Shown one piece after another: positions 1 to 64,000 of a DNA stretch of 64,000 nucleotides. Made by a program: the position numbers and the translations under genes. The stretch's first letter is position 1. Each line of letters begins with the position of its first letter. The stretch is taken from the IMG/VR virus record IMGVR_UViG_3300035703_004050, positions 1 through 64,000 of that record; one strand, given 5' to 3'. Source of the DNA: a virus. The notes below the pieces were generated by a model, which ran no database searches, was not told the DNA's origin, and was given only the letters and a program-made list of their open reading frames with translations.

Positions 1-543
1 AATTGGCAAAATGCTTTCTTAGGTTATTTTATCCCTGGTAATTTAGATGTAAAAGCTGTAATTGATACACTGTCAAAAAAACAAATAGTTGGTGTTGCTA
101 ATGGGTATGCAGAATGGGGACCACGAGCGTTAGGTAATAGAAGTTTACTTGCTGATCCTCGTCCATCAAACATTAAAGATAGAGTTAACGAAATAAAGCG
201 TCGTCAAATGTATCGCCCATTTGCTCCAGCAGTACTAGAAGAACACGCAGACAAATATTTTAAATTAAAAAAAGCATACGACTATCGTTACATGCAATAT
301 GCAGTGGACGTTAAAGACGATTATCCATATCCTTCTACATGTCATGTTGATAATACTGCTCGGGTGCAAATAGTACCAAAAGACGGTAGCAATATACGTA
401 ATATATTAGAAGCATGGTATGCAAAAACAAAGTGTCCTGTATTATTAAACACTAGCCTAAATATACGAGGTGAACCTATAGTAAATGATAGGGTAGATGG
501 GATACGCTTTGCTAAAGAATATGATATAACAGTTATTAGTTAA
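1..543 (+). CDS. Carbamoyltransferase (CmcH/NodU family), C-terminal part; 5' end lies outside the window
   Basis: Frame is open from base 1: EWGPRALGNRSLLADPR...RPFAP...HVDNTARVQ...LLNTSLN are typical carbamoyltransferase C-domain motifs. Confidence 0.9.
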   Translation, partial: NWQNAFLGYFIPGNLDVKAVIDTLSKKQIVGVANGYAEWGPRALGNRSLLADPRPSNIKDRVNEIKRRQMYRPFAPAVLEEHADKYFKLKKAYDYRYMQYAVDVKDDYPYPSTCHVDNTARVQIVPKDGSNIRNILEAWYAKTKCPVLLNTSLNIRGEPIVNDRVDGIRFAKEYDITVIS

Positions 544-1330
544 AGTTAGGATTAGTGAAATTAAATTTAACTCCAATTAAATTTTCTATCTTATTTCTAA
601 AATTTTGAGTTGCTGTTAAACATTCTTCAAATGCATTTTTATACACAATACTTTTATCAAATAAATCATCAGTAACACTATTTGCAATTATAGGCGAATG
701 TTTCATAGTGAAAAACTTACTGGGCAATGTTTCACTAATTACAAAAGTTTTTTTACCAAGTAATGTAGACCAATAGGCGCCGTGATAACTACTAGTAAAA
801 ACGTATTCGTGATCTGCAATACAGTCTAGTATATCTGTTACATTTTTATTTTTGTTGTTAATCGCAGTGTGTTCGTATGGAAAATTTATTGGTCTTTTCC
901 AATGATTAATTACTAAAAATTTCTTTGTAGGGTTTGTTGCTAAATTAGTAAAAATAGAGTTATGTAAGACACTTGGGCAAGGTGTCCAATCATATCCTGT
1001 TACATTGTTATCTCTAATACCAAATAAGTCGTATGGTGCTGTTATATTATTGGTAAAATTAGGACTAATACCAACTCCCCACACTATTTTAAACCTTGCA
1101 TTTACTTTTTCTAAAATTTTCTCAATTGAACTAGTAAAATGATCGGTTGAAAATATTGCACCTCCCCCAATAAAAAGTACATCAACATCTATATTTGGAA
1201 TATTATCGTTGTAAACGTCTAGTATTATTCCATGTTTATCTTCTGTTGAATAATGTCTTATAGTGCTGTATAAATCTCCAGCGTTTTCAAAATCTTGCCT
1301 AAACAAGTAAGCATATTTTAGTTTTGACAT
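536..1330 (-). CDS. Polysaccharide pyruvyltransferase-like protein
   Basis: N-A-G-D, IGGGAIF, VWGVG, GIRD and TSSYHG motifs; start placed at MSKLKY. Confidence 0.65.
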   Translation of the reverse strand: MSKLKYAYLFRQDFENAGDLYSTIRHYSTEDKHGIILDVYNDNIPNIDVDVLFIGGGAIFSTDHFTSSIEKILEKVNARFKIVWGVGISPNFTNNITAPYDLFGIRDNNVTGYDWTPCPSVLHNSIFTNLATNPTKKFLVINHWKRPINFPYEHTAINNKNKNVTDILDCIADHEYVFTSSYHGAYWSTLLGKKTFVISETLPSKFFTMKHSPIIANSVTDDLFDKSIVYKNAFEECLTATQNFRNKIENLIGVKFNFTNPNFN

Positions 1331-2187
1331 AGATGTTTCCTTAAATTTATCCAAGCATATTCTAATTCTTCTTCTAACCATTCTTTATGACATAGTTCAA
1401 TAAACCATTGATCTCTATTTGGAGTTGGTAAAGATTCAATTAAAGAGACATTGCTAGTTCCCATTTCATAAGCTAAACTTTCTTCACTAACAATAGATGA
1501 TGTACCTGCTATTATTGCGTTTACTCCACTATTACTACTATGGCTAATTACACAATGACAATGCGCTAATAACGGTTCTAAATCAAAACTATCGTATGTT
1601 TGCTGTATGTGTTTTGGTATATTCCAATCAACTTTATTTTCTTTATAAAAATTGTTATCTACAGTAAAGAAGATGTTTTCTCTATAACGGGGATGACTTC
1701 GTATCACAATAGGTCTATCGGTATATTTCCTAACATCTAAAACAACCTGTTTGTAATATTTGTCCATTAACGGCATATTACGCCATTGTTCGCTTTTGCC
1801 GTGCTGTCCACATATTAAAACGTAATCTCCTGTATGCCATGGCAAAATGCTTAAGTTAAGCATTTTAGGTCTATCATAATCAAACTTTTCTATTTTAGGA
1901 AATATTGCAGAACGAGTAATTCCATTAATTGATAATCGCCAAGTAACGTTTCGAACTAGTCCGCCAACTTCTATTACAATAACAGGTTTATTTTTACTTC
2001 TATAATAATCCCAAACATTTTTATTCCTGCTCATTCTGCCATTCCATAAAATACTCCAAATCAATGCTGCATCCGCATCATAACTACATTCAACAGTTTG
2101 ATCTGTTTTATTCATATAAGAAACAATATCCTGATACAAATTAATCCCATTTGCTGGAACATGGGAAGGCCACACACTTATTCTCAT
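1318..2187 (-). CDS. Glycosyltransferase-like protein (capsule-biosynthesis type), paralog 1
   Basis: YVLICGQ, IRSHP and SHSSNSGVNAIIAG motifs are shared with the two following genes; start at MRISVW. Confidence 0.55.
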   Translation of the reverse strand: MRISVWPSHVPANGINLYQDIVSYMNKTDQTVECSYDADAALIWSILWNGRMSRNKNVWDYYRSKNKPVIVIEVGGLVRNVTWRLSINGITRSAIFPKIEKFDYDRPKMLNLSILPWHTGDYVLICGQHGKSEQWRNMPLMDKYYKQVVLDVRKYTDRPIVIRSHPRYRENIFFTVDNNFYKENKVDWNIPKHIQQTYDSFDLEPLLAHCHCVISHSSNSGVNAIIAGTSSIVSEESLAYEMGTSNVSLIESLPTPNRDQWFIELCHKEWLEEELEYAWINLRKHLCQN

Positions 2188-2203
2188 ATAATTAATTATA
2201 TGA
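2184..2203. promoter_or_regulatory. Perfect 20-bp palindrome containing both divergent start codons; putative bidirectional promoter
   Basis: TCATATAATTAATTATATGA, with CAT at 2185-2187 and ATG at 2200-2202. Confidence 0.55.
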
Positions 2204-2994
2204 ATTATTATTACCCTGAGATAGGTAGCCAAAGTAAAGCAATTTGGGTACTAGATGCAATAGCTAAAAATGATAAGAAAACTCAAATTAGCAGAGATAT
2301 GACTATCAATAATTCTCCTGGTGTTTTTTGGGGACTTGCAAGACAAAATTTTGACTTAATAAAAGAGTATCAAAATTTGAATAAACAGTTTTACTTTACT
2401 GATATGCCTTATTGGAACAGATATATGGGTAATAACAGGGATACATGTAGCTGGAGAATAATACCAAATAGTTTGCATTGTAATTGGGTAGAAGATTATC
2501 CTAACGATAGATTTAAAAAGCTTAATATTACAGTTAAGGAATGGAGAAAAACAGGAGATCATATCTTAGTATGCCCGAGCAGCAATACTATTAATAGATT
2601 TTATAATCAAAATAATTGGTTAAATGATACTTTAGCAGAATTAAAAAAATATACAGATAGACCAATTAAAATTCGTAATAAACCAAGGAATAGTAAAACT
2701 AGCGGCCCACTTGCTGCACTAACAACTTTTGAGGAAGACGTTAAAAATGCATGGGCAGTCGTTACATTAGTAAGTATAGCAGGGGTCGAAGCTGCTTGTT
2801 TAGGAATACCAGTGTTTTGCAATCTAGCAAGTCCAGTTGCAACTCTCGGCAATACTAATATAGCTAATATAGAATCTCCTTTATTAAATGACAGAACTAA
2901 ATGCTTAAATACACTTGCGTATTATCAATATACTGAGAATGAACTAAAAGCTGGAATGTGTAAAATTATAAATGATACTTTTTTATCTAAATAA
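2200..2994 (+). CDS. Glycosyltransferase-like protein, paralog 2
   Basis: HILVCPSS, IRNKP and VVTLVSIAGVEAACLGIPVF motifs. Confidence 0.55.
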   Translation: MNYYYPEIGSQSKAIWVLDAIAKNDKKTQISRDMTINNSPGVFWGLARQNFDLIKEYQNLNKQFYFTDMPYWNRYMGNNRDTCSWRIIPNSLHCNWVEDYPNDRFKKLNITVKEWRKTGDHILVCPSSNTINRFYNQNNWLNDTLAELKKYTDRPIKIRNKPRNSKTSGPLAALTTFEEDVKNAWAVVTLVSIAGVEAACLGIPVFCNLASPVATLGNTNIANIESPLLNDRTKCLNTLAYYQYTENELKAGMCKIINDTFLSK

Positions 2995-3829
2995 TAAGAA
3001 TCAAAAACAAGCTAAATTTATTAGGTACTTGTTTAGAAGCTACACTGGTGAAAAGCATATTCAACCAACAAATAGATTTGATTCCAATGCAAGATTAAAT
3101 CTTCAAGCTAAATGGATAGTTTTTGCAGGGATTATTCGAGGTGAAGGGTTAATTTACAAATACTGTAAAGAAAACAATAAAAAATTTTTATATGTAGATC
3201 ATGCCTATGTTGATCGAGGTTATAATAAAGTTAACGAAGATTTAGAATGGATGAGAATAACACCAAGTTCATTTACTTGGCATCTAAATCAACCAGAATC
3301 AAATGATCGTTGGGAAGAATTTTTTGGAAAGAAATATCAACTTTCTCCTTGGAATTCAAAACAAGGAAAAAATATATTAGTATTACCACCAAGTGAAGCA
3401 ACGAAAATGCTTTTTCCAGAAAGCGAAGAGTGGGTTAAAAACACAATTGAAGAAATTAGTAAGCATACATCGGCACCAATCGTAATTAGAGAAAAACCAG
3501 AGCAACCAGTAATTGATACACTAACTAATCAAGTTATTGATAGAAAAATTATCACGTATGAAAATAGTATTGAAAAAGAGATGTTAGATGCAAAGTGTAT
3601 TGTAACATTCAATAGTGCTGTACCAGTATTAGGAACTATTTTGGGTATACCTTGTTATTGTAGTCCACATGCAGCGGCATACCCAATGAATGTAAATTTA
3701 AACTATATAAATGATCCGCCAGAACCAAAAAGACAAGAATGGTTAAATCAACTTGTTTATCACCAATACAAAACAAGTGAAATGAAAAACGGAAAAGTTT
3801 GGAAATTATTAGAAAAATATATGAGGTAA
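2972..3829 (+). CDS. Glycosyltransferase-like protein, paralog 3
   Basis: NILVLPPS, IREKP, VTFNSAV..GIP and RQEWL..L.YHQY motifs. Confidence 0.55.
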   Translation: MILFYLNNKNQKQAKFIRYLFRSYTGEKHIQPTNRFDSNARLNLQAKWIVFAGIIRGEGLIYKYCKENNKKFLYVDHAYVDRGYNKVNEDLEWMRITPSSFTWHLNQPESNDRWEEFFGKKYQLSPWNSKQGKNILVLPPSEATKMLFPESEEWVKNTIEEISKHTSAPIVIREKPEQPVIDTLTNQVIDRKIITYENSIEKEMLDAKCIVTFNSAVPVLGTILGIPCYCSPHAAAYPMNVNLNYINDPPEPKRQEWLNQLVYHQYKTSEMKNGKVWKLLEKYMR

Positions 3830-3832
3830 AAA

Positions 3833-4453
3833 ATGGAAAATATAACTATAAAAGAAGGTTGGTATTGGCCAACGAAAGATTTAAAATGTTGGCCTTGGTT
3901 GCAAAATGAAAAAGATTTGCCTAGAGAAATATCAAATCATGTTTCACAAAAAAGAGTAGCAATACAAGCTGGCGGCAATTGTGGATTTTATACCAAACAA
4001 TATGCAAGTTTATTCAAAACAGTTTATACTTTTGAACCAGATGAGTTAAACTTTAGATGCCTTGTGTTAAATTTAGAAGGTTTAAATGTCTATAAACAGC
4101 AAGCTTGCTTAAGTGATGAACACAAACTAATGGCAATAACAAGCAGCGATAAAAATATTGGAGCATATGCAGTAAACACGAAGGTACAGGGTGTTATCCC
4201 AACATTTTTAATAGATGATCTAGCATTAGACGTTTGTGACTTAATACATTTAGATATTGAAGGTTGGGAATTTCCAGCTTTAAAAGGTGCAATTAATACC
4301 ATTAAAAAATGTAAGCCTGCGATAGCACTAGAATGGATGGATCACGGATCTAAGTTTGGGTTTCCCCAAGCAGAAATTGAATCTTGGTTAAATAATTTAG
4401 GTTATAGCAAATCAATTAACATAATGAACGAAAGAGTATTTTTGGCAACATGA
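3833..4453 (+). CDS. FkbM-family SAM-dependent methyltransferase
   Basis: QAGGNCG, VYTFEPD and LIHLDIEGWE motifs. Confidence 0.85.
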   Translation: MENITIKEGWYWPTKDLKCWPWLQNEKDLPREISNHVSQKRVAIQAGGNCGFYTKQYASLFKTVYTFEPDELNFRCLVLNLEGLNVYKQQACLSDEHKLMAITSSDKNIGAYAVNTKVQGVIPTFLIDDLALDVCDLIHLDIEGWEFPALKGAINTIKKCKPAIALEWMDHGSKFGFPQAEIESWLNNLGYSKSINIMNERVFLAT

Positions 4454-5202
4454 TATTTCACACCGCAGCAGAACAAAAGTATTATAATGCTTTTTTTAAA
4501 AGATGGCATAAAAGCATAAAGTCACGATGTCCTAATGTAAGATTTTCTTTAAAGTTTGTAGGCGAAGTTGATAATACTGATGTTTTGGAATACACTAAAG
4601 AAAACGATATCTCTCTCATTTTAGATCCAACTACCCCAGAAGATTTAATCAATACATACGGTTCTATGGAAATCGGCAGAGGGTACTACCCTATGGCAAG
4701 ATGGAATTCTATACCTGTTGAAGATGATCATGTTTGTGTAACAGATGTTGATGTAGTTATGGTTAAAAATGATCTTGATGAAATGCTAGAACTTTTAAAT
4801 GATTTTGATTTAGTTAGTATTTCTAGAAATAAGCAACCCAAGATCAACATGATGATGATCAATTATATTAATAAAGATAAATGTCAAACAGTTAGTGACT
4901 TTGCTAAATCGTTGATGGATTCAAAAGATTTTAAATGGGATATTGATCTTGAAGTAATGTCTAATATGAAGAAAAAAATGAGTTACACATATCTTCATAG
5001 ATTAGTTAAGTTTGATTCATCTGCGGGACTAATACCAAAATTATTTACGGATACATCATTTGGTTATTATAGTGCAGTTAGTGTAAGATTTGATAACGTT
5101 GAATATGAAGGTGGATACGATTCTAAAAAAGCAAAATATGAGTGGGCAGACAAGCACGATATAATTAATTTTGCCACCAAGCACTTGTTTTCGCGCCAAT
5201 AG
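4450..5202 (+). CDS. Putative nucleotide-sugar transferase
   Basis: DxD motif (TDVDVV) and glycan-cluster context. Confidence 0.35.
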   Translation: MIFHTAAEQKYYNAFFKRWHKSIKSRCPNVRFSLKFVGEVDNTDVLEYTKENDISLILDPTTPEDLINTYGSMEIGRGYYPMARWNSIPVEDDHVCVTDVDVVMVKNDLDEMLELLNDFDLVSISRNKQPKINMMMINYINKDKCQTVSDFAKSLMDSKDFKWDIDLEVMSNMKKKMSYTYLHRLVKFDSSAGLIPKLFTDTSFGYYSAVSVRFDNVEYEGGYDSKKAKYEWADKHDIINFATKHLFSRQ

Positions 5203-5965
5203 TTCTTTCTGTTTTCTTACTGCGACCAACTTTCTTGCGAGGGCCCTTCATGTGATCCATGTAATCGCCTAGCACACAATTAATAAACGGATGACCTGCT
5301 ACATACCCAGGAGTTATATTTTGGTTTACCATACCTTTAGATTCATACTCGAGTCTAACGACATCAAATACAAAACTATCGTGCCATTCTTTTAAATTAA
5401 AAATAGTATCTTGCCTGTAGTAATTAATAAACGTTTCCCAAAAATCTAACATTAAAGGATGTTGGGTATGATAAACTACCCATCCACACTCGCTATATTG
5501 TTTAATTCTGCCAAGATAAGCAACACCAAAATTTTCTTTTGGAAAGTTATTAATTAAAAAATTTTCTGGAACTTTAGTATGAGTAACAGTGTCTGCATCT
5601 ATCCATACTACACTTTTTCGAGTATTGTTTTTAACTGCATCATACAATGCAAATACTTTGTGACTAAAACGTATAGCATCATATTTAAAATCCTTTGTAT
5701 TTTCGTTATTTTTAAATCCATTTGCTGCTAGATTATTTTTATGTTTTTCTTTAAAGGCAACTAACTCTTTAACACCTAATAAATCCTTCACTAAGATTCG
5801 TTCATTACGCAATGATTTATCTAAATCCACATTTTCAGTGTATACTATTATTTGTTGATTAGTTGGCCAATTACGTAAAAATGTTGCTAACATTTTTTTA
5901 CCGTATAAATCGTAACCTTCTTTATTAAACGTTGTTACTAGGATGTAATTGTTCATCGTTACCAA
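5165..5965 (-). CDS. Putative glycosyltransferase (GT-A)
   Basis: RFSHKVFA, WIDADT and WHDSFVFD motifs. Confidence 0.6.
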   Translation of the reverse strand: MVTMNNYILVTTFNKEGYDLYGKKMLATFLRNWPTNQQIIVYTENVDLDKSLRNERILVKDLLGVKELVAFKEKHKNNLAANGFKNNENTKDFKYDAIRFSHKVFALYDAVKNNTRKSVVWIDADTVTHTKVPENFLINNFPKENFGVAYLGRIKQYSECGWVVYHTQHPLMLDFWETFINYYRQDTIFNLKEWHDSFVFDVVRLEYESKGMVNQNITPGYVAGHPFINCVLGDYMDHMKGPRKKVGRSKKTERTIGAKTSAWWQN

Positions 5966-6648
5966 CTTTTTATAAAATCTGCGCGTTCGTCATACCATTG
6001 TTGACTATATTCACAATTTTCATAACCGGGCATGAATGGCATTCCTAAAGTATAATGTATAAAGCTAGGGTGGCCATCTTCTGGTTCTTTATAATGCCCA
6101 ACTAGCCAATTCCATTCATGATGCAATTCACCAATATCTTCATCGTCCAACCATTGGAAACGATGCAAGTAACTCATTTCCTGTTTGTTCATAAACTCTG
6201 GATAAAGATATTGTTTATTTTTTGGATGAGCGCAATTAAACAGCATACAGCTACTCCAATTTTTACGTGGATAAGCGTGTTGAACTTGTCCATCCATTTT
6301 TGCTACGCCATCTAATACACTGTAATCGTGCTTAACAACTTGTACGGCATAACGATCATCAGCTAAATCAAACAATTTATTGACATCTTGACGAGCTAAA
6401 AAGTCGCAATCTATAAACACAGCCCACCCTTCATACCCATTTAGATAAGGTATTAAGAATCGAGTAAATGTAAATTGTGTTGAGGCTTTTGGATCATCAG
6501 GACGAGTTACTAACCCTTGTGCTTTTAATTCATCAAGTTTAAGTGGCAAAACTTCGATGTTGTTACTTAAACGATGTATACTATGTTTACAAACTTGATA
6601 AGCTATATCTTCTCTAGGATCCCATCCAATGTAAACTCGTCTCTTCAT
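5959..6648 (-). CDS. Glycosyltransferase, GT8-like
   Basis: IGWDPRE, STQFTFTRF, FIDCDFL, YPRKNWSS and HYTLG motifs. Confidence 0.8.
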   Translation of the reverse strand: MKRRVYIGWDPREDIAYQVCKHSIHRLSNNIEVLPLKLDELKAQGLVTRPDDPKASTQFTFTRFLIPYLNGYEGWAVFIDCDFLARQDVNKLFDLADDRYAVQVVKHDYSVLDGVAKMDGQVQHAYPRKNWSSCMLFNCAHPKNKQYLYPEFMNKQEMSYLHRFQWLDDEDIGELHHEWNWLVGHYKEPEDGHPSFIHYTLGMPFMPGYENCEYSQQWYDERADFIKSW

Positions 6649-6704
6649 AAATGATATACTCCAATAAATGTTAAATAGTAGTATATTTAGTGTTTGGAAG
6701 CAAC

Positions 6705-7460
6705 ATGATTGTAGGAATTTGTACTGGGGGATTTGACCCCGTCCACAGCGGGCATATAAATTATCTAAAAGCCGCGGCAGAACATTGCGACTTATTAATA
6801 GTAGGTGTTAACAGTGATAAATGGTTAGAACGTAAAAAAGGAAAATCTTTTATGCCTATAGAAGAACGTGTTGCTGTTTTAAGTGCAATGCGTAATGTTG
6901 ATAAAGTTATCACTTTTGATGATAGTGATGGATCAGCTAGAGACGCTATACGTCAAGTAAAAGCAATGTACCCAACTGCTATTATAAAGTTTATGAATGG
7001 CGGCGATAGAAACGGTGAAAATATTCCAGAGTTAAGCGAGGACGTTGAATTTTTGTTTGGTGTAGGCGGCGATAACAAAGCAAATTCTAGTAGTTGGATA
7101 CTACAAGAATGGAAACATCCAAAAACAATTCGTCCATGGGGTTATTATCGTGTGTTACACACTGAAGGCACACACATTAAAGTAAAAGAGTTAGTAGTTG
7201 AACCAGGGAAAAGTTTAAGTAGTCAACGACATTTACACAGAGCAGAATTTTGGATTGTAAGTAAAGGTTGTGCTGCTGTTGGTATTGGTGAAAAAGAATC
7301 GGTTATTCATTTGCACGAACAACAAGAAATACATATAGAAACAGGGCAATGGCATAGGCTTTTTAACGATAGTAAAGAACCAGTCCATATTGTTGAAATA
7401 CAGTATGGAGCGAAATGTGAAGAAGAAGATATACAAAGGAGATCTTTTAGTGTCGATTAG
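6705..7460 (+). CDS. Cytidylyltransferase fused to a mannose-6-P isomerase-type cupin
   Basis: GGFDPVHSGH (HxGH) and NSSSWIL; C-terminal RPWGYY...SSQRHLHRAEFW...EIQYG..EEDI. Confidence 0.85.
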   Translation: MIVGICTGGFDPVHSGHINYLKAAAEHCDLLIVGVNSDKWLERKKGKSFMPIEERVAVLSAMRNVDKVITFDDSDGSARDAIRQVKAMYPTAIIKFMNGGDRNGENIPELSEDVEFLFGVGGDNKANSSSWILQEWKHPKTIRPWGYYRVLHTEGTHIKVKELVVEPGKSLSSQRHLHRAEFWIVSKGCAAVGIGEKESVIHLHEQQEIHIETGQWHRLFNDSKEPVHIVEIQYGAKCEEEDIQRRSFSVD

Positions 7461-8430
7461 TAAACTTTATATAAGTCACGTTGATGCTGATTTCAAAAAG
7501 ATACCAGGTATTTTTTTAAATAACAAAAATTTAAATAAAATTTTACATGATAATTCTTATCATGTATGCAAAACATCTCCTGTTGATTTATCGTTTAATA
7601 ATTTTGCAAATGTAATTGATTCAACACAAACATTTGAAATTGTTGATATTGATGATACTGTTTTTTTAAATCTTAGCGATATTGATTTTTGTACTTATGG
7701 TAGATTTTTTGTTTTATTACAAGAATCAAATAAACCTATTACTAATTTTCAATTTATTGAAAATTTATTTTATGAACGATTTGCTATAATTGATAAAAAT
7801 AGAAAGACTAATAACAAAACACTCTGGGTAGCTGGTTGTTCAATTACAGCAGGTACAGGAGTAAACGAAAATGAAAGATTTGGGGATATTTTAAGTAAAC
7901 AATATTATGTAGATTACGATTATATTAACATAGCAAAATCTGCTTCTTCCATATGGTTTCAAGCCAACAAAATATTACAAGCAGACATACAAGCAAATGA
8001 CATAGTTATTTGGGGAATCACAGCTTCTAATCGTATTGAATATATTGAAAAAGACGGGGTGATAAAATCTATATCACAAGGCAACGATAAATTTGGTGTA
8101 GCTAAATTAGAAAAATCTCAGCAATTTTGGAATGAAGAATATTTCTATAGCAAATTGCTTTACTTATCAAATATTAATTTAATAATTTCTGTAATCAACT
8201 GTTGTAAGAAAATAGGGGCTAAATTAATTTTGGTTAACTTTTTAGAAATGGAGATTGTACCGTTAGCTTTTAAAAATTTAAATATTTTTTTAAACATCAC
8301 AAAAAATAGCGGATTAATTGAAAAAAAATTTTTAGATTTTGGAATTGATAGCATACATCCTGGACCAAAACAACATTTAGAGTATGCAGATAAAATTCAT
8401 AAGTTTATACAAGAAAGGTATTTTAAATGA
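7450..8430 (+). CDS. SGNH/GDSL-like hydrolase-domain protein
   Basis: AGCSITAG and DSIHPG motifs. Confidence 0.5.
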   Translation: MSISKLYISHVDADFKKIPGIFLNNKNLNKILHDNSYHVCKTSPVDLSFNNFANVIDSTQTFEIVDIDDTVFLNLSDIDFCTYGRFFVLLQESNKPITNFQFIENLFYERFAIIDKNRKTNNKTLWVAGCSITAGTGVNENERFGDILSKQYYVDYDYINIAKSASSIWFQANKILQADIQANDIVIWGITASNRIEYIEKDGVIKSISQGNDKFGVAKLEKSQQFWNEEYFYSKLLYLSNINLIISVINCCKKIGAKLILVNFLEMEIVPLAFKNLNIFLNITKNSGLIEKKFLDFGIDSIHPGPKQHLEYADKIHKFIQERYFK

Positions 8431-8771
8431 AGAGTGGAAAAGTTTGGGGTAACACAGAATTACTTGAGGCAAATGGTGTATTAGAATTTCACCGTGCGGA
8501 GATAAAAGCAGGATATAGATGTTCAAAACATCTACACAAATATAAGTGGAATGGATTCTTTGTCGAGTCTGGCGTACTTGAGATACATGTTTGGAAAAAC
8601 AACTATGATCTAGTAGACATAACTGTACTAAAAGCAGGGGACTATACTAAAGTTCCACCTGGTGAAAAACATATGTTTGTGTGTAAAGAAGACTGTGTAT
8701 GTTTTGAATTGTATTGGGCAGAATTCGCTCACAATGATATCGAACGAGATAGTGTAGGTGGAGAAGTATAA
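8427..8771 (+). CDS. Cupin-domain protein (sugar isomerase-like)
   Basis: K.WG, CSKHLHKYK and VPPGEKH motifs. Confidence 0.7.
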   Translation: MKSGKVWGNTELLEANGVLEFHRAEIKAGYRCSKHLHKYKWNGFFVESGVLEIHVWKNNYDLVDITVLKAGDYTKVPPGEKHMFVCKEDCVCFELYWAEFAHNDIERDSVGGEV

Positions 8772-9483
8772 TCTCATAGTAGTTAAATGGGGAAACTTGT
8801 ATGGTCCTGAATACGTTATAAATTTGTATGAAGGAGCAAAGAGGTATACTACAGTCCCATTTAACTTTTATGTTTTTACTGATGATACTGAAGGATTGCC
8901 AAAGGATAAAAATTGGCAGTTTAAAAAATTGCCTAAATTTATACTACCGGCAAATAGAGCTTGGTGGTATAAAATGGAAATATTTAATCAACTGCACGAT
9001 TTACAAGGCAAAAACTTATATATAGATTTAGATGCAATTATTATTAAAGATCTTAAAATTTTTTGGGATTTGATCCTAACAAACGGGTTGTATATTTGCA
9101 GGGATTTCAATAGGCAATTTTTGCCAAGCTACCAACATTGTAACAGCAGTGTGTTGGGTTGGAAAGATAACAGTTTTGATTACTTGTATAGAAAGTTTTC
9201 AAACAACATAGCTGAAAGTACAAAAAAGTTTCGAGGTGATCAAGACTTTATACAAGCATATGCGGGTTCAAGAATATTTTGGCCAGATGACACAGCAATG
9301 AGTTGGAAATGGGAATGTTGGCGTCGAGGAAAAGTTGGCTCAAAAAATTACAAATCAGATAAGCTGCAAACATTTATTAAACAAGATACACGCATATTAG
9401 TATTTCATGGTCAACCAAAACCACATGAATGCGAGGATAAACGTATGATTGAACTTTGGCGAGGAACAATAAAACACAAGTAA
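8758..9483 (+). CDS. Glycosyltransferase (GT-A)
   Basis: KWG..YGPEYV, WWYK, YIDLD, NSSV, GDQDF and FHGQPKP motifs. Confidence 0.75.
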   Translation: MEKYNLIVVKWGNLYGPEYVINLYEGAKRYTTVPFNFYVFTDDTEGLPKDKNWQFKKLPKFILPANRAWWYKMEIFNQLHDLQGKNLYIDLDAIIIKDLKIFWDLILTNGLYICRDFNRQFLPSYQHCNSSVLGWKDNSFDYLYRKFSNNIAESTKKFRGDQDFIQAYAGSRIFWPDDTAMSWKWECWRRGKVGSKNYKSDKLQTFIKQDTRILVFHGQPKPHECEDKRMIELWRGTIKHK

Positions 9484-9523
9484 ATTTCCGCAGTGTTTCC
9501 TTTAAATAATTTAGGGGAACAAA

Positions 9524-9943
9524 ATGAACGCTCATGCCAAACTTCGCAAGCTAGTAAACAGCGCAGATAATTCATGTAGTGTTTTTACTCCAACCCCTTT
9601 ACAAGTTGCTCGAACATATAACATACTCAACAAATGCATCTTTAACGGTAAGTTGAAAAAACCCAACATTATAATTAAACCTTTAGAAGAAATATGGGCA
9701 CTATGTGAGGGTGATATCTATACAGGTGATGATCGTTTTGAAAATGATCCCGTTTGTCATAGGATTATTTTACACCCACAATTTCCAACACGTAAATTTT
9801 TTATAGAAGTACTGGCACACGAAATGGTACACCAATATCAATGTGAATACTTAAACAGAATGGACCACGGACAAACGTTCTGGGAATGGGAAGAAAAGCT
9901 AGGAAAATACAACTTACGATTGTTTTTGGCTAAAAATAGCTAA
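9524..9943 (+). CDS. SprT-like zinc metalloprotease
   Basis: LAHEMVHQYQ...HGQTF motif. Confidence 0.75.
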   Translation: MNAHAKLRKLVNSADNSCSVFTPTPLQVARTYNILNKCIFNGKLKKPNIIIKPLEEIWALCEGDIYTGDDRFENDPVCHRIILHPQFPTRKFFIEVLAHEMVHQYQCEYLNRMDHGQTFWEWEEKLGKYNLRLFLAKNS

Positions 9944-9971
9944 ATGCTTGTTTTCATTACAGAATTTTTTT
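9939..9971. repeat. Conserved 33-bp element, copy 1 (IHF-site-like)
   Basis: 26/33 identical to 47571-47603; resembles YAANNNNTTGATW plus a T-tract. Confidence 0.45.
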
Positions 9972-10031
9972 GATTGACATTTGGACACAATATAATACAA
10001 TGCTTATAAATAAAGCAGTTAGGAGCAATTA

Positions 10032-10220
10032 ATGCGCGTTAATGAAGTTGTACGCCTTGAAGGCAAGAAGTTGCATGAAGCACTGGAAAAGGAAAACAGC
10101 ACTGGTGTTGCTACTGCTAACCTTGTAAAGATTGTTGAGGCGCACCGCGCGGATAATTGGCAACGTTTTGAAACTAACGAAGCGTTTGATGCTTATTTGG
10201 ATAGCTTGGCGGAAAAGTAA
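10032..10220 (+). CDS. Small acidic protein, possible antitoxin
   Basis: Preceded by TATAAATA and SD AGGAG; C-terminus RFETNEAFDAYLDSL is DinJ/RelB-like; abuts a YafQ-like gene. Confidence 0.45.
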   Translation: MRVNEVVRLEGKKLHEALEKENSTGVATANLVKIVEAHRADNWQRFETNEAFDAYLDSLAEK

Positions 10221-10595
10221 GTGTCTGTAGTATTTGAGGTAAGTCCGCTTTTCCAAGAATCTGTTATCGTTATGAAGGCGAGACTTCCCAATATTATTGA
10301 TTTAATTAGGGATTTTCGTGATTTTAAATCCGCAAATCCGCTTGCCGCATACGGAAATAGCGATAAATCTTCTGCCCCAGATGGCAACTTTAATCAAGAA
10401 GTTCCTAAAATTCGTCATGCTCATTTAACACATGACGTAAGTATTTGGTACACTATTTCTGGAAAAAACCCAAATGTTATAAGACTTTACGGGGTATTTA
10501 GTCACGACCAATCCGGAACTGGTCAGCCCCCTGCCAGAAATGTTCAAAAAAAGCTTGCTAAAAAGATGGCAAAACAGACGTTTATTCGAGCGTAA
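10221..10595 (+). CDS. RelE/YafQ-like mRNA interferase
   Basis: RHAHLTHDVSIWY...RLYGVFSHD parallels YafQ ECHI.PD.LLIY...GSHS. Confidence 0.6.
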   Translation: MSVVFEVSPLFQESVIVMKARLPNIIDLIRDFRDFKSANPLAAYGNSDKSSAPDGNFNQEVPKIRHAHLTHDVSIWYTISGKNPNVIRLYGVFSHDQSGTGQPPARNVQKKLAKKMAKQTFIRA

Positions 10596-10635
10596 ATTAC
10601 AACTAAAAATTGTGCCAAAAAGATGCTTTTTTTGG

Positions 10636-10663
10636 TTGACACACCCAATATAGGCTGTATATT
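10636..10663 (+). promoter_or_regulatory. Sigma70-type early promoter
   Basis: TTGACA-N16-TATATT preceded by a T-tract. Confidence 0.55.
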
Positions 10664-10695
10664 AAGGATATAACAGCAAAGCAAGGAACTAGCAA

Positions 10696-10983
10696 ATGGC
10701 TTACGTAGTTTATGAAGTTGAGTCCACCCGCATTGCTACCCCCAAGCCGTACGGCAAGGAATACTACGCCACTGAAGGTGCCGCAAAGGCGGCTAAGACG
10801 CGCATGGAAAAGGGCAAGCGTTGGGCTGGTAAGCAGCTTGAGGTTGCAGAAATTACTGTTTATAAGACGCTTATTGAAAAGATGGTTGAGCGCACGAACC
10901 TCATGTCGGGCAAGAAGTATATGGAAAGCGTGAACACGCCCAACTATTGCAGCCCCGCTAGCGAAGCTTATTGGAGCATGTAA
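10696..10983 (+). CDS. Hypothetical early protein
   Basis: SD AAGGA; GC-richer codon usage; ends in NLMSGK.YMES.NTP.YCSPASEAYWSM. Confidence 0.8.
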   Translation: MAYVVYEVESTRIATPKPYGKEYYATEGAAKAAKTRMEKGKRWAGKQLEVAEITVYKTLIEKMVERTNLMSGKKYMESVNTPNYCSPASEAYWSM

Positions 10984-10992
10984 AAATACCAG

Positions 10993-11020
10993 TTGACACA
11001 CTCCTACAGTGTGCTAATAT
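10993..11020 (+). promoter_or_regulatory. Alphaproteobacterial sigma70-type early promoter
   Basis: TTGACA-N14-GCTAATAT, the same geometry as 47626 and 47861. Confidence 0.65.
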
Positions 11021-11050
11021 CCAACTATAACGAAACTAGGAGAACATTTA

Positions 11051-12076
11051 ATGCAGTACGTGACCATTAAGAACGGCAGCTACCGTAACGCCCCCGTTGT
11101 TGACACTGTGTTTCCGCTTATTAAGCCTTACCAAACTGGCGCTAAGGGCGGCTTTGTTACAGTTGATGCGCGTGATGTGATTGGGTTTGAGGGCTCGCCC
11201 GGTATTGTGCGTATTAAGGTTGAACCTGGTAACTATGAGGTTGTTGGAGAAAAGATGTCGTTGGAACCGATCCAGGTTGAAACTGCTCCGGTTGTTGAAG
11301 AGCCGGAAGAGCAGGTGATCGAGCGTATTGCTGAACGCTTTGCTATCCTTGAGGAGATGACCCGCGCTACCATTAACGGCGATGTCCGTGCGATGATTGT
11401 TGTGGGTCCGCCCGGCGTTGGTAAGTCGTTTGGTGTTGAAGCTGAGCTGCAAAAGAACGGTCTTATTGACCAGCTTGCGGGACGCCGTGCGCGTTACGAA
11501 GTTGTTAAGGGCGCAATGACCCCGATTGGTCTGTATGCCAAGCTGTATGAGTACAGTGAGGAAGGCAACGTTATTGTGTTTGACGACTGTGATAGCATCT
11601 TGCTTGATGACGTTTCCCTTAACGTGCTTAAGGCTGCACTCGACAGCTCCAAGAAGCGCACCATCCACTGGAACGCAGACAGCCGACTGCTCCGCAGTGA
11701 GGGCATTCCCAACAAGTTTGACTTTAAGGGTGCAGTGATCTTTATTACTAACATTAAGTTCGACAATGTGCGTAGTGCCAAGCTTAAGGATCACCTTGAG
11801 GCGCTTATGTCCCGTTGCCACTACTTGGATCTTACGATTGATACGGTGCGCGACAAGCTGCTCCGCATTAAGCAGATTGCACAGACGGGTACGCTGTTCC
11901 CTGCTTACGGTATGACCAACGAGCAGGAGCAGGAGATCCTGGACTTTATGTTCGATAATAAGGACAAGCTGCGTGAGATCTCGCTGCGTATGGCGATTAA
12001 GCTTGCAGACCTGCGGCGCATGAGTGCTAACCGTTGGCAGGCGATTGCAATGAACACCTGCATGAGAAGTCGGTAA
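11051..12076 (+). CDS. AAA+ ATPase
   Basis: Walker A GPPGVGKS, Walker B IVFDDCD, sensor FITN and ALMSR. Confidence 0.85.
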   Translation: MQYVTIKNGSYRNAPVVDTVFPLIKPYQTGAKGGFVTVDARDVIGFEGSPGIVRIKVEPGNYEVVGEKMSLEPIQVETAPVVEEPEEQVIERIAERFAILEEMTRATINGDVRAMIVVGPPGVGKSFGVEAELQKNGLIDQLAGRRARYEVVKGAMTPIGLYAKLYEYSEEGNVIVFDDCDSILLDDVSLNVLKAALDSSKKRTIHWNADSRLLRSEGIPNKFDFKGAVIFITNIKFDNVRSAKLKDHLEALMSRCHYLDLTIDTVRDKLLRIKQIAQTGTLFPAYGMTNEQEQEILDFMFDNKDKLREISLRMAIKLADLRRMSANRWQAIAMNTCMRSR

Positions 12077-12117
12077 AGTTTCCCCCTACCGTTTCTCCTA
12101 GGACGGTAGTAACTTGA

Positions 12118-12144
12118 GGGCAGTGGCAACACTGCCCTTTTTTT
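12118..12144 (+). terminator. Intrinsic terminator
   Basis: GGGCAGTG-gcaa-CACTGCCC followed by T7. Confidence 0.85.
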
Positions 12145-12182
12145 GTATTGCTATTACAAAATAGAAAGCATATATTAACAGC

Positions 12183-13331
12183 ATGGCATTGACATATCTT
12201 GAAGATTATATTGAATTCCTTTATGGCTCGTTGAATAAAAATGGAGAATCTGCCTCCGTTTTATACAAGCACCTAACATCAAACGATACGATTAAACTGG
12301 CTACATATGATCGTAGCCCAGTTACAAGTATGGGAAGTTTTTGTGCTAAAACAAGAATTCAAAAAGAGCAGGAATGCTTGACTGATCGCCAAGTTGATCT
12401 AGCAAACAAGATAGTCTACAAATACAAGAGACAATTGGCAACTATTGGAGTGACCTTACCTGATGAATCCGTTGGGTTGCCACTACGTCATGGTGTTAGG
12501 AAGATTGACCGTTCCAAATATTTGAACCATAACGTTGACGAAAAAACAGTCACGTTAAAGTTTCCATATGATCCCGCTAAGATTAGTTCCCTGCACAATT
12601 ATGTCCAAAACAGTGCAGGAAATGTTGAGTGGGATAACACCAAAAAGGAATGGAAGATGGACTTAACAGAGGGCAATCTTCTAAAAATCTTGGAGTTATT
12701 CAAAAGCGAAGATCTAAAGATCTCTGAAACTTTAGAACCGTATATTGTTGACTTGTATAGTGCAACACCACGCAACTTGCCTTCGCTCTACTTACGCGAT
12801 AATGCAATGCGTTTGGAAAACTGCCATAGCAGCGTTGAAGATTATCTAATTTCTAAAAATTGGAATCAAGATGATGTAAGCAACTTGTCTTATTGGGCAT
12901 CAATAGCAGCAGGTCTTGCACTGCGTATTGATGAATCTGTAAAAGAAGAGTTGTCTAAACACTATACTAATAGTGTAGTTGATATTATAACTCAAAGAAA
13001 AGTAACACTACCAAGCAACAATCAACCTGATGGCGCTTGGTACAATACTTTGCTTGAAGCAAACCGTGCTTTAAACAAGAATCCTTGGATACTGCATCTA
13101 AACTGGTGGACAAATAAAACAGATTGGTCACCGTTTAGTAATTTGATTCGTCCTCTTACAAAGGATAGAAATCAATTTAGGGTATCCAAAGAATTTGCCG
13201 ATCTTCTAACTAGCAATCAAAATGCAATTGTCATTGTTGATTCAGTAGTAGGCAGAGATGCTGTACGTAATTTTATTGAAAACAACTCGATAAAAATTGT
13301 ATATATAAGTGATATCGGGCATGATCAATGA
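12183..13331 (+). CDS. Hypothetical protein (helicase-associated)
   Basis: 382-aa ORF coupled to the helicase; F.YDP...WD...KEW segment is HARP-like. Confidence 0.7.
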   Translation: MALTYLEDYIEFLYGSLNKNGESASVLYKHLTSNDTIKLATYDRSPVTSMGSFCAKTRIQKEQECLTDRQVDLANKIVYKYKRQLATIGVTLPDESVGLPLRHGVRKIDRSKYLNHNVDEKTVTLKFPYDPAKISSLHNYVQNSAGNVEWDNTKKEWKMDLTEGNLLKILELFKSEDLKISETLEPYIVDLYSATPRNLPSLYLRDNAMRLENCHSSVEDYLISKNWNQDDVSNLSYWASIAAGLALRIDESVKEELSKHYTNSVVDIITQRKVTLPSNNQPDGAWYNTLLEANRALNKNPWILHLNWWTNKTDWSPFSNLIRPLTKDRNQFRVSKEFADLLTSNQNAIVIVDSVVGRDAVRNFIENNSIKIVYISDIGHDQ

Positions 13332-14794
13332 AAAAATGTAAACTAGTAATTAAGGATGAGGTAAATGTAAAGTTTGAAAATCTTGACCTTGAAATGCGTA
13401 AGCTATTAAGCAAGAAGTTCAAATATCAAATACCATATGCTAGGCATTTACCAGCAGTGAGACTAGGGCGTTGGGATGGGTGCGTAGCCTTCTTTCAATT
13501 AGGAGGCAGCACCTATCTTAATCTTTTGCCTGAAATATTTCCTATACTAGATCAAAAAGGATGGGAAATTGATTTAGAAGATTTGCGCCAAGAGAAGCCA
13601 GACTTCAACTTTGCAACAGTGACCGAAGATTCGTTTAGTCACATAAGTTGGCCTAAAGGACATCCACAAGCAGGGCAACCAATTGTTTTACGAGACTACC
13701 AAGTTGAAGTAATCAATGGGTTCTTATCTAACCCTGGATGCTTGCAAGAAGTTGCTACAGGCGCAGGCAAAACTATTATGACTGCTGCACTCAGTAGTCG
13801 TGTTGAACCATATGGTCGTAGCATTGTTATTGTTCCAAACAAAAGCTTAGTAACACAAACAGAAGCGGACTACATCAATTTAGGATTAGATGTGGGAGTG
13901 TTTTTTGGTGATAGAAAAGAGTGGAACAAGACACATACTATTTGCACATGGCAAAGTCTCAATAGCTTGTTTAAGAAATCACGCGATGGCGATATTGAAG
14001 ATCTAGCTACATTTGGTATTGAAAAGTTTGTCGATGGCGTAGTTGCAATCATTGTTGACGAAGTGCATATGGCTAAAGCTGATGCACTTAAGACACTTCT
14101 TACTGGCGTAATGTCTAACATACCGCTGCGTTGGGGATTAACTGGAACTGTACCCAAAGAAGATTTTGAGTTTATGTCTATCAAGTGCAGTTTGGGAGAT
14201 GTTGTTAATAGACTTGCTGCTAGCGAACTACAAGATAAAGGAGTACTAGCACAATGTCACGTACAAATCCTACAAACGCAAGAGACACAAGACTATAAGA
14301 ATTATCAAAGCGAAGTTGCATATCTAGTTACTGATTCAAAACGTTTGGATTGGATTGCAGATCAAATAAAGCTAATGCGTAAAACAGGTAACACACTTAT
14401 ATTGGTAGACCGTATTAATTGCGGACAGGAACTTATTTCAAGGATAGATGATGCAGTATTCGTATCTGGTAACACGAAGGCAAGCCAGCGTAAGGAGGAA
14501 TATGACGAGGTTGCTGAAGCTAGCGACAAAGTTATCGTTGCTACTTATGGGGTTGCTGCTGTTGGTATTAATATTCCCCGTATTTTTAATCTTGTTCTTG
14601 TTGAGCCTGGTAAGTCTTTTGTCCGTGTTATCCAATCAATTGGTCGTGGCATACGTAAAGCAGAAGATAAAGACTTTGTACAAATTTGGGACATCACAAG
14701 CAACTGTAAATTCTCAAAGCGACATCTTACCAAAAGAAAAACCTTCTACAATGAAGCAAATTACCCATACACAATACAAAAGGTAAATATTTAA
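13328..14794 (+). CDS. uvsW: SF2 DNA helicase, UvsW-like
   Basis: LRDYQ, ATGAGKT, VDEVH, GLTGT and QSIGRGIR motifs. Confidence 0.85.
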   Translation: MKKCKLVIKDEVNVKFENLDLEMRKLLSKKFKYQIPYARHLPAVRLGRWDGCVAFFQLGGSTYLNLLPEIFPILDQKGWEIDLEDLRQEKPDFNFATVTEDSFSHISWPKGHPQAGQPIVLRDYQVEVINGFLSNPGCLQEVATGAGKTIMTAALSSRVEPYGRSIVIVPNKSLVTQTEADYINLGLDVGVFFGDRKEWNKTHTICTWQSLNSLFKKSRDGDIEDLATFGIEKFVDGVVAIIVDEVHMAKADALKTLLTGVMSNIPLRWGLTGTVPKEDFEFMSIKCSLGDVVNRLAASELQDKGVLAQCHVQILQTQETQDYKNYQSEVAYLVTDSKRLDWIADQIKLMRKTGNTLILVDRINCGQELISRIDDAVFVSGNTKASQRKEEYDEVAEASDKVIVATYGVAAVGINIPRIFNLVLVEPGKSFVRVIQSIGRGIRKAEDKDFVQIWDITSNCKFSKRHLTKRKTFYNEANYPYTIQKVNI

Positions 14795-15999
14795 TCAAAC
14801 CCTAAATCAACTATTTCATTAGTTCTGTTAGGGAAATAATCTTCCATTACCCCTTCTCGATACAAGTCTAGGGTAATACAGTGTAGTCCACCATCCCAAA
14901 AATATCTGTGTCGCCACGGTACGATAATTGGTTCTATTTTGTGCTTCTTGAAAAAAGCAAACGCTGTTTCGTTGTAGTTGTTAACACAAACATGATGCTC
15001 GTCTAGCATCAATACGTTGACATCAAAAACCGATTCTTCACAAAACCCAACCCAATCATTTAACCATGTTTCTACAAATTGTATAAATTCATCGTTATTT
15101 TCTTCACCAGGTACCCACCATTTGCCATTTACTTTATTTTTAATTTTTATAAATCCTTCAATAAGGTCCCATGATTGATTTGGTAAGTAGCAAATATCCC
15201 AATTTGGAAATGTTTTTTCATACTGTTGAATTTCGTAAAGACTTAAAATTACTCCTGGTTTAAGAGTATGAAATGATCCATCATTGTGCCCACCAATATT
15301 TAAGGTATTAAATCTAATATCAGTGTGATTTTTTTTTAAATATTCAATAACTTGATTAGAAATATTTTGTTCTCTATAATCGATATACAAATCTTTTCCT
15401 ACCAAAGTAGTTGAAGGTGGTGATGGTAATGTTAAATTTTTAATTCGATTCTTGTATTCCTCTTTAATTTCTGGTTTAATTTTTTCAAAATAATTTGGTT
15501 TTAGATAATCTTCATAAGTTAACCAATCTTTTCCTGCATGTATGTTAAATTCTTTTTCGCTAATTTTTTTTGATAAATCTGCTGGCAAAGATTGATACAA
15601 ATCAAGATCTTCCTTGTTATAATTTTTAAAAATGTTTATAAATTCGCCGTTTGCGTCACTGCCGTTACAATACAATTTGTTTCCTAACACAAATTGCCAA
15701 TCTCTTGGTTGTAAAGGTGCTCGAGGAATGTTTTTTACTTTTCCCCTGTCGATAAAATTCATTATTGATAAATTTAAATCAATGTCTGGTCTTAATACGT
15801 TACATCCAAAATCTTTTAAAACTTTTTCATAGTACTCTAAATCCTCTAGAGTTTCCTCAGTAATTTTAGTTAATGCTGATCTAATTTTATCATTTTTAAT
15901 GTCATGGTAAAAGCTAACAGGATAGCAATTTCCTAACACAACAGTTTTTAAAGTGTGCCATTTGCACCAAACATTATATTGGTTTTTATCTTTTAGCAT
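14791..15999 (-). CDS. Amidinotransferase (pentein fold), paralog A
   Basis: PRD, GHNDGSF, FDVNVL and GGLHCITLD (catalytic His and Cys). Confidence 0.8.
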   Translation of the reverse strand: MLKDKNQYNVWCKWHTLKTVVLGNCYPVSFYHDIKNDKIRSALTKITEETLEDLEYYEKVLKDFGCNVLRPDIDLNLSIMNFIDRGKVKNIPRAPLQPRDWQFVLGNKLYCNGSDANGEFINIFKNYNKEDLDLYQSLPADLSKKISEKEFNIHAGKDWLTYEDYLKPNYFEKIKPEIKEEYKNRIKNLTLPSPPSTTLVGKDLYIDYREQNISNQVIEYLKKNHTDIRFNTLNIGGHNDGSFHTLKPGVILSLYEIQQYEKTFPNWDICYLPNQSWDLIEGFIKIKNKVNGKWWVPGEENNDEFIQFVETWLNDWVGFCEESVFDVNVLMLDEHHVCVNNYNETAFAFFKKHKIEPIIVPWRHRYFWDGGLHCITLDLYREGVMEDYFPNRTNEIVDLGFD

Positions 16000-16026
16000 C
16001 TTAGTTTTCTTAATATAAAATACATT

Positions 16027-17250
16027 TTAAATTTCAGTAATTGAATTAGTTCTATCAGGGAAATAATCTTCCATTACACCTTCTCGATATAATTCAAGAG
16101 TAATGCAATGCAATCCACCATCCCAAAAATATCTATGACGCCAAGGAACAATTATAGGTTCAATTTTGTGTTTCTTAAAGAAAGCAAAAGCAGTTTCATT
16201 GTAGTTGTTAACACAAACATTATATTTGTCTAACATCAAAACATTTACATCAAACACACTTTCTTCACAATACCCTACCCAGTCATTTAACCAAGTTTCT
16301 ACGAAATTAATAAATTGATCGTTATCTTCTTCACCAGGTACCCACCATTTGCCATTTACTTTTTTCTTCATTTTTAAGAAATCTGATACTGCATGAAAAG
16401 ATTGATTTTCCAAATAACATATTTCCCAATTTGGAAATGTTTTTTCATAATTTTTTACTTCTTCAATGCTAATAATTACTCCTGGTTTAAGAGTATGAAA
16501 ACAACCATCGTGATGTCCTTCAATTACTAGTCTATTAATTCTTAAATCTTGACAATATTCTTTGTAAGTTTCGCAGATAAAATTACAAGTTTTATTACTA
16601 CCGGTAGTATCTAAATATAAGTCTCTTCCAACTAATGTTGAGTTTCCAGCATCGTCGTAAGTATTAATCATAAATGATGTAATTTCATCAAGTATATTTT
16701 GTTCAATATTTTCAAAATTGTTGTTGTAATAATTTTCGTAAGTTGGCCAACTTGATCCTTTTAAAATCTCATATTGATTTTTGGTTAACTTAATTACTTT
16801 ATCAGTGATGTCTGGTTTGCGATTTTTAAAATTCTCAAAATTGATAATGTCTTTACTATTATATTGATATAATAATTTTGCAATTTCGCCGTTTGCGTCT
16901 AATCCTTGTAGATACAACTTGTTGCCAATAATAAATTGATAATCTCTAGGTTGTAATGGTGAACGAGGAATTCCTTGTCTAAAGCTATAGTATTCAGTGC
17001 TGTTAACATTAGCAAAATTTAGTATAGATAAGTTTTTATCTACGTGAGGTCTTAGTACAGTGCATCCAAAATCTTTTAAAACTTTTTCGTAGTACTCCAA
17101 ATCTTCTAATGTTTCCTCGGTAATTTTTGTTAATGCCGATCTAATTTTGTCATTTTTAATATCTTTGAAAAAATTTGGAGAATAACTATTTCCTAACACA
17201 ACAGTTTTTAGGGGGTCCCACATATTCCAAACATTATATTGGTTGTTCAT
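16027..17250 (-). CDS. Amidinotransferase (pentein fold), paralog B
   Basis: WDPLKTVVLG, PRD, HHDGCF and GGLHCITLE; N- and C-terminal parts nearly identical to paralog A. Confidence 0.8.
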   Translation of the reverse strand: MNNQYNVWNMWDPLKTVVLGNSYSPNFFKDIKNDKIRSALTKITEETLEDLEYYEKVLKDFGCTVLRPHVDKNLSILNFANVNSTEYYSFRQGIPRSPLQPRDYQFIIGNKLYLQGLDANGEIAKLLYQYNSKDIINFENFKNRKPDITDKVIKLTKNQYEILKGSSWPTYENYYNNNFENIEQNILDEITSFMINTYDDAGNSTLVGRDLYLDTTGSNKTCNFICETYKEYCQDLRINRLVIEGHHDGCFHTLKPGVIISIEEVKNYEKTFPNWEICYLENQSFHAVSDFLKMKKKVNGKWWVPGEEDNDQFINFVETWLNDWVGYCEESVFDVNVLMLDKYNVCVNNYNETAFAFFKKHKIEPIIVPWRHRYFWDGGLHCITLELYREGVMEDYFPDRTNSITEI

Positions 17251-17298
17251 ACTTTACCTTTATTGACTTATAGTAGTATATTACTTATACTGCAAAAT

Positions 17299-17634
17299 AT
17301 GGACATTTATCATATTTGGGCAAACAAAGAAGGTGATATCAGCGATATTGATTGGTATCATAATCTAAAATCGTTCCTAAATCATTTAGTTTCTGAGAAC
17401 AAAATGGTAAGCTATCGTATAACTAGATGTAAAATGGGATTTAGAAGTATACCCAATTTGCCAGAGTGGCATATTATGATGGAGTTTACTGATATGACGC
17501 AACTTGATGCAGCGTTTAAGCGTGTAGCACCATTAGAGGGCGAACTTGAAGCAAAGCACAAGTCGTTTAATCAGTTTGTTGCAGATGATATTCAACATGC
17601 ATTATACAGGGATTGGCCAGATGAGATACGCTAG
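17299..17634 (+). CDS. DUF6614-like dimeric alpha/beta-barrel protein
   Basis: YHIW...YRITRCKMGF...EWHIMMEF..M.QLDAAF...ALYRDWPD. Confidence 0.55.
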   Translation: MDIYHIWANKEGDISDIDWYHNLKSFLNHLVSENKMVSYRITRCKMGFRSIPNLPEWHIMMEFTDMTQLDAAFKRVAPLEGELEAKHKSFNQFVADDIQHALYRDWPDEIR

Positions 17635-18061
17635 AATTGATTTAACGAAAACAAATTATCAACGCCTAACTCCTCCAGCAACTAGATTTTTGCAAGGTCA
17701 TGTTAATGTTCAAAATATGAACACACTTTATAAAAAGTATTGCCAATATAAGAAATTTAAAAGTGTGATGCCAATTTTTGATAGCGAATACAGAGACGAG
17801 AAAAATCATATTCATGGATACTACGATCCAATTACTGATAAACTAATTGCTTTTAGTCTTATTCGCGTTTATGATACGTCTAATGTCGAAGCAATACAGT
17901 TTGCTTGGGATTATGAAAAACCTGAACTCATGTTGGGTATTGAAAGTCTAAAAAATGAGTGTGCTTTTTATAAGGAAGCAGGATTTAAATATTATTATCT
18001 GGGCGGCGCTGATGAATACAAAAAACAATTTGATGGGTTTGAAATATTAGGTCCAGCATGA
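17621..18061 (+). CDS. Aminoacyl-tRNA-protein transferase-like GNAT (ATE1/Bpt C-terminal domain)
   Basis: LIAFS...WDYE.PELMLGIESLKNEC...GFKYYYLG....YK parallels ATE_C LG..S.L.EI...G..YYYLG.....YK. Confidence 0.6.
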   Translation: MRYARIDLTKTNYQRLTPPATRFLQGHVNVQNMNTLYKKYCQYKKFKSVMPIFDSEYRDEKNHIHGYYDPITDKLIAFSLIRVYDTSNVEAIQFAWDYEKPELMLGIESLKNECAFYKEAGFKYYYLGGADEYKKQFDGFEILGPA

Positions 18062-18564
18062 TAGAACAACTAAAAGCAGATGTTGCTACTTGGATATTAG
18101 ATTGGGTAAGTGTGCATAATGATGCACTAGGAGTAACACCTTGTCCTTTTGCTAAACAAGCATTAATTAATAATAAAATTGATTTTACAATTGCTGGTAA
18201 TTTAGAAGTGTTGGTTAGCTTGCTTGAGATGATTGCTAAAACAGGACTAAAAAGCGAAGTACTAATTATAGGCATGCGTAAAGAAGCTATACATCATAGA
18301 GAGTTATCAAGTGTAGTGGAATTAGCCAATGTCAAACATTTAATGCCAGCAGGTTATGTTGCATTGGAAGACCACCCCGATGACGAAGAATTTGTTAACG
18401 GGGTCAAGATGAATCAAGGCACCTGGGCGTTAATTTTAATACAAGCTACAGAAAAACTAAATCAAGCATCGCTGGTCTTGCAAAAGCAAGGCTATTATGA
18501 CAACTGGACACAAGAAGAATATAACGATGTTGTCAGTTGGAGATTTAAGAAAGAAAAAGAATGA
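18058..18564 (+). CDS. DUF1415-like protein
   Basis: WI.DWV...PCPFAK and D-H-P motifs. Confidence 0.5.
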   Translation: MIEQLKADVATWILDWVSVHNDALGVTPCPFAKQALINNKIDFTIAGNLEVLVSLLEMIAKTGLKSEVLIIGMRKEAIHHRELSSVVELANVKHLMPAGYVALEDHPDDEEFVNGVKMNQGTWALILIQATEKLNQASLVLQKQGYYDNWTQEEYNDVVSWRFKKEKE

Positions 18565-19061
18565 AAATTTTAACTGCCGAAAATACTAGTTATGAAATGA
18601 ATGAGCTTCCAGAGTATGTAGAAGATCTTAGATTCTGTGTACTTGATAATAGTGATCCTAGAGATCCAGATTATTTTTTCATACCGCTAGTGTTTTTGGA
18701 AACATTTAATGATCCAGCACTAGTACTAAAAATAGGAAAACATACCATAAAGATGCCATATAACTGGCAACTATTGATTGGTGAACCTGACTATGGTGAT
18801 CTAGAAGTTATACCGCTTACACGGTTAAATGATAGAAACTTTAAAGCGTTTACATTTAATCCAATTACAAATGCGATTCCAAAATATGAAACGATACAGA
18901 TTTTAGATGTATATCAAGATGTAAAATGGTATTTTCCTAAATTAAAGATGGGTCAAATATTAGCTATACCTCTAGATGAAAGTCCTAACCCTCCTTGTGC
19001 ATATTTTGTAAAAGAGATTTCTAAACAAAGCGAAGTAGTGGATATTACAAAAGCATGGTAA
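18561..19061 (+). CDS. Phage protein, possibly a degenerate Hint-like beta fold
   Basis: 166-aa ORF coupled to both neighbours; fold is an inference. Confidence 0.6.
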   Translation: MKILTAENTSYEMNELPEYVEDLRFCVLDNSDPRDPDYFFIPLVFLETFNDPALVLKIGKHTIKMPYNWQLLIGEPDYGDLEVIPLTRLNDRNFKAFTFNPITNAIPKYETIQILDVYQDVKWYFPKLKMGQILAIPLDESPNPPCAYFVKEISKQSEVVDITKAW

Positions 19062-19555
19062 AAAAGAACGAAGATTCAATCAGTTTAGATAATGTACTTC
19101 CAGCAATTGATCGCAAAGATATTGATTGGTGGGAAACACTTACACCTGGACAACAGAAGAAGTTCCCAGCCTGGTTGTATATGCGTTATGCATCCAATGT
19201 AAAAGGTGATGTAGATTTAGCAAGATATTATATTCTTGCAGTAAATGAACGTGTAAACAAAAAGTTTAATGATGTTCGAAAGCACAGCAAATTACAATAC
19301 TTGTTAATGACAAGTGCTAGTCCAGGTATGGGCAAGCAATTTCATCAATATCTTGCTCCGCCTAAAGGAACTAGATCAAACAAAAAGCAACTTAAGATAT
19401 TAGAGCAATTGTTTCCAAACGCAAATGATCTAGAGTTAGATGTGTTAGCTGAAGTTAATACAACAAAAGATATAGAAGAACATTTGATTTCTCTTGGTTG
19501 GACTGACAAAGAAATCAAGAATGCGCTGTCCACAAAAGATACAGACGACGAATAA
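19055..19555 (+). CDS. Putative clamp-loader small subunit (T4 gp62-like)
   Basis: W.YMRYAS...VNE..N...KLQYLL...QFH.Y pattern; replication context. Confidence 0.45.
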   Translation: MVKKNEDSISLDNVLPAIDRKDIDWWETLTPGQQKKFPAWLYMRYASNVKGDVDLARYYILAVNERVNKKFNDVRKHSKLQYLLMTSASPGMGKQFHQYLAPPKGTRSNKKQLKILEQLFPNANDLELDVLAEVNTTKDIEEHLISLGWTDKEIKNALSTKDTDDE

Positions 19556-19595
19556 CTTTTTATGTAATATATAATTGTAGAGGATATCTACAATT

Positions 19596-20345
19596 ATGGC
19601 AAAGTCAAAAGGTGTTATGAGCGAGTTTCTAGAAATTATCAAAGAGGCAAAAGCACAAGGCCCTATTGATCAAAATCATGTTTGTCAATATTGTGGCAAA
19701 GCATTTGTACGTGAATCAACATTAGCAGCACACGTTTGCGAAAGTAAACGCAGGTATCAACAAAAAGAAGAAGTAGGGGTGCGTCTTGGATTTCAAGCTT
19801 GGTTGCGTTTTTATGAACTAACACAAGGTGTTTCAAAAAAGAAAACGTATGATGACTTTATTAAAAGCTCATATTATATTGCTTTTACAAAGTTTGGTCG
19901 CCATCTTCATAATATCCGTGCTATAAACCCAGCAGCGTTTATTGAGTATGTAATCAAAAATAATAAAAAATTAGATCATTGGTGCAGAGATAAATTGTAT
20001 GAAGAATACTTGCTGCAATATCTGCAGCGAGAAAATCCACAGGATGCACTTGAGCGTGGCATTATTGAAATGCAAACTTGGGCAGATGCAGAGCAAAGCG
20101 TAGTAAAAGACTTTTTTCGTTATGCAAATACAAACAAAATTGTTAGTATGATTGTAAATGGGCGTATTAGTCCATGGTTAATTTATTGTAGTGATACCGG
20201 ACAATCTTGTTTGGGAAAGTTTAATGATGAGCAGATCGCAATAGTTTACCCTTGGATTGATCCAGAACTTTGGCAACGTAAATTAAAGACTTATGCTGCT
20301 GATGCTGAATGGTGTAGAGAAGTTTTAAATCAAGCAGGTTTTTAA
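19596..20345 (+). CDS. Zinc-finger protein
   Basis: CQYCGKAFVRESTLAAHVC. Confidence 0.6.
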   Translation: MAKSKGVMSEFLEIIKEAKAQGPIDQNHVCQYCGKAFVRESTLAAHVCESKRRYQQKEEVGVRLGFQAWLRFYELTQGVSKKKTYDDFIKSSYYIAFTKFGRHLHNIRAINPAAFIEYVIKNNKKLDHWCRDKLYEEYLLQYLQRENPQDALERGIIEMQTWADAEQSVVKDFFRYANTNKIVSMIVNGRISPWLIYCSDTGQSCLGKFNDEQIAIVYPWIDPELWQRKLKTYAADAEWCREVLNQAGF

Positions 20346-20584
20346 TGCGTTGGAAATCTGAAACATATAAAGAAAAAAAAGAACGTTTAGAAAAATGGCG
20401 TAAATGTTTTGCATGGTTACCGGTTGTTATTGACGGCGAACGTGTTTGGTTAGAATGGGTATATAAAAGGACTAAGATGTATCATGGTGGCATGGGAGAT
20501 ACTGTGTATGAAACCGAGTACGGAGACGCAATGTCGATCCTCAAAAAACAAAAGTTTGATGGAGAATACGATGGGCTTGAGTGA
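20345..20584 (+). CDS. Small Trp-rich hypothetical protein
   Basis: WRKCFAWLPV...VWLEWV motif, shared with the next gene. Confidence 0.7.
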   Translation: MRWKSETYKEKKERLEKWRKCFAWLPVVIDGERVWLEWVYKRTKMYHGGMGDTVYETEYGDAMSILKKQKFDGEYDGLE

Positions 20585-20864
20585 TGATCCCGCCACGTGG
20601 CATCGCAGTGTTCATAGTCCATATAGCGGTACTGCGTATCTTAATCCAACTTTTAGTCCATGGGAAGAATGGTTCGCATGGTACCCTGTAAAGAAATATT
20701 TTTATTTTGAAGATGCTGCATTACTTGGTATAAAAGCTTATCGTTGGATATGGTTAAAAAAGATTAACAGACGTAAAGTAACGCATGGCCCTGCTTTCGT
20801 AGGTGTATCTAAAACTGATTGGGAATATGCTACATTAATGGAATTACTAAAACATGGACATTGA
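20571..20864 (+). CDS. Small Trp-rich hypothetical protein (paralog)
   Basis: WEEWFAWYPV...WIWLKKI; SD GGAG before ATG 20571. Confidence 0.65.
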   Translation: MGLSDDPATWHRSVHSPYSGTAYLNPTFSPWEEWFAWYPVKKYFYFEDAALLGIKAYRWIWLKKINRRKVTHGPAFVGVSKTDWEYATLMELLKHGH

Positions 20865-21423
20865 TATTGACATTGGCAATCGAGATAACTTACTCAAGTT
20901 AATCAAACATGTTCCTGCTGCTATTAATAGAAACAATACCTGGTCTAAACACAATACAGGTGTTTATGTAACACAGATACCAGTTGATCCTATATCTAAC
21001 TTTGCTACTATCGATTATCAAACAGCAGAAGATATTGGATATATCAAACTCGACATTCTCAATCAATCAGTATATGAACAAGTCAAAGATGCAGAACATT
21101 TAGATAAGTTACTTTCAACTGAACCAATGTGGGAAATGCTGCAATACAAGGAATTTGTAGATCAAGTAGTTCATATAGGTAATCATTATGATACTATACA
21201 GCGTATACCAGAACCTATTAATAGCATTCCCCGTATGGCGATGTTACTCGCTATTATTAGACCAGCAAAACGACATTTAATTGGTAAAACGTGGAAAGAA
21301 GTTGGATTAGATGTTTGGAATAAACCAGCAGATGATGCTTATTACTTCAAAAAATCACATGCGGTTTCTTATGCACACTTAGTTAAGATACATATGAACT
21401 TGTTATGTAGGCTTGCGGACTAA
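20854..21423 (+). CDS. Miniature DNA polymerase III alpha (DnaE)-like protein
   Basis: DIDID, KHNTGVY, GYIKLDILN, LAIIRP and YYFKKSHAVSYA match DnaE motifs in order. Confidence 0.75.
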   Translation: MDIDIDIGNRDNLLKLIKHVPAAINRNNTWSKHNTGVYVTQIPVDPISNFATIDYQTAEDIGYIKLDILNQSVYEQVKDAEHLDKLLSTEPMWEMLQYKEFVDQVVHIGNHYDTIQRIPEPINSIPRMAMLLAIIRPAKRHLIGKTWKEVGLDVWNKPADDAYYFKKSHAVSYAHLVKIHMNLLCRLAD

Positions 21424-21777
21424 TTGAATCATCTTACGTTTAGTACGTTTACCAGCTATTTCATGTAAACGTACAGCATGTCCTGCAAGTATTTCACACT
21501 CTTTAGTAATTAAAGTTTTAACGCAATATCTAAATTGTAACCAATCATCTTTTAGGAATATATTAATGGGTATCATACGATTTGATTCCCACCACCATTG
21601 ATTAGCTAATTCTAAAAACATTTTCTTATGATCGTCGGTTTTTAATGTATTGTAATCATATATTGTAGTTACATCAACGTCTTGATTTTGTACTATACAC
21701 ACGTATTCAATATCAGAATAACGGATGATGGCAAAAAAAGGATATTTTTCTAATAATTGTTGTAAAGCTTCATCCAT
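21403..21777 (-). CDS. Hypothetical protein
   Basis: 124-aa ORF with WWWESNR.IPINIFL. Confidence 0.75.
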   Translation of the reverse strand: MDEALQQLLEKYPFFAIIRYSDIEYVCIVQNQDVDVTTIYDYNTLKTDDHKKMFLELANQWWWESNRMIPINIFLKDDWLQFRYCVKTLITKECEILAGHAVRLHEIAGKRTKRKMIQLVRKPT

Positions 21778-21851
21778 TCTAACTTTACTTATACCAAAAA
21801 TATCTTTTGATTTGTTGACTAGAACACAGTTAATAACTATATTAAAGTGTT

Positions 21852-22832
21852 ATGAATTCTATCCAAGAAGCTATACGTTCAGTTATACCTGTAAAGCATA
21901 AAAATGCAAGTAAAGGATGGATCAGTTTTAATGCTCCATGCTGTACCCACAATGGCGAAACACCGGACAAAAAAGGTCGCGGTGGTATGCATTTTGATAA
22001 TAGCGGTGTTGTTTATCATTGCTTCAATTGTGGTTATAAAACAGGATGGCGACCTGGGTTGCATTTTGGGTTAAAAATACGCAAGCTTATGGAATGGATG
22101 GGCATGGACGAAGGTCTCATAATGAGATTACAGTTTGATGCACTACGGGATTTGGATGAAGAAGTTGTATACCAAGAGCGTATCAAAGAAGCAATACAAT
22201 TTGAATCACGTGAACTTCCAGAAAACACAATTGATTTAAAAGATGCAACCAATCAAGATGCGTTAGATACAATACAATATTTAAATAATAGAGGGTTTTA
22301 TCTAAATGATTTTGATTGGATGTGGAGTAGTTCTGAAGGTTATAATCGCAGAGTAATAATTCCATATACATGGGAAAACAAAGTAATTGGATACACTGCT
22401 CGCAGCATTGATTATCAAAGAAGTAAAGGAAAGTATATACAACACGTTGGAAGCGATTATGTATTTGGCATAGATCAACAAAAGCGAGACAGTAAATTTG
22501 CTATTGTAGTGGAAGGTGTGTTTGACGCAATACCACTTAACGGACTTGCAGTTCTTACTAATGAAGTTAGTGATAAAAAAGCAGAAATAATCGATACGTT
22601 AGGTAGAGAAATTATTGTTGTTCCAGATAAAGATAAATCTGGTAAACACTTAGTTAATGCTGCATTAAAGTATGGTTGGAGTGTAGCATTTCCAGATTGG
22701 CAGGAAGATGTCAAAGATTCTGCCGATGCTTGCTTACGTTATGGTAGACTTTATACAATGCGTTCAATACTTGCAACAAAGCAGTCAAACAAGCTAAAGA
22801 TTGAACTCTATAAAAAAAAGAATAGGTTTTAA
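21852..22832 (+). CDS. DNA primase (Zn ribbon plus TOPRIM)
   Basis: FNAPCC...YHCFNCG, VEGVFDA and VPDKDKSG motifs. Confidence 0.85.
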   Translation: MNSIQEAIRSVIPVKHKNASKGWISFNAPCCTHNGETPDKKGRGGMHFDNSGVVYHCFNCGYKTGWRPGLHFGLKIRKLMEWMGMDEGLIMRLQFDALRDLDEEVVYQERIKEAIQFESRELPENTIDLKDATNQDALDTIQYLNNRGFYLNDFDWMWSSSEGYNRRVIIPYTWENKVIGYTARSIDYQRSKGKYIQHVGSDYVFGIDQQKRDSKFAIVVEGVFDAIPLNGLAVLTNEVSDKKAEIIDTLGREIIVVPDKDKSGKHLVNAALKYGWSVAFPDWQEDVKDSADACLRYGRLYTMRSILATKQSNKLKIELYKKKNRF

Positions 22833-22835
22833 ATA

Positions 22836-23561
22836 ATGTGGCATTTTCATGGGTGTAGTTTAAGCACAGACAACTACGTTAAAAACAAAGATGATGCCTA
22901 CCCACGATTAGTAGGCAAACACTTCAATCAAACAGTTGATATAAAGGCAGTTATGGGTAACTCAAACCAAACTATCTTTTCGTGTGCAATTGACTCTTTG
23001 TTAGACGATTCTGTTAACACGGTGTTTGTGCAAATTACTACCCCCGGGAGGCAAGCATTTTATCACGATTACAAATGTATAACATCTACTCTAGGTAAAA
23101 CAAGCTATGAAATTCCAAATAAAAAGTGGCAAACATTTCTAGACGTTTTCAACTTACTTGATCAAGAATACAATCAGTTTGTTCTATTGTCACATTATGT
23201 GCCGCGGCTTGCTAAACTTGCAAGCATAACAGGAAAGCATCTACATTTTATTAATGGATATATGACTATTGATCCTATATTTTTTAGCGACAACAAAGAT
23301 GTAAATTACTATTTGTTAAACGACGATACAAAACGTATACTAAACTTTAGCAATAAACCAAACGATAATATAGCGGCACAAATTGTTGACATAAAGCAGA
23401 AGCTAGCTTGTATGAAAGATACAAGTTGGGTAACGATAGTTAACCCGTTAAGGGACTATGCAGTTGATAAAGGGTTAGATGGATCGCACCCAGGGGTAAA
23501 GTCAAATAAAATTTTTGCAGAGATAATTATTGAATACTTAGAAAAAAAGCATGATAGATAG
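22836..23561 (+). CDS. SGNH-like hydrolase-domain protein
   Basis: HGCSLS, GNSN and DGSHPG motifs. Confidence 0.5.
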   Translation: MWHFHGCSLSTDNYVKNKDDAYPRLVGKHFNQTVDIKAVMGNSNQTIFSCAIDSLLDDSVNTVFVQITTPGRQAFYHDYKCITSTLGKTSYEIPNKKWQTFLDVFNLLDQEYNQFVLLSHYVPRLAKLASITGKHLHFINGYMTIDPIFFSDNKDVNYYLLNDDTKRILNFSNKPNDNIAAQIVDIKQKLACMKDTSWVTIVNPLRDYAVDKGLDGSHPGVKSNKIFAEIIIEYLEKKHDR

Positions 23562-24939
23562 CAAATACTCGGTAGATCTACAAAAACTATTCTTAGAAAT
23601 AATGTTGGCTGATGCACAATCATTTGTGCGTGTACAAAACATTTATGATCCCGTAAACTTTGATAAGAGCTTACGTGCAGCAGCAAACTTTTTGCAGGAG
23701 TATAGTAAGGATTATAACTCGTTGCCAACTATTGAACAGATTAAAGCTAGTTCAGGTGTAAACTTGCAAAAGCTTGATGCTGTGGATGAAAGTATGGTTG
23801 ATTGGTTTATGGATGAGTTTGAGTCTTTCACTAGACATGAAACGCTGTTGCGTGTAATTCTTAAGAGTGCCGATCTTATTGAAAAAGGCGAATATGATCC
23901 AATTGAAAAGCTAGTCAAAGATGCAGTGCAAATTTCATTAACAAGAGATTTAGGAACTGACTACTTTGATGATCCCCGTGCTAGGCTTATGAAGCTTAAA
24001 TCTAACAACGGGCAAATGAGTACTGGTTGGCCAACACTCGATAGCAAACTGTATGGCGGTTTTAATAGAGGCGAACTAGAAATCTTTGCTGGCGGATCTG
24101 GTGCAGGTAAATCTTTGTTTATGCAAAACCTAGCTGTTAACTGGATGCTAGCTGGTATTGATGGTGTATACATTACATTAGAGCTTAGTGAAGAACTTTG
24201 TTCTATGCGTATTGACAGCATGATTACAGGTGTTGCAACTAAGGAAATCTTCAAAGACCTCGACACAGTTGAAATGAAGATCAAGATGGTTGGCAAAAAA
24301 TCTGGTAATTTACGTATCAAATATATGCCGGCACAAAGCAATGTAAATGACTTACGTGCATATTTGAAAGAATTACAAGTACAAACTGGTAACAAGATTG
24401 GTTATTTGTGCGTAGATTATCTTGATCTTCTAATGCCAGTTAGCGCAAAGGTTAGCCCATCAGACTTGTTCGTTAAGGACAAATATGTATCAGAAGAGCT
24501 ACGTAACTTAGCAAAAGAATTAAACATTGTACTTGTTACAGCTTCCCAGCTTAACAGAGGTGCAGTTGAAGAAGTTGAATTTGATCACAGTCACATCTCG
24601 GGTGGTATTTCTAAGATCAATACAGCAGACAACGTATTTGGTATCTTTACAAGCCGTAGTATGAAGGAGCAAGGGCGTTATCAACTACAGCTTATGAAAA
24701 CACGTAGTTCTAGCGGCGTTGGACAAAAAGTTGAATTGGAATTTGATCTTAATTCAATGCGTATTATTGATAATGGCGAGGATACCCAAAGTAGTTTTAA
24801 AAAGCCCAGCAGTTCTATTATGGATAGCATTAAAAATAAGACAAATGTTACCCCAAGTGAGGTTACAGACGTTCCAAAAGTAAATGCTGAGGTACAAAGT
24901 GCTAAGTTAAAGCAGATGCTTGCCAATTTGAAAAAGTAA
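23551..24939 (+). CDS. Replicative DnaB/gp41-like helicase
   Basis: GGSGAGKS, ITLELSE, VDYLDL and TASQLNR motifs. Confidence 0.9.
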   Translation: MIDSKYSVDLQKLFLEIMLADAQSFVRVQNIYDPVNFDKSLRAAANFLQEYSKDYNSLPTIEQIKASSGVNLQKLDAVDESMVDWFMDEFESFTRHETLLRVILKSADLIEKGEYDPIEKLVKDAVQISLTRDLGTDYFDDPRARLMKLKSNNGQMSTGWPTLDSKLYGGFNRGELEIFAGGSGAGKSLFMQNLAVNWMLAGIDGVYITLELSEELCSMRIDSMITGVATKEIFKDLDTVEMKIKMVGKKSGNLRIKYMPAQSNVNDLRAYLKELQVQTGNKIGYLCVDYLDLLMPVSAKVSPSDLFVKDKYVSEELRNLAKELNIVLVTASQLNRGAVEEVEFDHSHISGGISKINTADNVFGIFTSRSMKEQGRYQLQLMKTRSSSGVGQKVELEFDLNSMRIIDNGEDTQSSFKKPSSSIMDSIKNKTNVTPSEVTDVPKVNAEVQSAKLKQMLANLKK

Positions 24940-24959
24940 AAAACAATAAATAGTTTATT

Positions 24960-25211
24960 ATGAAACGTAGAACTCGTAGCATACTTGATGAAATCACTAA
25001 TATTGTCCCAGATCATGATAGGGGCAGCATTATTGAAAGCCGTGCCTTACACATTATTACTAGTGCTGTAAATCTAATTAATTTAATACGCGAAACGTAC
25101 GATCCTGAAACAGCAGGGGAATTGGAGCGCAGACTGCTAAACAGCATTAGAGGGCAGGATTCAAGCAAGTTCATGCGTGGTATACGAAGGACAGACCGCA
25201 ATGAAGATTAA
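24960..25211 (+). CDS. Hypothetical late protein
   Basis: TAAATA 7 nt upstream of the ATG. Confidence 0.7.
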   Translation: MKRRTRSILDEITNIVPDHDRGSIIESRALHIITSAVNLINLIRETYDPETAGELERRLLNSIRGQDSSKFMRGIRRTDRNED

Positions 25212-25815
25212 TGAATTATTAAATGAAGGTCAACAGCTTGATGAAATATTTGGGTGGCTCAAGGGTACAGGTGATCAGATGACAAACAGATACCTTCCAG
25301 GTTTTATGCGTAAGTGGAAGGAATATATGACATTAGCACCGCAGACTGGTAATAGTCCAAACAATCCTGAATATAGAGTAAAAGTTTTGAAGCAAATGCT
25401 AGCGCGTTATGTAAGGCCAGTTGGTGAAGAAATAGATGTTTTAAATAAACTGATTGCCGACGCCGGGCAAAATATTGCTAATGATAATACAATAAAGCAA
25501 ATTGCTACTCGTGGAATTGCAATTGCATTGCAGCGAAGAATAGTTCCACCAGAAAAAGAAGCAGCAAAGAAAAAAGTAAAAGCAAAAACTTCTCCAACTA
25601 AAACTGCTCCGCCAGCCATTGGAACAGCTCCAATGGCTCCAAAAGTAACTTACTCCATTGCTGTTGGAACTCCTATAAAAGTAACGGATGCAACAGGAGA
25701 TGTTGAGTATGTTTGGAATGGATCCGAATGGCGAAATGGTAGAACAGGCAAAACAGCTTCGAAAAAAATAGCAAACTACTTAACACAAGCAGCCCCAAAG
25801 GTAAAAAAGATATGA
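25201..25815 (+). CDS. Putative internal head protein
   Basis: N-terminus MKINELLNEGQQLDEI resembles a capsid-targeting/L-x-E processing signal. Confidence 0.5.
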   Translation: MKINELLNEGQQLDEIFGWLKGTGDQMTNRYLPGFMRKWKEYMTLAPQTGNSPNNPEYRVKVLKQMLARYVRPVGEEIDVLNKLIADAGQNIANDNTIKQIATRGIAIALQRRIVPPEKEAAKKKVKAKTSPTKTAPPAIGTAPMAPKVTYSIAVGTPIKVTDATGDVEYVWNGSEWRNGRTGKTASKKIANYLTQAAPKVKKI

Positions 25816-26498
25816 GTTTTGAATTTATCCAAGAACTTAGTGAAGCAAAGCTATTCCGCAATCCAACTAAACTAAAAGATGCTAGCGTAGGGCACCTTGC
25901 TGATAGTTTCTTTAATGCTATACTTGGTCTAGAAATACTAAAGCACACCGATCCAGCAGCAGCACAAAAGTATGCTAAACAAACCCTTGCTTATGGCAAT
26001 TTAAATGGATGGCGCAGTTCAGGCAGCGATCTACATAACATAGCACACTTGTTAATTAACAATAGACGTTACACAGATAAATTAGATATTGATAGAGTAG
26101 TTACTGTTCCAGAACTACAATTTAAAACATATCTTAAAAATTTAGCACAAGGTAAAAAAGATCCAACATTTGATAGAAAGTTTTTATTGAATTTACAAAA
26201 AGGATTAGGTATTAATAGTGCCGGACTTAAATCAGCTCGAAGATTAATTGGTGACTGGCCACGCACATTACCAAATGAAAAACAGTTAGCAGCAACACGA
26301 GTTTACATGGGACTACAGCACGATTTACAACAAAGTGACATGTGGGCACCATATACACGAACTATTAAACGAAATAAGCTTTTAATTAAAGATGCTAGCA
26401 TCCCAGCAAGCATACGAGCAGGAACTCCTCTGTGGGCTAAAATGGCTGTAGCTGGGGTTGCTGGTTATGCAATTGGCAAAAAATTAGCATTGGCATAA
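25812..26498 (+). CDS. Putative virion protein
   Basis: N-terminal FIQELSEA; late-gene block. Confidence 0.55.
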   Translation: MSFEFIQELSEAKLFRNPTKLKDASVGHLADSFFNAILGLEILKHTDPAAAQKYAKQTLAYGNLNGWRSSGSDLHNIAHLLINNRRYTDKLDIDRVVTVPELQFKTYLKNLAQGKKDPTFDRKFLLNLQKGLGINSAGLKSARRLIGDWPRTLPNEKQLAATRVYMGLQHDLQQSDMWAPYTRTIKRNKLLIKDASIPASIRAGTPLWAKMAVAGVAGYAIGKKLALA

Positions 26499-26567
26499 CT
26501 TTTTTTAATCAAATTGCTAAATAAGTACAGCGCACAAAGCGCAGAAACTTAGATAAGGAAAAATAAA

Positions 26568-26951
26568 ATGGCCGGTGTAACAAAAGTAAATGGCGATATG
26601 GGTGTAGCAAATGATCCACAGTTCTTTGGTGGATCAAAGATTGCATTCTTTGGTATGATCGTAAAGAACGGTTCAGCTCAAGCAGTTGATATGAGCGGTG
26701 AAGGTGGTGTTGGTGAAGCTTGGGAAGCAATTTATCAAGCAATTTCCCTAAAGGGTACTCCAGTACTATTCCAGTACCAGAGTGGTTCTTCAGGCGTAGC
26801 AAGTTGGGGCGTTGAGCTCAATGGTGCTGGTTGGACTGCTGCTGATCTTCAAACAGCAATCCGCGCACTTGGTGCTGACGTAGGTGCTAACAGCGTAGAC
26901 GTTTCTGGTACAACTGTAACAGACGTTGGATTTAAGTTAGCTGCATCATAA
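26568..26951 (+). CDS. Putative abundant structural protein
   Basis: Own TAAATA promoter (26518), SD AAGGA and terminator; Gly/Ala-rich. Confidence 0.55.
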   Translation: MAGVTKVNGDMGVANDPQFFGGSKIAFFGMIVKNGSAQAVDMSGEGGVGEAWEAIYQAISLKGTPVLFQYQSGSSGVASWGVELNGAGWTAADLQTAIRALGADVGANSVDVSGTTVTDVGFKLAAS

Positions 26952-26971
26952 TAGCTAAAAATTAAAATAAG

Positions 26972-27002
26972 AAAGCCGCATATATACTGTGCGGCTTTTT
27001 TT
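26972..27002 (+). terminator. Intrinsic terminator
   Basis: AAAGCCGCA...TGCGGCTTT followed by a T-run. Confidence 0.8.
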
Positions 27003-27449
27003 ATGACTAAACATTTGCAATCTAAATATCGTGATCCTAGAATAGAACCGTATGAGTTAGCAAAATTAACTCCTATGGATTTGCATAGTGATGAACGTTG
27101 GCTTACTAGAGATTTGCCCCGTATTGTTGAATATGGGTTATGGTATCCTATAACATTGTACAAAGTTACTCCCGTTTGGTGGCACGGACTTTTCTCCAAA
27201 TGGCGACCAAAGAATAATAGGTATGTTGATCCTATTGTTAACGAAGATGGATTAATTTGGGTAATAAAGATGGGAAGTAATAGATATCAATGTGCCTTGC
27301 ATTTAGGATACAAAACAATAGATGCTATAATGTTTGATAATGCTAATGATTGTGTTAAACTAACTGTTTGGTTTAGGGAATGCGATCCTTTAAATAATAA
27401 AAACGCTCCAGCATATACTGGGGCTTATGAGTACAAAAATGTTATATAG
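27003..27449 (+). CDS. ParB/Srx-like domain protein
   Basis: GL.YPI...GSNRYQCA.HLGYKTIDAI resembles the ParB-N G.RR..AA..LG...I motif. Confidence 0.45.
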   Translation: MTKHLQSKYRDPRIEPYELAKLTPMDLHSDERWLTRDLPRIVEYGLWYPITLYKVTPVWWHGLFSKWRPKNNRYVDPIVNEDGLIWVIKMGSNRYQCALHLGYKTIDAIMFDNANDCVKLTVWFRECDPLNNKNAPAYTGAYEYKNVI

Positions 27450-27852
27450 ACACCTTTTATTCACCACAGTTGACATTACGCAAACTAATGTAAAAATTAA
27501 ATCAAATATAGATGATTGGGATTTAAAAAGAAATCAACAACGAAACTTAGATACGTTAATACAGACAATTGGACTTAGAAGTCAGCCCACTAATATTCAC
27601 ATACGTAAATTTCCCAATTGTAAATTACATTATGCCTTAGGAAAAAATCTTCCTGAAATAGCAGCTATGTGGGAAATGGAATTTGATATAGAGCACGAAG
27701 GTGCTTTTGGAAAAGATTGCGAGCTTGTTCTAAAAGATTTAAATTACGTTCCTATTATTAATGGATTAACAGAAACTGAACCTGCATTCCCGCCAGTGTT
27801 CCAAAGCTATGGAACATTTAAAAATGTCCATATAATATTTTTACCCCGCTAA
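27427..27852 (+). CDS. Hypothetical protein
   Basis: 141-aa ORF with T.VDIT.T and RNQQRN..T..Q.IGLR. Confidence 0.7.
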   Translation: MSTKMLYRHLLFTTVDITQTNVKIKSNIDDWDLKRNQQRNLDTLIQTIGLRSQPTNIHIRKFPNCKLHYALGKNLPEIAAMWEMEFDIEHEGAFGKDCELVLKDLNYVPIINGLTETEPAFPPVFQSYGTFKNVHIIFLPR

Positions 27853-27934
27853 TATAAATATTTTGTGTTGAAAAACACATTAGGCACAATATAGGCACCC
27901 ATCAACTACTAATTTCAACTAATAAAGGGGTAGA

Positions 27935-28225
27935 ATGTCCTTATCGATTGAAAAACAAAGCCTAGAAGCACACGTTGATTTGTGTGCAGAGAGGTATGCT
28001 GGTTTGAAGGACGATTTAGCATCAATGTCCAAGCGAATTGAAAAGCTTGAAGATGGCATGAATGAACGCATGGATAAACTCGAAACTAGCGTTACCGAGA
28101 TCAAGGATATCTTAACTAAAAAAGAAACTAGTGCCCTACGTAGTATTATTGTTATTGGTTTAGCAATCATAGCTAGTTTAATTGGTACTGTTGGTGGATT
28201 AGTTTGGTACGTAGTAGCTCAATAA
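27935..28225 (+). CDS. Coiled-coil protein with C-terminal TM helix (holin/XhlA-like)
   Basis: Heptad region followed by IIVIGLAIIASLIGTVGGLVWYVV; TATAAATA at 27853. Confidence 0.5.
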   Translation: MSLSIEKQSLEAHVDLCAERYAGLKDDLASMSKRIEKLEDGMNERMDKLETSVTEIKDILTKKETSALRSIIVIGLAIIASLIGTVGGLVWYVVAQ

Positions 28226-28229
28226 GAGT

Positions 28230-28451
28230 ATGAAAAGAATCACTATCCTGTCTGGTGTTAACGTTTATATTTCCAACGAAATGATTAATATGTTAGATTT
28301 GATAGAATCAAACAAGGAAATTAAGTTTGATTCTTTAGAACTACCGCAAAAAAAGTTGCTTAAGGAATTGCACGAGCGTAACTTATTAGTTAGGAGAAGG
28401 AAAAACAATGAAGTTAGCTACAGCATACGATCAGGCATCAATTGGCGATAA
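28230..28451 (+). CDS. Hypothetical protein
   Basis: 73-aa ORF in the operon. Confidence 0.6.
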   Translation: MKRITILSGVNVYISNEMINMLDLIESNKEIKFDSLELPQKKLLKELHERNLLVRRRKNNEVSYSIRSGINWR

Positions 28452-28869
28452 ACTTAATAACTTAATTCAAGACACTCTTCCAACAATTACATTCCCAATT
28501 ATATCAAAAGGTAGCGATTGGGTACGTGTAAATGATATCCTAATTAGGGAAACAAACGATACATTTAAAGTTACTCGAAAAGGTGTTTTAATAACTCAAT
28601 TTGCTAAAAAGTCGTGGGCAATTGCTTATGCTGTGGCGCTATGTCAAAGCGATTTTCAAACTTGTTTAACACTTAAAAATAACAATCTAAGAGTAGAAAA
28701 ATACTTAGAAGAAATTGAACGTTATACCTATCATCTAGAACAAGCTAAAAATCGAGGTGATATCTATAAGGAAAATATGTTTAGTGACCGTTTAAGTCGC
28801 ACTATGAGCGAATACATAGCACTTATTGATGAAGTCTCTCCACTAATTAAAAGTCAATCATTTGTATAA
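28408..28869 (+). CDS. Hypothetical protein
   Basis: 153-aa ORF in the operon. Confidence 0.65.
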   Translation: MKLATAYDQASIGDKLNNLIQDTLPTITFPIISKGSDWVRVNDILIRETNDTFKVTRKGVLITQFAKKSWAIAYAVALCQSDFQTCLTLKNNNLRVEKYLEEIERYTYHLEQAKNRGDIYKENMFSDRLSRTMSEYIALIDEVSPLIKSQSFV

Positions 28870-28896
28870 ATAAGATATATAGTTAGGGATAACCAA

Positions 28897-29928
28897 ATGA
28901 AGCTTTCTGATATTGAAAAAACAAATAGTTCAGCAATGAACAAGAAGATGCGAGATGTGTTAGGATGGAATTTAAACTTAGATGCAATGACTGTAAGTTC
29001 TGCTACAAGCATGATGGAAAGCATTGACAGCAAGTTAGCAACAGTTCGTCAAAGTCATAAACTACATGAAAGCCAAAATAATCCAAATTATGTTGGTATG
29101 ATAATGGCAAAGCAAATTCTTGAAAGCTATGTTGCAGAAGCAATAAAGAAGAATGTAAAAGAATCAGAACTTAAAGTTAAAGAAGGTAATAAGTTCAGCG
29201 GAGAATTAACTAAAGCAAAAGCTTCTGGAAAAGAAGAGTTTGAAGTTGATGGCAAGAAGTATAAAGTTTCTGGCGGAAAAACTGAAAAGAAAGTTGACGA
29301 GTCAAAAAAGAAGGTTAATGAAAAAGCAGTATCAAAGTCACAGCAACAAGCTGCTGGTGCTGCACTAGCTGCAAAGCGTGGTGATGCTCCAAAGAGTAAA
29401 CTAAAAGGCGCATCAAAAGAAATGATGGGCATGAGCACTAAGGAACTTGAAAAGTTTGCTAAGACCAAGCACAAAGGTCTTCCAAAGAAGAAAGTTTCAG
29501 AATCCCGTTTATTTGAAGACGAGCTTGGACAAGCACAAGCAATGCTTGCTGCAAAGGACATGGTAGACTCAATGCAGGACATGATAGAAGATCTAAGCAA
29601 GATGCTTAACGAACAGCTTCCTCCACTTACAGACAGTATTCGTACAGCAATTGGTAGCGCAGAAGCAGATAGCTTTAAAGCAAGCGCAAGTTCAACACTT
29701 AGTTCATTGCTAACAACTGTACAGTCAAGCAGAGAAGCAATGGATCAAGCTGTACGTTCACTAAGTGGCGAACCAGCTGCTGTAAGTGTTCCAAGTGCCG
29801 GTGCAGACATGGACATGGGCGAACCAGATCTAGGTGATGATGATTTAGATCTAGGCGACGAGGATGATTTTGGTGCTAGCGATGCTGCTGTAGGCGGTGA
29901 TCTTCCAATGGGTCGTGAAAAGAGATAA
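28897..29928 (+). CDS. Prohead core/scaffold-like protein with an internal DUF3008-like domain
   Basis: TATAAATA promoter; many (V/L)-x-E sites; SKSQQQAAGAALAAKRG...KGASKEM...ELEKFAKTKHKGLP; acidic tail. Confidence 0.55.
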   Translation: MKLSDIEKTNSSAMNKKMRDVLGWNLNLDAMTVSSATSMMESIDSKLATVRQSHKLHESQNNPNYVGMIMAKQILESYVAEAIKKNVKESELKVKEGNKFSGELTKAKASGKEEFEVDGKKYKVSGGKTEKKVDESKKKVNEKAVSKSQQQAAGAALAAKRGDAPKSKLKGASKEMMGMSTKELEKFAKTKHKGLPKKKVSESRLFEDELGQAQAMLAAKDMVDSMQDMIEDLSKMLNEQLPPLTDSIRTAIGSAEADSFKASASSTLSSLLTTVQSSREAMDQAVRSLSGEPAAVSVPSAGADMDMGEPDLGDDDLDLGDEDDFGASDAAVGGDLPMGREKR

Positions 29929-29933
29929 TATAA

Positions 29934-30287
29934 ATGCGTTTGTTTGAGATCGCCCCACAACGAACAGAAGGTCCCGAACCAGTTCTAATGGCTATACTAA
30001 GTTACCTTAAGGGTAAAGGCGATCAAAGAGCATCAGGTGTACGTGTACCAATGTCCAGCATTGAAGCATTAATGCAAAATGCTGGACAATCTATTACATA
30101 TGCTGAAATAGAAGATTTAAGACAAAAAAATCAAACAATTAACAATCTAATTAAAAGCATTAATCAAGATGAAATCATCATTAACACTCAAAGCAATGAT
30201 GAAGTAAGCGACGACCTAGAGTACCAACCTGGTGACGAACAAGATGTAGCAATGATGGCTAAAAGAGCAGCTACACGTCGTGATTAA
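29934..30287 (+). CDS. Putative virion protein
   Basis: N-terminus MRLFEI; late block. Confidence 0.55.
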   Translation: MRLFEIAPQRTEGPEPVLMAILSYLKGKGDQRASGVRVPMSSIEALMQNAGQSITYAEIEDLRQKNQTINNLIKSINQDEIIINTQSNDEVSDDLEYQPGDEQDVAMMAKRAATRRD

Positions 30288-30323
30288 TTTGTTATTTTAA
30301 ATAAAATCATTTAAACTTAATAG

Positions 30324-31010
30324 ATGTTATTAAAATCAATTTACGAGTATTCTAGTATTAAAAGAATACAATCTGATATTGGTCGTCAATATCTTACACC
30401 TGATGGTAACAAAGTTCCCAGCGTAACTACCATATTGGACAAAACAAAACCAATCGAAAAAGTCCAGGCACTAAACGAATGGCGTAACCGCGTTGGTCAT
30501 GCACAAGCAGCAGAGATTACAAAGAATGCTGCAAATCGTGGCACTATCATGCACAAGCGATTAGAGGAATATATTGCAGGAGAAATGAAACCCCCTGGTT
30601 CAAATGTTGTTCATGCTCAGGCTGCTAAGATGGCAGATGCAATTATTGAACAATATATGAAACCATTTGTAAGCGAAGTTTGGGGAAGTGAAGTAAACTT
30701 ATATTATACTGGTCTTTACGCAGGCACAACAGACTGTGTTGGTGTTTGGAAAGGTGCTCCAGCTATAATGGACTTTAAACAAACCAATAAGCCAAAGAAA
30801 CGAGAATGGATTGAGGATTATTTCCTACAATTATCTGCTTATGCTCATGCTCATAATCACATATATGGTACAGAGATTAAACAGGGTATTATTCTTATGT
30901 GTTCTGGAGAAATAGAAACACAGCTATTTGAACTTAATTTAGAAGAGTTTGATAAGCATAGTGATTTATGGTGGCAACGAGTTGAGCAATATCATCTAAA
31001 AAATACATAA
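30324..31010 (+). CDS. PD-(D/E)xK exonuclease (Cas4-like phage family)
   Basis: PSVTTIL, RGTIMH, YAGTTD, IMDFKQ and QLSAYA motifs. Confidence 0.85.
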   Translation: MLLKSIYEYSSIKRIQSDIGRQYLTPDGNKVPSVTTILDKTKPIEKVQALNEWRNRVGHAQAAEITKNAANRGTIMHKRLEEYIAGEMKPPGSNVVHAQAAKMADAIIEQYMKPFVSEVWGSEVNLYYTGLYAGTTDCVGVWKGAPAIMDFKQTNKPKKREWIEDYFLQLSAYAHAHNHIYGTEIKQGIILMCSGEIETQLFELNLEEFDKHSDLWWQRVEQYHLKNT

Positions 31011-31036
31011 ATAGTTAGATATAGCAGGATAACGAA

Positions 31037-32623
31037 ATGCCAATCATTACTATTAGCAAGATTCAACACAGATATGGTTTAGGGGAAAATTTACCACAAT
31101 TGTCAGCAGCAGAATTTGGTTGGGCAATTGATCAACGTAGATTGTTTATTGGTAATGGTCCAACAAGTGAAGGTGCCCCAAGTATTGGTAATACAGAAAT
31201 TTTAACCCAATACAGCAACCTTTTAGAAGTAGCACAAAATTCCTATACTTATAAGGATGTTGCTGTTGGATATGAAGCAGTAACTGGCCCAAGCCCAGCA
31301 TCGCCAACTACACGTAGTTTACAAGAAAAGTTAGACGACTTTGTTAACGTAAGAGATTATGGTGCTTTAGGTGATGGCGTTGTGGATGATACTGAAGCTA
31401 TTCAAAGAGCGTTATCAGATTTATATACAAGGGACGCAAATCCTGCAGTTAGAAGAATACTTTATTTTCCTGCAGGAAAATATTTAATTAGCGATACTAT
31501 TAAAATACCTCCTTATGCTACATTACAAGGTGAAGGTAAAAATTGTACAATTTTGTTTACTACAGATGACTCATTAGATTGTGTAGCACGTATTGCAGAT
31601 AGTAAATTACAAGTTGGTTCATCAATTGGTATGAATGGTGCAGTACTTCCAGTATATATTACAATAAATGATTTAACTTTTAACTCCAACTCATATGATA
31701 TGGATGTTTTTATTCTTAATGCTAGCAAGTATATACATTTTAATCGTGTAGCATTTGATGGTAATAGAAGTATTGTTCCGACTACAACTGGTACACTCGC
31801 AACCGGCGTAAAAATATTCAGTACGGAAATTAACATTTCTAGAAATATTGTTTTTAATGAATGTGAGTTTTCAGGACTTAACTACGGCACTATATTAGAT
31901 GATGACATGGAAAACGTTGTATTTGATAAGTGTGTATTCAAAAAACTTTTTATTGCTGCTAAAATAAGTGAATCTACATTAGGAACAGGTACAAGTGTGC
32001 TTGGTCCTCAAGGGTTGAGAATAACCAATAGTTTGTTTGATGAAATTTACAATTCAGCTATTGTAAACTATACAGAAAACAAGTTTACAAGCGCGTTTAA
32101 TACATATTTGGATGTTGGTAATCAAAGCATAAACAATCCAACTTATCCAATTATAATATTTCAAGGTAGCGGTAGCGCAAGTATTTGCGACTCTTTCAAA
32201 AGAACTAATACAGAAAATTTATCAAGTCCTAGAATAAGTTACGATGATACTAAATCAATTTTTATTGAACCATCACTTGGATTGTTTGTAGGTAAAAGAC
32301 AAATTGAAGCAGGAGATGTAATTACATTAACTGATAATACTAGTGTTGCTACTAACACAACTATCGCATTTAAGACTACAACTAAGTCACAAAAAGTTAA
32401 TTACATAGCAACAAGAGATACTATAGTGAGAAATGGCACATTAGAAATTACTGCTACAGATGCAGGCATCACAGTTAGCGATAATTTTACTGAAAATGGT
32501 TCTGACATGGGACTAACATTAACAGCAACAATATCAGGATCCGATGTACTTGTAAAGTATACTACAACTAATACTGGTGACGATATTACTTTCTCTTATA
32601 GCGTGGATCGCAATCTAATTTGA
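31037..32623 (+). CDS. Tail/baseplate protein with a pectate-lyase-like beta-helix
   Basis: N-terminal IQHRYG...LP.L...EFGW..D...LFIGNG; VNVRDYGALGDGVVDDTEAIQRAL...FPAGKY. Confidence 0.75.
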   Translation: MPIITISKIQHRYGLGENLPQLSAAEFGWAIDQRRLFIGNGPTSEGAPSIGNTEILTQYSNLLEVAQNSYTYKDVAVGYEAVTGPSPASPTTRSLQEKLDDFVNVRDYGALGDGVVDDTEAIQRALSDLYTRDANPAVRRILYFPAGKYLISDTIKIPPYATLQGEGKNCTILFTTDDSLDCVARIADSKLQVGSSIGMNGAVLPVYITINDLTFNSNSYDMDVFILNASKYIHFNRVAFDGNRSIVPTTTGTLATGVKIFSTEINISRNIVFNECEFSGLNYGTILDDDMENVVFDKCVFKKLFIAAKISESTLGTGTSVLGPQGLRITNSLFDEIYNSAIVNYTENKFTSAFNTYLDVGNQSINNPTYPIIIFQGSGSASICDSFKRTNTENLSSPRISYDDTKSIFIEPSLGLFVGKRQIEAGDVITLTDNTSVATNTTIAFKTTTKSQKVNYIATRDTIVRNGTLEITATDAGITVSDNFTENGSDMGLTLTATISGSDVLVKYTTTNTGDDITFSYSVDRNLI

Positions 32624-33072
32624 TTTGGCACGACATTAGTTGTCGAGATCGTATATTAAAATGGCGAGAATGGCGCAATACCCTTTCTCTTTTGCCTCTC
32701 AACGATTGTTTAACTGAAGTAGCAGTAGCATGGGCAAAAGCACCTGTAGTAAATCATTATCTAACACCAGATGATATAAATGAATGGCCAGATCCTTGGA
32801 ACTTAATTAATGATAATATCTACTGTGATTTAAGTATTACGCTAGGTATGTTTTATACTCTTTCACTTTCCGATAATTCACATATTCCCAATAATATAAG
32901 CATAGAAATATATAAGACCAACGATGGTTGGGTTAATTTATGCTCGCTTGACAATGGATTATACATGCTTAATTGGGAACCTAGAACTATTGTAAATAAA
33001 TCCACGATCCCCAATTTAGGGAATCCAATTTTTAGTTATTCTAAAATTGACCTACAAAGCAAGTTAAATTAA
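32620..33072 (+). CDS. Hypothetical protein, possibly transglutaminase-like cysteine-peptidase fold
   Basis: WPDPW.L.....YCD....GMFYTL resembles the BTLCP motif. Confidence 0.4.
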   Translation: MIWHDISCRDRILKWREWRNTLSLLPLNDCLTEVAVAWAKAPVVNHYLTPDDINEWPDPWNLINDNIYCDLSITLGMFYTLSLSDNSHIPNNISIEIYKTNDGWVNLCSLDNGLYMLNWEPRTIVNKSTIPNLGNPIFSYSKIDLQSKLN

Positions 33073-33098
33073 ACTATTAAGTTATTAAAGGAACGTCT

Positions 33099-35402
33099 AT
33101 GAACAAAATTCAAGTAACAAAGCGTAATGGCGCCAAAGAAGATTTAAACCTAGATAAGCTACACAAAGTAGTATTTTGGGCAACTGAAGGAATCGCTGGT
33201 GTAAGTGCTAGCGAAGTTGAACTTCGAAGTCAAATTCAATTCTATAACAACATTAAAAGTACTGAGATACAAGAAATGTTGATTAAGAGTGCTGCTGATT
33301 TAATTACAGAAGATAGCCCAAATTATCAATATGTTGCTGGTCGTTTAATTAATTTTCATTTGCGTAAGCAAGTGTATAGTCGCTTTTTGCCATGGAGTTT
33401 ACTTGAAATTGTTAATAAGAACATTGAACGTGGACTATACGATAAAGAACTAATCAATTACTATACAGAAGAAGAGTGGCGCAAGCTTGATAGCTACATT
33501 AAACATGATCGCGATATGGAACTTACATATGTTGCTATGGAACAGCTACGTGGTAAGTATCTAGTACAGAACCGTGTTAACGGTGAAATTTACGAAACTC
33601 CACAAGTGGCATATATGCTTATTGCTGCTACACTATTTGCAAATTATCCAAAGGAGACACGCATTGGTTGGGTCAGAGACTATTACGAGGCAATTAGCAA
33701 GCATGATATCAGCTTACCCACACCAGTCATGGCAGGAGTACGAACACCGCAGCGTCAATTTAGTTCCTGTGTTCTTATTGAAAGCGAGGATAGCTTGGAT
33801 TCTATCAACGCAACAGCTAGTTCAATCGTTAAGTATGTTTCGCAAAAAGCTGGCATTGGTATTGGTGCGGGAAGTATTAGGGCTATTAATAGTCCTATAC
33901 GTAATGGTGATACCGCTCATACTGGCGTTATCCCATTCTTCAAATATTTTCAATCAGCCGTTAAGTCTTGTAGCCAAGGAGGTGTACGTGGAGGTGCAGC
34001 AACGCTTTACTATCCCATATGGCACCTTGAAGTAGAAGATTTACTCGTACTAAAGAATAACAAAGGAACAGATGATACCCGTGTGCGTCATATGGATTAT
34101 GGTGTTCAGTTTAACAAGTTAATGTATGAGCGTCTTCTAACAGGTGGGGATATTACACTATTCTCTCCAAACGATGTACCAGGATTGTATGAAGCATTTT
34201 TTAATGATCAAGATAAGTTTCGCGAACTATATGAAACGGCAGAACGTAACACAAGACTACGAAAAAAGAAGATAAAAGCCATTGATTTGTTTAGTTCATT
34301 TATGAGTGAACGAAAAGACACTGGTCGTATCTATCTACAAAATGTAGATCATAGCAATACACACAGTTCATTTGATGAAAAGAAGTGGCCAGTAAAAATG
34401 TCAAATCTTTGTGCAGAAATTACACTACCAACAAAACCACTTACACATATGTTTGACGAAGAAGGTCGCATTGCACTTTGTACACTAAGCGCAATCAACT
34501 GGGGTAACATTAAAGATCCAAAAGATTTTGAAAAACCATGTACACTAGCTATTCGTGGGCTTGATGCATTATTAAGTTATCAAAATTATCCAGTATTAGC
34601 TGCGGAACTTTCTACAAACGATTTTCGCCCTCTCGGCGTTGGTATTATTAACCTTGCGTACTTCCTTGCAAAAAACGACGTAAGCTATAGTGATCCAGCA
34701 GCACTTGCACTTGTAGATGAATATGCAGAAGCATGGAGTTATTATCTCATTAAGGCCAGTGCAGATCTTGCAGCAGAGCAAGGTGCATGTGGTCTTAGCG
34801 AAGATACAAAGTATGCAAAAGGCATGGTACCATGCGATACACGTAAACTTGAAGTAGATGAATTAGTATCTCACAATGAGCGTATGCCGTGGAACGATTT
34901 ACGTGAACAACTAAAAGAAACTGGCATTCGTAATGCAACTGTTATGGCACTTATGCCAGCAGAAACAAGCGCACAAATTGCCAATGCTACAAACGGTATT
35001 GAACCTCCTCGCGCCTATGTTTCCGTTAAGCAGTCAAAGCACGGTGTGCTTAAGCAAGTAGTGCCTGGTTATCCGCGTTTAAAGAACAAGTATGAACTAC
35101 TTTGGGATCAGCAGAGTCCAGAAGGTTATTTAAAGATTTGTGCTATTCTCCAAAAGTGGATAGATCAAAGCATTTCAACTAATACTTCTTATAATCCAAC
35201 GTTCTATGATGATGATAAGATTCCAATGAGTGAAATGCTTAAGCACTTAGTACTTTGCTATAAGTATGGAATCAAAACTCTTTATTACTTCAATACATTT
35301 GATGGTGCAGGTGAAGTAGATGTTGACAAGATGGTTAATAAAGCTGTAGAGTTAGAACCTGTAGTTACAGATGATGAATCTTGCGATAGTTGTGTAATTT
35401 AA
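33099..35402 (+). CDS. nrdA: Ribonucleotide reductase class Ia alpha subunit
   Basis: ATP cone (VTKRNG), FSSCVL, CSQGGVRGG, SNLCAEI, TLYY and C-terminal CDSC. Confidence 0.97.
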   Translation: MNKIQVTKRNGAKEDLNLDKLHKVVFWATEGIAGVSASEVELRSQIQFYNNIKSTEIQEMLIKSAADLITEDSPNYQYVAGRLINFHLRKQVYSRFLPWSLLEIVNKNIERGLYDKELINYYTEEEWRKLDSYIKHDRDMELTYVAMEQLRGKYLVQNRVNGEIYETPQVAYMLIAATLFANYPKETRIGWVRDYYEAISKHDISLPTPVMAGVRTPQRQFSSCVLIESEDSLDSINATASSIVKYVSQKAGIGIGAGSIRAINSPIRNGDTAHTGVIPFFKYFQSAVKSCSQGGVRGGAATLYYPIWHLEVEDLLVLKNNKGTDDTRVRHMDYGVQFNKLMYERLLTGGDITLFSPNDVPGLYEAFFNDQDKFRELYETAERNTRLRKKKIKAIDLFSSFMSERKDTGRIYLQNVDHSNTHSSFDEKKWPVKMSNLCAEITLPTKPLTHMFDEEGRIALCTLSAINWGNIKDPKDFEKPCTLAIRGLDALLSYQNYPVLAAELSTNDFRPLGVGIINLAYFLAKNDVSYSDPAALALVDEYAEAWSYYLIKASADLAAEQGACGLSEDTKYAKGMVPCDTRKLEVDELVSHNERMPWNDLREQLKETGIRNATVMALMPAETSAQIANATNGIEPPRAYVSVKQSKHGVLKQVVPGYPRLKNKYELLWDQQSPEGYLKICAILQKWIDQSISTNTSYNPTFYDDDKIPMSEMLKHLVLCYKYGIKTLYYFNTFDGAGEVDVDKMVNKAVELEPVVTDDESCDSCVI

Positions 35403-35412
35403 AGAGGAAATA

Positions 35413-36525
35413 ATGAGCGTATTTGATATTAATAATAAGAGCGACCATACTAAAAGTTTGGCGTTTTTAGATCCAAATGGTGGTGTAACTATTCAACGTT
35501 ATGATACTATGAAGTATCCAGCTATTGACAAACTTACTGACAAGCAGCTAAGTTTCTTTTGGCGTCCAGAAGAAGTTGATACACTGCGTGATGCTAAGGA
35601 CTTTAAAGCTCTTACAGATCATGAACAGCATATCTTTACAAGTAATCTAAAGCGTCAAATACTTTTAGATAGTGTTCAAGGTCGCGCACCAAGTGTAGCG
35701 TTTGGTCCTATCTGTTCATTGCCAGAACTTGAGAATTGGATTACTACTTGGACATTTAGTGAAACAATTCACTCACGTTCATATACACACATCATTCGTA
35801 ATGTCTACGCAAATCCAAGTGTTATCTTTGATGGCTTAATGGACATTGCAGAGATTATTGATTGTGCTAAAGACATTAGTAAGAATTACGATGAATTAAT
35901 TCATTACAATAATGTTCTTGCTACACTGCCAAAAACATACGAAGAAACACCCAATGCTGCCTATAAACATAAACGAGCACTTTGGCTTGCGCTTATGAGC
36001 GTAAACATTCTAGAAGGTGTGCGCTTCTATGTCAGCTTTGCTTGCAGTTGGGCGTTTGCTGAAACCAAACGTATGGAAGGCAACGCAAAGATTATCAAAT
36101 TTATTGCAAGAGATGAAAATCTACACTTGGCGGGGACGCAACTCTTGTTAAAGACATTGCCTAAAGACGATCCAGTATTTGTACAAATTGCAGAAGAAAC
36201 AAAAGAAGAAGCAATTAAAATGTTTGTAGATGCTGCTAATCAAGAGAAATCTTGGGCAAAGTATCTATTTAAAGACGGATCAATGATTGGTCTCAACGAA
36301 CAATTGTTAAACGAGTACGTAGAATGGATTACTGCTCGACGTATGCAAAGTGTAGGATTGCCGTGTCCATATAAAGTTGGATCTAATCCATTACCTTGGA
36401 CACAAAAGTGGATTAGTGGTATGGAAGTACAAGTTGCACCTCAAGAAACAGAAATCAGTTCATACACTATTGGCGCCGTAAAACAAGACGTTAATGAAAA
36501 TACATTTAAAGGAATAAGCCTATGA
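35413..36525 (+). CDS. nrdB: Ribonucleotide reductase class Ia beta subunit
   Basis: FFWRPEE, ETIHSRSY, EGVRFY, RDENLH and VAPQETE motifs. Confidence 0.97.
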   Translation: MSVFDINNKSDHTKSLAFLDPNGGVTIQRYDTMKYPAIDKLTDKQLSFFWRPEEVDTLRDAKDFKALTDHEQHIFTSNLKRQILLDSVQGRAPSVAFGPICSLPELENWITTWTFSETIHSRSYTHIIRNVYANPSVIFDGLMDIAEIIDCAKDISKNYDELIHYNNVLATLPKTYEETPNAAYKHKRALWLALMSVNILEGVRFYVSFACSWAFAETKRMEGNAKIIKFIARDENLHLAGTQLLLKTLPKDDPVFVQIAEETKEEAIKMFVDAANQEKSWAKYLFKDGSMIGLNEQLLNEYVEWITARRMQSVGLPCPYKVGSNPLPWTQKWISGMEVQVAPQETEISSYTIGAVKQDVNENTFKGISL

Positions 36526-36776
36526 AGACACTTACAATTTATACTAAACCCGGTTGCCAATATTGCGCTGCGGCTAAACAATATCTTAATGAGCAAGGTA
36601 TCGCTTATAATGAAGTTGATATTACTCTTAATGAAGATAAAGCAGATTGGTTGCGTAATCAAGGATTTAGAAGTTTACCAGTAATATATGCTGGAGATGA
36701 ACCACTTATTAACGGTGGTTGGACTACACTCAAAACAATGCGTAAGCATGAAATTATGGAAAGGTTAGCAGCTTAA
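36522..36776 (+). CDS. Glutaredoxin (NrdH/GrxC-like)
   Basis: YTKPGCQYC and SLPVI motifs; follows nrdB. Confidence 0.9.
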   Translation: MKTLTIYTKPGCQYCAAAKQYLNEQGIAYNEVDITLNEDKADWLRNQGFRSLPVIYAGDEPLINGGWTTLKTMRKHEIMERLAA

Positions 36777-37108
36777 TGCTATTAAACAAATCATACAATC
36801 AAGGCGATGTAATTACTTTCAAACTAACAACTGGTGAGGAAGTAATTGCTCGCTATGAGGGCGAAACATTAACTGAATATCAAATTAAAAAACCAGTTAC
36901 ATTAGCACCAACTCCAAATGGTAATCTTGGAATGTTGCCATCCATGTTTTCTGTAGAGTTAAATACAGTTACAATTAATTTGCAGAAGAGTGCTGTAGCA
37001 ATGTCAGCACAGAGTCGTAAAGAAGTAAGCGATGAATATACTCGCGGAACTAGCGGCATTAAACCTGCAAACTCAATTAACGAGTTATTAAATGTTAAAA
37101 ACAACTAA
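36776..37108 (+). CDS. Phage protein (Sm-like fold)
   Basis: KLTTGEEVIA...KPV.L...Y...TSGI. Confidence 0.6.
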   Translation: MLLNKSYNQGDVITFKLTTGEEVIARYEGETLTEYQIKKPVTLAPTPNGNLGMLPSMFSVELNTVTINLQKSAVAMSAQSRKEVSDEYTRGTSGIKPANSINELLNVKNN

Positions 37109-37679
37109 TACAAATGACGTTATTGTTATTGATGACTTTATACCTTTAAGTCTACAAGAACATTATAAAAATGTGTTACTTAAAGAAAACTTTCCTTGGT
37201 ATTATATGCAAGATATAACTACGGATAAAAATTTACAACTGAGACCTGCAGTTTCACATGTGTTGTATGATAATGGAACTAAAATTAGCCCACTTGAGAT
37301 TGATATTTTAGCTCATCTAGGAGCAGAAAAGTTTGGGTGGGCAATTAATTCAATAGTAAATGGAAAAACTATTTTACAGTTCCCTTTAAATCAAGATTTA
37401 ATTGGCACAGAAAAAGATAATTTACATATAGATATAGATCCATTTTATCCACATTTGGTTGTATTATACTACGTTCTCGATGCTGATGGAGATACAATTA
37501 TTACTAACGTCAAAACTGACGGCAAAACACCAAGTACAATTAAATTTGAAAATCAACCAATACTACAAAAAATAACACCAAAGCAAGGTCGTGTTGTTCT
37601 TTTTAACGGTAGTCATTATCATACTGCTGAACAACCAAAAAATGGAATTCGTTGTGTTATTAATTTAAACATTTATTAA
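37092..37679 (+). CDS. 2OG-Fe(II) oxygenase
   Basis: HxD (LHID), LYYV.DADGDT, PKQGR..LFNG..YH and R.VIN motifs. Confidence 0.8.
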   Translation: MLKTTNTNDVIVIDDFIPLSLQEHYKNVLLKENFPWYYMQDITTDKNLQLRPAVSHVLYDNGTKISPLEIDILAHLGAEKFGWAINSIVNGKTILQFPLNQDLIGTEKDNLHIDIDPFYPHLVVLYYVLDADGDTIITNVKTDGKTPSTIKFENQPILQKITPKQGRVVLFNGSHYHTAEQPKNGIRCVINLNIY

Positions 37680-37729
37680 AGCTTCATATTTTTCTAAGTT
37701 AAATACTATGTATTTAAAAGGATTGATGA

Positions 37730-38017
37730 ATGCCACGAGTAGTTCGAGAAGGTGATAAAAATGATGCAGGCGGAAAAGTACTAAAAGGAAATTCTAACTT
37801 TATTGTAGATGGAAAACCAGTTAGTGTAGACGGTTCTCCAGTATCCGCACACAGGCCGTTTAAAAAACCACATAAACCAAATGGAACTCCAAAAACAGCT
37901 AATGGAACTAATCGATTCTTAGTTGATGGAATACCAGTTAATGTAATTGGCAATAAAGACACCTGCAAACATACTAGGGTAGAAGGCAGTCCTAATTTTT
38001 ATGTGGCTAAGAGTTAA
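37730..38017 (+). CDS. PAAR-like spike-tip protein (gp5.4-like)
   Basis: Repeated V.G.PV...G motifs with His/Cys; TAAATA at 37700. Confidence 0.8.
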   Translation: MPRVVREGDKNDAGGKVLKGNSNFIVDGKPVSVDGSPVSAHRPFKKPHKPNGTPKTANGTNRFLVDGIPVNVIGNKDTCKHTRVEGSPNFYVAKS

Positions 38018-38028
38018 GGAAGCATTAG

Positions 38029-41000
38029 ATGGCAGATAAAATACCAATTCCAAAACCAAAACCTGCTGCGATAGCGGCCGCTAGACAACAAGCGTTATCG
38101 GGTGCAATTGGTAATGTAACAGGTGGTGCAAATACACTTACTAATCCACCAGGTGGAACTCCAAACTCAGGATGTTCTCCAGCGACCCCAACAGGTGAAG
38201 CGCCTCCAGCAGGTGAAAATGCAGTCCAAGGCCCAACAACAAACGCGCCCGGGGGATTAAGTGGTCCATTAGGTGGTGTAAGCCCTTCAGTTCAAAATAT
38301 GGTTAGAAATTCTATACCTGCTGGGTGTAGAGCTCAAGTAACGCCTAATGGTGGAGCAAGACCAAGAGGTGTCGGGGGTTCTGCTCATCCAAGAGGGTTA
38401 GCAGTGGATACTAATTTGTTTTGCGGAGGTAAGCAACAATTCCGCGGTAGCCCGCAAATGAATCAATATATTTCCAATTTGCATAAAAATGGTGCAAGGG
38501 GGTTATCATATTATAATTCAGGATTTGTCCATGCAGATTTAATGGGGAACAGAACAAGGCGCTGGGGATCAAATCAAGGATATGTAAATGCTTTAGCAGC
38601 AGGACAAGATCCAGGCCCTGGAGCAGCACAAGCTGCCCAAGAAGGTGGATATGGTGGTGGTGGCGATCCTTGCGGCGGCGGAGGCAGCGGCGGATGTCAA
38701 CCTGTTCAAAGTTCTGCTCCACAGATTGCTTCAGGACTATCTCAAAATCTAGGAATGGATGTTCCTAGTATGGTTCAAGGACTAGCTGGTTCCTTACTTG
38801 GTGGTAGTCCTTTAGCAGCAGCAATGTCACAAGTTACAGGTGCAATACAGAGTGCTTTAGGTGCTGCTGGTGGTTTATCTGGTTTGCTTGGTGCATTACC
38901 ACTTAGTCCAGCAGCTTTATCAGATCCAGCTGGGGCGATCTCAAAAGCTATAACTGATAAAGTAGCTGGAATGGGCGCAAATATTTTACCTAGTATTGTA
39001 GGCAATGTACCAGCAGGATTACAACAATTCTCTGGTATAGCACAAGGACAAATATCAGACAAAATTACCTCAACAGCTAATCAAATTTTTTCAAAAAGTA
39101 GCCCACCACAATTAGATAAATTTATTAGCATTTTTAATGCTGCTAATGGGGCTCAAGGATTTTCTAGTGCTTTACAAGAAACTGTTGGTAACACTTTAAA
39201 TAATGTGTTTGGTAATGCTGGTGAACTTTTTCAAAATCCTCAAAAAAATAATTGGGCTTTAAGATCTTCTATACCAACAGAGGAAAATGAATTTATACAA
39301 TTAAATGGTCCCTTTATTGGAGAAGTAAGTGATGCAGTTGCTCAAACTGTAGTTAGGAGTCAATTTATTGGTGATCCAAAAACAGTTTTATCTAATTTAA
39401 TTGGAAGATCTACTTTAAATGCATTCTCTTCTATGTTTTACGATTGGGACGCATATGTAACTCGAGGTTACGGTACTATAACAAATAATGTAATTCAACT
39501 TGGTACTGATTTTAAAAGTTTAGGAAAACTCGCTGATTTAAATGATATATTGCGTATTGGTACTCCTGGTCAAATTTCTCAACAAATTATTTTAAATGGT
39601 GGAGGAGCAGCTACAGGTTTATTGAATTTTATGGTTGAATCGGGGTTATCGTTTTTTGATTTATCAAGTGTTGAAAATGATCCAAAAGCTGCAGAGTTTT
39701 TAAAAAGCGTTGCAGATCCAGAATTAATAGATTATGTTAAGCAAATTTTAGAAATGGATTCTAATCTTAATTTGTCAACTCTTGAAGATTTATTAGATAC
39801 TAAAAAAATCTTACCACTTAGCTATGAATATAACTATTTTGAAAATTTAAATGATATTGCTGTTTTTTTAAGTATGTGTAACGGAGCAGGGCAAGTCACA
39901 ACACTTCGCGCACTTGGTGAATTATTAGAATCATTTGAAGTATTATTTGATTCTTCTTCATTAACTGGTGATCCCGCAGTTTATAATTATGAACAATTAA
40001 CAGAGTTTTCTAGTCAATATGCACCAGTAAGTTATTTTTCAACAGATGGCACTTTAACTATTGCTGATTTTATTGGAACTGCTGCTGGGTATATACATGA
40101 AACAACTGTTCCTAGAATAGCTGAAATTCAAAATGAACTTTATCAAGATACTGAATACTTTGATGATTACTTAGAATTATTAGAATTATTGCGTGATGCT
40201 GCAAATGGTAATTATAAAGTCTTAGGAACACCACCGGCTCCTAATACAGTAGTGATACCATCAACTGCTGGTTATGGATTTGGGACATATCTAACTTTAG
40301 ATGACGCAATGTCTGATATTGTTGATGCTATAGAAGAGGAATTAGCATTCATTTTAGAAACAATACAAGAAGACGAAAATGATGAAGTTTTAGAATTAAT
40401 TAGAGAATTAGATTCTCTGCATACAGAAAGTGCTATGCAATTAGCAAAGGAACATAAACTTAGAAAAGAATATGGTTTTCCTTTGGGACCAAGCAAAAAT
40501 ACGGATGAATTCATTGGTGATGGAGTAACTAGAGTTTTACCATTAACACAAGATATTGATACAGAAGATGAAATTAATATCTTTATAAGTGGTGTTTGGC
40601 AATCTCCTTCAAAATATACTGTAAATGCTACAGCTAATACAGTAACTTTGGTAACAGCACCGGCACAAGGTAGATTAGTTTCTGTAAATTATAAAACTGG
40701 AGCATTTAACGGAACTGCTAATAAAATGCAAGTTTGGGAATTCGCATCCAGTTTAGAAAACTATGCATTAGAAACTGGATATGGAAAATCTGCAGATTTC
40801 TTAAGACGTGTAGTAACAAATGACGAATATGGACAAAGAATTAATGCCACATTAATGAACGCAAGAAACAAAGCTCGATCTGAAGCGGTAGGTTTAAATT
40901 GTCCAAATTTTGAAACAGTTAATGGTGCTAGCCCAACATACATAAATTATGTTAATTGGACTGGAGTATGGACTAGTAATGCAACTAGAGCAGCAGAAAT

Positions 41001-41535
41001 ATGGTTACAAGATAAACAAGACGTTAATGAAAGTTCTGAATATTTAATTAGAAGAATGAGTCAAAATAAAATTAATATCGAAGCAGAAATTGATTTACTA
41101 ACATCAAACTTTGTAAGACAATTAATATTTTATAATAATGGAAACTTAGCCATAACTGATTTAATGTCTGATTTATATAACGTTAATCAAAATAATAAAA
41201 TATATCGCGATAACAGAAATGATTTGTTTATCAATTATTCAAATGAAATTACATCAGATGGATATATTTTAGGCCCATATAAAGAAATTTTAACAATAAT
41301 TACAGATAAGGAAAATATTAGGAACGATGTTTTCACAACATCTGTTTCATTTAATACAGAATCTTATTTAAAATCTATTAATATAGATTTAAAATTATTA
41401 GTAACAATTATACAAAGAGTGCTAACTGTGAGTACTTCAAAATATTTGGGTATTTCTGAAAATGATTTCAAAGAGATTTTTGGTATACAAAGTGTAAGCA
41501 AAGCTATTCTAAGAAACATAGTCAATAATTACTAA
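38029..41535 (+). CDS. Large baseplate/tail protein with a peptidase M15-like domain
   Basis: SAHPRGLAVD (SxHxxGxAxD) and GFVHAD; follows the PAAR gene; FIGDG.T..FISGVWQ repeat. Confidence 0.6.
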   Translation: MADKIPIPKPKPAAIAAARQQALSGAIGNVTGGANTLTNPPGGTPNSGCSPATPTGEAPPAGENAVQGPTTNAPGGLSGPLGGVSPSVQNMVRNSIPAGCRAQVTPNGGARPRGVGGSAHPRGLAVDTNLFCGGKQQFRGSPQMNQYISNLHKNGARGLSYYNSGFVHADLMGNRTRRWGSNQGYVNALAAGQDPGPGAAQAAQEGGYGGGGDPCGGGGSGGCQPVQSSAPQIASGLSQNLGMDVPSMVQGLAGSLLGGSPLAAAMSQVTGAIQSALGAAGGLSGLLGALPLSPAALSDPAGAISKAITDKVAGMGANILPSIVGNVPAGLQQFSGIAQGQISDKITSTANQIFSKSSPPQLDKFISIFNAANGAQGFSSALQETVGNTLNNVFGNAGELFQNPQKNNWALRSSIPTEENEFIQLNGPFIGEVSDAVAQTVVRSQFIGDPKTVLSNLIGRSTLNAFSSMFYDWDAYVTRGYGTITNNVIQLGTDFKSLGKLADLNDILRIGTPGQISQQIILNGGGAATGLLNFMVESGLSFFDLSSVENDPKAAEFLKSVADPELIDYVKQILEMDSNLNLSTLEDLLDTKKILPLSYEYNYFENLNDIAVFLSMCNGAGQVTTLRALGELLESFEVLFDSSSLTGDPAVYNYEQLTEFSSQYAPVSYFSTDGTLTIADFIGTAAGYIHETTVPRIAEIQNELYQDTEYFDDYLELLELLRDAANGNYKVLGTPPAPNTVVIPSTAGYGFGTYLTLDDAMSDIVDAIEEELAFILETIQEDENDEVLELIRELDSLHTESAMQLAKEHKLRKEYGFPLGPSKNTDEFIGDGVTRVLPLTQDIDTEDEINIFISGVWQSPSKYTVNATANTVTLVTAPAQGRLVSVNYKTGAFNGTANKMQVWEFASSLENYALETGYGKSADFLRRVVTNDEYGQRINATLMNARNKARSEAVGLNCPNFETVNGASPTYINYVNWTGVWTSNATRAAEIWLQDKQDVNESSEYLIRRMSQNKINIEAEIDLLTSNFVRQLIFYNNGNLAITDLMSDLYNVNQNNKIYRDNRNDLFINYSNEITSDGYILGPYKEILTIITDKENIRNDVFTTSVSFNTESYLKSINIDLKLLVTIIQRVLTVSTSKYLGISENDFKEIFGIQSVSKAILRNIVNNY

Positions 41536-41576
41536 AAACGAATTGACAATAAATTGAAATAAAGTATAATACGTTT

Positions 41577-41876
41577 ATGGAACAAAACTTTTATTATGAT
41601 TTCTCAGATTGGAACCAAAAGCGTAGTATGCTTTGGAAGTCAATTCAATTACGCGGTGATGGGATAGTTATGATGGAATCATGGAGAGACCACAATACTC
41701 TCTACAAATTGATGACTAATGCTGATCAATATGCAATGCACATCCAACGTGAAGAAACCAATTGTCGTAGACTTAGGAAGCAAACAACACGGCATCGTAA
41801 GTTAATCAAAACTTTTGAAGAGACTTTCCAAACATTAGAAACTATGGCTATTATGTATAGGTTGACCTACGCATAA
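41577..41876 (+). CDS. Hypothetical protein
   Basis: TTGACA-N17-TATAAT upstream. Confidence 0.65.
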   Translation: MEQNFYYDFSDWNQKRSMLWKSIQLRGDGIVMMESWRDHNTLYKLMTNADQYAMHIQREETNCRRLRKQTTRHRKLIKTFEETFQTLETMAIMYRLTYA

Positions 41877-41886
41877 ATATGTCGAT

Positions 41887-42069
41887 ATGGAAACACATAA
41901 GAGAAGTATAGTTAAATCAATCACATGGCGTGTAATTGCAACTTTAATCGCAGCATATTGGGTAGGGTTTGAAATAGCAATTCTAATGAACATTGTTCAA
42001 ACAATTGCTTATTACATACATGAAAGACTTTGGGTACACATTAATTGGGGACGCCAAACTAATAATTGA
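41887..42069 (+). CDS. DUF2061-like small membrane protein
   Basis: ETHKRSIVKSITWR...YYIHERLW..I.WG. Confidence 0.75.
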   Translation: METHKRSIVKSITWRVIATLIAAYWVGFEIAILMNIVQTIAYYIHERLWVHINWGRQTNN

Positions 42070-42094
42070 CCTAAAGATGCTTATCGCGTATAAG
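42066..42094 (+). promoter_or_regulatory. Sigma70-type promoter of the tmRNA precursor
   Basis: TTGACC-N17-TATAAG. Confidence 0.65.
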
Positions 42095-42100
42095 TATATT

Positions 42101-42164
42101 TGTAAGCGTTGATAGTGCTTTAAAAACATTTGGGACCGGGGGGCAGTACCCCGCGCCTCCACCA
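42101..42164 (+). ncRNA. ssrA: Permuted tmRNA, acceptor piece (T-arm plus 3' acceptor strand and ACCA)
   Basis: CGGGG-GGCAGTA-CCCCG T-arm, then CGCCTCC-A-CCA; 5' end estimated from the promoter. Confidence 0.9.
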
Positions 42165-42176
42165 TAAGGAAATGGT

Positions 42177-42533
42177 ATGCGTATAAGTGAAATGACATTA
42201 GATGTACCAAACATTTTGTATCATGCCACTTATCGTCCATTGCTTAGTTCAATTAAAAAGAACGGACTAGGTGGGACAGGTAGTGAAGTTAAACGATGGG
42301 ATGATAGTATCCATGGAATCGTTTATCTTGCATTAGATCCAGATGTCGCTGAAAGTTATGCAGAAACAAGTGAAAATGTTCCTGATGAATGGCTAGATGA
42401 AATCGTAGTGTTAAAAATTGATACTACACAATTAGATAAATCTAAGTTTCGTTTAGATAAAAACGTTCAAGATAACACAGGTGACACATTGGAATATAAT
42501 GGAGTAATACCTATCTCAGCAATTTCCTTATGA
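42177..42533 (+). CDS. Tpt1/KptA-like NAD+-binding (ADP-ribosyltransferase fold) protein inside the tmRNA intervening segment
   Basis: P..LYHAT...SIKKNGL...VYLA.D...A..YA...VVLKID...E....IP...I; SD AAGGA. Confidence 0.65.
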   Translation: MRISEMTLDVPNILYHATYRPLLSSIKKNGLGGTGSEVKRWDDSIHGIVYLALDPDVAESYAETSENVPDEWLDEIVVLKIDTTQLDKSKFRLDKNVQDNTGDTLEYNGVIPISAISL

Positions 42534-42534
42534 T

Positions 42535-42740
42535 GGGGGCGAACTAGGCTCGACCTGTGTATAATAAGGGCAAGGGAGTTTACAGTGAGGCGACTGACTT
42601 TTACAGCGCAATATAATAAATGCAAACGATAACTTCGTTCGTAACGAGCAAATTGCTCAGTCTATCGTAGTTCGCGACCGCGACCTCGTAGCAGCATAAG
42701 CTCAACGGGCCGTTGGGAGCCTTGGAACAGAATCCCAACA
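42535..42740 (+). ncRNA. ssrA: Permuted tmRNA, coding piece; tag ANDNFVRNEQIAQSIVVRDRDLVAA (42622-42699)
   Basis: GGGGGCG pairs with CGCCTCC giving G3-U70; GAACTAGGCTCGAC; ANDNF...AA tag; GGAACAGAA-containing hairpin; 3' end approximate. Confidence 0.92.
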
Positions 42741-42770
42741 TTTGACACAGACACACAGAAAGGAAAAACT

Positions 42771-42995
42771 ATGTCATTAAATCCATATGAGATTCGTCTC
42801 GAACTTCTAAAACTAGCACAAACAACTCTAAATGAAAAGGCCTACAATTCTCGTCAAGCATTGATGGATCAATATCAGTACGAACGTGAAAATAGTCCAA
42901 ATACTGCTTTTCCAAAGCTTCCAACAATGCCTACTTCTGAGGAAATCATTGCTGAAGCCAAAAAACTTAATGACTTTGTAAGCAATAGTCAGTAA
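42771..42995 (+). CDS. Small phage protein
   Basis: PYEIRLELLKLA...PTSEEII..AKKLNDFVS; SD AAGGA. Confidence 0.8.
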   Translation: MSLNPYEIRLELLKLAQTTLNEKAYNSRQALMDQYQYERENSPNTAFPKLPTMPTSEEIIAEAKKLNDFVSNSQ

Positions 42996-43110
42996 TGTAA
43001 AGTGGTAGGCACATACCGTAAAGTTGTGTCGTGAACGATGGATCGGTCACACGAAAGAGGACGCTGGATTGCGTAACCAGCACATAACATTTATAAATGG
43101 AGTATGAATA

Positions 43111-43596
43111 TTGAAGAACTATATTAAGTCTGCAATTGCAGCACTAGCACTTGTTGGCATGACCACTACGAGCATGGCAACGGATTCAAATTCAGACAGC
43201 GCAGGGTTTAAGGTTGGTACACTTACATGCCACTTTGACACTAGCGTTGGTTGGGTAATTGGTTCCGTTAAGGAAGCTGATTGTCTTTACAAGGGACTAA
43301 ACGGCGAAGAGCAGCTTTATACTGCTGAACTTGGTCGCCTTGGTGTGGACATTGGTGTAACTGGCGCACAGACAGTTGTTTGGGCAGTTATTGCTCCAGG
43401 TAAGGCACAACCAGAAAGCCTTGAAGGTACTTATGTTGGTGCTAGCGCAGAAGCAACTGCTATTGTTGGGCTAACTGCTAATGCACTGCTTGGTGGTTTT
43501 AAGAAGAGCATTGCACTACAACCAGTAAGCATTGGTTCACAAACTGGACTAAACGTTGCACTTGGTGTTGGTTCACTACGACTAACAGCACAATAA
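43111..43596 (+). CDS. DUF992-like secreted protein
   Basis: Signal peptide; VGTLTC, GWVIGS, GVDIG, L.G.Y.GASAEAT and LQPVS..Q.GLNVA.G. Confidence 0.8.
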   Translation: MKNYIKSAIAALALVGMTTTSMATDSNSDSAGFKVGTLTCHFDTSVGWVIGSVKEADCLYKGLNGEEQLYTAELGRLGVDIGVTGAQTVVWAVIAPGKAQPESLEGTYVGASAEATAIVGLTANALLGGFKKSIALQPVSIGSQTGLNVALGVGSLRLTAQ

Positions 43597-43599
43597 AAT

Positions 43600-43633
43600 A
43601 AATAGGGCTCGTTCTTTAGAGCCCTATTTTTTT
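43600..43633 (+). terminator. Intrinsic terminator (possibly bidirectional)
   Basis: AAATAGGGCTC-N8-GAGCCCTATTT plus a T-run. Confidence 0.85.
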
Positions 43634-43683
43634 CTTTGACTTATCAAAAATATCACTTATATTGTCTAGTATAGGAGAAAGCT

Positions 43684-43911
43684 ATGCTAGACAAAAATCA
43701 AATGGAACGTTGGCAAAAAGTTAATGCATTTCTTGAACAAGCACTTGATCAAGTTCAAAATGACAAAACTAAAAGCCGCAAAATCAAAAACATTCGTTCA
43801 AAGCTAGCATGGGCTTTGGACCAATACGAAAGTGGTCTTTCAGGTAAAACTGAATTACTACAAAAGCTAACACCTGAAGTAGCAGAAAAGTTTCAAGAAA
43901 TTTTAGGATGA
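43684..43911 (+). CDS. Hypothetical protein
   Basis: SD AGGAG; coupled to tilS. Confidence 0.7.
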   Translation: MLDKNQMERWQKVNAFLEQALDQVQNDKTKSRKIKNIRSKLAWALDQYESGLSGKTELLQKLTPEVAEKFQEILG

Positions 43912-44513
43912 TTAAACTCCTTACATCATTGCCAAAAACACTATACGTCGCTTGTAGCGGCGGTGTAGATTCTATGGCTGCGTTGGACTTTTTGTCACGC
44001 AAACATGATGTAACCGCTGCATACTTTGATCATTATACAGCACATGGCATGGAAGCAAAACACTGGTTGTGGCGTTATTGCCAAAACAAAAACATTCCTT
44101 TTGTTCACAGTGAATTATCTAGATCAAAATTGTCAGGTGAAAGTATTGAAGAGTTTTGGCGTAATCAACGTTATGATTGGTTTGATACACTTCCAGGCAC
44201 TGTCGTTACTGCACATCACTTGGATGATGCTGTTGAAACTTGGGTATGGGCTAGTATGCACGGTCAACCAAAGTTGCCAGAAATTTATCGTAACAATGTA
44301 ATCCGTCCATTCTTAGCAACACCAAAACAAGAATTAATGGATTGGTGCATTAAGAATAACGTACCATGGTTTGATGATACATCAAACACGGATACTAAAT
44401 ATATGCGTAACTATGTTCGACATGTTGCGATGCCTGTTGTCCAAAAGATTAATCCAGGTATCCAAAAGACTATCAAAAAGAAATTGCTTTCTAAATTAGA
44501 TAGTGTATATTAA
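43908..44513 (+). CDS. tilS: tRNA(Ile)-lysidine synthetase, catalytic domain only
   Basis: PP-loop SGGVDS, RNQRY, TAHHLDD.VET, IRPFL and D.SN....Y.RNYVRH. Confidence 0.9.
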   Translation: MIKLLTSLPKTLYVACSGGVDSMAALDFLSRKHDVTAAYFDHYTAHGMEAKHWLWRYCQNKNIPFVHSELSRSKLSGESIEEFWRNQRYDWFDTLPGTVVTAHHLDDAVETWVWASMHGQPKLPEIYRNNVIRPFLATPKQELMDWCIKNNVPWFDDTSNTDTKYMRNYVRHVAMPVVQKINPGIQKTIKKKLLSKLDSVY

Positions 44514-44522
44514 GTGGACAAT

Positions 44523-44599
44523 GCGCTGGTAGCTCAATTGGTCAGAGCAGCGGACTCATAATCCGTTGGTTGGGGGTTCGAGTCCCTCCCGGCGCACCA
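44523..44599 (+). tRNA. tRNA with CAT anticodon, most likely tRNA-Ile2
   Basis: Acceptor GCGCTGG/CCGGCGC, anticodon arm GCGGA-CTCATAA-TCCGT, TTCGAGT T-loop, encoded CCA; 9 nt after tilS. Confidence 0.9.
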
Positions 44600-44618
44600 T
44601 ACACTTTAAGGAGCAAAC

Positions 44619-45134
44619 ATGCTTAAGAAAATTGCAACAGGTTTAGTCGCACTGGCATTGATGAGTTCAACAGCCATAAGCGCAGAAGTTTATAGACGCA
44701 ACACAGGACAGTGGACTATTAGTGGTCATGTTGGAAACGGCGATGCCAGTTGTGTTGTAAGCACATATTGGGGAAATGGTGCTCAAATTAATGTAAACGT
44801 TTTCCCACGTTATGATGGTAGTCAATATACTACTATGACAATTACAAATCCAAATTGGCGGCCAGTTAATGCACATATGAATGAACCATTCCTTGCTGAC
44901 ATTATTTTTATTGGACGTGCAATTGGAACTGTACGCTTAACAGGTGAATTCCAAATTTATGGATCACGCAAAGTTATTTTGCGTAACTTATCTGGAGCAT
45001 TTAGCGACTACTTTATTGCTGCACGGGAAATGATTATTTTTCCAGGCACAGCAGATGAAATGGTTGTTGGGTTACGCGGTACGCGCAATGCCAGCTATGC
45101 ACTAACAGATTGTATTAACAGGGTATTACGATAA
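44619..45134 (+). CDS. Secreted protein
   Basis: Signal peptide; G.W.I.G...C and terminal L..C pattern shared with the next gene. Confidence 0.7.
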   Translation: MLKKIATGLVALALMSSTAISAEVYRRNTGQWTISGHVGNGDASCVVSTYWGNGAQINVNVFPRYDGSQYTTMTITNPNWRPVNAHMNEPFLADIIFIGRAIGTVRLTGEFQIYGSRKVILRNLSGAFSDYFIAAREMIIFPGTADEMVVGLRGTRNASYALTDCINRVLR

Positions 45135-45724
45135 TGAAAAAACTATTTGCTTCAACAATTCTAGCAGCTTCTCTATTTGTTACTCCGGTGCTAGCCGAAG
45201 GTGAGATTTTCTACGATGGTGGTGTAGAGGGTGCATGGAACATTTTTGGTAATGCAGGCAGCACTACGCAAAATCCTGCTTGTGTAGCAGAAGTAACATG
45301 GCAAGATGGGAGCAAGTTTCAATTAATTAAAGATCTTGCTGATGGTGAACTTTATATTTGGTTTAAAAATAATGAGTGGAACATTTCAGATCCACCAGGC
45401 AATTATCCATTTACAATGAATATTGTTGATTCACGTGGCAATGTAATTAATGGTGAATTGCAATATGAGCTTATTAACAAAAATACAATTGCTGTTAGAA
45501 AAATTGATGTAGATAGTTTTATCCCTCCATTTATGTCAATGGCAGAAATGCGCTTTGTCATGCCAGGTGATATTCAAAATGCTTATGTTACATTAAATGG
45601 TTCTTCAGGTGCAGTTGATAAACTTTTAGCATGTATTGATACTTTTGAAAAGAAACGTCCAGCACCGGCCCCTGCTCAACCACCGGCAGATCAACCAAAG
45701 AAATCACTTGGTCAAGAAATATAA
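45134..45724 (+). CDS. Secreted protein (distant paralog)
   Basis: Signal peptide; GAWNIFG...AC...L.GS..A...L.AC. Confidence 0.7.
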   Translation: MKKLFASTILAASLFVTPVLAEGEIFYDGGVEGAWNIFGNAGSTTQNPACVAEVTWQDGSKFQLIKDLADGELYIWFKNNEWNISDPPGNYPFTMNIVDSRGNVINGELQYELINKNTIAVRKIDVDSFIPPFMSMAEMRFVMPGDIQNAYVTLNGSSGAVDKLLACIDTFEKKRPAPAPAQPPADQPKKSLGQEI

Positions 45725-46731
45725 TGATTATTGGGTTATTTAGTGATTTTAATGCAGGCGGACACTTTTTAAATTGGAGCCTGCATTTCCTAGCAGGACA
45801 TAATGAATATTTTCTTTCTAAAAAAAATAAATTTCTACCTTTAACTAGTAACCCTCTAACTAAAATTAATGCACATGAATTTGCATCTAATGTGGCAATC
45901 GATGCTAATGAATTTGATAATTTGTTTACAAATTTAACAAATCGCTCTACTGATACATTCCATACTTTTCATTTGCAAAGATTTAAGAGTTTTGAATTTC
46001 CGCCTTCGCTAATTTGCAATAATACAAAAAATGCAAGCAACACTATCTGTAAAGTAAGTCAAAAAAATATATTCTTGCAAATGCCAAACAAGTACGTACT
46101 TTATAGTGCTAAGTACGAAGGTCGAGTTTTACCTACTAAATTAAATTCATTAACTGAATATTATAAAAATTATGATGAACAACATAATGATTTTATCGAT
46201 ACTTTTTTTAGTGAATCAAAAAAAGTATGGGAAGAATCAAATTTTAACAAATGGGATAAGCGAGAATTTCTAGCTCTAAATATTCGTCCATATGATTATT
46301 TTGATTTATTGCCAAATTTTGATCAAACTATAGATCATTATCATTTAAGTTTTACAGAAATATGCAACTTCTTTGATTCAACGGTATACAAGCTATTTGA
46401 CTATTTAGATATATCAATTAACAAAGATAGATATTTAGAATGGTTGCCAATATATAAACAATGGCAATCTATACATATAGATCGTTTATTGTTTGTTGAA
46501 TACTTCGACACAATTGTTAATAGTGTTATTAATAATTATTGTTTAGATTTGTCTAGATTTAACCTGGACATTATTAGAGAAGCAACTATCCAACATGAGT
46601 TAATATACAAGCATGGGTTAACAATTAAAGGATGGGGACTTGAAAAGTTTCCAAATAACGCAAAAGATTTACACAAGTTAATAGAACCAAATGTTTATCA
46701 TAAAGTTGAAAACATCTACGGGTTGTTATAA
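45724..46731 (+). CDS. Hypothetical protein (sulfotransferase-like)
   Basis: AGGHFLNWSL N-terminal motif; very AT-rich. Confidence 0.45.
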   Translation: MIIGLFSDFNAGGHFLNWSLHFLAGHNEYFLSKKNKFLPLTSNPLTKINAHEFASNVAIDANEFDNLFTNLTNRSTDTFHTFHLQRFKSFEFPPSLICNNTKNASNTICKVSQKNIFLQMPNKYVLYSAKYEGRVLPTKLNSLTEYYKNYDEQHNDFIDTFFSESKKVWEESNFNKWDKREFLALNIRPYDYFDLLPNFDQTIDHYHLSFTEICNFFDSTVYKLFDYLDISINKDRYLEWLPIYKQWQSIHIDRLLFVEYFDTIVNSVINNYCLDLSRFNLDIIREATIQHELIYKHGLTIKGWGLEKFPNNAKDLHKLIEPNVYHKVENIYGLL

Positions 46732-46756
46732 TAAGTAGTAATCAATGGAGGAAAAG

Positions 46757-47050
46757 ATGAAAAAGATTCTAACAACTATTACCGCAATTGCTATTGCAAC
46801 AACAATGGTAATTACACCGGCAAGTGCTGACAATAGTGAGGAAATCGCAATTGGTGTTGGTGCGTTCCTTGGTGGGTTAATTATTGGTGAAGCAGTTCGT
46901 TCACGCCCACGTTATGTTGAACGTGTATACGTTGACGAACCAGTGTATGTACGCGAATGCTACACAAGAATTGTACGCAGGTACGATCCACATTATGGTC
47001 GTTACGTAAAGACTAAGAAAAGAGTTTGTCAGCTAGTCCCAGCGTATTAA
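46757..47050 (+). CDS. Secreted Gly-zipper protein
   Basis: SD GGAGG; signal peptide; GVGAFLGGLIIG. Confidence 0.65.
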   Translation: MKKILTTITAIAIATTMVITPASADNSEEIAIGVGAFLGGLIIGEAVRSRPRYVERVYVDEPVYVRECYTRIVRRYDPHYGRYVKTKKRVCQLVPAY

Positions 47051-47532
47051 GCTTCATTAGTGCTTAAAGCACCAGTAAACTTAGCAAACACCGGTCCTTG
47101 AGTTGGGAGCGGTGTTTTTGCTGGCCAACGTATTGCCTTTAATCTATTTTTAGCAATGCGTGTAATTGTTACAGCATTGTTTTGATTTCCGCCCAATACA
47201 TGTAATGCATCCTTATCCTCGCTAACATAAAAGCCAACGTGGCCGCCACCTGATCTAGTGAAAACTAACAATGCTCCAGGACTTGCTTTTTGTATTGGTA
47301 CTCCCCAGCTTGCCCAGTTTAAAGCACCTAAGCTGTTTTGTCCAACTGGCAATCCACTTACTCTAAAGCAGTGTGCTACAAAGAGTCCGCACCATGGTAT
47401 CTCGTCTGCATTGTAAAACTTAGCGATCCATCCTCCAATACCTTTTGCCCAGTTTAGGATAACTGGGTTATGTCTATTTCCAACTATTTCTCTTGTTCCT
47501 AGCAAACTTTTTGCGGTACTAAACCATTGCAT
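47047..47532 (-). CDS. TIGR02594-family NlpC/P60-like peptidoglycan hydrolase
   Basis: DEIPWCGLFV, GGHVGF and LGGNQ motifs; TAAATA upstream on the minus strand. Confidence 0.85.
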   Translation of the reverse strand: MQWFSTAKSLLGTREIVGNRHNPVILNWAKGIGGWIAKFYNADEIPWCGLFVAHCFRVSGLPVGQNSLGALNWASWGVPIQKASPGALLVFTRSGGGHVGFYVSEDKDALHVLGGNQNNAVTITRIAKNRLKAIRWPAKTPLPTQGPVFAKFTGALSTNEA

Positions 47533-47570
47533 GTAAATTTTCCCCTTTATACACGTATTTATTGTAGAAC

Positions 47571-47603
47571 GCTAAGTGTTTGAATTCATTAAGGAATCTT
47601 TTT
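47571..47603. repeat. Conserved 33-bp element, copy 2 (IHF-site-like)
   Basis: 26/33 identical to 9939-9971. Confidence 0.45.
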
Positions 47604-47625
47604 TGCATTTTTGGCGTCTTTTTGG

Positions 47626-47653
47626 TTGACGCGGACTGCTTTGGTGCTAATAT
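47626..47653 (+). promoter_or_regulatory. Alphaproteobacterial sigma70-type early promoter
   Basis: TTGACG-N14-GCTAATAT. Confidence 0.65.
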
Positions 47654-47690
47654 GTACATATAGCAGTTAACAACAAACAGGAAAACACAC

Positions 47691-47855
47691 ATGACCAAGT
47701 CCGAAATGCTTGCACTTGCTGCCGCCGCTACTGTTGCTGTTACCATTGCCCCTGCTGTTTACGCCAAGGGTGTAAAGAAGCCCAAGCGTGTTACCAAAGC
47801 ACACGCAAAGCGTGTAGACGCTATTGTTTCTCGCTACATTAAGCCCGCAGCCTAA
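47691..47855 (+). CDS. Small basic early protein (54 aa; not in the ORF track)
   Basis: MTKSEMLALAAAATVAVTIAPAVYAKGVKKPKRVTKAHAKRVDAIVSRYIKPAA; SD AGGA. Confidence 0.7.
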   Translation: MTKSEMLALAAAATVAVTIAPAVYAKGVKKPKRVTKAHAKRVDAIVSRYIKPAA

Positions 47856-47860
47856 AACGG

Positions 47861-47888
47861 TTGACAAGCGCCAAAAGTGCGCTATACT
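47861..47888 (+). promoter_or_regulatory. Early promoter
   Basis: TTGACA-N14-GCTATACT. Confidence 0.65.
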
Positions 47889-47917
47889 GCACAAGTAACA
47901 TAAAACGCGAGGGAAAA

Positions 47918-48304
47918 ATGCAGACCATAGTCCGAGAAGAAACTACCAATACTACCCGTAGCTGTAATCCTCTTGGCAGCTTGCTTGATGCGCGAGACAA
48001 GAGCGATCGTGCTTATTTGCTGCACCACAAAAAGTTTAACAGCCCTGCACATATTGATCGTGTTGTCGCAGTGTGCCAAATACTTGAAAACTTTTTTAAC
48101 TGTAAGGTTACGTACCTTACTTATCGTGGGCTTGGCAAGTTTGCTAAAAAGCCGTTTGAAAATATTAAGATGGAGCAGGTCGGGCACATTTTGAGCCGTA
48201 CCCCTGTTGCTCGTAAGAATGAAAACCTCTATGGTCCGTTGATGGCGCTTGGCAACGTTGAAGTTGTTAGCAAGAATGGTCATCTTATTGTGAGGGTTTA
48301 CTAA
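47918..48304 (+). CDS. Hypothetical early protein
   Basis: SD GAGG before ATG 47918. Confidence 0.7.
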   Translation: MQTIVREETTNTTRSCNPLGSLLDARDKSDRAYLLHHKKFNSPAHIDRVVAVCQILENFFNCKVTYLTYRGLGKFAKKPFENIKMEQVGHILSRTPVARKNENLYGPLMALGNVEVVSKNGHLIVRVY

Positions 48305-48438
48305 TGCGTCTTTCTTTCCTGCTTATTTTGGTTCTGTTGCAGTTTACCATGCTTCCGTTTATGAGTATGGTAGCGCACAATGAGCACCCTGAGTTTAGGG
48401 TATATGGTAACACCATCGTTTATAAGGACATGAATTAA
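48304..48438 (+). CDS. Small membrane peptide (44 aa)
   Basis: MRLSFLLILVLLQFTMLPF...; TAATG coupling on both sides. Confidence 0.5.
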   Translation: MRLSFLLILVLLQFTMLPFMSMVAHNEHPEFRVYGNTIVYKDMN

Positions 48439-48617
48439 TGGAATGGGTTTTGGTAATTTACGTTTACGCTGGCATGTGGGCTAAGGGCGATTCAGTTGCG
48501 CTGACAAACGTGCCAGTTGCTACGCAGGAACTTTGTATTTCCGCAGGTGAGCGACTTAGCGGACTTACAAGTGGATCAAGTAAAACTCTTCGTTATGAAT
48601 GTATAAAGGTGCAGTAA
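48438..48617 (+). CDS. Small protein (59 aa)
   Basis: MEWVLVIYV...ELCISAG...YECIKVQ; SD AAGGA. Confidence 0.6.
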   Translation: MEWVLVIYVYAGMWAKGDSVALTNVPVATQELCISAGERLSGLTSGSSKTLRYECIKVQ

Positions 48618-48839
48618 ATGGGATACCGTGTCCTCGGTAAGCGCGACGAAAAATGGCAGCCCCGTAAGGGACTGGAAGGTCCGTTTTTTTATGCTAACGG
48701 CAAAGTGCTGTATTATGATCCTAAGGCTGGTGAGTATTGGGATCCCACAACGGACTTTTACATGAGCCGTGAAGAAATGGACATGCTACACCAAATGACG
48801 GTTGACATTCTAGCAAAAGAGCATATAGTAAGAGTATGA
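48618..48839 (+). CDS. Small phage protein
   Basis: PRKGLEGPF...VLYYDPK.G.YWDPTTDFY. Confidence 0.75.
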   Translation: MGYRVLGKRDEKWQPRKGLEGPFFYANGKVLYYDPKAGEYWDPTTDFYMSREEMDMLHQMTVDILAKEHIVRV

Positions 48840-48986
48840 CAAAGCGCCGCAAGCCGTTTACATACAAGACCATCAAAAAGAAGGATGGTTCCCGAGAGGT
48901 AACTGAGACTAGCGAGTTTGAGGTTACCAAATATTATTATGATGCAAATGGCATTTTACGTTCAGTAATTACTGTAGAGGAATAAA

Positions 48987-49175
48987 ATGAACAGTTGGTT
49001 AGACCGTGGTTTGTTTGCAATGACATGGGTAGGGTGTATATGGATTGCAGACGCAACCATCGGCACTGGTACAGGTCGCACAAGTTTTCTTGCACTAATG
49101 ATTGGTGCAGCTAGCATTGCGCTAGTTGGACTAGTCATTCAAGCATTTTCTAATGGAGCAAAGCGAAATGGCTAA
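48987..49175 (+). CDS. Small membrane protein
   Basis: Two hydrophobic segments; SD GAGGA. Confidence 0.6.
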   Translation: MNSWLDRGLFAMTWVGCIWIADATIGTGTGRTSFLALMIGAASIALVGLVIQAFSNGAKRNG

Positions 49176-49386
49176 ACCAAAATACACAGTTGAAATACCC
49201 ACACAGGAAGAATTTGAAAATATGTTTGGGGATATGTCTGAGGAAAAGTTCGAGGCTCAGATTGAAGCACTCGAAAATGTTGAAACAATGGACGAGCTAA
49301 TTGAGCTTCTCCAAAGTGTTGGCGTAGAACTTGTTGATGAACGTAGTTGGGAACGGGGACCAGGACCGCATGACACAATCCATTAA
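49168..49386 (+). CDS. Acidic hypothetical protein
   Basis: Glu-rich; SD GGAG. Confidence 0.6.
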   Translation: MAKPKYTVEIPTQEEFENMFGDMSEEKFEAQIEALENVETMDELIELLQSVGVELVDERSWERGPGPHDTIH

Positions 49387-49783
49387 GGTAACTGAACGTG
49401 TGCGCCGTGCAAGTATCAATTGGGTACTTGCTATGCAGAAGGCATATGGACAGGAAGTTGGTATGAAATGTTTTGACGTAATGCGTGAAACATTTGGTGA
49501 GGAACTGTGTGGTGCTGTGCTATTTGGTATCATGGAAGGTGTACGTGGTGATTCTATCACTATCCGTACAACTACTAGCGACTTAACACGTAAGATTGAA
49601 GCAATTAAGGAAATCCGTCACATTAGCGGGTGGGGCCTTAAAGAAGCAAAGGATGCTGTTGAGGCCGCCTGTTTTAATGATGTAAGTGTGTCGCTATCAT
49701 ACGATATGCTTAAAGAAGAAAATAGTCACAAGCTTGACAATTCAATCCGCGTACTTGAGCAAGTTGGAGTTACAGTATTCTAA
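49370..49783 (+). CDS. Protein with a ribosomal bL12 (L7/L12) C-terminal-like domain
   Basis: RKIEAIKEIRHISGWGLKEAKDAVE. Confidence 0.7.
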   Translation: MTQSIKVTERVRRASINWVLAMQKAYGQEVGMKCFDVMRETFGEELCGAVLFGIMEGVRGDSITIRTTTSDLTRKIEAIKEIRHISGWGLKEAKDAVEAACFNDVSVSLSYDMLKEENSHKLDNSIRVLEQVGVTVF

Positions 49784-50121
49784 TGTCTGGTAGTAATATC
49801 TTTATTGTATCATGGGACATGACTGGACTTGAGTGTATCATTGACGCACACGAACTTCAAGGTGAAGATGTCATGCGAGCTCTGCGAGGTGATAAAGGCA
49901 GCAAGCTTGGACAAACATTGTTTTACTTGACAATGCGAGCTCGTGCTAATACCCATCGCCACTATGAGATTTATACTATCCATACTACACCAGAGATTAC
50001 TAAAGAGACACTAGCAGAACTGTTTAACGAAAATCCGCAAGCTGGTGCTGATTTAATTCGTAAACATGGGTCTAAGATTTACAGTGACCGTTCGACAACT
50101 AAAACGCAGGTAATTACATGA
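49783..50121 (+). CDS. Hypothetical protein
   Basis: WDM.GLE...RARAN..RHYEIY...PQ..ADLIR..G. Confidence 0.75.
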   Translation: MSGSNIFIVSWDMTGLECIIDAHELQGEDVMRALRGDKGSKLGQTLFYLTMRARANTHRHYEIYTIHTTPEITKETLAELFNENPQAGADLIRKHGSKIYSDRSTTKTQVIT

Positions 50122-50834
50122 GGATCATTGGAGGGCATGATTATTACGACAGCGCACTTGCATATGGTCGTGATGATGACATTTTGTTTGTGCGCGATAC
50201 TCGTCAGTTTATGCACAAGGACACACCACTTGACTGGCCTGGTGTAGACGTTTTTGCTCACACCCGCTATGCTCCAAATTTTGCTCATGTAGTTGATAAA
50301 AATTATAGGTATACACGATCACTTGTGCTTTACATTTGCGGTGTGCGTTATTTTGGTGTAGAAATTTATGAGTCGTTTGGTGACTTCAAGGAAGTCATTT
50401 GGTCATACGACAAGCTAGTTGAGTATGCAACCAAACATAAGTTGAAGATTATTGACAACTCGAAGTGGAGTTGGCGTCCAGAACCTTCGCTTGAGCAACG
50501 TTGGAACATGAAAACAACCAAGGAGCAACTGGATTGGCTTATTGAAAATCGTGTTGCGCTTGCTGTTGGTGGATATGAGAACAACGAATTCCGTGATCCA
50601 AAAGATCGTATGGTTTGGTATTGTAACGATGCCAAAACGCATTCCCTGCGTTCGCTACAGTTCCAAAAGGTAATGGATCCGTTTACACTGTTTCAGGAGT
50701 TAAGCATGTTTGTTGGTAACCTTCCAAAGGATGGTCCACCAATGGTTCAAATTACTGATCCAGATATTAAGATTGCAAAGCACGGATTTGATAAGTGGTC
50801 TTTCCGTCGTCATAAGGATGACGCAAAGAAATGA
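50118..50834 (+). CDS. Hypothetical protein
   Basis: MRII..HDYYD...F.KV.DP....QE..MF...KI.KHGFD..SFR. Confidence 0.75.
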   Translation: MRIIGGHDYYDSALAYGRDDDILFVRDTRQFMHKDTPLDWPGVDVFAHTRYAPNFAHVVDKNYRYTRSLVLYICGVRYFGVEIYESFGDFKEVIWSYDKLVEYATKHKLKIIDNSKWSWRPEPSLEQRWNMKTTKEQLDWLIENRVALAVGGYENNEFRDPKDRMVWYCNDAKTHSLRSLQFQKVMDPFTLFQELSMFVGNLPKDGPPMVQITDPDIKIAKHGFDKWSFRRHKDDAKK

Positions 50835-51058
50835 TTGCTGATCGTGCAGAAGTTTTAGACTTACCAGCATCAGAAGTTCTCCGTAAATTAAGTTACGGGG
50901 AACTTTTTCACGTATATGATTTAGGAGATTGGCTACGTCCTTTTTATTATGATCCAAAAAGTGCCAAATGGTACTTTGACAGAGATGATGTTTTCAGCTA
51001 TATTGAACTAATAAACGCACTCAACAAAACATATAGGGCAACTAGAGCAAATGGATAA
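50831..51058 (+). CDS. Hypothetical protein
   Basis: ATGA-coupled ORF. Confidence 0.6.
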   Translation: MIADRAEVLDLPASEVLRKLSYGELFHVYDLGDWLRPFYYDPKSAKWYFDRDDVFSYIELINALNKTYRATRANG

Positions 51059-51218
51059 AGTTGAACACATAGCACGTTCGTTATGTATTGCTGATGGTGT
51101 CGATCCAAACGGTTACACTCGTCTTGGATTTATGGGATTATTTGGTCCAACTGTAGTAAATTGGACTGGTTATATACGTCAGGCAATTGCTGCAATTGAA
51201 GCTATGGAGAAAAATTAA
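51051..51218 (+). CDS. Small hypothetical protein (55 aa)
   Basis: MDKVEHIARSLCIADGVDPN...W..Y...A.AAIEAM; fills the gap to the ligase. Confidence 0.55.
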   Translation: MDKVEHIARSLCIADGVDPNGYTRLGFMGLFGPTVVNWTGYIRQAIAAIEAMEKN

Positions 51219-52549
51219 TGACGCCGTGGGAAATTATTAAACAACTCGAATCAACTAACAGTCGTTTGGACAAGGAGCGCATTCTACAGAGTGTGCTGCT
51301 TACCATGCCTGAGGATAAGCAATTTTGGGAAGGTTGCAGGCTTGCATTTGACAGTCTAATTACGTTTGGTATCAAACAAGTACCAATTAAAGAAGATGAT
51401 AGTGGCAATGGTCTTGACTACGATAATTTTTCTCTCGCAATTACAGGTCTAGTTAATCGTTCCTTTACAGGCAATGCTGCTCGCGATCTTGTAGACCGTA
51501 TGATGGCAAACGCAACACAAGACCAGTGGAACCATTGGTATCGCCGTATCCTCATTAAGGACCTGCGTTGCGGAGTGACCGAGACTACTATTAACAAGGT
51601 TCGCCCTAACACAGTGCCAGTATTCTCATGTCAGCTTGCTAAGGATGCTGCTGACCATGAAAAGAAGATGGGCGGCAAAAAGATTCTCGATTATAAGCTA
51701 GATGGTGTGCGTGTGCTTGCTGTTATTCAGCGAGTTGATACTGGTACTCTTACCTCTATGCTTATGCCAAAGGTAACGCTACACAGCCGCAATGGTAAGG
51801 TGTTTGAAAACTTCAAGCACATCGAAAACGAAATTGCTATGGCGTTTAAGGATTTGGATGAAGATTGGGTGCTTGATGGCGAAGTAACTAGCCGTACGTT
51901 CCAATCACTAATGACGCAGGTACATCGTAAGAAGGATGCTGATGCAAGCGATGCAGTGTTCAATGTATTTGATGCAATCCCACTTAATGATTTTCTAAAA
52001 GGCAAGTATAAGAAAACGCAACATGAGCGTAGCAAACACCTTGTTGGTTTAGTTTATAGTTTTTTTGCTAATAGTAAGGTAGTTAAACGCCTTGATTACG
52101 TTGTTGCAGATCTTAACACAGATGAAGGCAAACAACAACTCGAGGACATGCGCGATTTAGCTGCAAAGATGGGACTCGAAGGTGTAATGGTAAAGGACGC
52201 TAATGCACCATATGAGTGCAAGCGCACAGATGCTTGGCTTAAGATTAAGCCAAACATTACAGTTGACCTCACAGTTGTAAATATTGAAGAAGGTACTGGA
52301 CGCAATGAAGGTCGTCTTGGTGCCCTCGTCTGTAAGGGAGTAGACAATGGAAGAAGCATCTGCGTTAATGTGGGGTCTGGGTTTTCTGATGGGGATCGCG
52401 ATGTTTTTTGGAATAATCGTAGCTCTGTTGTGGGACAAACCGTAGAAGTAAAAGCTGACGCAGTTACACAAAATCAAGATGGTAGCTATTCACTACGCTT
52501 CCCTCGCTTTTTGCGCTTCCGTGGATTTGAAGCTGGAGAGAAGCTGTGA
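51218..52549 (+). CDS. ATP-dependent DNA ligase
   Basis: KLDGVR, LDGE, EGVMVK, WLKIK, VGSG and SLRFPRF motifs. Confidence 0.95.
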   Translation: MTPWEIIKQLESTNSRLDKERILQSVLLTMPEDKQFWEGCRLAFDSLITFGIKQVPIKEDDSGNGLDYDNFSLAITGLVNRSFTGNAARDLVDRMMANATQDQWNHWYRRILIKDLRCGVTETTINKVRPNTVPVFSCQLAKDAADHEKKMGGKKILDYKLDGVRVLAVIQRVDTGTLTSMLMPKVTLHSRNGKVFENFKHIENEIAMAFKDLDEDWVLDGEVTSRTFQSLMTQVHRKKDADASDAVFNVFDAIPLNDFLKGKYKKTQHERSKHLVGLVYSFFANSKVVKRLDYVVADLNTDEGKQQLEDMRDLAAKMGLEGVMVKDANAPYECKRTDAWLKIKPNITVDLTVVNIEEGTGRNEGRLGALVCKGVDNGRSICVNVGSGFSDGDRDVFWNNRSSVVGQTVEVKADAVTQNQDGSYSLRFPRFLRFRGFEAGEKL

Positions 52550-52785
52550 GCCGTAGATACGATCTTTTCGAATACAAGCGAACTTTTTATTACGAGAAGA
52601 ATGGCAATTGGTTTGTCAAACATGGAATAACTTACGACCTTAGAACTACCGCACAAGCTGATATGGTAGTAGTAATTGAAGAAGACGGGTATGGACGCAT
52701 AATTAAAGATCGTAGCTACGATACTAAAACATTAATTGATCCAGATGAAATGACTATGATTGTATTAAAAGCAGAACCAATATGA
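52546..52785 (+). CDS. Small paralog family, member 1
   Basis: ADMVV...G.GRIIKDR...EMTMIVLKAEPI. Confidence 0.7.
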   Translation: MSRRYDLFEYKRTFYYEKNGNWFVKHGITYDLRTTAQADMVVVIEEDGYGRIIKDRSYDTKTLIDPDEMTMIVLKAEPI

Positions 52786-53018
52786 AACTGGTTACTTATT
52801 TCTTTGTAATGGAAGATAAAATCTACCGTCGAACTTTTGATGGTAATGCTCCTTGGTTTGAAAGAATGTCGGATCTTCATTATAAAGCAGATCAAATTAT
52901 CGAGATAACTTATACTGGTAGGGGGAAAGTAATTCGAGATAAACTTACCGTGCCAGAAAAGAAATACTTTACTAAAAAAGAAATTGTTATGCTATCCTTA
53001 CAAGCAGAGACAGTATAA
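52782..53018 (+). CDS. Small paralog family, member 2
   Basis: ADQII...GRGKVIRDK...EIVMLSLQAETV. Confidence 0.7.
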   Translation: MKLVTYFFVMEDKIYRRTFDGNAPWFERMSDLHYKADQIIEITYTGRGKVIRDKLTVPEKKYFTKKEIVMLSLQAETV

Positions 53019-53257
53019 TGGAAACTTACTTTTTAATCTATCATACAGGTAAAGTTTATCGTAAAGATATTAACGTTATCTCATCAGCTTCAATATGGCA
53101 ACAATTATCAATGAAACTTGCAGCTGGTTCTGATTTGATTATTAAGTTAACAGAAAATGGTGAGGGATATTCTATAAAGAACAGGTATAAAGAAAACCCA
53201 CAAATCTTTTCAAAAGACGACATGATTATGTTATCGTTACAAGCGGAGAATGTTTGA
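53018..53257 (+). CDS. Small paralog family, member 3
   Basis: SDLIIKLTENGEG..IKNR...DMIMLSLQAENV. Confidence 0.7.
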   Translation: METYFLIYHTGKVYRKDINVISSASIWQQLSMKLAAGSDLIIKLTENGEGYSIKNRYKENPQIFSKDDMIMLSLQAENV

Positions 53258-53553
53258 TGCATACTTGCTATTATCACCAAGGTGAATCGTGGTATGTAAT
53301 GGAACGTGATGATACACAAAAGCTTCTACTAGCAGACGTGGTTATTAAGTTAACTACAAATGGTAACGGAATCTTTGTCAAAGGGTTTCGTTCAGATTTA
53401 GAAGACGAACTAAAACTGCGAAAATACATGCCAATTGATTGCATGGCAAAAGAAGAAATGGTACTCATAGCTTTGCGGGCTATACCTAAACCTGGTATTT
53501 TTATCCGTGAGCCAAGATTTGCACAACACCAAATATGGAGAAGTAAATGGTAA
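53254..53553 (+). CDS. Small paralog family, member 4
   Basis: ADVVIKLTTNGNG.FVK...EMVLIALRAIP. Confidence 0.65.
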   Translation: MMHTCYYHQGESWYVMERDDTQKLLLADVVIKLTTNGNGIFVKGFRSDLEDELKLRKYMPIDCMAKEEMVLIALRAIPKPGIFIREPRFAQHQIWRSKW

Positions 53554-53825
53554 ACGTAGTATTAAGAAAAACAGGAAAAAAAGATCCTTATAAAGAATTT
53601 GCACTGATGGTGCGTGATTATAATGGTATCGAAGTTGATTGGGAAACACTGTGCTACATGGATTATTTCAGCGCAAGTCGACTTAACGGGGAAGAGATTA
53701 GTTGGTGGGATGGTGATGAAGAAATGAAAGAACCAGCGAGGGCATTACGTTTGGAACACCCAAGCTTACGTGAAGCATGGGAAAACTATCTAGTTCAAAA
53801 AGAATTGTTCACAAAACGTAAATAA
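53547..53825 (+). CDS. Hypothetical protein
   Basis: C-terminal HPSLREAWENY. Confidence 0.65.
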   Translation: MVNVVLRKTGKKDPYKEFALMVRDYNGIEVDWETLCYMDYFSASRLNGEEISWWDGDEEMKEPARALRLEHPSLREAWENYLVQKELFTKRK

Positions 53826-53829
53826 CAGT

Positions 53830-54246
53830 ATGGAATTTACTGTTTTTAGTGCTTTAGTAGAAGCAATACAAAAAATATTAGGTATTGCAGAAACACTTAG
53901 TCAAGCCGAGGAGCGACGTAGAGAACGTGTCGCTGCTTGGCTTAATCATTTAAGTGAAGTGATTGGGGACATAGCAGATAAGATTGAGCTAGGACAATAT
54001 CCACATGAAATGTGTGCTCAAATGGAAATAATGGTAATGCATTTTCCAAAGCTTGTTGATGACTTAATTGAAAAAGAACTATTAGATTCTTTAATGGATT
54101 CGTTAGTTGCATCCACTAAAATTGAACAATTGTTTGGTGAGTTACACGAATTAGGCAAGCAAGAAAAAGATGAAAAACTCATAATACTACTAAATGCTAG
54201 TGGAAAGCTTGCAGGACTAGCTACCATAATAAAGCATATGGATTAA
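53830..54246 (+). CDS. Hypothetical helical protein
   Basis: 138-aa ORF. Confidence 0.65.
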   Translation: MEFTVFSALVEAIQKILGIAETLSQAEERRRERVAAWLNHLSEVIGDIADKIELGQYPHEMCAQMEIMVMHFPKLVDDLIEKELLDSLMDSLVASTKIEQLFGELHELGKQEKDEKLIILLNASGKLAGLATIIKHMD

Positions 54247-54284
54247 TATTGCTTTAATTCAGCAACTGTAATAATAAATATTCC

Positions 54285-55283
54285 ATGCGTTTCTTTAACT
54301 TTTTCACATTAGCAGTTGCTATAATCATTTCTATCTGTGCTGCTTATTACAGCATTATAGGTTTAACTGCCATATTCGCTGCTGCGTTTTGGCCTATTAT
54401 CATTATGGGTAGCGTGTTAGAGCTAGGAAAGTTAACAGGCGCAGTTTGGTTACACTTAAATTGGAAACATGCACATTGGTGGATCAAAGTATACATGGTC
54501 CCAGCAGTGGCAGTTCTCATGCTTATTACTAGCATGGGTATTTTTGGTTTCTTAAGCAAAGCCCATATTGAACAAACTGCTGGTAAGTTTGACGTAGCAA
54601 CTCAAGTAGAACAACTTAATCTTGATGTTTCTGTACAACAGCAAACAATTGATAATAACAAAAAGTTAATCGCACAATTAGACGCCGCAGTAGATAGTTT
54701 GATTGGCGCTGCCACTACACAAGGTCAAGAAAAGCGCCAGCAAAATTCAAGAGAAGCACGTCGTGCTGCTCAAGAAGCAACTAAGTTACGTACATCACAA
54801 GAACCAGAACGTGCTAAGTTACAGGCTGAAATTGTAGCTGCATCAAACAAAATTGCTGAAATAAACAAAGCTAAGTTAGTATTAGAACAAGAAGTTAAAA
54901 AACTCGAAGTAGAAGTTGGTCCAATCAAGTATGTTGCAGAATTAATTTATGGTAACAACCCTGGGGTAGACACACTTGAAAAAGCAGTCCGTTGGATGAT
55001 AATTATACTTGTGGTGGTATTTGATCCACTCGCGGTAGTGCTGATTCTTGCAGCAACCAGTGGACTACAAACTCCTGTATCATTCTCTGCTATCCCTGCT
55101 GTAATGCCTGCTCGTAAAAAAGAAGAAGAAATACCTAACGATTCTGAGGAAGAACCAAAAAAAAACTTAACGGAAATTCAAATTCAAGAAGTATTGTTGC
55201 CAGAGTCCTCGTTAGAACCATCCGTGTCCCCCAAGAAATCATCCGCTACAAAACGCGCACCAAGAAAGTCGAAGTCCCAGTAG
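54285..55283 (+). CDS. Multi-pass membrane and coiled-coil protein (0-frame product)
   Basis: Three N-terminal TM helices, LITSMGIFGFLSKAH, coiled coil, VGPIKY and TM IVVFDPLAV. Confidence 0.8.
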   Translation: MRFFNFFTLAVAIIISICAAYYSIIGLTAIFAAAFWPIIIMGSVLELGKLTGAVWLHLNWKHAHWWIKVYMVPAVAVLMLITSMGIFGFLSKAHIEQTAGKFDVATQVEQLNLDVSVQQQTIDNNKKLIAQLDAAVDSLIGAATTQGQEKRQQNSREARRAAQEATKLRTSQEPERAKLQAEIVAASNKIAEINKAKLVLEQEVKKLEVEVGPIKYVAELIYGNNPGVDTLEKAVRWMIIILVVVFDPLAVVLILAATSGLQTPVSFSAIPAVMPARKKEEEIPNDSEEEPKKNLTEIQIQEVLLPESSLEPSVSPKKSSATKRAPRKSKSQ

Positions 55284-55951
55284 AGATAATCAAATACAGG
55301 ACAAAGACCGTTGAGGTACCTGTTGAGAAAATTGTAGAGAAAATAGTAGAGGTTCCAGTTGAGGTTCAAGTTATTAAGGAAGTTGAGAAGATTGTTGATC
55401 GGCCCGTGCCGCAGACGATCGAGGTCATCAAAGAAGTAGAGAAGATCGTTGAAGTTCCAGTCGAGAAGATTGTTGAGCGTATTGTTGAAGTTCCCGTTGA
55501 AGTAATCAAAGAGATAATCAAGGAAGTACCTGTTGAGGTAATTAAAACAGTTGAAGTTCCAGTTGAAAAAATTGTTGAGCGCGTAGTTGAAAAACCAATT
55601 GAAGTTCCTGTTACAACTACTATTGAAGAACAACTTGCACCACAAGTTGATTCATTTGATCCGTTCTTACAAAAAGGTTCAGCAACATTTGGTACAGCTT
55701 GGCCCTCAAATCCTGCTAAAGGAGATTTGTTTTTAAAAGTTGACTCTAAACCAAATAAGTTGTATAAATGGAATGGACGTAAATGGATAGAGATCGATAA
55801 ACAAAGAGTAAATGACACACTAGTTTATGATACAGCATATATAGATTATGTAATCGACCAAGTACGTCGCGGACATAGAGATTATGAAGATTTAAGTGAA
55901 ATTGAGAAGAGTCAAATAGTTGCAAGAATTAAACAACAAAATAATCAATGA
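55148..55951 (+). CDS. -1-frame extension with VEVPVEKIVE repeats, probably fused to the upstream ORF by frameshift
   Basis: Frame is open from 55148 with no ATG before the repeats; A9 run at 55157-55165; C-terminal FG.AWP.NP.KGDLFL.VD..PN.LYKWNG.KW. Confidence 0.7.
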   Translation, partial: GRTKKKLNGNSNSRSIVARVLVRTIRVPQEIIRYKTRTKKVEVPVEIIKYRTKTVEVPVEKIVEKIVEVPVEVQVIKEVEKIVDRPVPQTIEVIKEVEKIVEVPVEKIVERIVEVPVEVIKEIIKEVPVEVIKTVEVPVEKIVERVVEKPIEVPVTTTIEEQLAPQVDSFDPFLQKGSATFGTAWPSNPAKGDLFLKVDSKPNKLYKWNGRKWIEIDKQRVNDTLVYDTAYIDYVIDQVRRGHRDYEDLSEIEKSQIVARIKQQNNQ

Positions 55952-56336
55952 TGAGCATGTAATTGTTACAGCGCCAGATAGATTTTTTCAAGATTCAATA
56001 GTTGTATTGTTAGTTGATTGGCCAGCAGATTTAATTGATCAAGCATTGTCATCTATAAAAGGCAGTCAAACTCGTATTGCGATACACATATTTGACTACA
56101 ACGATAGTGACTATAATTGGTTAATTGATGTAGCTAATCAAGCAGATGTAATAGCAATTAACCTAAATAGCATTAATCACATTGATTTGATTAAGGGACA
56201 TCTAATATCAAAATCAAAAAGTTACTACTTTGGTAGATTAGGAATTAACAAGATTTTTTCCAATTTTACTAATGACCCAATTGGGGAATTATTAGTTAAG
56301 ATTGGTCAAAAAATATCGCAAATGGAGGAAAAATGA
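55920..56336 (+). CDS. Hypothetical protein
   Basis: IVTAPD motif; coupled to rpsU. Confidence 0.65.
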   Translation: MQELNNKIINDEHVIVTAPDRFFQDSIVVLLVDWPADLIDQALSSIKGSQTRIAIHIFDYNDSDYNWLIDVANQADVIAINLNSINHIDLIKGHLISKSKSYYFGRLGINKIFSNFTNDPIGELLVKIGQKISQMEEK

Positions 56337-56566
56337 GCGATCGAAACGATGACTTTGAACGTCAAGGTCTATACGTCAAAGTAAAAAACAATGACGTAAA
56401 CAAAGCTATGCGTAAGCTTAAGAAGATGATGACCGCAGAGGGAATCTTCCAAGAGTTACGCAAACGTGAATTTTACGAGCCACCAAGCATTCGTAAGAAG
56501 CGCGAAAAGGCGCAGGCCGTAAAGCGTTGGAAAAAGAAGCAAGCAGAAATTTCAGAAAATCTTTGA
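56333..56566 (+). CDS. rpsU: Ribosomal protein bS21
   Basis: V.V.NN.V.KAMRKLKK....EG...E.RKREFYE.PS..KKR...A.KR. Confidence 0.9.
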   Translation: MSDRNDDFERQGLYVKVKNNDVNKAMRKLKKMMTAEGIFQELRKREFYEPPSIRKKREKAQAVKRWKKKQAEISENL

Positions 56567-56607
56567 AATAACTCTTGTTTATTTTAAACTAGTAATTATA
56601 TATAGTA

Positions 56608-56665
56608 GCGTAAAACAGTGCCATGAGGGCTGTTTTACGCATCTTGCTTAACAAAGGAGAAAAAG
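56608..56665 (+). promoter_or_regulatory. ROSE-like RNA thermometer 5' UTR
   Basis: 11-bp hairpin GCGTAAAACAG/CTGTTTTACGC, then TCTT(G)CTT pairing with SD AAGGAGA. Confidence 0.65.
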
Positions 56666-57106
56666 ATGAATACACTTACTAAGTTTGACTTAACCCCATT
56701 TAACCGTGCTACAGTTGGTTTTGATCGCGTATTTGATATACTTGATCGCCAATTTGCTAATTCTGTAAGCACAACTTATCCCCCATACAATATTATTAAG
56801 GAAGCAGAAGACAACTACAAGATTGAAATTGCAGTTGCCGGTTTCCGTGAGGATGAGCTAGACATTACTGTTAAGGATTATGTCCTTACTGTAACTGGGG
56901 AACAAAAGCGTGAAGAGAACGCCGAAGGTCCAACTTACCTTCACAAGGGTATTTCTGCTCGCAGCTTTACACGCACATTTACTTTGGGCGATCATGTTGA
57001 AGTAAAGGGCGCAGTAGTTCAAAACGGACTACTTGTTATTAGCTTAGAGCGTGAAGTTCCAGAAGAAGCAAAACCAAAGAAAATTTCTATCACTTTCCAG
57101 AAGTAA
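56666..57106 (+). CDS. Small heat-shock protein (Hsp20/IbpA-like)
   Basis: VGFDR, YPPYNI, IAVAGF, YLHKGI..R.F.R.F.L and NGLL.I.L motifs. Confidence 0.95.
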   Translation: MNTLTKFDLTPFNRATVGFDRVFDILDRQFANSVSTTYPPYNIIKEAEDNYKIEIAVAGFREDELDITVKDYVLTVTGEQKREENAEGPTYLHKGISARSFTRTFTLGDHVEVKGAVVQNGLLVISLEREVPEEAKPKKISITFQK

Positions 57107-57232
57107 AGCCGTTGAACGGAAACACCGCGTAAGAGTTGGTATTGGGTGGTCTTACTTCACTTAAACTTACAGGCCTGTAAATTTTTCAGGTGTGAACTTT
57201 GATCTTAATGTAGTCCCAAAACTGGAAAGCAC

Positions 57233-57261
57233 AAGTGGACGGGGAAACCTGTCCACTTTTT
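57233..57261 (+). terminator. Intrinsic terminator
   Basis: AAGTGGACGGG-gaaa-CCTGTCCACTT plus a T-run. Confidence 0.85.
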
Positions 57262-57313
57262 CATTTGCAATACGATACAATTATGTTATAGTAAAGTCTA
57301 ACAGAGGATTAAA

Positions 57314-57622
57314 ATGGCTAAGACACAAACAACTACCAAAGTAAAAGTAAAGCCCCGCACGGATATTGAACCACCACGTCAGTTTAAAGTCATTTATCTA
57401 AACGATGAAGTTACTACAATGGACTTTGTTGTCCAAACTCTTATGGAAATCTTTGATCATAACGAAGAATCTGCAATGGACATTACTCAAAAGATCCATG
57501 AAGAAGGCAGTGCTGTTGTTGGCGTTTATTCATTTGAGATTGCTGAACACAAAGGTGTTGAGGTTACTGTAATGGCGCGGGCTAACGGATTTCCTTTACA
57601 GGTGAAAGTTGAGCCAGAATAA
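57314..57622 (+). CDS. clpS: ClpS N-degron adaptor
   Basis: FKVIYLNDEVTTMDFVV...IH.EG.AVVG.Y.FEIAE.K...GFPL. Confidence 0.92.
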   Translation: MAKTQTTTKVKVKPRTDIEPPRQFKVIYLNDEVTTMDFVVQTLMEIFDHNEESAMDITQKIHEEGSAVVGVYSFEIAEHKGVEVTVMARANGFPLQVKVEPE

Positions 57623-57812
57623 GCTTTTCCTCAGTTACAGCTTAATTAAAAAGATTAAGGAAGTAACTGGGAAAGAGTTTGATTGGAAAGCAGGAACAGG
57701 TGAGGGCTGGCGAGTAGAAAGAGATACTGACGCGAGCTATGTTTTCAATATTATTTTTGATAATGATGAATCTAAAATTATGTTTTTACTAAAATATGGA
57801 AATGGAAAATAA
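57609..57812 (+). CDS. Small hypothetical protein
   Basis: G..FDW...F...MFLLKYG pattern. Confidence 0.55.
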   Translation: MSQNKLFLSYSLIKKIKEVTGKEFDWKAGTGEGWRVERDTDASYVFNIIFDNDESKIMFLLKYGNGK

Positions 57813-58345
57813 TGGACGTAATGTTTGACCTCGAGACACTTGACACAAAACCGAGTGCAGTTATTCTTAGCCTTGGTGCTATTAGATTTGATCCCCTAGA
57901 AGACGGAATCGATCACAATGACGGACGTTTAAGTATGCGCCTAGAGATTGATCCACAATCGGGTATGGGAAGAACTATTTCTGAAGACACAATTGCTTGG
58001 TGGGCTACACAAAGCAAGGAAGCGCAAGACGCTGCATTTGGTGACGATAACAGAATTCCAGTAATTGAGGCAGTAGAAAAGTTTCACAAGTTTGTATGGG
58101 GTTGTGATAGGATATGGAGTCAAGGCAGCTTTGACGTAAACATTATGGAGCACCTATATACAAGTATTGGAAAACCATATACTTGGCAATATTGGCAAGT
58201 ACGTGATAGTCGTACACTGTTTGACTTCGTAGATGGTGCTATGGATCGTACTAAGCATCACGATGCAGTAGAGGATGCTATTGCACAAGCAGAAGCAGTA
58301 CAACGGGCATTGCGTAAAATTGGTTGGAATGGAACGCGACTTTAA
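57812..58345 (+). CDS. DEDDh 3'-5' exonuclease (Rv2179c/DexA-like)
   Basis: MFDLETL, T..WW..Q, SFD, RDSRT and HDAVEDA motifs. Confidence 0.85.
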   Translation: MDVMFDLETLDTKPSAVILSLGAIRFDPLEDGIDHNDGRLSMRLEIDPQSGMGRTISEDTIAWWATQSKEAQDAAFGDDNRIPVIEAVEKFHKFVWGCDRIWSQGSFDVNIMEHLYTSIGKPYTWQYWQVRDSRTLFDFVDGAMDRTKHHDAVEDAIAQAEAVQRALRKIGWNGTRL

Positions 58346-58661
58346 TATAGAACGCGACTTACAACGTTCTGATAAAATACTTGAAAAAGTAAAAGGGTAT
58401 GTTTACGCTCAAGCTCTTTATGCTGCACTCTGTAACAATACTTGGTTGCCATTAGATGTAATGAAACTTCTTAAAGATGATGGGTTTATGTGTAGTTGGC
58501 GTTATGCAGGGGGTCTAGTAGCAAGACTTAGGGGACACGGGGATTACATGGATTTCTATTGTTCTAGTTTAACAAACGATGTTTATATTCCTGAAGGTGT
58601 AGTTATTGATGAGATTGAAAACGATTTGAAAGAAGCTGGTTGGGTATTAAAGCGTAATTAA
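58329..58661 (+). CDS. Hypothetical protein
   Basis: YAQ.LYAALCNN...SWR.AGG.VA.LR..GDYMD.YCS. Confidence 0.75.
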   Translation: MERDFNIERDLQRSDKILEKVKGYVYAQALYAALCNNTWLPLDVMKLLKDDGFMCSWRYAGGLVARLRGHGDYMDFYCSSLTNDVYIPEGVVIDEIENDLKEAGWVLKRN

Positions 58662-59432
58662 TTTTGGATAATAAATGGGGAAGATTGAATCATCTGGTCT
58701 TCCCCTTGGGTTACTAACATAACGTATTCCATCAATAGTTTTATCACATGCTTCATCGTGATAATGACCAAAGCACCATGTAGTTATTTTACCATTTGTG
58801 TCGGCTTCTAATACACGATTTAAATTAGAACTATACATTTTAGTTGAATCACCAGTTGCCATATAGCTTGACAGATTAAACAAATCTTTTCTTGGAAGCG
58901 TATGTGTAACTACAACTATTTCATTAATCATTTCTGCTTTATTAAATTCACTAACAATATTATATAAAAATTCTCCGTTTTCAACAGATTCATCCCAAAT
59001 GCTAATAGCAACTTCATTTGGTAAATTATATAAATTACAAAACTCGTCTATTTGTTCGTATTTAGGTATGTGTGGTTCAGAATAATCAAAACTCCACCAA
59101 CCATTTGTACCAACAATTGCTACATTATCAAACACACAAGTTGAATCCCACAAATATGTAATATTAGATTTTTTGCTGAGCTCTTCTTCTAACCATTCAC
59201 AATTTTTTACAATGTTGAAATAGTCTGGTTTGTGTTCGTGATTTCCATCAACAAATATAACCTGTTTGTAATGGTATGATAATTGGAATAAAAAGTCTCT
59301 AGTAGTTGTTATTTTTTTTGAAACATCACCAGCCACAATACAGTTTAAGCTGGTTCCCAATCCTTTAAAATTCAATTTTTGATCTGCATCCCACAAATCA
59401 ATGTGGAGATCTGAAATTAAGTCAAAATCCAT
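58647..59432 (-). CDS. Calcineurin-like metallophosphoesterase
   Basis: SDLH, AGD, GNHE, THT.P, FGHYH and NPRG motifs. Confidence 0.9.
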   Translation of the reverse strand: MDFDLISDLHIDLWDADQKLNFKGLGTSLNCIVAGDVSKKITTTRDFLFQLSYHYKQVIFVDGNHEHKPDYFNIVKNCEWLEEELSKKSNITYLWDSTCVFDNVAIVGTNGWWSFDYSEPHIPKYEQIDEFCNLYNLPNEVAISIWDESVENGEFLYNIVSEFNKAEMINEIVVVTHTLPRKDLFNLSSYMATGDSTKMYSSNLNRVLEADTNGKITTWCFGHYHDEACDKTIDGIRYVSNPRGRPDDSIFPIYYPKLITL

Positions 59433-59537
59433 TATAACTTATTTACTTCAAATTGACTGGTATGCAAATTTTGCAGTTGTAATTCTATGTTGCAAGTGCT
59501 AAGTATATATGCAATGCAATATGAAAAGAGGAAAAAG

Positions 59538-59714
59538 ATGATGATCGCAGGAATTGGTAGACTTTTAATCAATGGTGTATGTAGAGGAAATGAGAATGAC
59601 GGAATTGTCCGCATGTTTGAAGTAGAATATGCAAAGGATTACCGTGCAGCAAGGCGTGCTGGTGTACACATTGATAGACATTTCGTAGAAGAGTTCCTAA
59701 AAGCTACAAAATAA
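59538..59714 (+). CDS. Small hypothetical protein
   Basis: SD GAGGA; IVRMFEVEYAKDY. Confidence 0.55.
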   Translation: MMIAGIGRLLINGVCRGNENDGIVRMFEVEYAKDYRAARRAGVHIDRHFVEEFLKATK

Positions 59715-59729
59715 ATTGACTTTATAAAG

Positions 59730-60110
59730 TTGATTAAGCATAATAAATTCATGCTCGTAGTATTTGGAAAAGAAAACGCAGACAAGCTCAAGGATCGTAT
59801 GACGCTTCTTGAGCTTGATACATTTATGCAGGATGGATTAGAAAGTCCTGTTACAGCTTATGCTGTGTTACAAGTTGAAGATATTCCGTTACAAGAACTT
59901 CCGCAACTTGAAAACATGACAACTTTACATAACACAATGTGGACAGAATATCGTGCTCGTAGATTTAGTTTCTGTGAGCAGGCTATGGAACATTTACGCG
60001 GTAAATGGAAAGGGACGCTTGACAGTTTTTATGATGAGTTTAGTCAAAGAATTAAAACTTTGGAAAACTCTTCTCTTGATGAAAATTGGACAGGTATTAT
60101 ACATAAATAA
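59730..60110 (+). CDS. Protein resembling the C-terminal tail of class III adenylate cyclases
   Basis: LELD.....PV..Y...YR.R.F..C......L.G.....Y...RI...W.G pattern. Confidence 0.45.
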   Translation: MIKHNKFMLVVFGKENADKLKDRMTLLELDTFMQDGLESPVTAYAVLQVEDIPLQELPQLENMTTLHNTMWTEYRARRFSFCEQAMEHLRGKWKGTLDSFYDEFSQRIKTLENSSLDENWTGIIHK

Positions 60111-60168
60111 ATTTTTAAAGTACTTGGGTAATCCAAGATGAAAAAATTAGGTGTTTAATATTTTTATT

Positions 60169-60199
60169 AAAAAGGTCATATGAAAATATGACCTTTTTT
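60169..60199. terminator. Bidirectional intrinsic terminator
   Basis: AAAAAGGTCATA-tgaaaa-TATGACCTTTTT. Confidence 0.75.
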
Positions 60200-60221
60200 A
60201 TTAAATACGCTGGAGAATAAT

Positions 60222-60986
60222 ATGGACTTAGAAAAGCAATTTATAGCTATGGGAATGACACCCGTGCAAGCAAAAGAACATGCAGATAATTTTGTTAAAG
60301 GGTTAAAAGAATTAGGACTGTCTGATCAAAAAGAACAGCTAACAGAGGCTGTCCCAGCTACTATGAGAATTGTTTCTAGCAACAATAATATTGCTAAAGC
60401 TTTATTAAGCGTGGGAGTAAAAGCAAACTTAGTCCAAATGTATGAACCTCATTTAACTAAAACAATGCAGGAATTTTTCATTAACAATAAAAATAGAAGA
60501 GCAATGTTTTTAGCACAAATATTACATGAAAGTGCAATGCTATCAGCAGTAGTTGAGAATTTAAACTACAGCGAACAGGGTTTAGTTACTACTTTTAAAA
60601 AGTACTTTGATCGTAAACGAGCTCAACGTTATGCACGTAAACCACAACAAATAGCAAACTATGTGTATGCTAACCGTATGGGAAATGGCAATGAACAATC
60701 GGGGGATGGTTGGCGTTTTCGCGGCAGAGGTCTTATACAATTAACTGGCAAGGACAATTATGTTGCTGCTGGAAAAGGATTAGGGGTTGATTTGTTAAAG
60801 AATCCAGATTACTTGTTAAGCCCAGAAGGTGCATCGCGCTCGGCGGGTTGGTTTTGGAACAGTAGGAATTTAAACAGAACTGCTGATGCAGGAAATATAC
60901 GAGAAAATACACGTTTAATTAATGGTGGATTTAAAGGATTAGATCATAGAACACAATTATATAATTCATTATTAAGGGTGTTGTGA
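60222..60986 (+). CDS. GH19 lysozyme/endolysin
   Basis: FLAQILHES, ENLNYS, GDGWRFRGRGLIQLTGKDNY and INGG..GL..R motifs. Confidence 0.92.
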   Translation: MDLEKQFIAMGMTPVQAKEHADNFVKGLKELGLSDQKEQLTEAVPATMRIVSSNNNIAKALLSVGVKANLVQMYEPHLTKTMQEFFINNKNRRAMFLAQILHESAMLSAVVENLNYSEQGLVTTFKKYFDRKRAQRYARKPQQIANYVYANRMGNGNEQSGDGWRFRGRGLIQLTGKDNYVAAGKGLGVDLLKNPDYLLSPEGASRSAGWFWNSRNLNRTADAGNIRENTRLINGGFKGLDHRTQLYNSLLRVL

Positions 60987-62237
60987 TCGATATAAATCAT
61001 AATAATACTTAAAGACAGTGATGTTGTTTTCTATCTCACTCGCCAAATATTTTTTTTGTGTGTTATTAAAAATATCATGCAGTATTTTAAACTCAAAATT
61101 TTGAAACTCTTTAGAATTATATGATTCAATATCTGTAATAATTGATTGATTAATGTAGTTGATATCATTTTGATTCAAATTATTAATAAATTTATCAAAC
61201 ATTAGTGGTTCTTTAGTTTTATTGTGTTTTAATGCTTTTTCTAAATTGATAATCATTTCATCTCTTATAGTTTTTTCAAACCCATTGTAAAAGTAATTCC
61301 TGTTGTATAATAATATTTCTTTCATTTTATCCAACATCTGATGAATCTCAAATTCGCTTAGGTTACCAATGTAATCAATAATTTCTAAAATTCTTTTTAA
61401 TCTTTCATTGTGATCTAAAATATCGTCATAATCTTCTGGCCAAAAATCATTAAATGTTTTGAACCCATAATCCTTTAAGTACTTTAACGCTCCAGGGCTT
61501 GAAATTAAGATAAAAGGCCTACAACAAATAATAGGTCTAAACACTTTTTCAGTTAGATGTATTCTTTTTTCGTAAAATATTCTTTCAGTTACTAGATGAC
61601 AAAATGAATTAATGAAATCTTTAGGGCTTATTGTATAGGAGTAATTTTGACTAATTGTTTCATCAACATTATGAAATACATCTACATCTACATTGTGACA
61701 ACTAACTATACTTTTATCTAAAAAATTATCAAGCAAGTGTTTTGCAATTATTAACCTATGTTCCCTATTTTTTAGTATGCGATTATAGCTACTAAATATT
61801 TTTGTAGGTCTCCAATTATTTTCAAAGTAAGATGCATGTTTGTAAAATCTATACCATTCTAAAGATAAAAATCCGTTACTAAACCAATAAAAATCAGCCC
61901 AACCAGAGGTAGCAAGCAGAGTATCTTTATCAACACTGTTTTTTTCGCTATTACTTAAAATGTGACTAGGGTTAAATCTATTCAACATATAAATTTTGTA
62001 CAACCATTGTTTTTTAAATTCCGAAAAAAGTATTGGTTCTTGATCATGAAATAATATTTTACTCTTTGTTAAATTAGGGTACATATCGCCAAACAAATCA
62101 TACTTAAAAGTAGGATCACCAAAATTAGCAGGATTGTTTTCTCCTAAATTTGGATAAATTTCAAAAGAAATATTATAATTGTTATTTTTGCAAACATCAA
62201 TTAGTATATGATATAAGTTATAAAAAGGATCATTCAT
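60972..62237 (-). CDS. Glycosyltransferase-like protein
   Basis: YNR....HR, HLVTE, LTEKVFRPI, PFI and GFKTF...W.E.YD; start uncertain. Confidence 0.5.
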   Translation of the reverse strand: MNDPFYNLYHILIDVCKNNNYNISFEIYPNLGENNPANFGDPTFKYDLFGDMYPNLTKSKILFHDQEPILFSEFKKQWLYKIYMLNRFNPSHILSNSEKNSVDKDTLLATSGWADFYWFSNGFLSLEWYRFYKHASYFENNWRPTKIFSSYNRILKNREHRLIIAKHLLDNFLDKSIVSCHNVDVDVFHNVDETISQNYSYTISPKDFINSFCHLVTERIFYEKRIHLTEKVFRPIICCRPFILISSPGALKYLKDYGFKTFNDFWPEDYDDILDHNERLKRILEIIDYIGNLSEFEIHQMLDKMKEILLYNRNYFYNGFEKTIRDEMIINLEKALKHNKTKEPLMFDKFINNLNQNDINYINQSIITDIESYNSKEFQNFEFKILHDIFNNTQKKYLASEIENNITVFKYYYDLYRSQHP

Positions 62238-63459
62238 GTTTTGTATTTCAATAATTGGATTAGGTAAGCTTGGTAAACCAACAGCGGATCTTATGATAGA
62301 ACTTGGGCACGATGTTCGTCCATACGACAACGCATTCGATACTGGTTATCTATTTGAAGAAGCAATACGCGACCGCGATATAATATTTATTGCAGTTCCA
62401 ACACCACATGATGCAGAATATGATGGCAGCAAACAAATTAGTCATTTAGAACCAAAAGATTTTGATTACAGTATTTTAGAACAAGTTGTAAATAATTGCC
62501 AACTCTATCAACCTAACATTCCAGTTGTTATTATTTCAACAGTATTGCCAAGTACAATACGCAGACTGTTTGGAAAATATGGGGACAAAATTATCTATAA
62601 TCCATATCTCATTGGAATGGGTTCAGTTAAAGAAGATTTAAAGGATCCTGATATTTTAATTATTGGTACACATGATGGGAAACCAAATGAAATTACAGAT
62701 ACATTGTTAACCATTTATAATCAAATGCACGACTATGCTTTTCCTTACGAAAAGATAAATATAGGTACTTGGGAAGAAGCAGAATCAATTAAGATATTCT
62801 ATAACACTTTTATCTCCGCAAAACTTGCTCTTGTCAATATGATACAAGACGTTGCTATGAAAACTGGTAACATGAATGTTGATGTAGTAACAAAAGCACT
62901 GCAAAATTCAACAAAACGTATTACAAGTTCTAAGTATATGACAGCTGGTATGGGTGACGGCGGTCCTTGTCATCCCCGAGATAACATTGCGCTACGTTGG
63001 TTAGCACAAGAACTTGATTTAGGATATGATATATTTGCAACTATTGTTGCATCTAGAGAAGTACAAGCAAACAATTTAGCAAAATTTTTAGTTAAATTAT
63101 CATTAGAAAACTCTTTACCAATCTACATACACGGTAAAAGTTTCAAACCCGGCGTTCCTTATACAGAGGGCAGTTACAGTATACTTGTTGGGGAAGGTAT
63201 TAAACGTATAACTGGTCAAGATCCAACCTATATCGATCCATTAACAGAAAAAGAACTTCCTATGGATGTTAAAGGTGTTGTTTTATTAGCCCACAATGCT
63301 TCTGTTACGTATAACTATACTAGTAAGTATACTAACGATCTATACACTAATTTTATGGACGGTAGTATCATCGTAGATCCATGGCGAACATATAAACCCC
63401 AAGATCAATCAATAAAGGTAATACACTATGGCAATTCAAGGACCAGCACTACCTGGTAA
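62236..63459 (+). CDS. UDP-glucose/GDP-mannose dehydrogenase
   Basis: GLGKLG, IAVPTP, STV.P, YNP, K..YN and GDGGPCHPRD motifs. Confidence 0.9.
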   Translation: MFCISIIGLGKLGKPTADLMIELGHDVRPYDNAFDTGYLFEEAIRDRDIIFIAVPTPHDAEYDGSKQISHLEPKDFDYSILEQVVNNCQLYQPNIPVVIISTVLPSTIRRLFGKYGDKIIYNPYLIGMGSVKEDLKDPDILIIGTHDGKPNEITDTLLTIYNQMHDYAFPYEKINIGTWEEAESIKIFYNTFISAKLALVNMIQDVAMKTGNMNVDVVTKALQNSTKRITSSKYMTAGMGDGGPCHPRDNIALRWLAQELDLGYDIFATIVASREVQANNLAKFLVKLSLENSLPIYIHGKSFKPGVPYTEGSYSILVGEGIKRITGQDPTYIDPLTEKELPMDVKGVVLLAHNASVTYNYTSKYTNDLYTNFMDGSIIVDPWRTYKPQDQSIKVIHYGNSRTSTTW

Positions 63460-64000
63460 AAAACATCTACCATACGGGGGTGCTAGAGCAATCAATAATC
63501 ACGTAATTACTGAGTTTATCAATTTTGTACTGGGTAAAGATTTTCAACAGCAAACTAAACAACCAGATATAGTTGACGACTTTTTAGATAACTATGTTAA
63601 CTGGTTGTCTAATTCTAAAATAAATCTTTTAACTGGGTTTGACAAGTTTCCATATAAAACTTATGCAAACGGCACAACAGAAGTTTTTGATAAATGGTAT
63701 ATAAGATATAAGCATAGAAGATTGCGTATATTTCGTGGTGAATATATGTATCATTTTGCAACTTACAGAAATTTAGATATGCCTTACAAATGGTTAGAAG
63801 ATGAACCATTAAAAGAAAATGATCATGTTATTATAAGCTTGCCTTTTGCAGATTCAGGTAATATACGTCACGAAACAATTAGCATTTTAAATACTGCTGT
63901 ACTGTTAAATGTACCAGTTTTAATAGATGCAGCATACTTAGGATTAACGCATAATCTAGAATTTGATTTTAGTCATCCAGCAATTGATACGATAGCTGTT
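63428..64000 (+). CDS. PLP-dependent aminotransferase-like protein, truncated by the window end
   Basis: Open from ATG 63428 to the end: NGTTEVFD...GEYMYH...SLPFA..G...VLIDAAY (fold-I DxAY). Confidence 0.6.
   Translation, partial: MAIQGPALPGKKHLPYGGARAINNHVITEFINFVLGKDFQQQTKQPDIVDDFLDNYVNWLSNSKINLLTGFDKFPYKTYANGTTEVFDKWYIRYKHRRLRIFRGEYMYHFATYRNLDMPYKWLEDEPLKENDHVIISLPFADSGNIRHETISILNTAVLLNVPVLIDAAYLGLTHNLEFDFSHPAIDTIAV

Follow-up and report, generated by a model that had tools for sequence, protein, structure and literature searches.

Two-piece tmRNA genes are a textbook oddity, and the intervening segment (IVS) between their pieces is treated as a disposable spacer. Such genes have already been described in marine and aquatic phages, including Melnitz and the pelagimyophages, according to the available portion of the source (PMC9004378). 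What do the spacers contain? In the available text of a 2025 tmRNA database paper, the IVS contents mentioned are a tRNA-Ala gene in one IVS, presented as a 'unique feature', and, in the longest IVS, a repetitive element; the term 'ORF' occurs nowhere in its main text (PMC11915505). In the open-access main texts that made up our literature search, we came across no protein gene described within a tmRNA IVS.

The window analyzed here is a 64,000-nucleotide stretch of viral DNA (positions 1 to 64,000 of IMG/VR record IMGVR_UViG_3300035703_004050). Its tmRNA locus shares with the two-piece tmRNA genes of Alphaproteobacteria and marine phages the order acceptor piece-IVS-coding piece, the G3.U70 pair and a tag that starts ANDNF. 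It differs from the known two-piece genes in having an IVS of 370 nt that encodes a conserved protein. Our preferred reading, to which we assign a probability of roughly 0.7 as a whole, is that the locus, in the genome of a large phage, is an intact alpha-type circularly permuted tmRNA gene whose IVS has come to be occupied by a small gene cassette, in this case an ADP-ribosyltransferase (ART) gene, with one promoter, translation gated by an RNA helix, release by processing and a slot whose content is exchangeable. The features on which this reading draws are collected in the table.

Features of the two-piece tmRNA locus and of the gene nested in it (positions refer to the window)
Feature	Position	Strand	Basis
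Sigma-70-like promoter of the tmRNA gene: -35 TTGACC (42066-42071), 17-nt spacer, -10 TATAAG (42089-42094)	42066..42094	+	Read from sequence
tmRNA acceptor piece: 5' part of helix 2, T-arm, acceptor strand CGCCTCC, encoded ACCA	42102..42164	+	RF04321 alignment, model positions 1 to ~62
IVS, 370 nt, expected to be removed at maturation of the two tmRNA pieces	42165..42534	+	Single insertion in both Rfam alignments
Closing helix, 5' strand TAAGGAAAT; includes the ORF Shine-Dalgarno AAGGA (42166-42170)	42165..42173	+	Perfect complement of 42522-42530; in minimum-free-energy fold
118-aa ORF, predicted ART fold (Tpt1/KptA C-lobe-like), candidate triad H16, Y50, E106	42177..42533	+	Homologues, predicted model, fold matches, profile search, pN/pS
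Internal promoter-like site ATAACA-17-TATAAT inside the ORF	42472..42500	+	Scan, 10/12 matches; unconserved
Closing helix, 3' strand ATTTCCTTA; encodes the last three ORF codons I-S-L	42522..42530	+	Sequence and minimum-free-energy fold
tmRNA coding piece: acceptor strand GGGGGCG, helix 2, mRNA-like region	42535..42742	+	RF04321 and RF01849
Tag frame: resume codon GCA, 25 codons (ANDNF...LVAA), TAA stop	42622..42699	+	Read directly; aligned to the tag region of both Rfam models

Parallels to this arrangement also lie outside two-piece tmRNA genes. IVSs are excised from 23S rRNA by RNase III, and mitochondrial polycistronic transcripts are punctuated by tRNAs. As in mitochondria, a tRNA-like 3' end and an RNase P site flank the mRNA in the window; here, in contrast, the genome is that of a bacterial virus, one tRNA-like domain drawn from both flanks bounds the mRNA, and the processing is predicted. 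The 23S rRNA IVS of Coxiella burnetii holds an ORF for S23p, a protein suggested, in the available text, not to be made (PMC4990558). Both cases place a protein ORF inside a segment cut, or here expected to be cut, from a stable RNA precursor (PMC4990558), but the RNA is rRNA there and tmRNA here, and the window ORF has a Shine-Dalgarno sequence and a signature of purifying selection. Some tmRNA genes contain group I introns with homing endonuclease genes, which likewise embed a protein gene in a removable part of the gene, as far as the available text of the database paper goes (PMC11915505), and one IVS cargo described below, that of locus L365, is itself a homing endonuclease. These introns, however, self-splice in the T-loop, whereas the locus in the window has no intron or ribozyme and its IVS is predicted to be cut out where the acceptor stem is open, through end processing of the tRNA type.

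The initial annotation proposed a permuted tmRNA of the alpha type, and two Rfam models, both above cut-off, bear this out. The model tmRNA_permuted (RF04321) matches 42102-42699 with 101.6 bits against a gathering cut-off of 47 (E 1.2e-18), and alpha_tmRNA (RF01849) matches 42068-42742 with 73 bits against a cut-off of 50. The whole ORF forms one looped-out insertion in both alignments, and helix 2 is gapped in that to alpha_tmRNA. Upon re-reading the sequence, all coordinates originally given for the tmRNA and the ORF hold. The acceptor stem is tRNA-Ala-like: GGGGGCG (42535-42541) pairs with CGCCTCC (42154-42160), G3 lies opposite T to give G3.U70, a T-arm is present and the acceptor piece ends in an encoded ACCA at 42164, with the 3' strand of the stem upstream of its 5' strand. 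The tag opens with an alanine resume codon and closes with hydrophobic residues and AA (a VAA end) before the stop. ARAGORN did not call the tmRNA at 42102-42742, although it does call permuted tmRNAs with an IVS of about 205 nt; because it missed this gene, pipelines built on ARAGORN may under-annotate tmRNA genes with long IVSs. A scan of the window's own record with RF04321 likewise returned only a partial match of 45 bits, as the initial search step does not bridge the long insertion. With blastn at a distant setting, region 41500-43600 had no match in the phage collection. Genes for a TilS-like PP-loop protein and a tRNA(CAT) lie near the tmRNA locus.

How tightly does the ORF fit its spacer? 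It starts 12 nt past the encoded CCA end and stops 1 nt before the tmRNA 5' end, and the two ends of the IVS can pair in a closing helix. A closing helix of at least 6 bp is found in 82 of 85 IVSs, compared with 24% of mismatched controls. It is retained in L004 and L189, the two other loci in which a homologue of the ORF is nested in a tmRNA gene, with G.U pairs replacing some G-C positions. The equivalent of the 3' strand encodes VSL-stop in many unrelated cargo ORFs, which share this ending because the closing helix pairs the Shine-Dalgarno sequence with the last codons. Short 'overrun' frames ending FMMG or FLYDG were set aside as readings of the conserved IVS end in other frames.

Judged from its sequence and that of its relatives, the ORF is a real gene under purifying selection. 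Its 357 nt compare with a mean of 108 nt for the longest frames in 1000 dinucleotide shuffles of the IVS, none of which yielded a frame as long. Among the three nested copies (window, L004 and L189), pN/pS is 0.19-0.30, and in a 544-nt contig from run X5 third codon positions account for 10 of the 15 listed differences within the ORF. There are 82 near-full-length homologues in the 90% cluster database, and the family comprises 1221 representatives at E <= 1e-3; it is thus a large ART domain family, and one with no Pfam model of its own. The closest homologues are 96% (P0001), 89% (P0002) and 81% identical (P0003, on a 357-kb contig). An MRIxE start and an (I/V)SL end lead us to predict that P0001, P0003, P0007, P0009, P0010, P0012, P0015 and P0016 are nested as well. 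Many others are domains of proteins of 200-1662 aa, one of which has a ParB_N domain. Among loci that hold an ART homologue, the homologue is nested in a tmRNA gene in just one of the 65 viral loci and in one of the 9 metagenome loci. Given this rarity of nesting and the many homologues in long proteins, the function of the protein need not relate to tmRNA. A search of genome contigs with a narrow, single peptide pattern gave one full-length match, in a MAG, and three short partial matches, a hint that the family might be restricted to phages.

The initial annotation also assigned the protein to the Tpt1 fold and the ARTs, an assignment that is supported at the level of the fold. The AF2 model (pLDDT 78, pTM 0.73) is matched best in VIA-align by KptA (9ld3_A; Z 10.7, rmsd 2.5, 91 residues aligned, chain residues 86-178), and three Tpt1/KptA chains align through the C-terminal NAD+ lobe at Z 10.7, 8.2 and 7.2. 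These are followed at Z 4-6.6 by DUF952, Arr, DarT, pertussis, cholera and diphtheria toxins and PARPs, and most of the other 49 matches listed carry titles that we take to denote ART-type proteins (toxins, DarT, Arr, PARPs). In Foldseek, the best 19 matches are all Tpt1/KptA (E 2.5e-5), an Atlas search leads to PARP and Arr clusters, and a profile search of PDB sequences reaches Tpt1 at E 0.0025-0.014, with the LYH(A/G)T...GL motif aligned to Tpt1 chains at E 0.0025. The model and these searches support a predicted ART fold that matches the NAD+-binding C-lobe of Tpt1/KptA. Neither Pfam nor PHROGs results placed the window ORF in a nuclease family, as would be expected of a homing endonuclease.

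Likeness of fold and motif does not make the protein a member of the Tpt1 family. In Tpt1, the second and third motif positions are H and a hydrophobic residue, whereas in the window protein they appear to be Y and E. H16 is invariant, with Y50 and E106 nearly so, and the three fall in model strands 13-19, 48-52 and 104-108; the candidate triad H16-Y50-E106 is placed solely by this secondary-structure register. The Pfam model of Tpt1/KptA (PF01885) scores the protein at 12.9 bits, below its cut-off of 26 (E 0.11, residues 9-33 only), and its matches in 17 of 30 family members are every one sub-threshold; the fused homologue P0083, at 31.2 bits, exceeds the cut-off. Tpt1 has two lobes, and its N-terminal winged-helix RNA lobe carries the Arg, His and Arg of an Arg-His-Arg-Arg tetrad, as described in the available portion of the source (PMC8464070). 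The 118-aa protein aligns to KptA residues 86-178 only; this RNA lobe is absent, and three of the four tetrad residues are therefore missing. With the RNA lobe absent and PF01885 below cut-off, the protein is not a Tpt1 family member. ART domains are also found in phage polyvalent proteins (PF18760, ART-PolyVal). The window domain family resembles these in occurring within long proteins too, but the window domain stands alone, and PF18760 gives weak matches, far below significance, in 3 of 30 members (best E 0.029). The predicted fold suggests a minimal, NAD+-binding ART domain, and the protein most likely ADP-ribosylates some host protein or nucleic acid.

The nesting recurs. In L004, the tmRNA scores 78.8 bits with tmRNA_permuted and the nested ORF is 65% identical to that of the window; in L189, the values are 122.7 bits and 68%. 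All three loci have the same junctions, ACCA-TAAGGAAAT...ATG and stop-T-GGG, and their flanks have no synteny detectable by tblastx at E <= 1e-5. Record 16 of run X5, the 544-nt contig, comes from another metagenome and spans the nesting (42101-42585). On an ORF tree that leaves out tblastn matches covering fewer than 86 query residues, the nested label requires at least two changes.

Is the ART gene a singular guest? A survey of 120 viral loci suggests otherwise. In 117 surveyed viral tmRNA genes, some of them on IMG/VR contigs that may carry host tmRNA genes at prophage ends, IVS boundaries set by our own pattern script give lengths of 4-266 nt (median 77), all exceeded by the 370 nt of the window; the IVS of L004 has 373 nt. 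An unrelated ORF fills 7 of the 15 survey IVSs of at least 140 nt at a shuffle p <= 0.004 and one more at p 0.031. With the window and L004 added, which completes the set covered by the shuffle test, 9 of 17 IVSs of at least 140 nt are filled to at least 86% at p <= 0.004. A chance origin of these frames was rejected for the IVSs with p <= 0.004 and for three families of small cargo ORFs found in 37, 80 and 7 viral loci. A second scan of IVSs added roughly twelve further ORF types besides one homing endonuclease. The endonuclease, of the HNH type (phrog_655, E 7e-13), is the cargo of L365 and of two further loci with the same IVS; another cargo is Pfam DUF6356 (E 4e-11), and most small cargo ORFs have no match in Pfam or PHROGs. 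All 17 ORF-bearing loci examined with Rfam hold a tmRNA above the gathering score, although in L410 the match does not span the whole IVS.

Close relatives of the window tmRNA carry other or short IVSs. A 16.2-kb contig (X2 record 2) matches 42089-42164 and, with 1 difference, 42563-42900, and has 118 other letters in place of 398; further IVS replacements beside close relatives of the tmRNA occur in X3 and X5. Similarly, acceptor pieces of the L004 type are 94-100% identical in eight contigs and 83% identical in a ninth, with IVSs of 62-232 nt and unrelated content. The loose end of X5 record 18 (after ACCATAAGGAA) was considered as an ART variant and dropped, because it corresponds to the beginning of a different, unrelated cargo, the 123-aa ORF of L410 (MRITEIA). 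Related phages carry quite different small genes in the spacer, which therefore looks like a reusable cargo slot, as the initial annotation had surmised. The comparison of spacers, with near-identical tmRNA flanks around differing ORFs, strongly supports the view that the IVS of two-piece tmRNA genes in phages is a cargo slot of general use whose content can be exchanged, with the ART gene as one of many cargoes.

The initial annotation placed a sigma70 promoter ahead of the acceptor piece. Its elements are visible, but the site is absent from our promoter scan and its -10, TATAAG, is imperfect; the scan passes it over because it demands T as the last -10 base. On the + strand of both L004 (TTGTAA-17-TATAAT) and L189 (TTGACA-17-TATACT), the scan lists a single promoter-like site immediately ahead of the acceptor piece, whereas the IVS is free of such sites. 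The site inside the window ORF is probably a chance match and carries little weight, because the scanned region has 3 promoter-like sites, compared with a mean of 6.6 in its shuffles. The lone upstream promoter-like sites of L004 and L189 favor, and the site at 42472-42500 opposes, a single precursor that would give both tmRNA and mRNA. Contigs of run X20, the single run catalogued as RNA, cover 42562-42765 and 42786-42823 only, derive from a related tmRNA and have no bearing on transcription of the ORF.

How, then, could a protein gene be expressed from within a stable RNA? We propose that one sigma-70-like promoter drives a transcript of the acceptor piece, the 118-aa ORF and the coding piece, in that order. 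The closing helix, at 9 bp, would prolong the acceptor stem and pair the Shine-Dalgarno region with the last three codons of the ORF. Ribosomes would then load on the ORF only while the transcript is nascent or when the closing helix is opened, a kinetic gate on translation. After synthesis of the helix's 3' strand, the helix and the tRNA-like domain would both fold, and RNase P and 3'-end trimming would free the two tmRNA pieces and the IVS RNA, a release akin to the tRNA punctuation of mitochondrial mRNAs.

Could the halves instead be transcribed separately, with the upstream promoter yielding the acceptor piece and the ORF mRNA, the site at 42472-42500 yielding the coding piece, and assembly in trans without a common precursor? 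The internal site does match at 10 of 12 positions, and assembly in trans is conceivable because the pieces of a mature two-piece tmRNA are joined by base pairing alone, according to the available text of the database paper (PMC11915505). The scan results from L004, L189 and the shuffles nevertheless speak against such a promoter, and a helix between the IVS ends, present in 82 of 85 IVSs, is sensible only if both ends lie on one RNA; we consider separate transcription very unlikely. Least probable, in our judgment, is that the ORF landed in a dispensable phage tmRNA gene whose flanks are a decaying remnant. Decay would accommodate an IVS that exceeds the 266-nt maximum of the 117 surveyed, a gene unrecognized by ARAGORN and gaps in helix 2 of the alpha_tmRNA alignment. 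It is hard to reconcile with Rfam scores well above both cut-offs or with an intact acceptor stem with G3.U70, T-arm, CCA, resume codon and full tag frame ending in AA. Moreover, the nesting persists at 65-68% ORF identity in tmRNAs that still score 78.8 and 122.7 bits, and L004 and L189 keep the closing helix, with G.U for G-C in places.

Two further alternatives concern why the gene is there. The IVS might be a neutral safe harbor for mobile cassettes that recombination or homing endonucleases disseminate and that bring the phage no benefit and are not coupled to tmRNA, as the HNH homing endonuclease of L365 and two further loci with the same IVS would suggest, along with the two or more changes of the nested label on the ORF tree, the flanking genes of window, L004 and L189 without detectable similarity, and the turnover of IVS content between near-identical tmRNA flanks. 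The ART ORF, however, has no nuclease domain, is under purifying selection and has its start and stop fitted exactly into the closing helix. A purely selfish passenger is unlikely, and the idea overlaps our preferred reading more than it excludes it. Conversely, the nesting might reflect a functional link, with the ART acting on the translation or RNA machinery (e.g., tmRNA, tRNA ends, ribosomes or host rescue factors). The fold it most resembles, the NAD+ lobe of Tpt1/KptA, belongs to an RNA-modifying enzyme, and the TilS-like PP-loop protein and tRNA(CAT) genes are close by in the window. Yet no tmRNA adjoins the homologue in 64 of 65 viral loci, the other IVS cargoes are unrelated proteins, and the RNA-binding N-lobe of Tpt1 is missing (lobes as in the available text of PMC8464070), which leaves this link quite unlikely.

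Returning to the preferred reading of an intact tmRNA gene with a cassette in its IVS, can it be generalized? Tentatively, and at slightly less than even odds, we suggest that the two-piece tmRNA genes of phages, of both alpha and beta type, offer a standardized slot for gene cassettes, with constant 5' and 3' modules, exchange, gated translation and release by processing. The 5' module would consist of a Shine-Dalgarno sequence within the closing-helix strand directly after the CCA end, and the 3' module of the complementary strand reading (V/I)-S-L, a stop codon, one base and the RNase P site. Between them would lie cargoes such as the ART, the homing endonuclease, DUF6356 and many small proteins, exchanged among phages by recombination or homing. 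Because the folded tRNA-like domain would sequester the ribosome-binding site, translation of the cargo would be confined to the nascent transcript, and tRNA-processing enzymes would free the cargo mRNA in a bacterial-virus counterpart of mitochondrial tRNA punctuation. If this is true, the slot ties the dose of an effector to tmRNA synthesis.

The phage tmRNA spacer repeatedly holds intact, conserved protein genes, which fit the interval from the CCA end to the RNase P site with single-nucleotide precision. Such spacers suggest a novel type of expression unit, in which an mRNA lies within a stable RNA and is probably freed as that RNA matures, and a hot spot for finding phage accessory genes. 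The C-terminal (V/I)SL, imposed on unrelated proteins by an RNA helix, is a clear example of a protein sequence constrained by RNA structure. One small ORF family of tmRNA IVSs is also found elsewhere: in 8 of its 80 loci, it lies exactly between tRNA-Thr and tRNA-Leu.

The window carries an intact two-piece (circularly permuted) tmRNA gene whose intervening segment (IVS, 42165-42534) holds a conserved gene with an ADP-ribosyltransferase (ART) fold; the arrangement recurs in other contigs, and the cargo, the ORF held in the IVS, turns over. The two-piece permuted tmRNA proposed in the initial annotation is borne out by two Rfam models that score above cut-off, with the acceptor strands and tag frame in place, and both alignments treat the IVS as a single 370-nt insertion. 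ARAGORN, in contrast to the Rfam models, leaves the gene uncalled. Permuted tmRNAs with an IVS of ~205 nt do get called by ARAGORN, and phage tmRNA genes with a long IVS are probably under-annotated. The tag of the window is long, with 25 encoded residues; alphaproteobacterial tmRNA tags have roughly 13.

Features of the tmRNA unit, its surroundings and selected cargo loci
Feature	Position	Remarks
DUF2061 membrane protein gene	41887-42069	flanks tmRNA unit; stop overlaps -35 element
Candidate promoter TTGACC-17-TATAAG	42066-42094	window
Alphaproteobacterial tmRNA model	42068-42742	Rfam RF01849, 73 bits, cut-off 50
Permuted tmRNA	42102-42699	Rfam RF04321, 101.6 bits, cut-off 47
3' acceptor strand CGCCTCC, then ACCA	ends 42164	read from sequence
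118-aa ORF	42177-42533	fills tmRNA IVS
5' strand GGGGGCG	starts 42535	G3 opposite T; read from sequence
Tag frame ANDNF...LVAA, 25 codons	42622-42699	read from sequence
DUF992 protein gene	43111-43596	flanks tmRNA unit on other side; E 1.5e-44
tRNA, anticodon CAT	44523-44599	directly after TilS-type PP-loop ATPase gene
144-aa HNH homing endonuclease gene	L365:5652-6401 (- strand)	492-nt IVS; phrog_655, E 7e-13
L131 cargo family between tRNA-Thr and tRNA-Leu	L255, L263, L266, L282, L284, L288-L290	

What fills the IVS? It is a genuine gene, its product has an ART fold, and the ORF fits its slot closely: an AAGGA lies 2 nt past the CCA end, and the TGA finishes 1 nt short of G42535. Among the three nested copies (in the window, the viral contig L004 and the metagenome locus L189) pN/pS is 0.19-0.30. 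There are 82 homologues of similar length, on record without any Pfam domain. A family profile matches 1221 proteins at E <= 1e-3 among 1.84 billion representatives; many are 200-1662 aa long with the ART-like domain internal, one long member passes the PF01885 cut-off, and another bears ParB_N. At viral loci, the frame matching the ORF often extends by up to 770 codons more.

An AlphaFold2 model from a 30-sequence alignment (pLDDT 78, pTM 0.73) was compared with known structures. Foldseek against the PDB places the RNA 2'-phosphotransferase Tpt1/KptA first (E 2.5e-5) and other ARTs next. The best VIA-align match among 48,161 chains is KptA 9ld3_A (Z 10.7, rmsd 2.5, 91 residues), confined to chain residues 86-178, followed by two further Tpt1 chains (Z 8.2 and 7.2) and then by a DUF952 protein, Arr, DarT and toxins at Z about 6. 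A PDB-sequence profile search finds Tpt1 at E 0.0025-0.014 over ORF residues 8-38, and PF01885 is sub-threshold in 17 of 30 family members. The Tpt1/KptA-type NAD+ domain claimed at the outset is thus supported by Foldseek, VIA-align and the profile search, for the C-lobe only. Tpt1 is described as having an N-terminal RNA lobe, a C-terminal NAD+ lobe and the catalytic tetrad Arg16-His17-Arg64-Arg119 (PMC8464070); the window protein, in contrast, is not a Tpt1, because only the C-lobe is present. The model suggests a candidate H-Y-E-type transferase, with H16 invariant and Y50 and E106 nearly invariant in the alignment, on strands 1, 2 and 5 as placed by register only.

Nesting of the ORF is rare among its homologues. 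With Rfam, L004 (a 249.6-kb contig) is the only nested case among 65 viral loci with a homologue, and L189 the only one among 9 metagenome loci; the closest ORFs, in L187 (72% identity) and L188 (71%), are free-standing. The window, L004 and L189 have common junctions: ACCA-TAAGGAAAT, 2-3 nt and ATG at one end; stop, T and GGG at the other. Identity among their tmRNA flanks is only 46-64%, and comparison of their neighbouring genes found no similarity. Well-supported branches of the 72-row ORF tree force two changes of the nested label. Another metagenome (run X5) contains a 544-nt contig that spans 42101-42585 with 21 differences. An (I/V)SL end occurs in 13 of the 82 homologues, most of which begin MRIxE like the nested copies, and from sequence we predict that these 13 are nested too.

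The spacer had been proposed to act as a cargo slot, and close relatives do hold other IVS content. A 16.2-kb contig (run X2, record 2) matches 42089-42164 and 42563-42900, the second block with 1 difference, and has 118 other letters where 398 of the window are skipped. The IVS is replaced by 73 letters in an X3 contig and by 67 in an X5 contig; X3 record 13 has the acceptor piece with 1 difference, then a different IVS. Eight contigs share the L004-type acceptor piece at 94-100% identity, and a ninth has it at 83%; the IVSs of these nine range from 62 to 232 nt and are unrelated in content, and that of L004 itself measures 373 nt.

Alpha-type acceptor ends were found by pattern matching in at least 120 viral loci; in 117 of those listed our own script resolved the IVS (4-266 nt, median 77). 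Seventeen IVSs are at least 140 nt long (15 among the matches listed, plus the window and L004). Among these, an ORF fills at least 86% in nine (p <= 0.004, 1000 dinucleotide shuffles), one further has p 0.031, and seven lack such an ORF. A second scan by the 16-base junction gave 98 stretches, 45 with a full T-arm and matching 5' piece, representing 32 distinct IVSs of 25-492 nt. All ten second-scan loci examined with Rfam proved to have a tmRNA, of beta type in two, and scores were above gathering in 17/17 ORF-bearing loci tested; at L410 the match does not span the IVS. The cargo-bearing loci L334 and L349 have beta-type two-piece tmRNAs (RF01850, 167 and 144 bits) with the TCCACCA-TAAGGAAAT junction common to alpha-type genes.

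The cargoes are diverse. One is DUF6356 (Pfam, E 4e-11); second-scan IVSs also hold a 123-aa ORF, several 55-66-aa ORFs and small hydrophobic peptides, and the HNH homing endonuclease in L365 may drive the mobility of cassettes. The L144 cargo family occurs in 37 viral loci, nested only in the query's own contig, and the L132 family in 7, nested in 3 that are near-identical to each other. The L131 family (62 aa, Cys-rich) is nested in 16 of 80 viral loci; in 8 it exactly occupies the gap from tRNA-Thr to tRNA-Leu, starting 13-20 nt past the first tRNA and ending <=2 nt from the second, in 9 it adjoins a single tRNA, and in 5 it abuts a tmRNA gene. Five loci with a 174-nt IVS (L328, L335, L360, L367, L395) share a conserved ORF (MK[SL]EKVKQYFVVVDKDD...) that has no stop in the IVS and continues past the predicted RNase P cleavage site into the 5' end of the tmRNA; processing would therefore leave a non-stop mRNA. 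The 72-nt IVS of L082 holds a tRNA-like T-arm fragment, GGGTTCGATTCCCC, recalling the tRNA gene inside one IVS described in PMC11915505.

The slot is bounded by a closing helix. In the window the IVS begins with 9 nt (TAAGGAAAT) that contain the ORF's Shine-Dalgarno and match 42522-42530 (ATTTCCTTA), the last three codons of the ORF, with full complementarity; acceptor stem and closing helix both appear in the minimum-free-energy fold of 42102-42580 (z -4.9). L004 and L189 keep the helix, some positions as G.U. Among the 85 IVSs with a length of 40 nt or more, 82 pair their start with the bases immediately preceding the terminal TGAT over at least 6 bp (median 10), versus 24% of mismatched control pairs. 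Because the 3' strand reads GTT TCC TTA TGA, unrelated ORFs end in VSL-stop in 10 of the 32 distinct second-scan IVSs, and the cassette thus has a variable middle between constant 5' and 3' modules. The free-standing ART genes L187:1002-1361 and L188:1501-1860 end in ATTTCTTAT-TGA, which closely copies the 3' module of the closing helix and suggests that these genes derive from a nested cassette.

How might such a gene be expressed? We infer that one promoter would drive acceptor piece, ORF and coding piece; L004 and L189 have equivalent promoter-like sites, and their IVSs contain none on the + strand. Two separate transcripts instead of one are a less likely alternative, kept in play by a promoter-like site inside the window IVS (42472-42500). 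With a single precursor, ribosomes would engage the transcript while it is still being made and the helix lacks its 3' strand, and later folding would hide the Shine-Dalgarno. RNase P and 3' trimming would then release both tmRNA pieces as well as an IVS RNA with its stop codon 1 nt from the 3' end.

Mitochondrial tRNA punctuation is a near analogue of the nested arrangement. Others are the ORF-carrying intervening sequences of 23S rRNA (PMC4990558) and those group I introns of tmRNA genes that carry homing endonuclease genes (PMC11915505). Marine phages are already known to encode two-piece tmRNAs (PMC9004378). The 2025 tmRNA database paper mentions one IVS with a tRNA gene, called unique, and another with a repeat element, and the term 'ORF' occurs 0 times in its main text (PMC11915505). 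In the openly accessible main texts and abstracts searched, no description of a protein-coding gene inside a tmRNA IVS turned up.

The phage from which the window derives is large. Among ten large ORFs compared with PHROGs are genes for the two ribonucleotide reductase subunits, two helicases (one of them DnaB-like), a primase, an ATP-dependent DNA ligase and a tail-spike-like protein. CheckV puts the completeness of the 72-kb record at 20%. At 43908-44599, a TilS-type PP-loop ATPase gene (PF01171, E 2.5e-33) ends 9 nt from a tRNA, and the pair may be a phage lysidine synthetase with a tRNA-Ile2 substrate, rather than tRNA-Met.

Follow-up and report, generated by a model that had tools for sequence, protein, structure and literature searches.

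The viral DNA analysed here, a stretch of 64,000 nt (hereafter the window), carries a two-piece tmRNA gene whose spacer encodes a protein, and the helix that closes this spacer shares its bases with the Shine-Dalgarno (SD) sequence, the last codons and the stop codon of that protein gene. The helix existed before its cargo and belongs to tmRNA processing in general; cargo genes have been fitted into it. We consider it probable that this processing helix closes an exchangeable cargo slot, whose occupants would borrow their SD, stop and last residues from it and would have a free SD only on nascent RNA.

The permuted tmRNA gene lies on the + strand and gives full-length matches to Rfam RF04321 (101.6 bits, cut-off 47) and RF01849 (73 bits, cut-off 50); the assignment is solid because both scores are above the curated cut-offs. 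ARAGORN called no tmRNA in the window or in the contig L002, which is the nearest relative and holds the same cargo. The parts of the locus are as follows.

42102..42164, + strand: acceptor piece of the permuted tmRNA gene (Rfam RF04321/RF01849 alignments, sequence)
42137-42153, + strand: T-arm (sequence register)
42154-42160, + strand: 3' acceptor strand CGCCTCC (sequence register)
42161 and 42162-42164, + strand: discriminator A42161 (A73), then the encoded CCA (sequence register)
42161..42173, + strand: 5' strand of the closing helix, consisting of the discriminator, CCA and then UAAGGAAAU, and holding the SD (folds, inverted repeat; the same helix covaries in 130 unique loci among the matches listed)
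42165..42534, + strand: intervening sequence, 370 nt, expected to be removed in maturation (Rfam alignment boundaries, register script)
42166-42170, + strand: SD AAGGA of the nested ORF, 6 nt before its ATG (sequence; same SD position in 60 unique ORF-bearing spacers among the matches listed)
42177..42533, + strand: nested ORF, 118 aa, with its ATG at 42177 (ORF list, homologues, pN/pS, AF2, PDB profile and Foldseek matches)
42522..42534, + strand: 3' strand of the closing helix, AUUUCCUUA (codons I S L) followed by UGAU (sequence, inverted repeat, covariation)
42533 and 42534, + strand: A42533 as N(-2) and U42534 as N(-1) of the presumed RNase P site (leader preference from PMC9433436)
42535..42742, + strand: coding piece of the tmRNA (the RF01849 match reaches 42742)
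42535-42541, + strand: 5' acceptor strand GGGGGCG, with G1 at 42535 (sequence register)
42622-42699, + strand: tag frame ANDNFVRNEQIAQSIVVRDRDLVAA, then a stop (translation)

The acceptor stem comprises 7 bp (GGGGGCG at 42535-42541 with CGCCTCC at 42154-42160, followed by ACCA) and includes the alanine identity pair G3:U70 (G42537:T42158), while the tag peptide ANDNFVRNEQIAQSIVVRDRDLVAA starts at an Ala resume codon and has a hydrophobic C-terminus followed by a stop. At 25 residues, it is long for a tmRNA tag. The 370-nt spacer, of which the nested ORF takes up almost the whole, is very long for its class, the median being 86 nt in the 100 unique viral loci among the matches listed. A promoter and terminator scan of 41800-43100 gave nothing above expectation (2 promoter-like sites versus 5.1 expected), and a similarity search of a phage collection with 42000-42800 gave no match. 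Contigs from public runs match both tmRNA pieces over 38 and 40 nt with 0-1 differences and have ~73 nt or a few bases between the pieces; those from four RNA-labelled runs are short assemblies of relatives with other spacers, and they cover the tmRNA pieces rather than the spacer interior.

The ends of the spacer are complementary, as the first-pass annotation of this DNA had reported: 42163-42173 (CATAAGGAAAT) is the exact reverse complement of 42522-42532 (ATTTCCTTATG), the former containing the SD and part of the CCA and the latter the last codons and stop of the nested ORF (ATT TCC TTA TGA, I S L stop). The same annotation had stacked this stem on the acceptor stem through A42161-T42534 with one C-A mismatch, and the register bears this out: A42161-T42534 is followed by the C42162/A42533 mismatch, C42163-G42532, A42164-T42531 and nine further Watson-Crick pairs. 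An inverted-repeat search returns the stem and the acceptor stem as a single 20-nt inverted repeat (42154-42173 / 42522-42541, 90% complementary), and RNA folding of 42101-42740, which had been proposed as a check, places the stem in both the MFE and the centroid structure (z = -5.06; 0/20 shuffles fold as well). A flush run of nine Watson-Crick pairs inside the spacer has a composition-based probability of ~8e-6; a chance origin is excluded because none of 20,000 mononucleotide shuffles of the spacer reached such a run (longest run, 8). The ORF stop TGA (42531-42533) coincides with a conserved U(-4)G(-3)A(-2) ahead of G1. We posit that the 11-bp stem is the distal part of a ~20-bp helix composed of the 7-bp acceptor stem, A73:U(-1), C74/A(-2), C75:G(-3), A76:U(-4) and nine more pairs.

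This helix recurs at many other loci. A scan of viral contigs for an alpha-type T-arm followed by CCA found at least 120 loci, of which 108/120 were permuted by script, yielding 100 unique loci and 89 with a spacer of at least 25 nt among the matches listed; the same pattern in cellular genomes, one per prokaryote species, again gave at least 120 loci (97/120 permuted), with 92 unique and 74 with a spacer of at least 25 nt among the matches listed. With L002 and the window (entered twice) added to the viral set, the script recognised 111/123 as permuted. For these longer spacers, again among the matches listed, the helix is flush with the acceptor stem in 78/89 viral but only 21/74 cellular loci, TGAT precedes G1 in 69/89 versus 16/74, A(-2)U(-1) is present in 78/89 versus 32/74, and an SD-like motif occurs within the first 12 nt in 16/89 versus 1/74; median spacers over all unique loci listed are 86 and 31 nt, respectively. 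The flush helix is thus much rarer in cellular genomes and therefore is no general requirement of two-piece tmRNA maturation. None of the 97 cellular permuted loci among the matches listed has an ORF of at least 20 codons ending at the conserved stop. A second viral scan (at least 120 loci) was selected for CCA+WAAGGA+ATG, so the frequency of the SD-bearing class is to be taken from the first (16/89).

The two viral scans together comprise 235 loci, 169 of them with a permuted gene, and yield 130 unique end pairs whose spacer is at least 40 nt long, among the matches listed; the following figures refer to these pairs. Stacked positions 2-13 are paired in 93.7% of cases, compared with 70.3% after shuffling of partners (maximum, 72.8% of 500) and 40-56% in registers slid by 1-3. 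Covariation is abundant, since positions 7-13 each show 5-6 standard pair types; this is the comparison of spacer ends among loci with different cargo that had been suggested, and its outcome favors end-pairing. The pairs nearest the acceptor stem are nearly constant (A73:U(-1), 95%; C75:G(-3), 93%; A76:U(-4), 98%), and the C74/A(-2) mismatch, kept in 121/130 end pairs, is likewise a conserved feature. The helix occurs with neither SD nor ORF in 61 unique loci among the matches listed. It thus closes phage-type permuted tmRNA spacers in general, whether or not they hold an ORF, and the notion that it is a device of this particular ORF has to be given up: the same helix closes ORF-less spacers and is found in 78/89 viral loci among the matches listed.

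What the helix does for the tmRNA can be surmised from the substrate preferences of RNase P, for which A(-2)U(-1) is the optimal leader and at least two leader pairs with RCCA inhibit cleavage (PMC9433436). The conserved UGAU ahead of G1 would therefore supply the A(-2)U(-1) leader preferred by RNase P, and an explanation of both the conserved C/A mismatch and UGAU as RNase P determinants fits. We propose that, in permuted tmRNA precursors of the phage type, which are alphaproteobacteria-like, the helix closes the intervening sequence and serves tmRNA biogenesis first of all: it would join the two halves and display UGAU, including U(-1) and A(-2), as a leader for RNase P; the identity of the processing enzymes we infer.

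The spacer appears to be an exchangeable slot for small phage genes. Several unrelated ORF families share the layout seen in the window: their SD begins 2 nt downstream of CCA, and their ATG falls at about +9 to +15. The cargo comprises a 118-120-aa family (the window and L002, with L230 and L358 being the same contig as L002 or identical to it), a Cys-rich 62-aa family (4 loci among the matches listed), a family of membrane peptides of 34-48 aa (14 loci among the matches listed, some after a 23-aa acidic ORF), hydrophobic peptides of 21-29 aa and singletons of 34-86 aa. In three larger ORF families, dN/dS is mostly 0.02-0.25 (a few pairs up to 0.36), and the nested ORF of the window differs from that of L002 with pN 0.22 and pS 0.745. 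To judge from these substitution patterns, the spacer ORFs are real genes under purifying selection. An in-frame "family" formed by L148 and L183 was dropped as noncoding (dN/dS 2.2), and the singletons L038, L060, L063 and L091, which are without an SD, were left out of the gene count.

The 3' borders of these ORFs vary. Among 65 unique SD-bearing spacers in the matches listed, 28 have an ORF that stops at the conserved UGA/UAA at -4..-2, 19 have one that runs past G1 into the mature tmRNA, 15 have an earlier stop (6 of them at -15) and 3 are without a start; a stop at UGA is common, not a rule. Where the conserved UGA/UAA is used, the helix leaves its mark on the protein: 23/28 of these ORFs (among the matches listed) end in one of three dipeptides, SL (11), FF (7) or LL (5). 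Unrelated proteins share these ends because the complement of (W)AAGGA(G) encodes these dipeptides, which shows directly that the helix limits what the 3' end of the ORF can encode. The dual constraint on this end that the first-pass annotation had suggested is therefore upheld, and the relatives of the nested domain concur, in that the SL ending of the window's protein occurs in 0 of 68 loci with a readable frame (2/70 gave no frame). A single one of the 70 viral loci that hold this domain, L358 on the L002 contig, lies inside a tmRNA gene; the other 69 are not nested and encode either free-standing genes of 127-140 aa or domains of proteins from 400 to >1,100 aa, and at L003 the domain forms the C-terminal part of a 217-aa protein and no tmRNA is present. 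Because only 1/70 domain loci is nested, the cargo of the window appears to have been captured from a widespread free-standing phage domain. We suggest that, because the helix fixes the borders of the slot, cargo draws its SD from the 5' strand, stops at the conserved UGA and owes its last two residues to the 3' strand.

The captured protein is predicted to have an enzymatic fold. It has 82 metagenomic homologues and no Pfam family, one source labelling one homologue TPT1/KptA. A 42-sequence profile matches Tpt1/KptA chains in the PDB (E 1.3e-3; DarT follows at E 1.3), with its LYHAT..SI..GL motif aligned to residues 90-121 of a 182-residue Tpt1 chain. The AF2 model (pLDDT 78, pTM 0.73) is closest in Foldseek to the NAD lobe of Tpt1/KptA (E 4e-5, TM 0.55-0.59); 14 PDB matches have E <= 0.001 and are Tpt1/KptA chains as far as they are listed, and cholera, pertussis and Arr-type transferases come next (E 0.01-0.07). 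We conclude from these models that the protein has a minimal split beta-sheet, NAD-binding ADP-ribosyltransferase fold, predicted to resemble the Tpt1/KptA C-lobe; the captured free-standing domain would thus be represented in the slot by a 118-aa ADP-ribosyltransferase-fold protein. ADP-ribosyltransferases use an H-Y-E or R-S-E catalytic triad; candidate counterparts in the 42 sequences are H16, which is invariant, and Y50 and E106, which are conserved at >=90%. Membership in the Tpt1/KptA family (PF01885) was rejected: the Pfam score is 12.9 bits against a cut-off of 26 and covers residues 9-33 only, NCBIfam gives 13.6 bits against 239, and the 118-aa protein, unlike Tpt1/KptA, is without an N-terminal RNA-binding lobe and aligns only from about residue 81-90 of the 177-182-residue chains. 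In Tpt1, that lobe carries most of the catalytic Arg-His-Arg-Arg tetrad. Searches with the nested ORF gave no match in the PADLOC defence library, no match to the S23p family in Pfam and weak matches only in PHROGs (E 0.04-0.15).

The layout places the SD within a helix strand, and equilibrium predictions, which ignore ribosomes, helicases and proteins, suggest what follows for translation. On nascent RNA without the 3' strand, opening the region from SD to AUG is predicted to cost 4.8 kcal/mol (SD only, 0.14), as compared with 15.9 kcal/mol in the full precursor (SD only, 10.7) and 10.2 kcal/mol in the excised spacer (SD only, 5.8). The nascent RNA is predicted to form a local 5-bp hairpin (42161-42176) that presents the SD in its loop and excludes the long-range helix; L002 is without this hairpin. 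For the 60 unique spacers whose SD lies within the helix, among the matches listed, the predicted mean opening cost rises from 4.0 to 11.5 kcal/mol, and the masking difference ranges from 2.1 to 14.4 kcal/mol, with 9.9 in the window and 2.8 in L002. In 7 ORF-bearing spacers among the matches listed, the SD lies just beyond the helix and is predicted to stay open (difference, 2.0 kcal/mol). Masking of the SD is thus probably a real and predictable consequence of the layout, but its predicted strength is not conserved even between the two loci with the same cargo. Burial of the SD, and with it the exclusion of translation by folding that the first-pass annotation had put forward, therefore stands as a prediction for this locus (4.8 to 15.9 kcal/mol) and not as a shared property, given the value for L002 and the 7 spacers with an open SD.

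The composition of the helices speaks to selection on masking. Among the matches listed, SD-bearing helices are weaker than SD-less ones (mean, -7.2 versus -11.3 kcal/mol; p = 4.6e-6), with the same number of pairs (13.6 versus 13.4) but more G-U pairs (2.0 versus 0.8) and fewer G-C pairs. The softening of SD-bearing helices suggests that relief from masking has been selected for no less than its use, and the comparative data as a whole point to such relief as much as to a tuned switch.

We posit the following course of events. The SD would be free only on nascent RNA, during ~350 nt of transcription, and would be masked once the 3' strand has been made; the maturation gene of phage MS2 offers a comparison, being translated only on nascent chains. 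A terminating ribosome would in turn hold the acceptor stem open: because a ribosome at the stop must, by the size of its footprint, cover G1-G7, termination and acceptor-stem formation would be mutually exclusive. Translation would probably be limited to this co-transcriptional window or to unfolded molecules, if masking operates in vivo as predicted, and after RNase P cleavage the stop codon would sit 1 nt from the 3' end. A bolder reading, which we offer tentatively and as a speculation, is that phage two-piece tmRNA genes are two-in-one expression units, in which a slot for membrane peptides or enzymes is gated by the processing helix and yields about one short pulse per tmRNA. With the stop 1 base from the 3' end after the RNase P cut, later ribosomes would therefore run into what is almost a non-stop message, and tmRNA from the same transcript could then tag the cargo.

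Other explanations of the same features deserve consideration. Processing could activate translation rather than compete with it: RNase III, acting on the ~20-bp coaxial helix, or RNase E, acting near the CCA, together with trimming, would remove or fray one strand, so that the excised spacer would become the mRNA and maturation would license its translation. This scheme has precedents in the stem-closed, ORF-bearing 23S rRNA spacer of Coxiella, which is excised by RNase III (PMC4990558), and in hok mRNA, which is switched on by 3' processing that breaks 5'-3' pairing (PMC9841398), and it could draw on the softened SD-bearing helices and on an excised spacer that is predicted to open more easily than the precursor (10.2 versus 15.9 kcal/mol). 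We nevertheless regard it as unlikely: an RNase P cut would leave the stop 1 nt from the 3' end and 9-10 helix pairs in place, and the Coxiella spacer itself is, by the account in PMC4990558, rapidly degraded once excised, its protein seemingly not being made in vivo.

A dedicated switch is the explanation that the first-pass annotation had favored: the helix, or its strength here, would have been favored because it confines a harmful enzyme to a brief burst, with translation of the ORF and folding of the tmRNA excluding each other. The helix of the window is indeed all Watson-Crick and the 6th strongest of 29 that have both SD and ORF (among the matches listed), and its predicted masking difference is 9.9-11 kcal/mol, but L002, which holds the same cargo, has G-U pairs and one extra mismatch and a difference of 2.8 kcal/mol. 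The nascent hairpin at 42161-42176, which would show the SD in its loop and is incompatible with the long-range helix, is likewise absent from L002. The ADP-ribosyltransferase fold is common among toxins, yet at 69/70 relative loci the domain, whether free-standing or fused, is not part of a tmRNA gene and has no such device, and the helix is older than the cargo and occurs without any ORF. A switch of this kind thus seems quite improbable, and toxicity of the nested protein and a burst switch are not supported as they had been written; any adaptive damping of expression stays hypothetical. That the inverted repeat is a mobile-DNA footprint (terminal inverted repeats) or a chance match with no RNA role is barely credible and was rejected on covariation and shuffles, because, even though 11-bp perfect inverted repeats flank a 348-bp segment whose gene occurs free-standing elsewhere, no transposase is present, the repeat continues the acceptor stem in exact register, that register recurs with compensatory changes in 130 unique loci with different cargo or none (among the matches listed), and 0/20,000 shuffles reproduce it.

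Circularly permuted, two-piece tmRNA genes were reportedly described by Keiler et al. (2000) and by Sharkady & Williams (2004). They are already known from aquatic phages as well, for example from OM43 phage Melnitz (PMC9004378). The gene in the window resembles the alphaproteobacterial and aquatic-phage permuted tmRNAs (RF01849, RF04321) in the order of its parts (acceptor piece, CCA, spacer, 5' acceptor strand, tag frame), in G3:U70 and in a tag that begins ANDN and ends VAA; it differs in a spacer that is protein-coding and, at 370 nt, far exceeds the viral and cellular medians of 86 and 31 nt among the matches listed, and its flush closing helix is typical of viral (78/89) and not of cellular (21/74) permuted tmRNAs among the matches listed. 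Other cargo described in permuted-tmRNA spacers consists of a tRNA-Ala gene and a repetitive element (PMC11915505), loci that share with the window a spacer tolerant of functional cargo, whereas the cargo here is a protein gene that shares bases with the processing helix. The main text of PMC11915505 contains neither "ORF" nor "open reading", although its supplements, like those of the Melnitz paper, might list spacer contents; PMC10117765 concerns the tag frame only. In a full-text literature search, neither protein-coding genes inside tmRNA spacers nor a helix that doubles as SD and stop were found described.

Two other systems offer instructive parallels. In the helix-45 intervening sequence of Coxiella burnetii 23S rRNA with S23p, an ORF likewise lies in a stem-closed segment cut from a stable-RNA precursor, but the host RNA, the protein family and the nuclease (RNase III in Coxiella) differ, and the Coxiella ORF is, according to PMC4990558, decaying and apparently untranslated, in contrast to tmRNA-spacer ORFs, which have strong SDs and appear to be under purifying selection. 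The tac/fbi fold-back of hok mRNA (PMC9841398) resembles the predicted structure in that end-to-end pairing closes the ribosome site of the finished RNA, and many cargo ORFs at sister loci are, like hok, small hydrophobic peptides. Unlike in hok as described there, the pairing belongs to the maturation of another RNA and the SD itself is a helix strand; hok is activated by slow 3' trimming and is under antisense control, while no antisense RNA was seen here and no antisense promoter stood out in the scan of 41800-43100.

The tmRNA gene is regarded as purely an RNA gene with a disposable spacer; here, protein genes are written into and between the strands of a helix, with bases shared among the CCA end, the RNase P leader, the SD and the stop codon. 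At this locus a single sequence has to satisfy RNA processing, translation initiation and, thirdly, coding or termination, a compact arrangement that provides a testable model for kinetic, co-transcriptional control of translation. The analysis also brings to light small phage proteins that gene callers and ARAGORN miss, and the presence of an enzyme with a predicted ADP-ribosyltransferase fold in a context of RNA biogenesis may hint at its target.

ARAGORN reported no tmRNA either in the window, where the gene spans 42102-42742, or in L002, the nearest relative carrying the same cargo ORF, whereas Rfam models at the window tmRNA returned scores well above their cut-offs. Surveys based on ARAGORN probably overlook tmRNA genes of this kind owing to their long spacers. 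The tag peptide encoded in the window (42622-42699) has 25 residues, ANDNFVRNEQIAQSIVVRDRDLVAA; that of L002, ANDSQFLQAVNA as read by eye, is about half as long.

Around the SD of the nested ORF, positions 42161-42176 could form a 5-bp local hairpin (ACCAU/AUGGU), which on the nascent RNA would leave the SD exposed in a loop of 6 nt. This hairpin and the long-range helix that closes the spacer are predicted to be mutually exclusive; comparison of the window with L002 shows that the hairpin is not conserved there.

Spacers of related loci hold other contents. Nine of them (L092, L122, L171, L187, L220, L101, L188, L228 and L225; 159-186 nt) contain two ORFs. The first, preceded by an SD and beginning inside the helix, encodes 18-28 aa of acidic peptide (..GDSDEE..), and the second a membrane peptide of 38-44 aa that has its own internal SD and uses as its stop the conserved UGA just before G1, the first base of the 5′ acceptor strand. 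Among the matches listed, the ORF extends beyond G1 into the mature tmRNA in 19 of 65 unique SD-bearing spacers (for example, L104, L139, L203, L227, L055 and L197). Their stop codons lie at +9/+10, +24 to +36, or +52/+66, and such messages would lose them on cleavage by RNase P. The 342-nt spacer of L047 (1911-2253) carries an SD-like AAGGAG within the helix and lacks a start codon in range, a long ORF and a tRNA; eight tRNA genes surround this tmRNA locus.

Among loci encoding relatives of the cargo (L356-L425), the ADP-ribosyltransferase-like domain is often one part of very large phage proteins, whose reading frames span 400 to >1,100 aa, several being incomplete at locus ends. In L003/L375, an N-terminal domain of ~100 aa precedes it.

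The window tmRNA gene lies among the following features:

38029-41535, 1,168-aa Gly/Ala/Pro-rich protein without confident family
41887-42069, DUF2061 membrane protein, upstream neighbour of the tmRNA gene
43111-43596, DUF992 secreted-type protein, downstream neighbour of the tmRNA gene
within 43908-44599, PP-loop ATPase gene (PF01171, E 2.5e-33), ending 10 nt upstream of the tRNA
44523-44599, tRNA with anticodon CAT

The TilS family falls within PF01171. This phage may thus encode both a lysidine synthase of its own and a tRNA-Ile2-type substrate for it, in which case the CAT tRNA would not be an elongator tRNA-Met.
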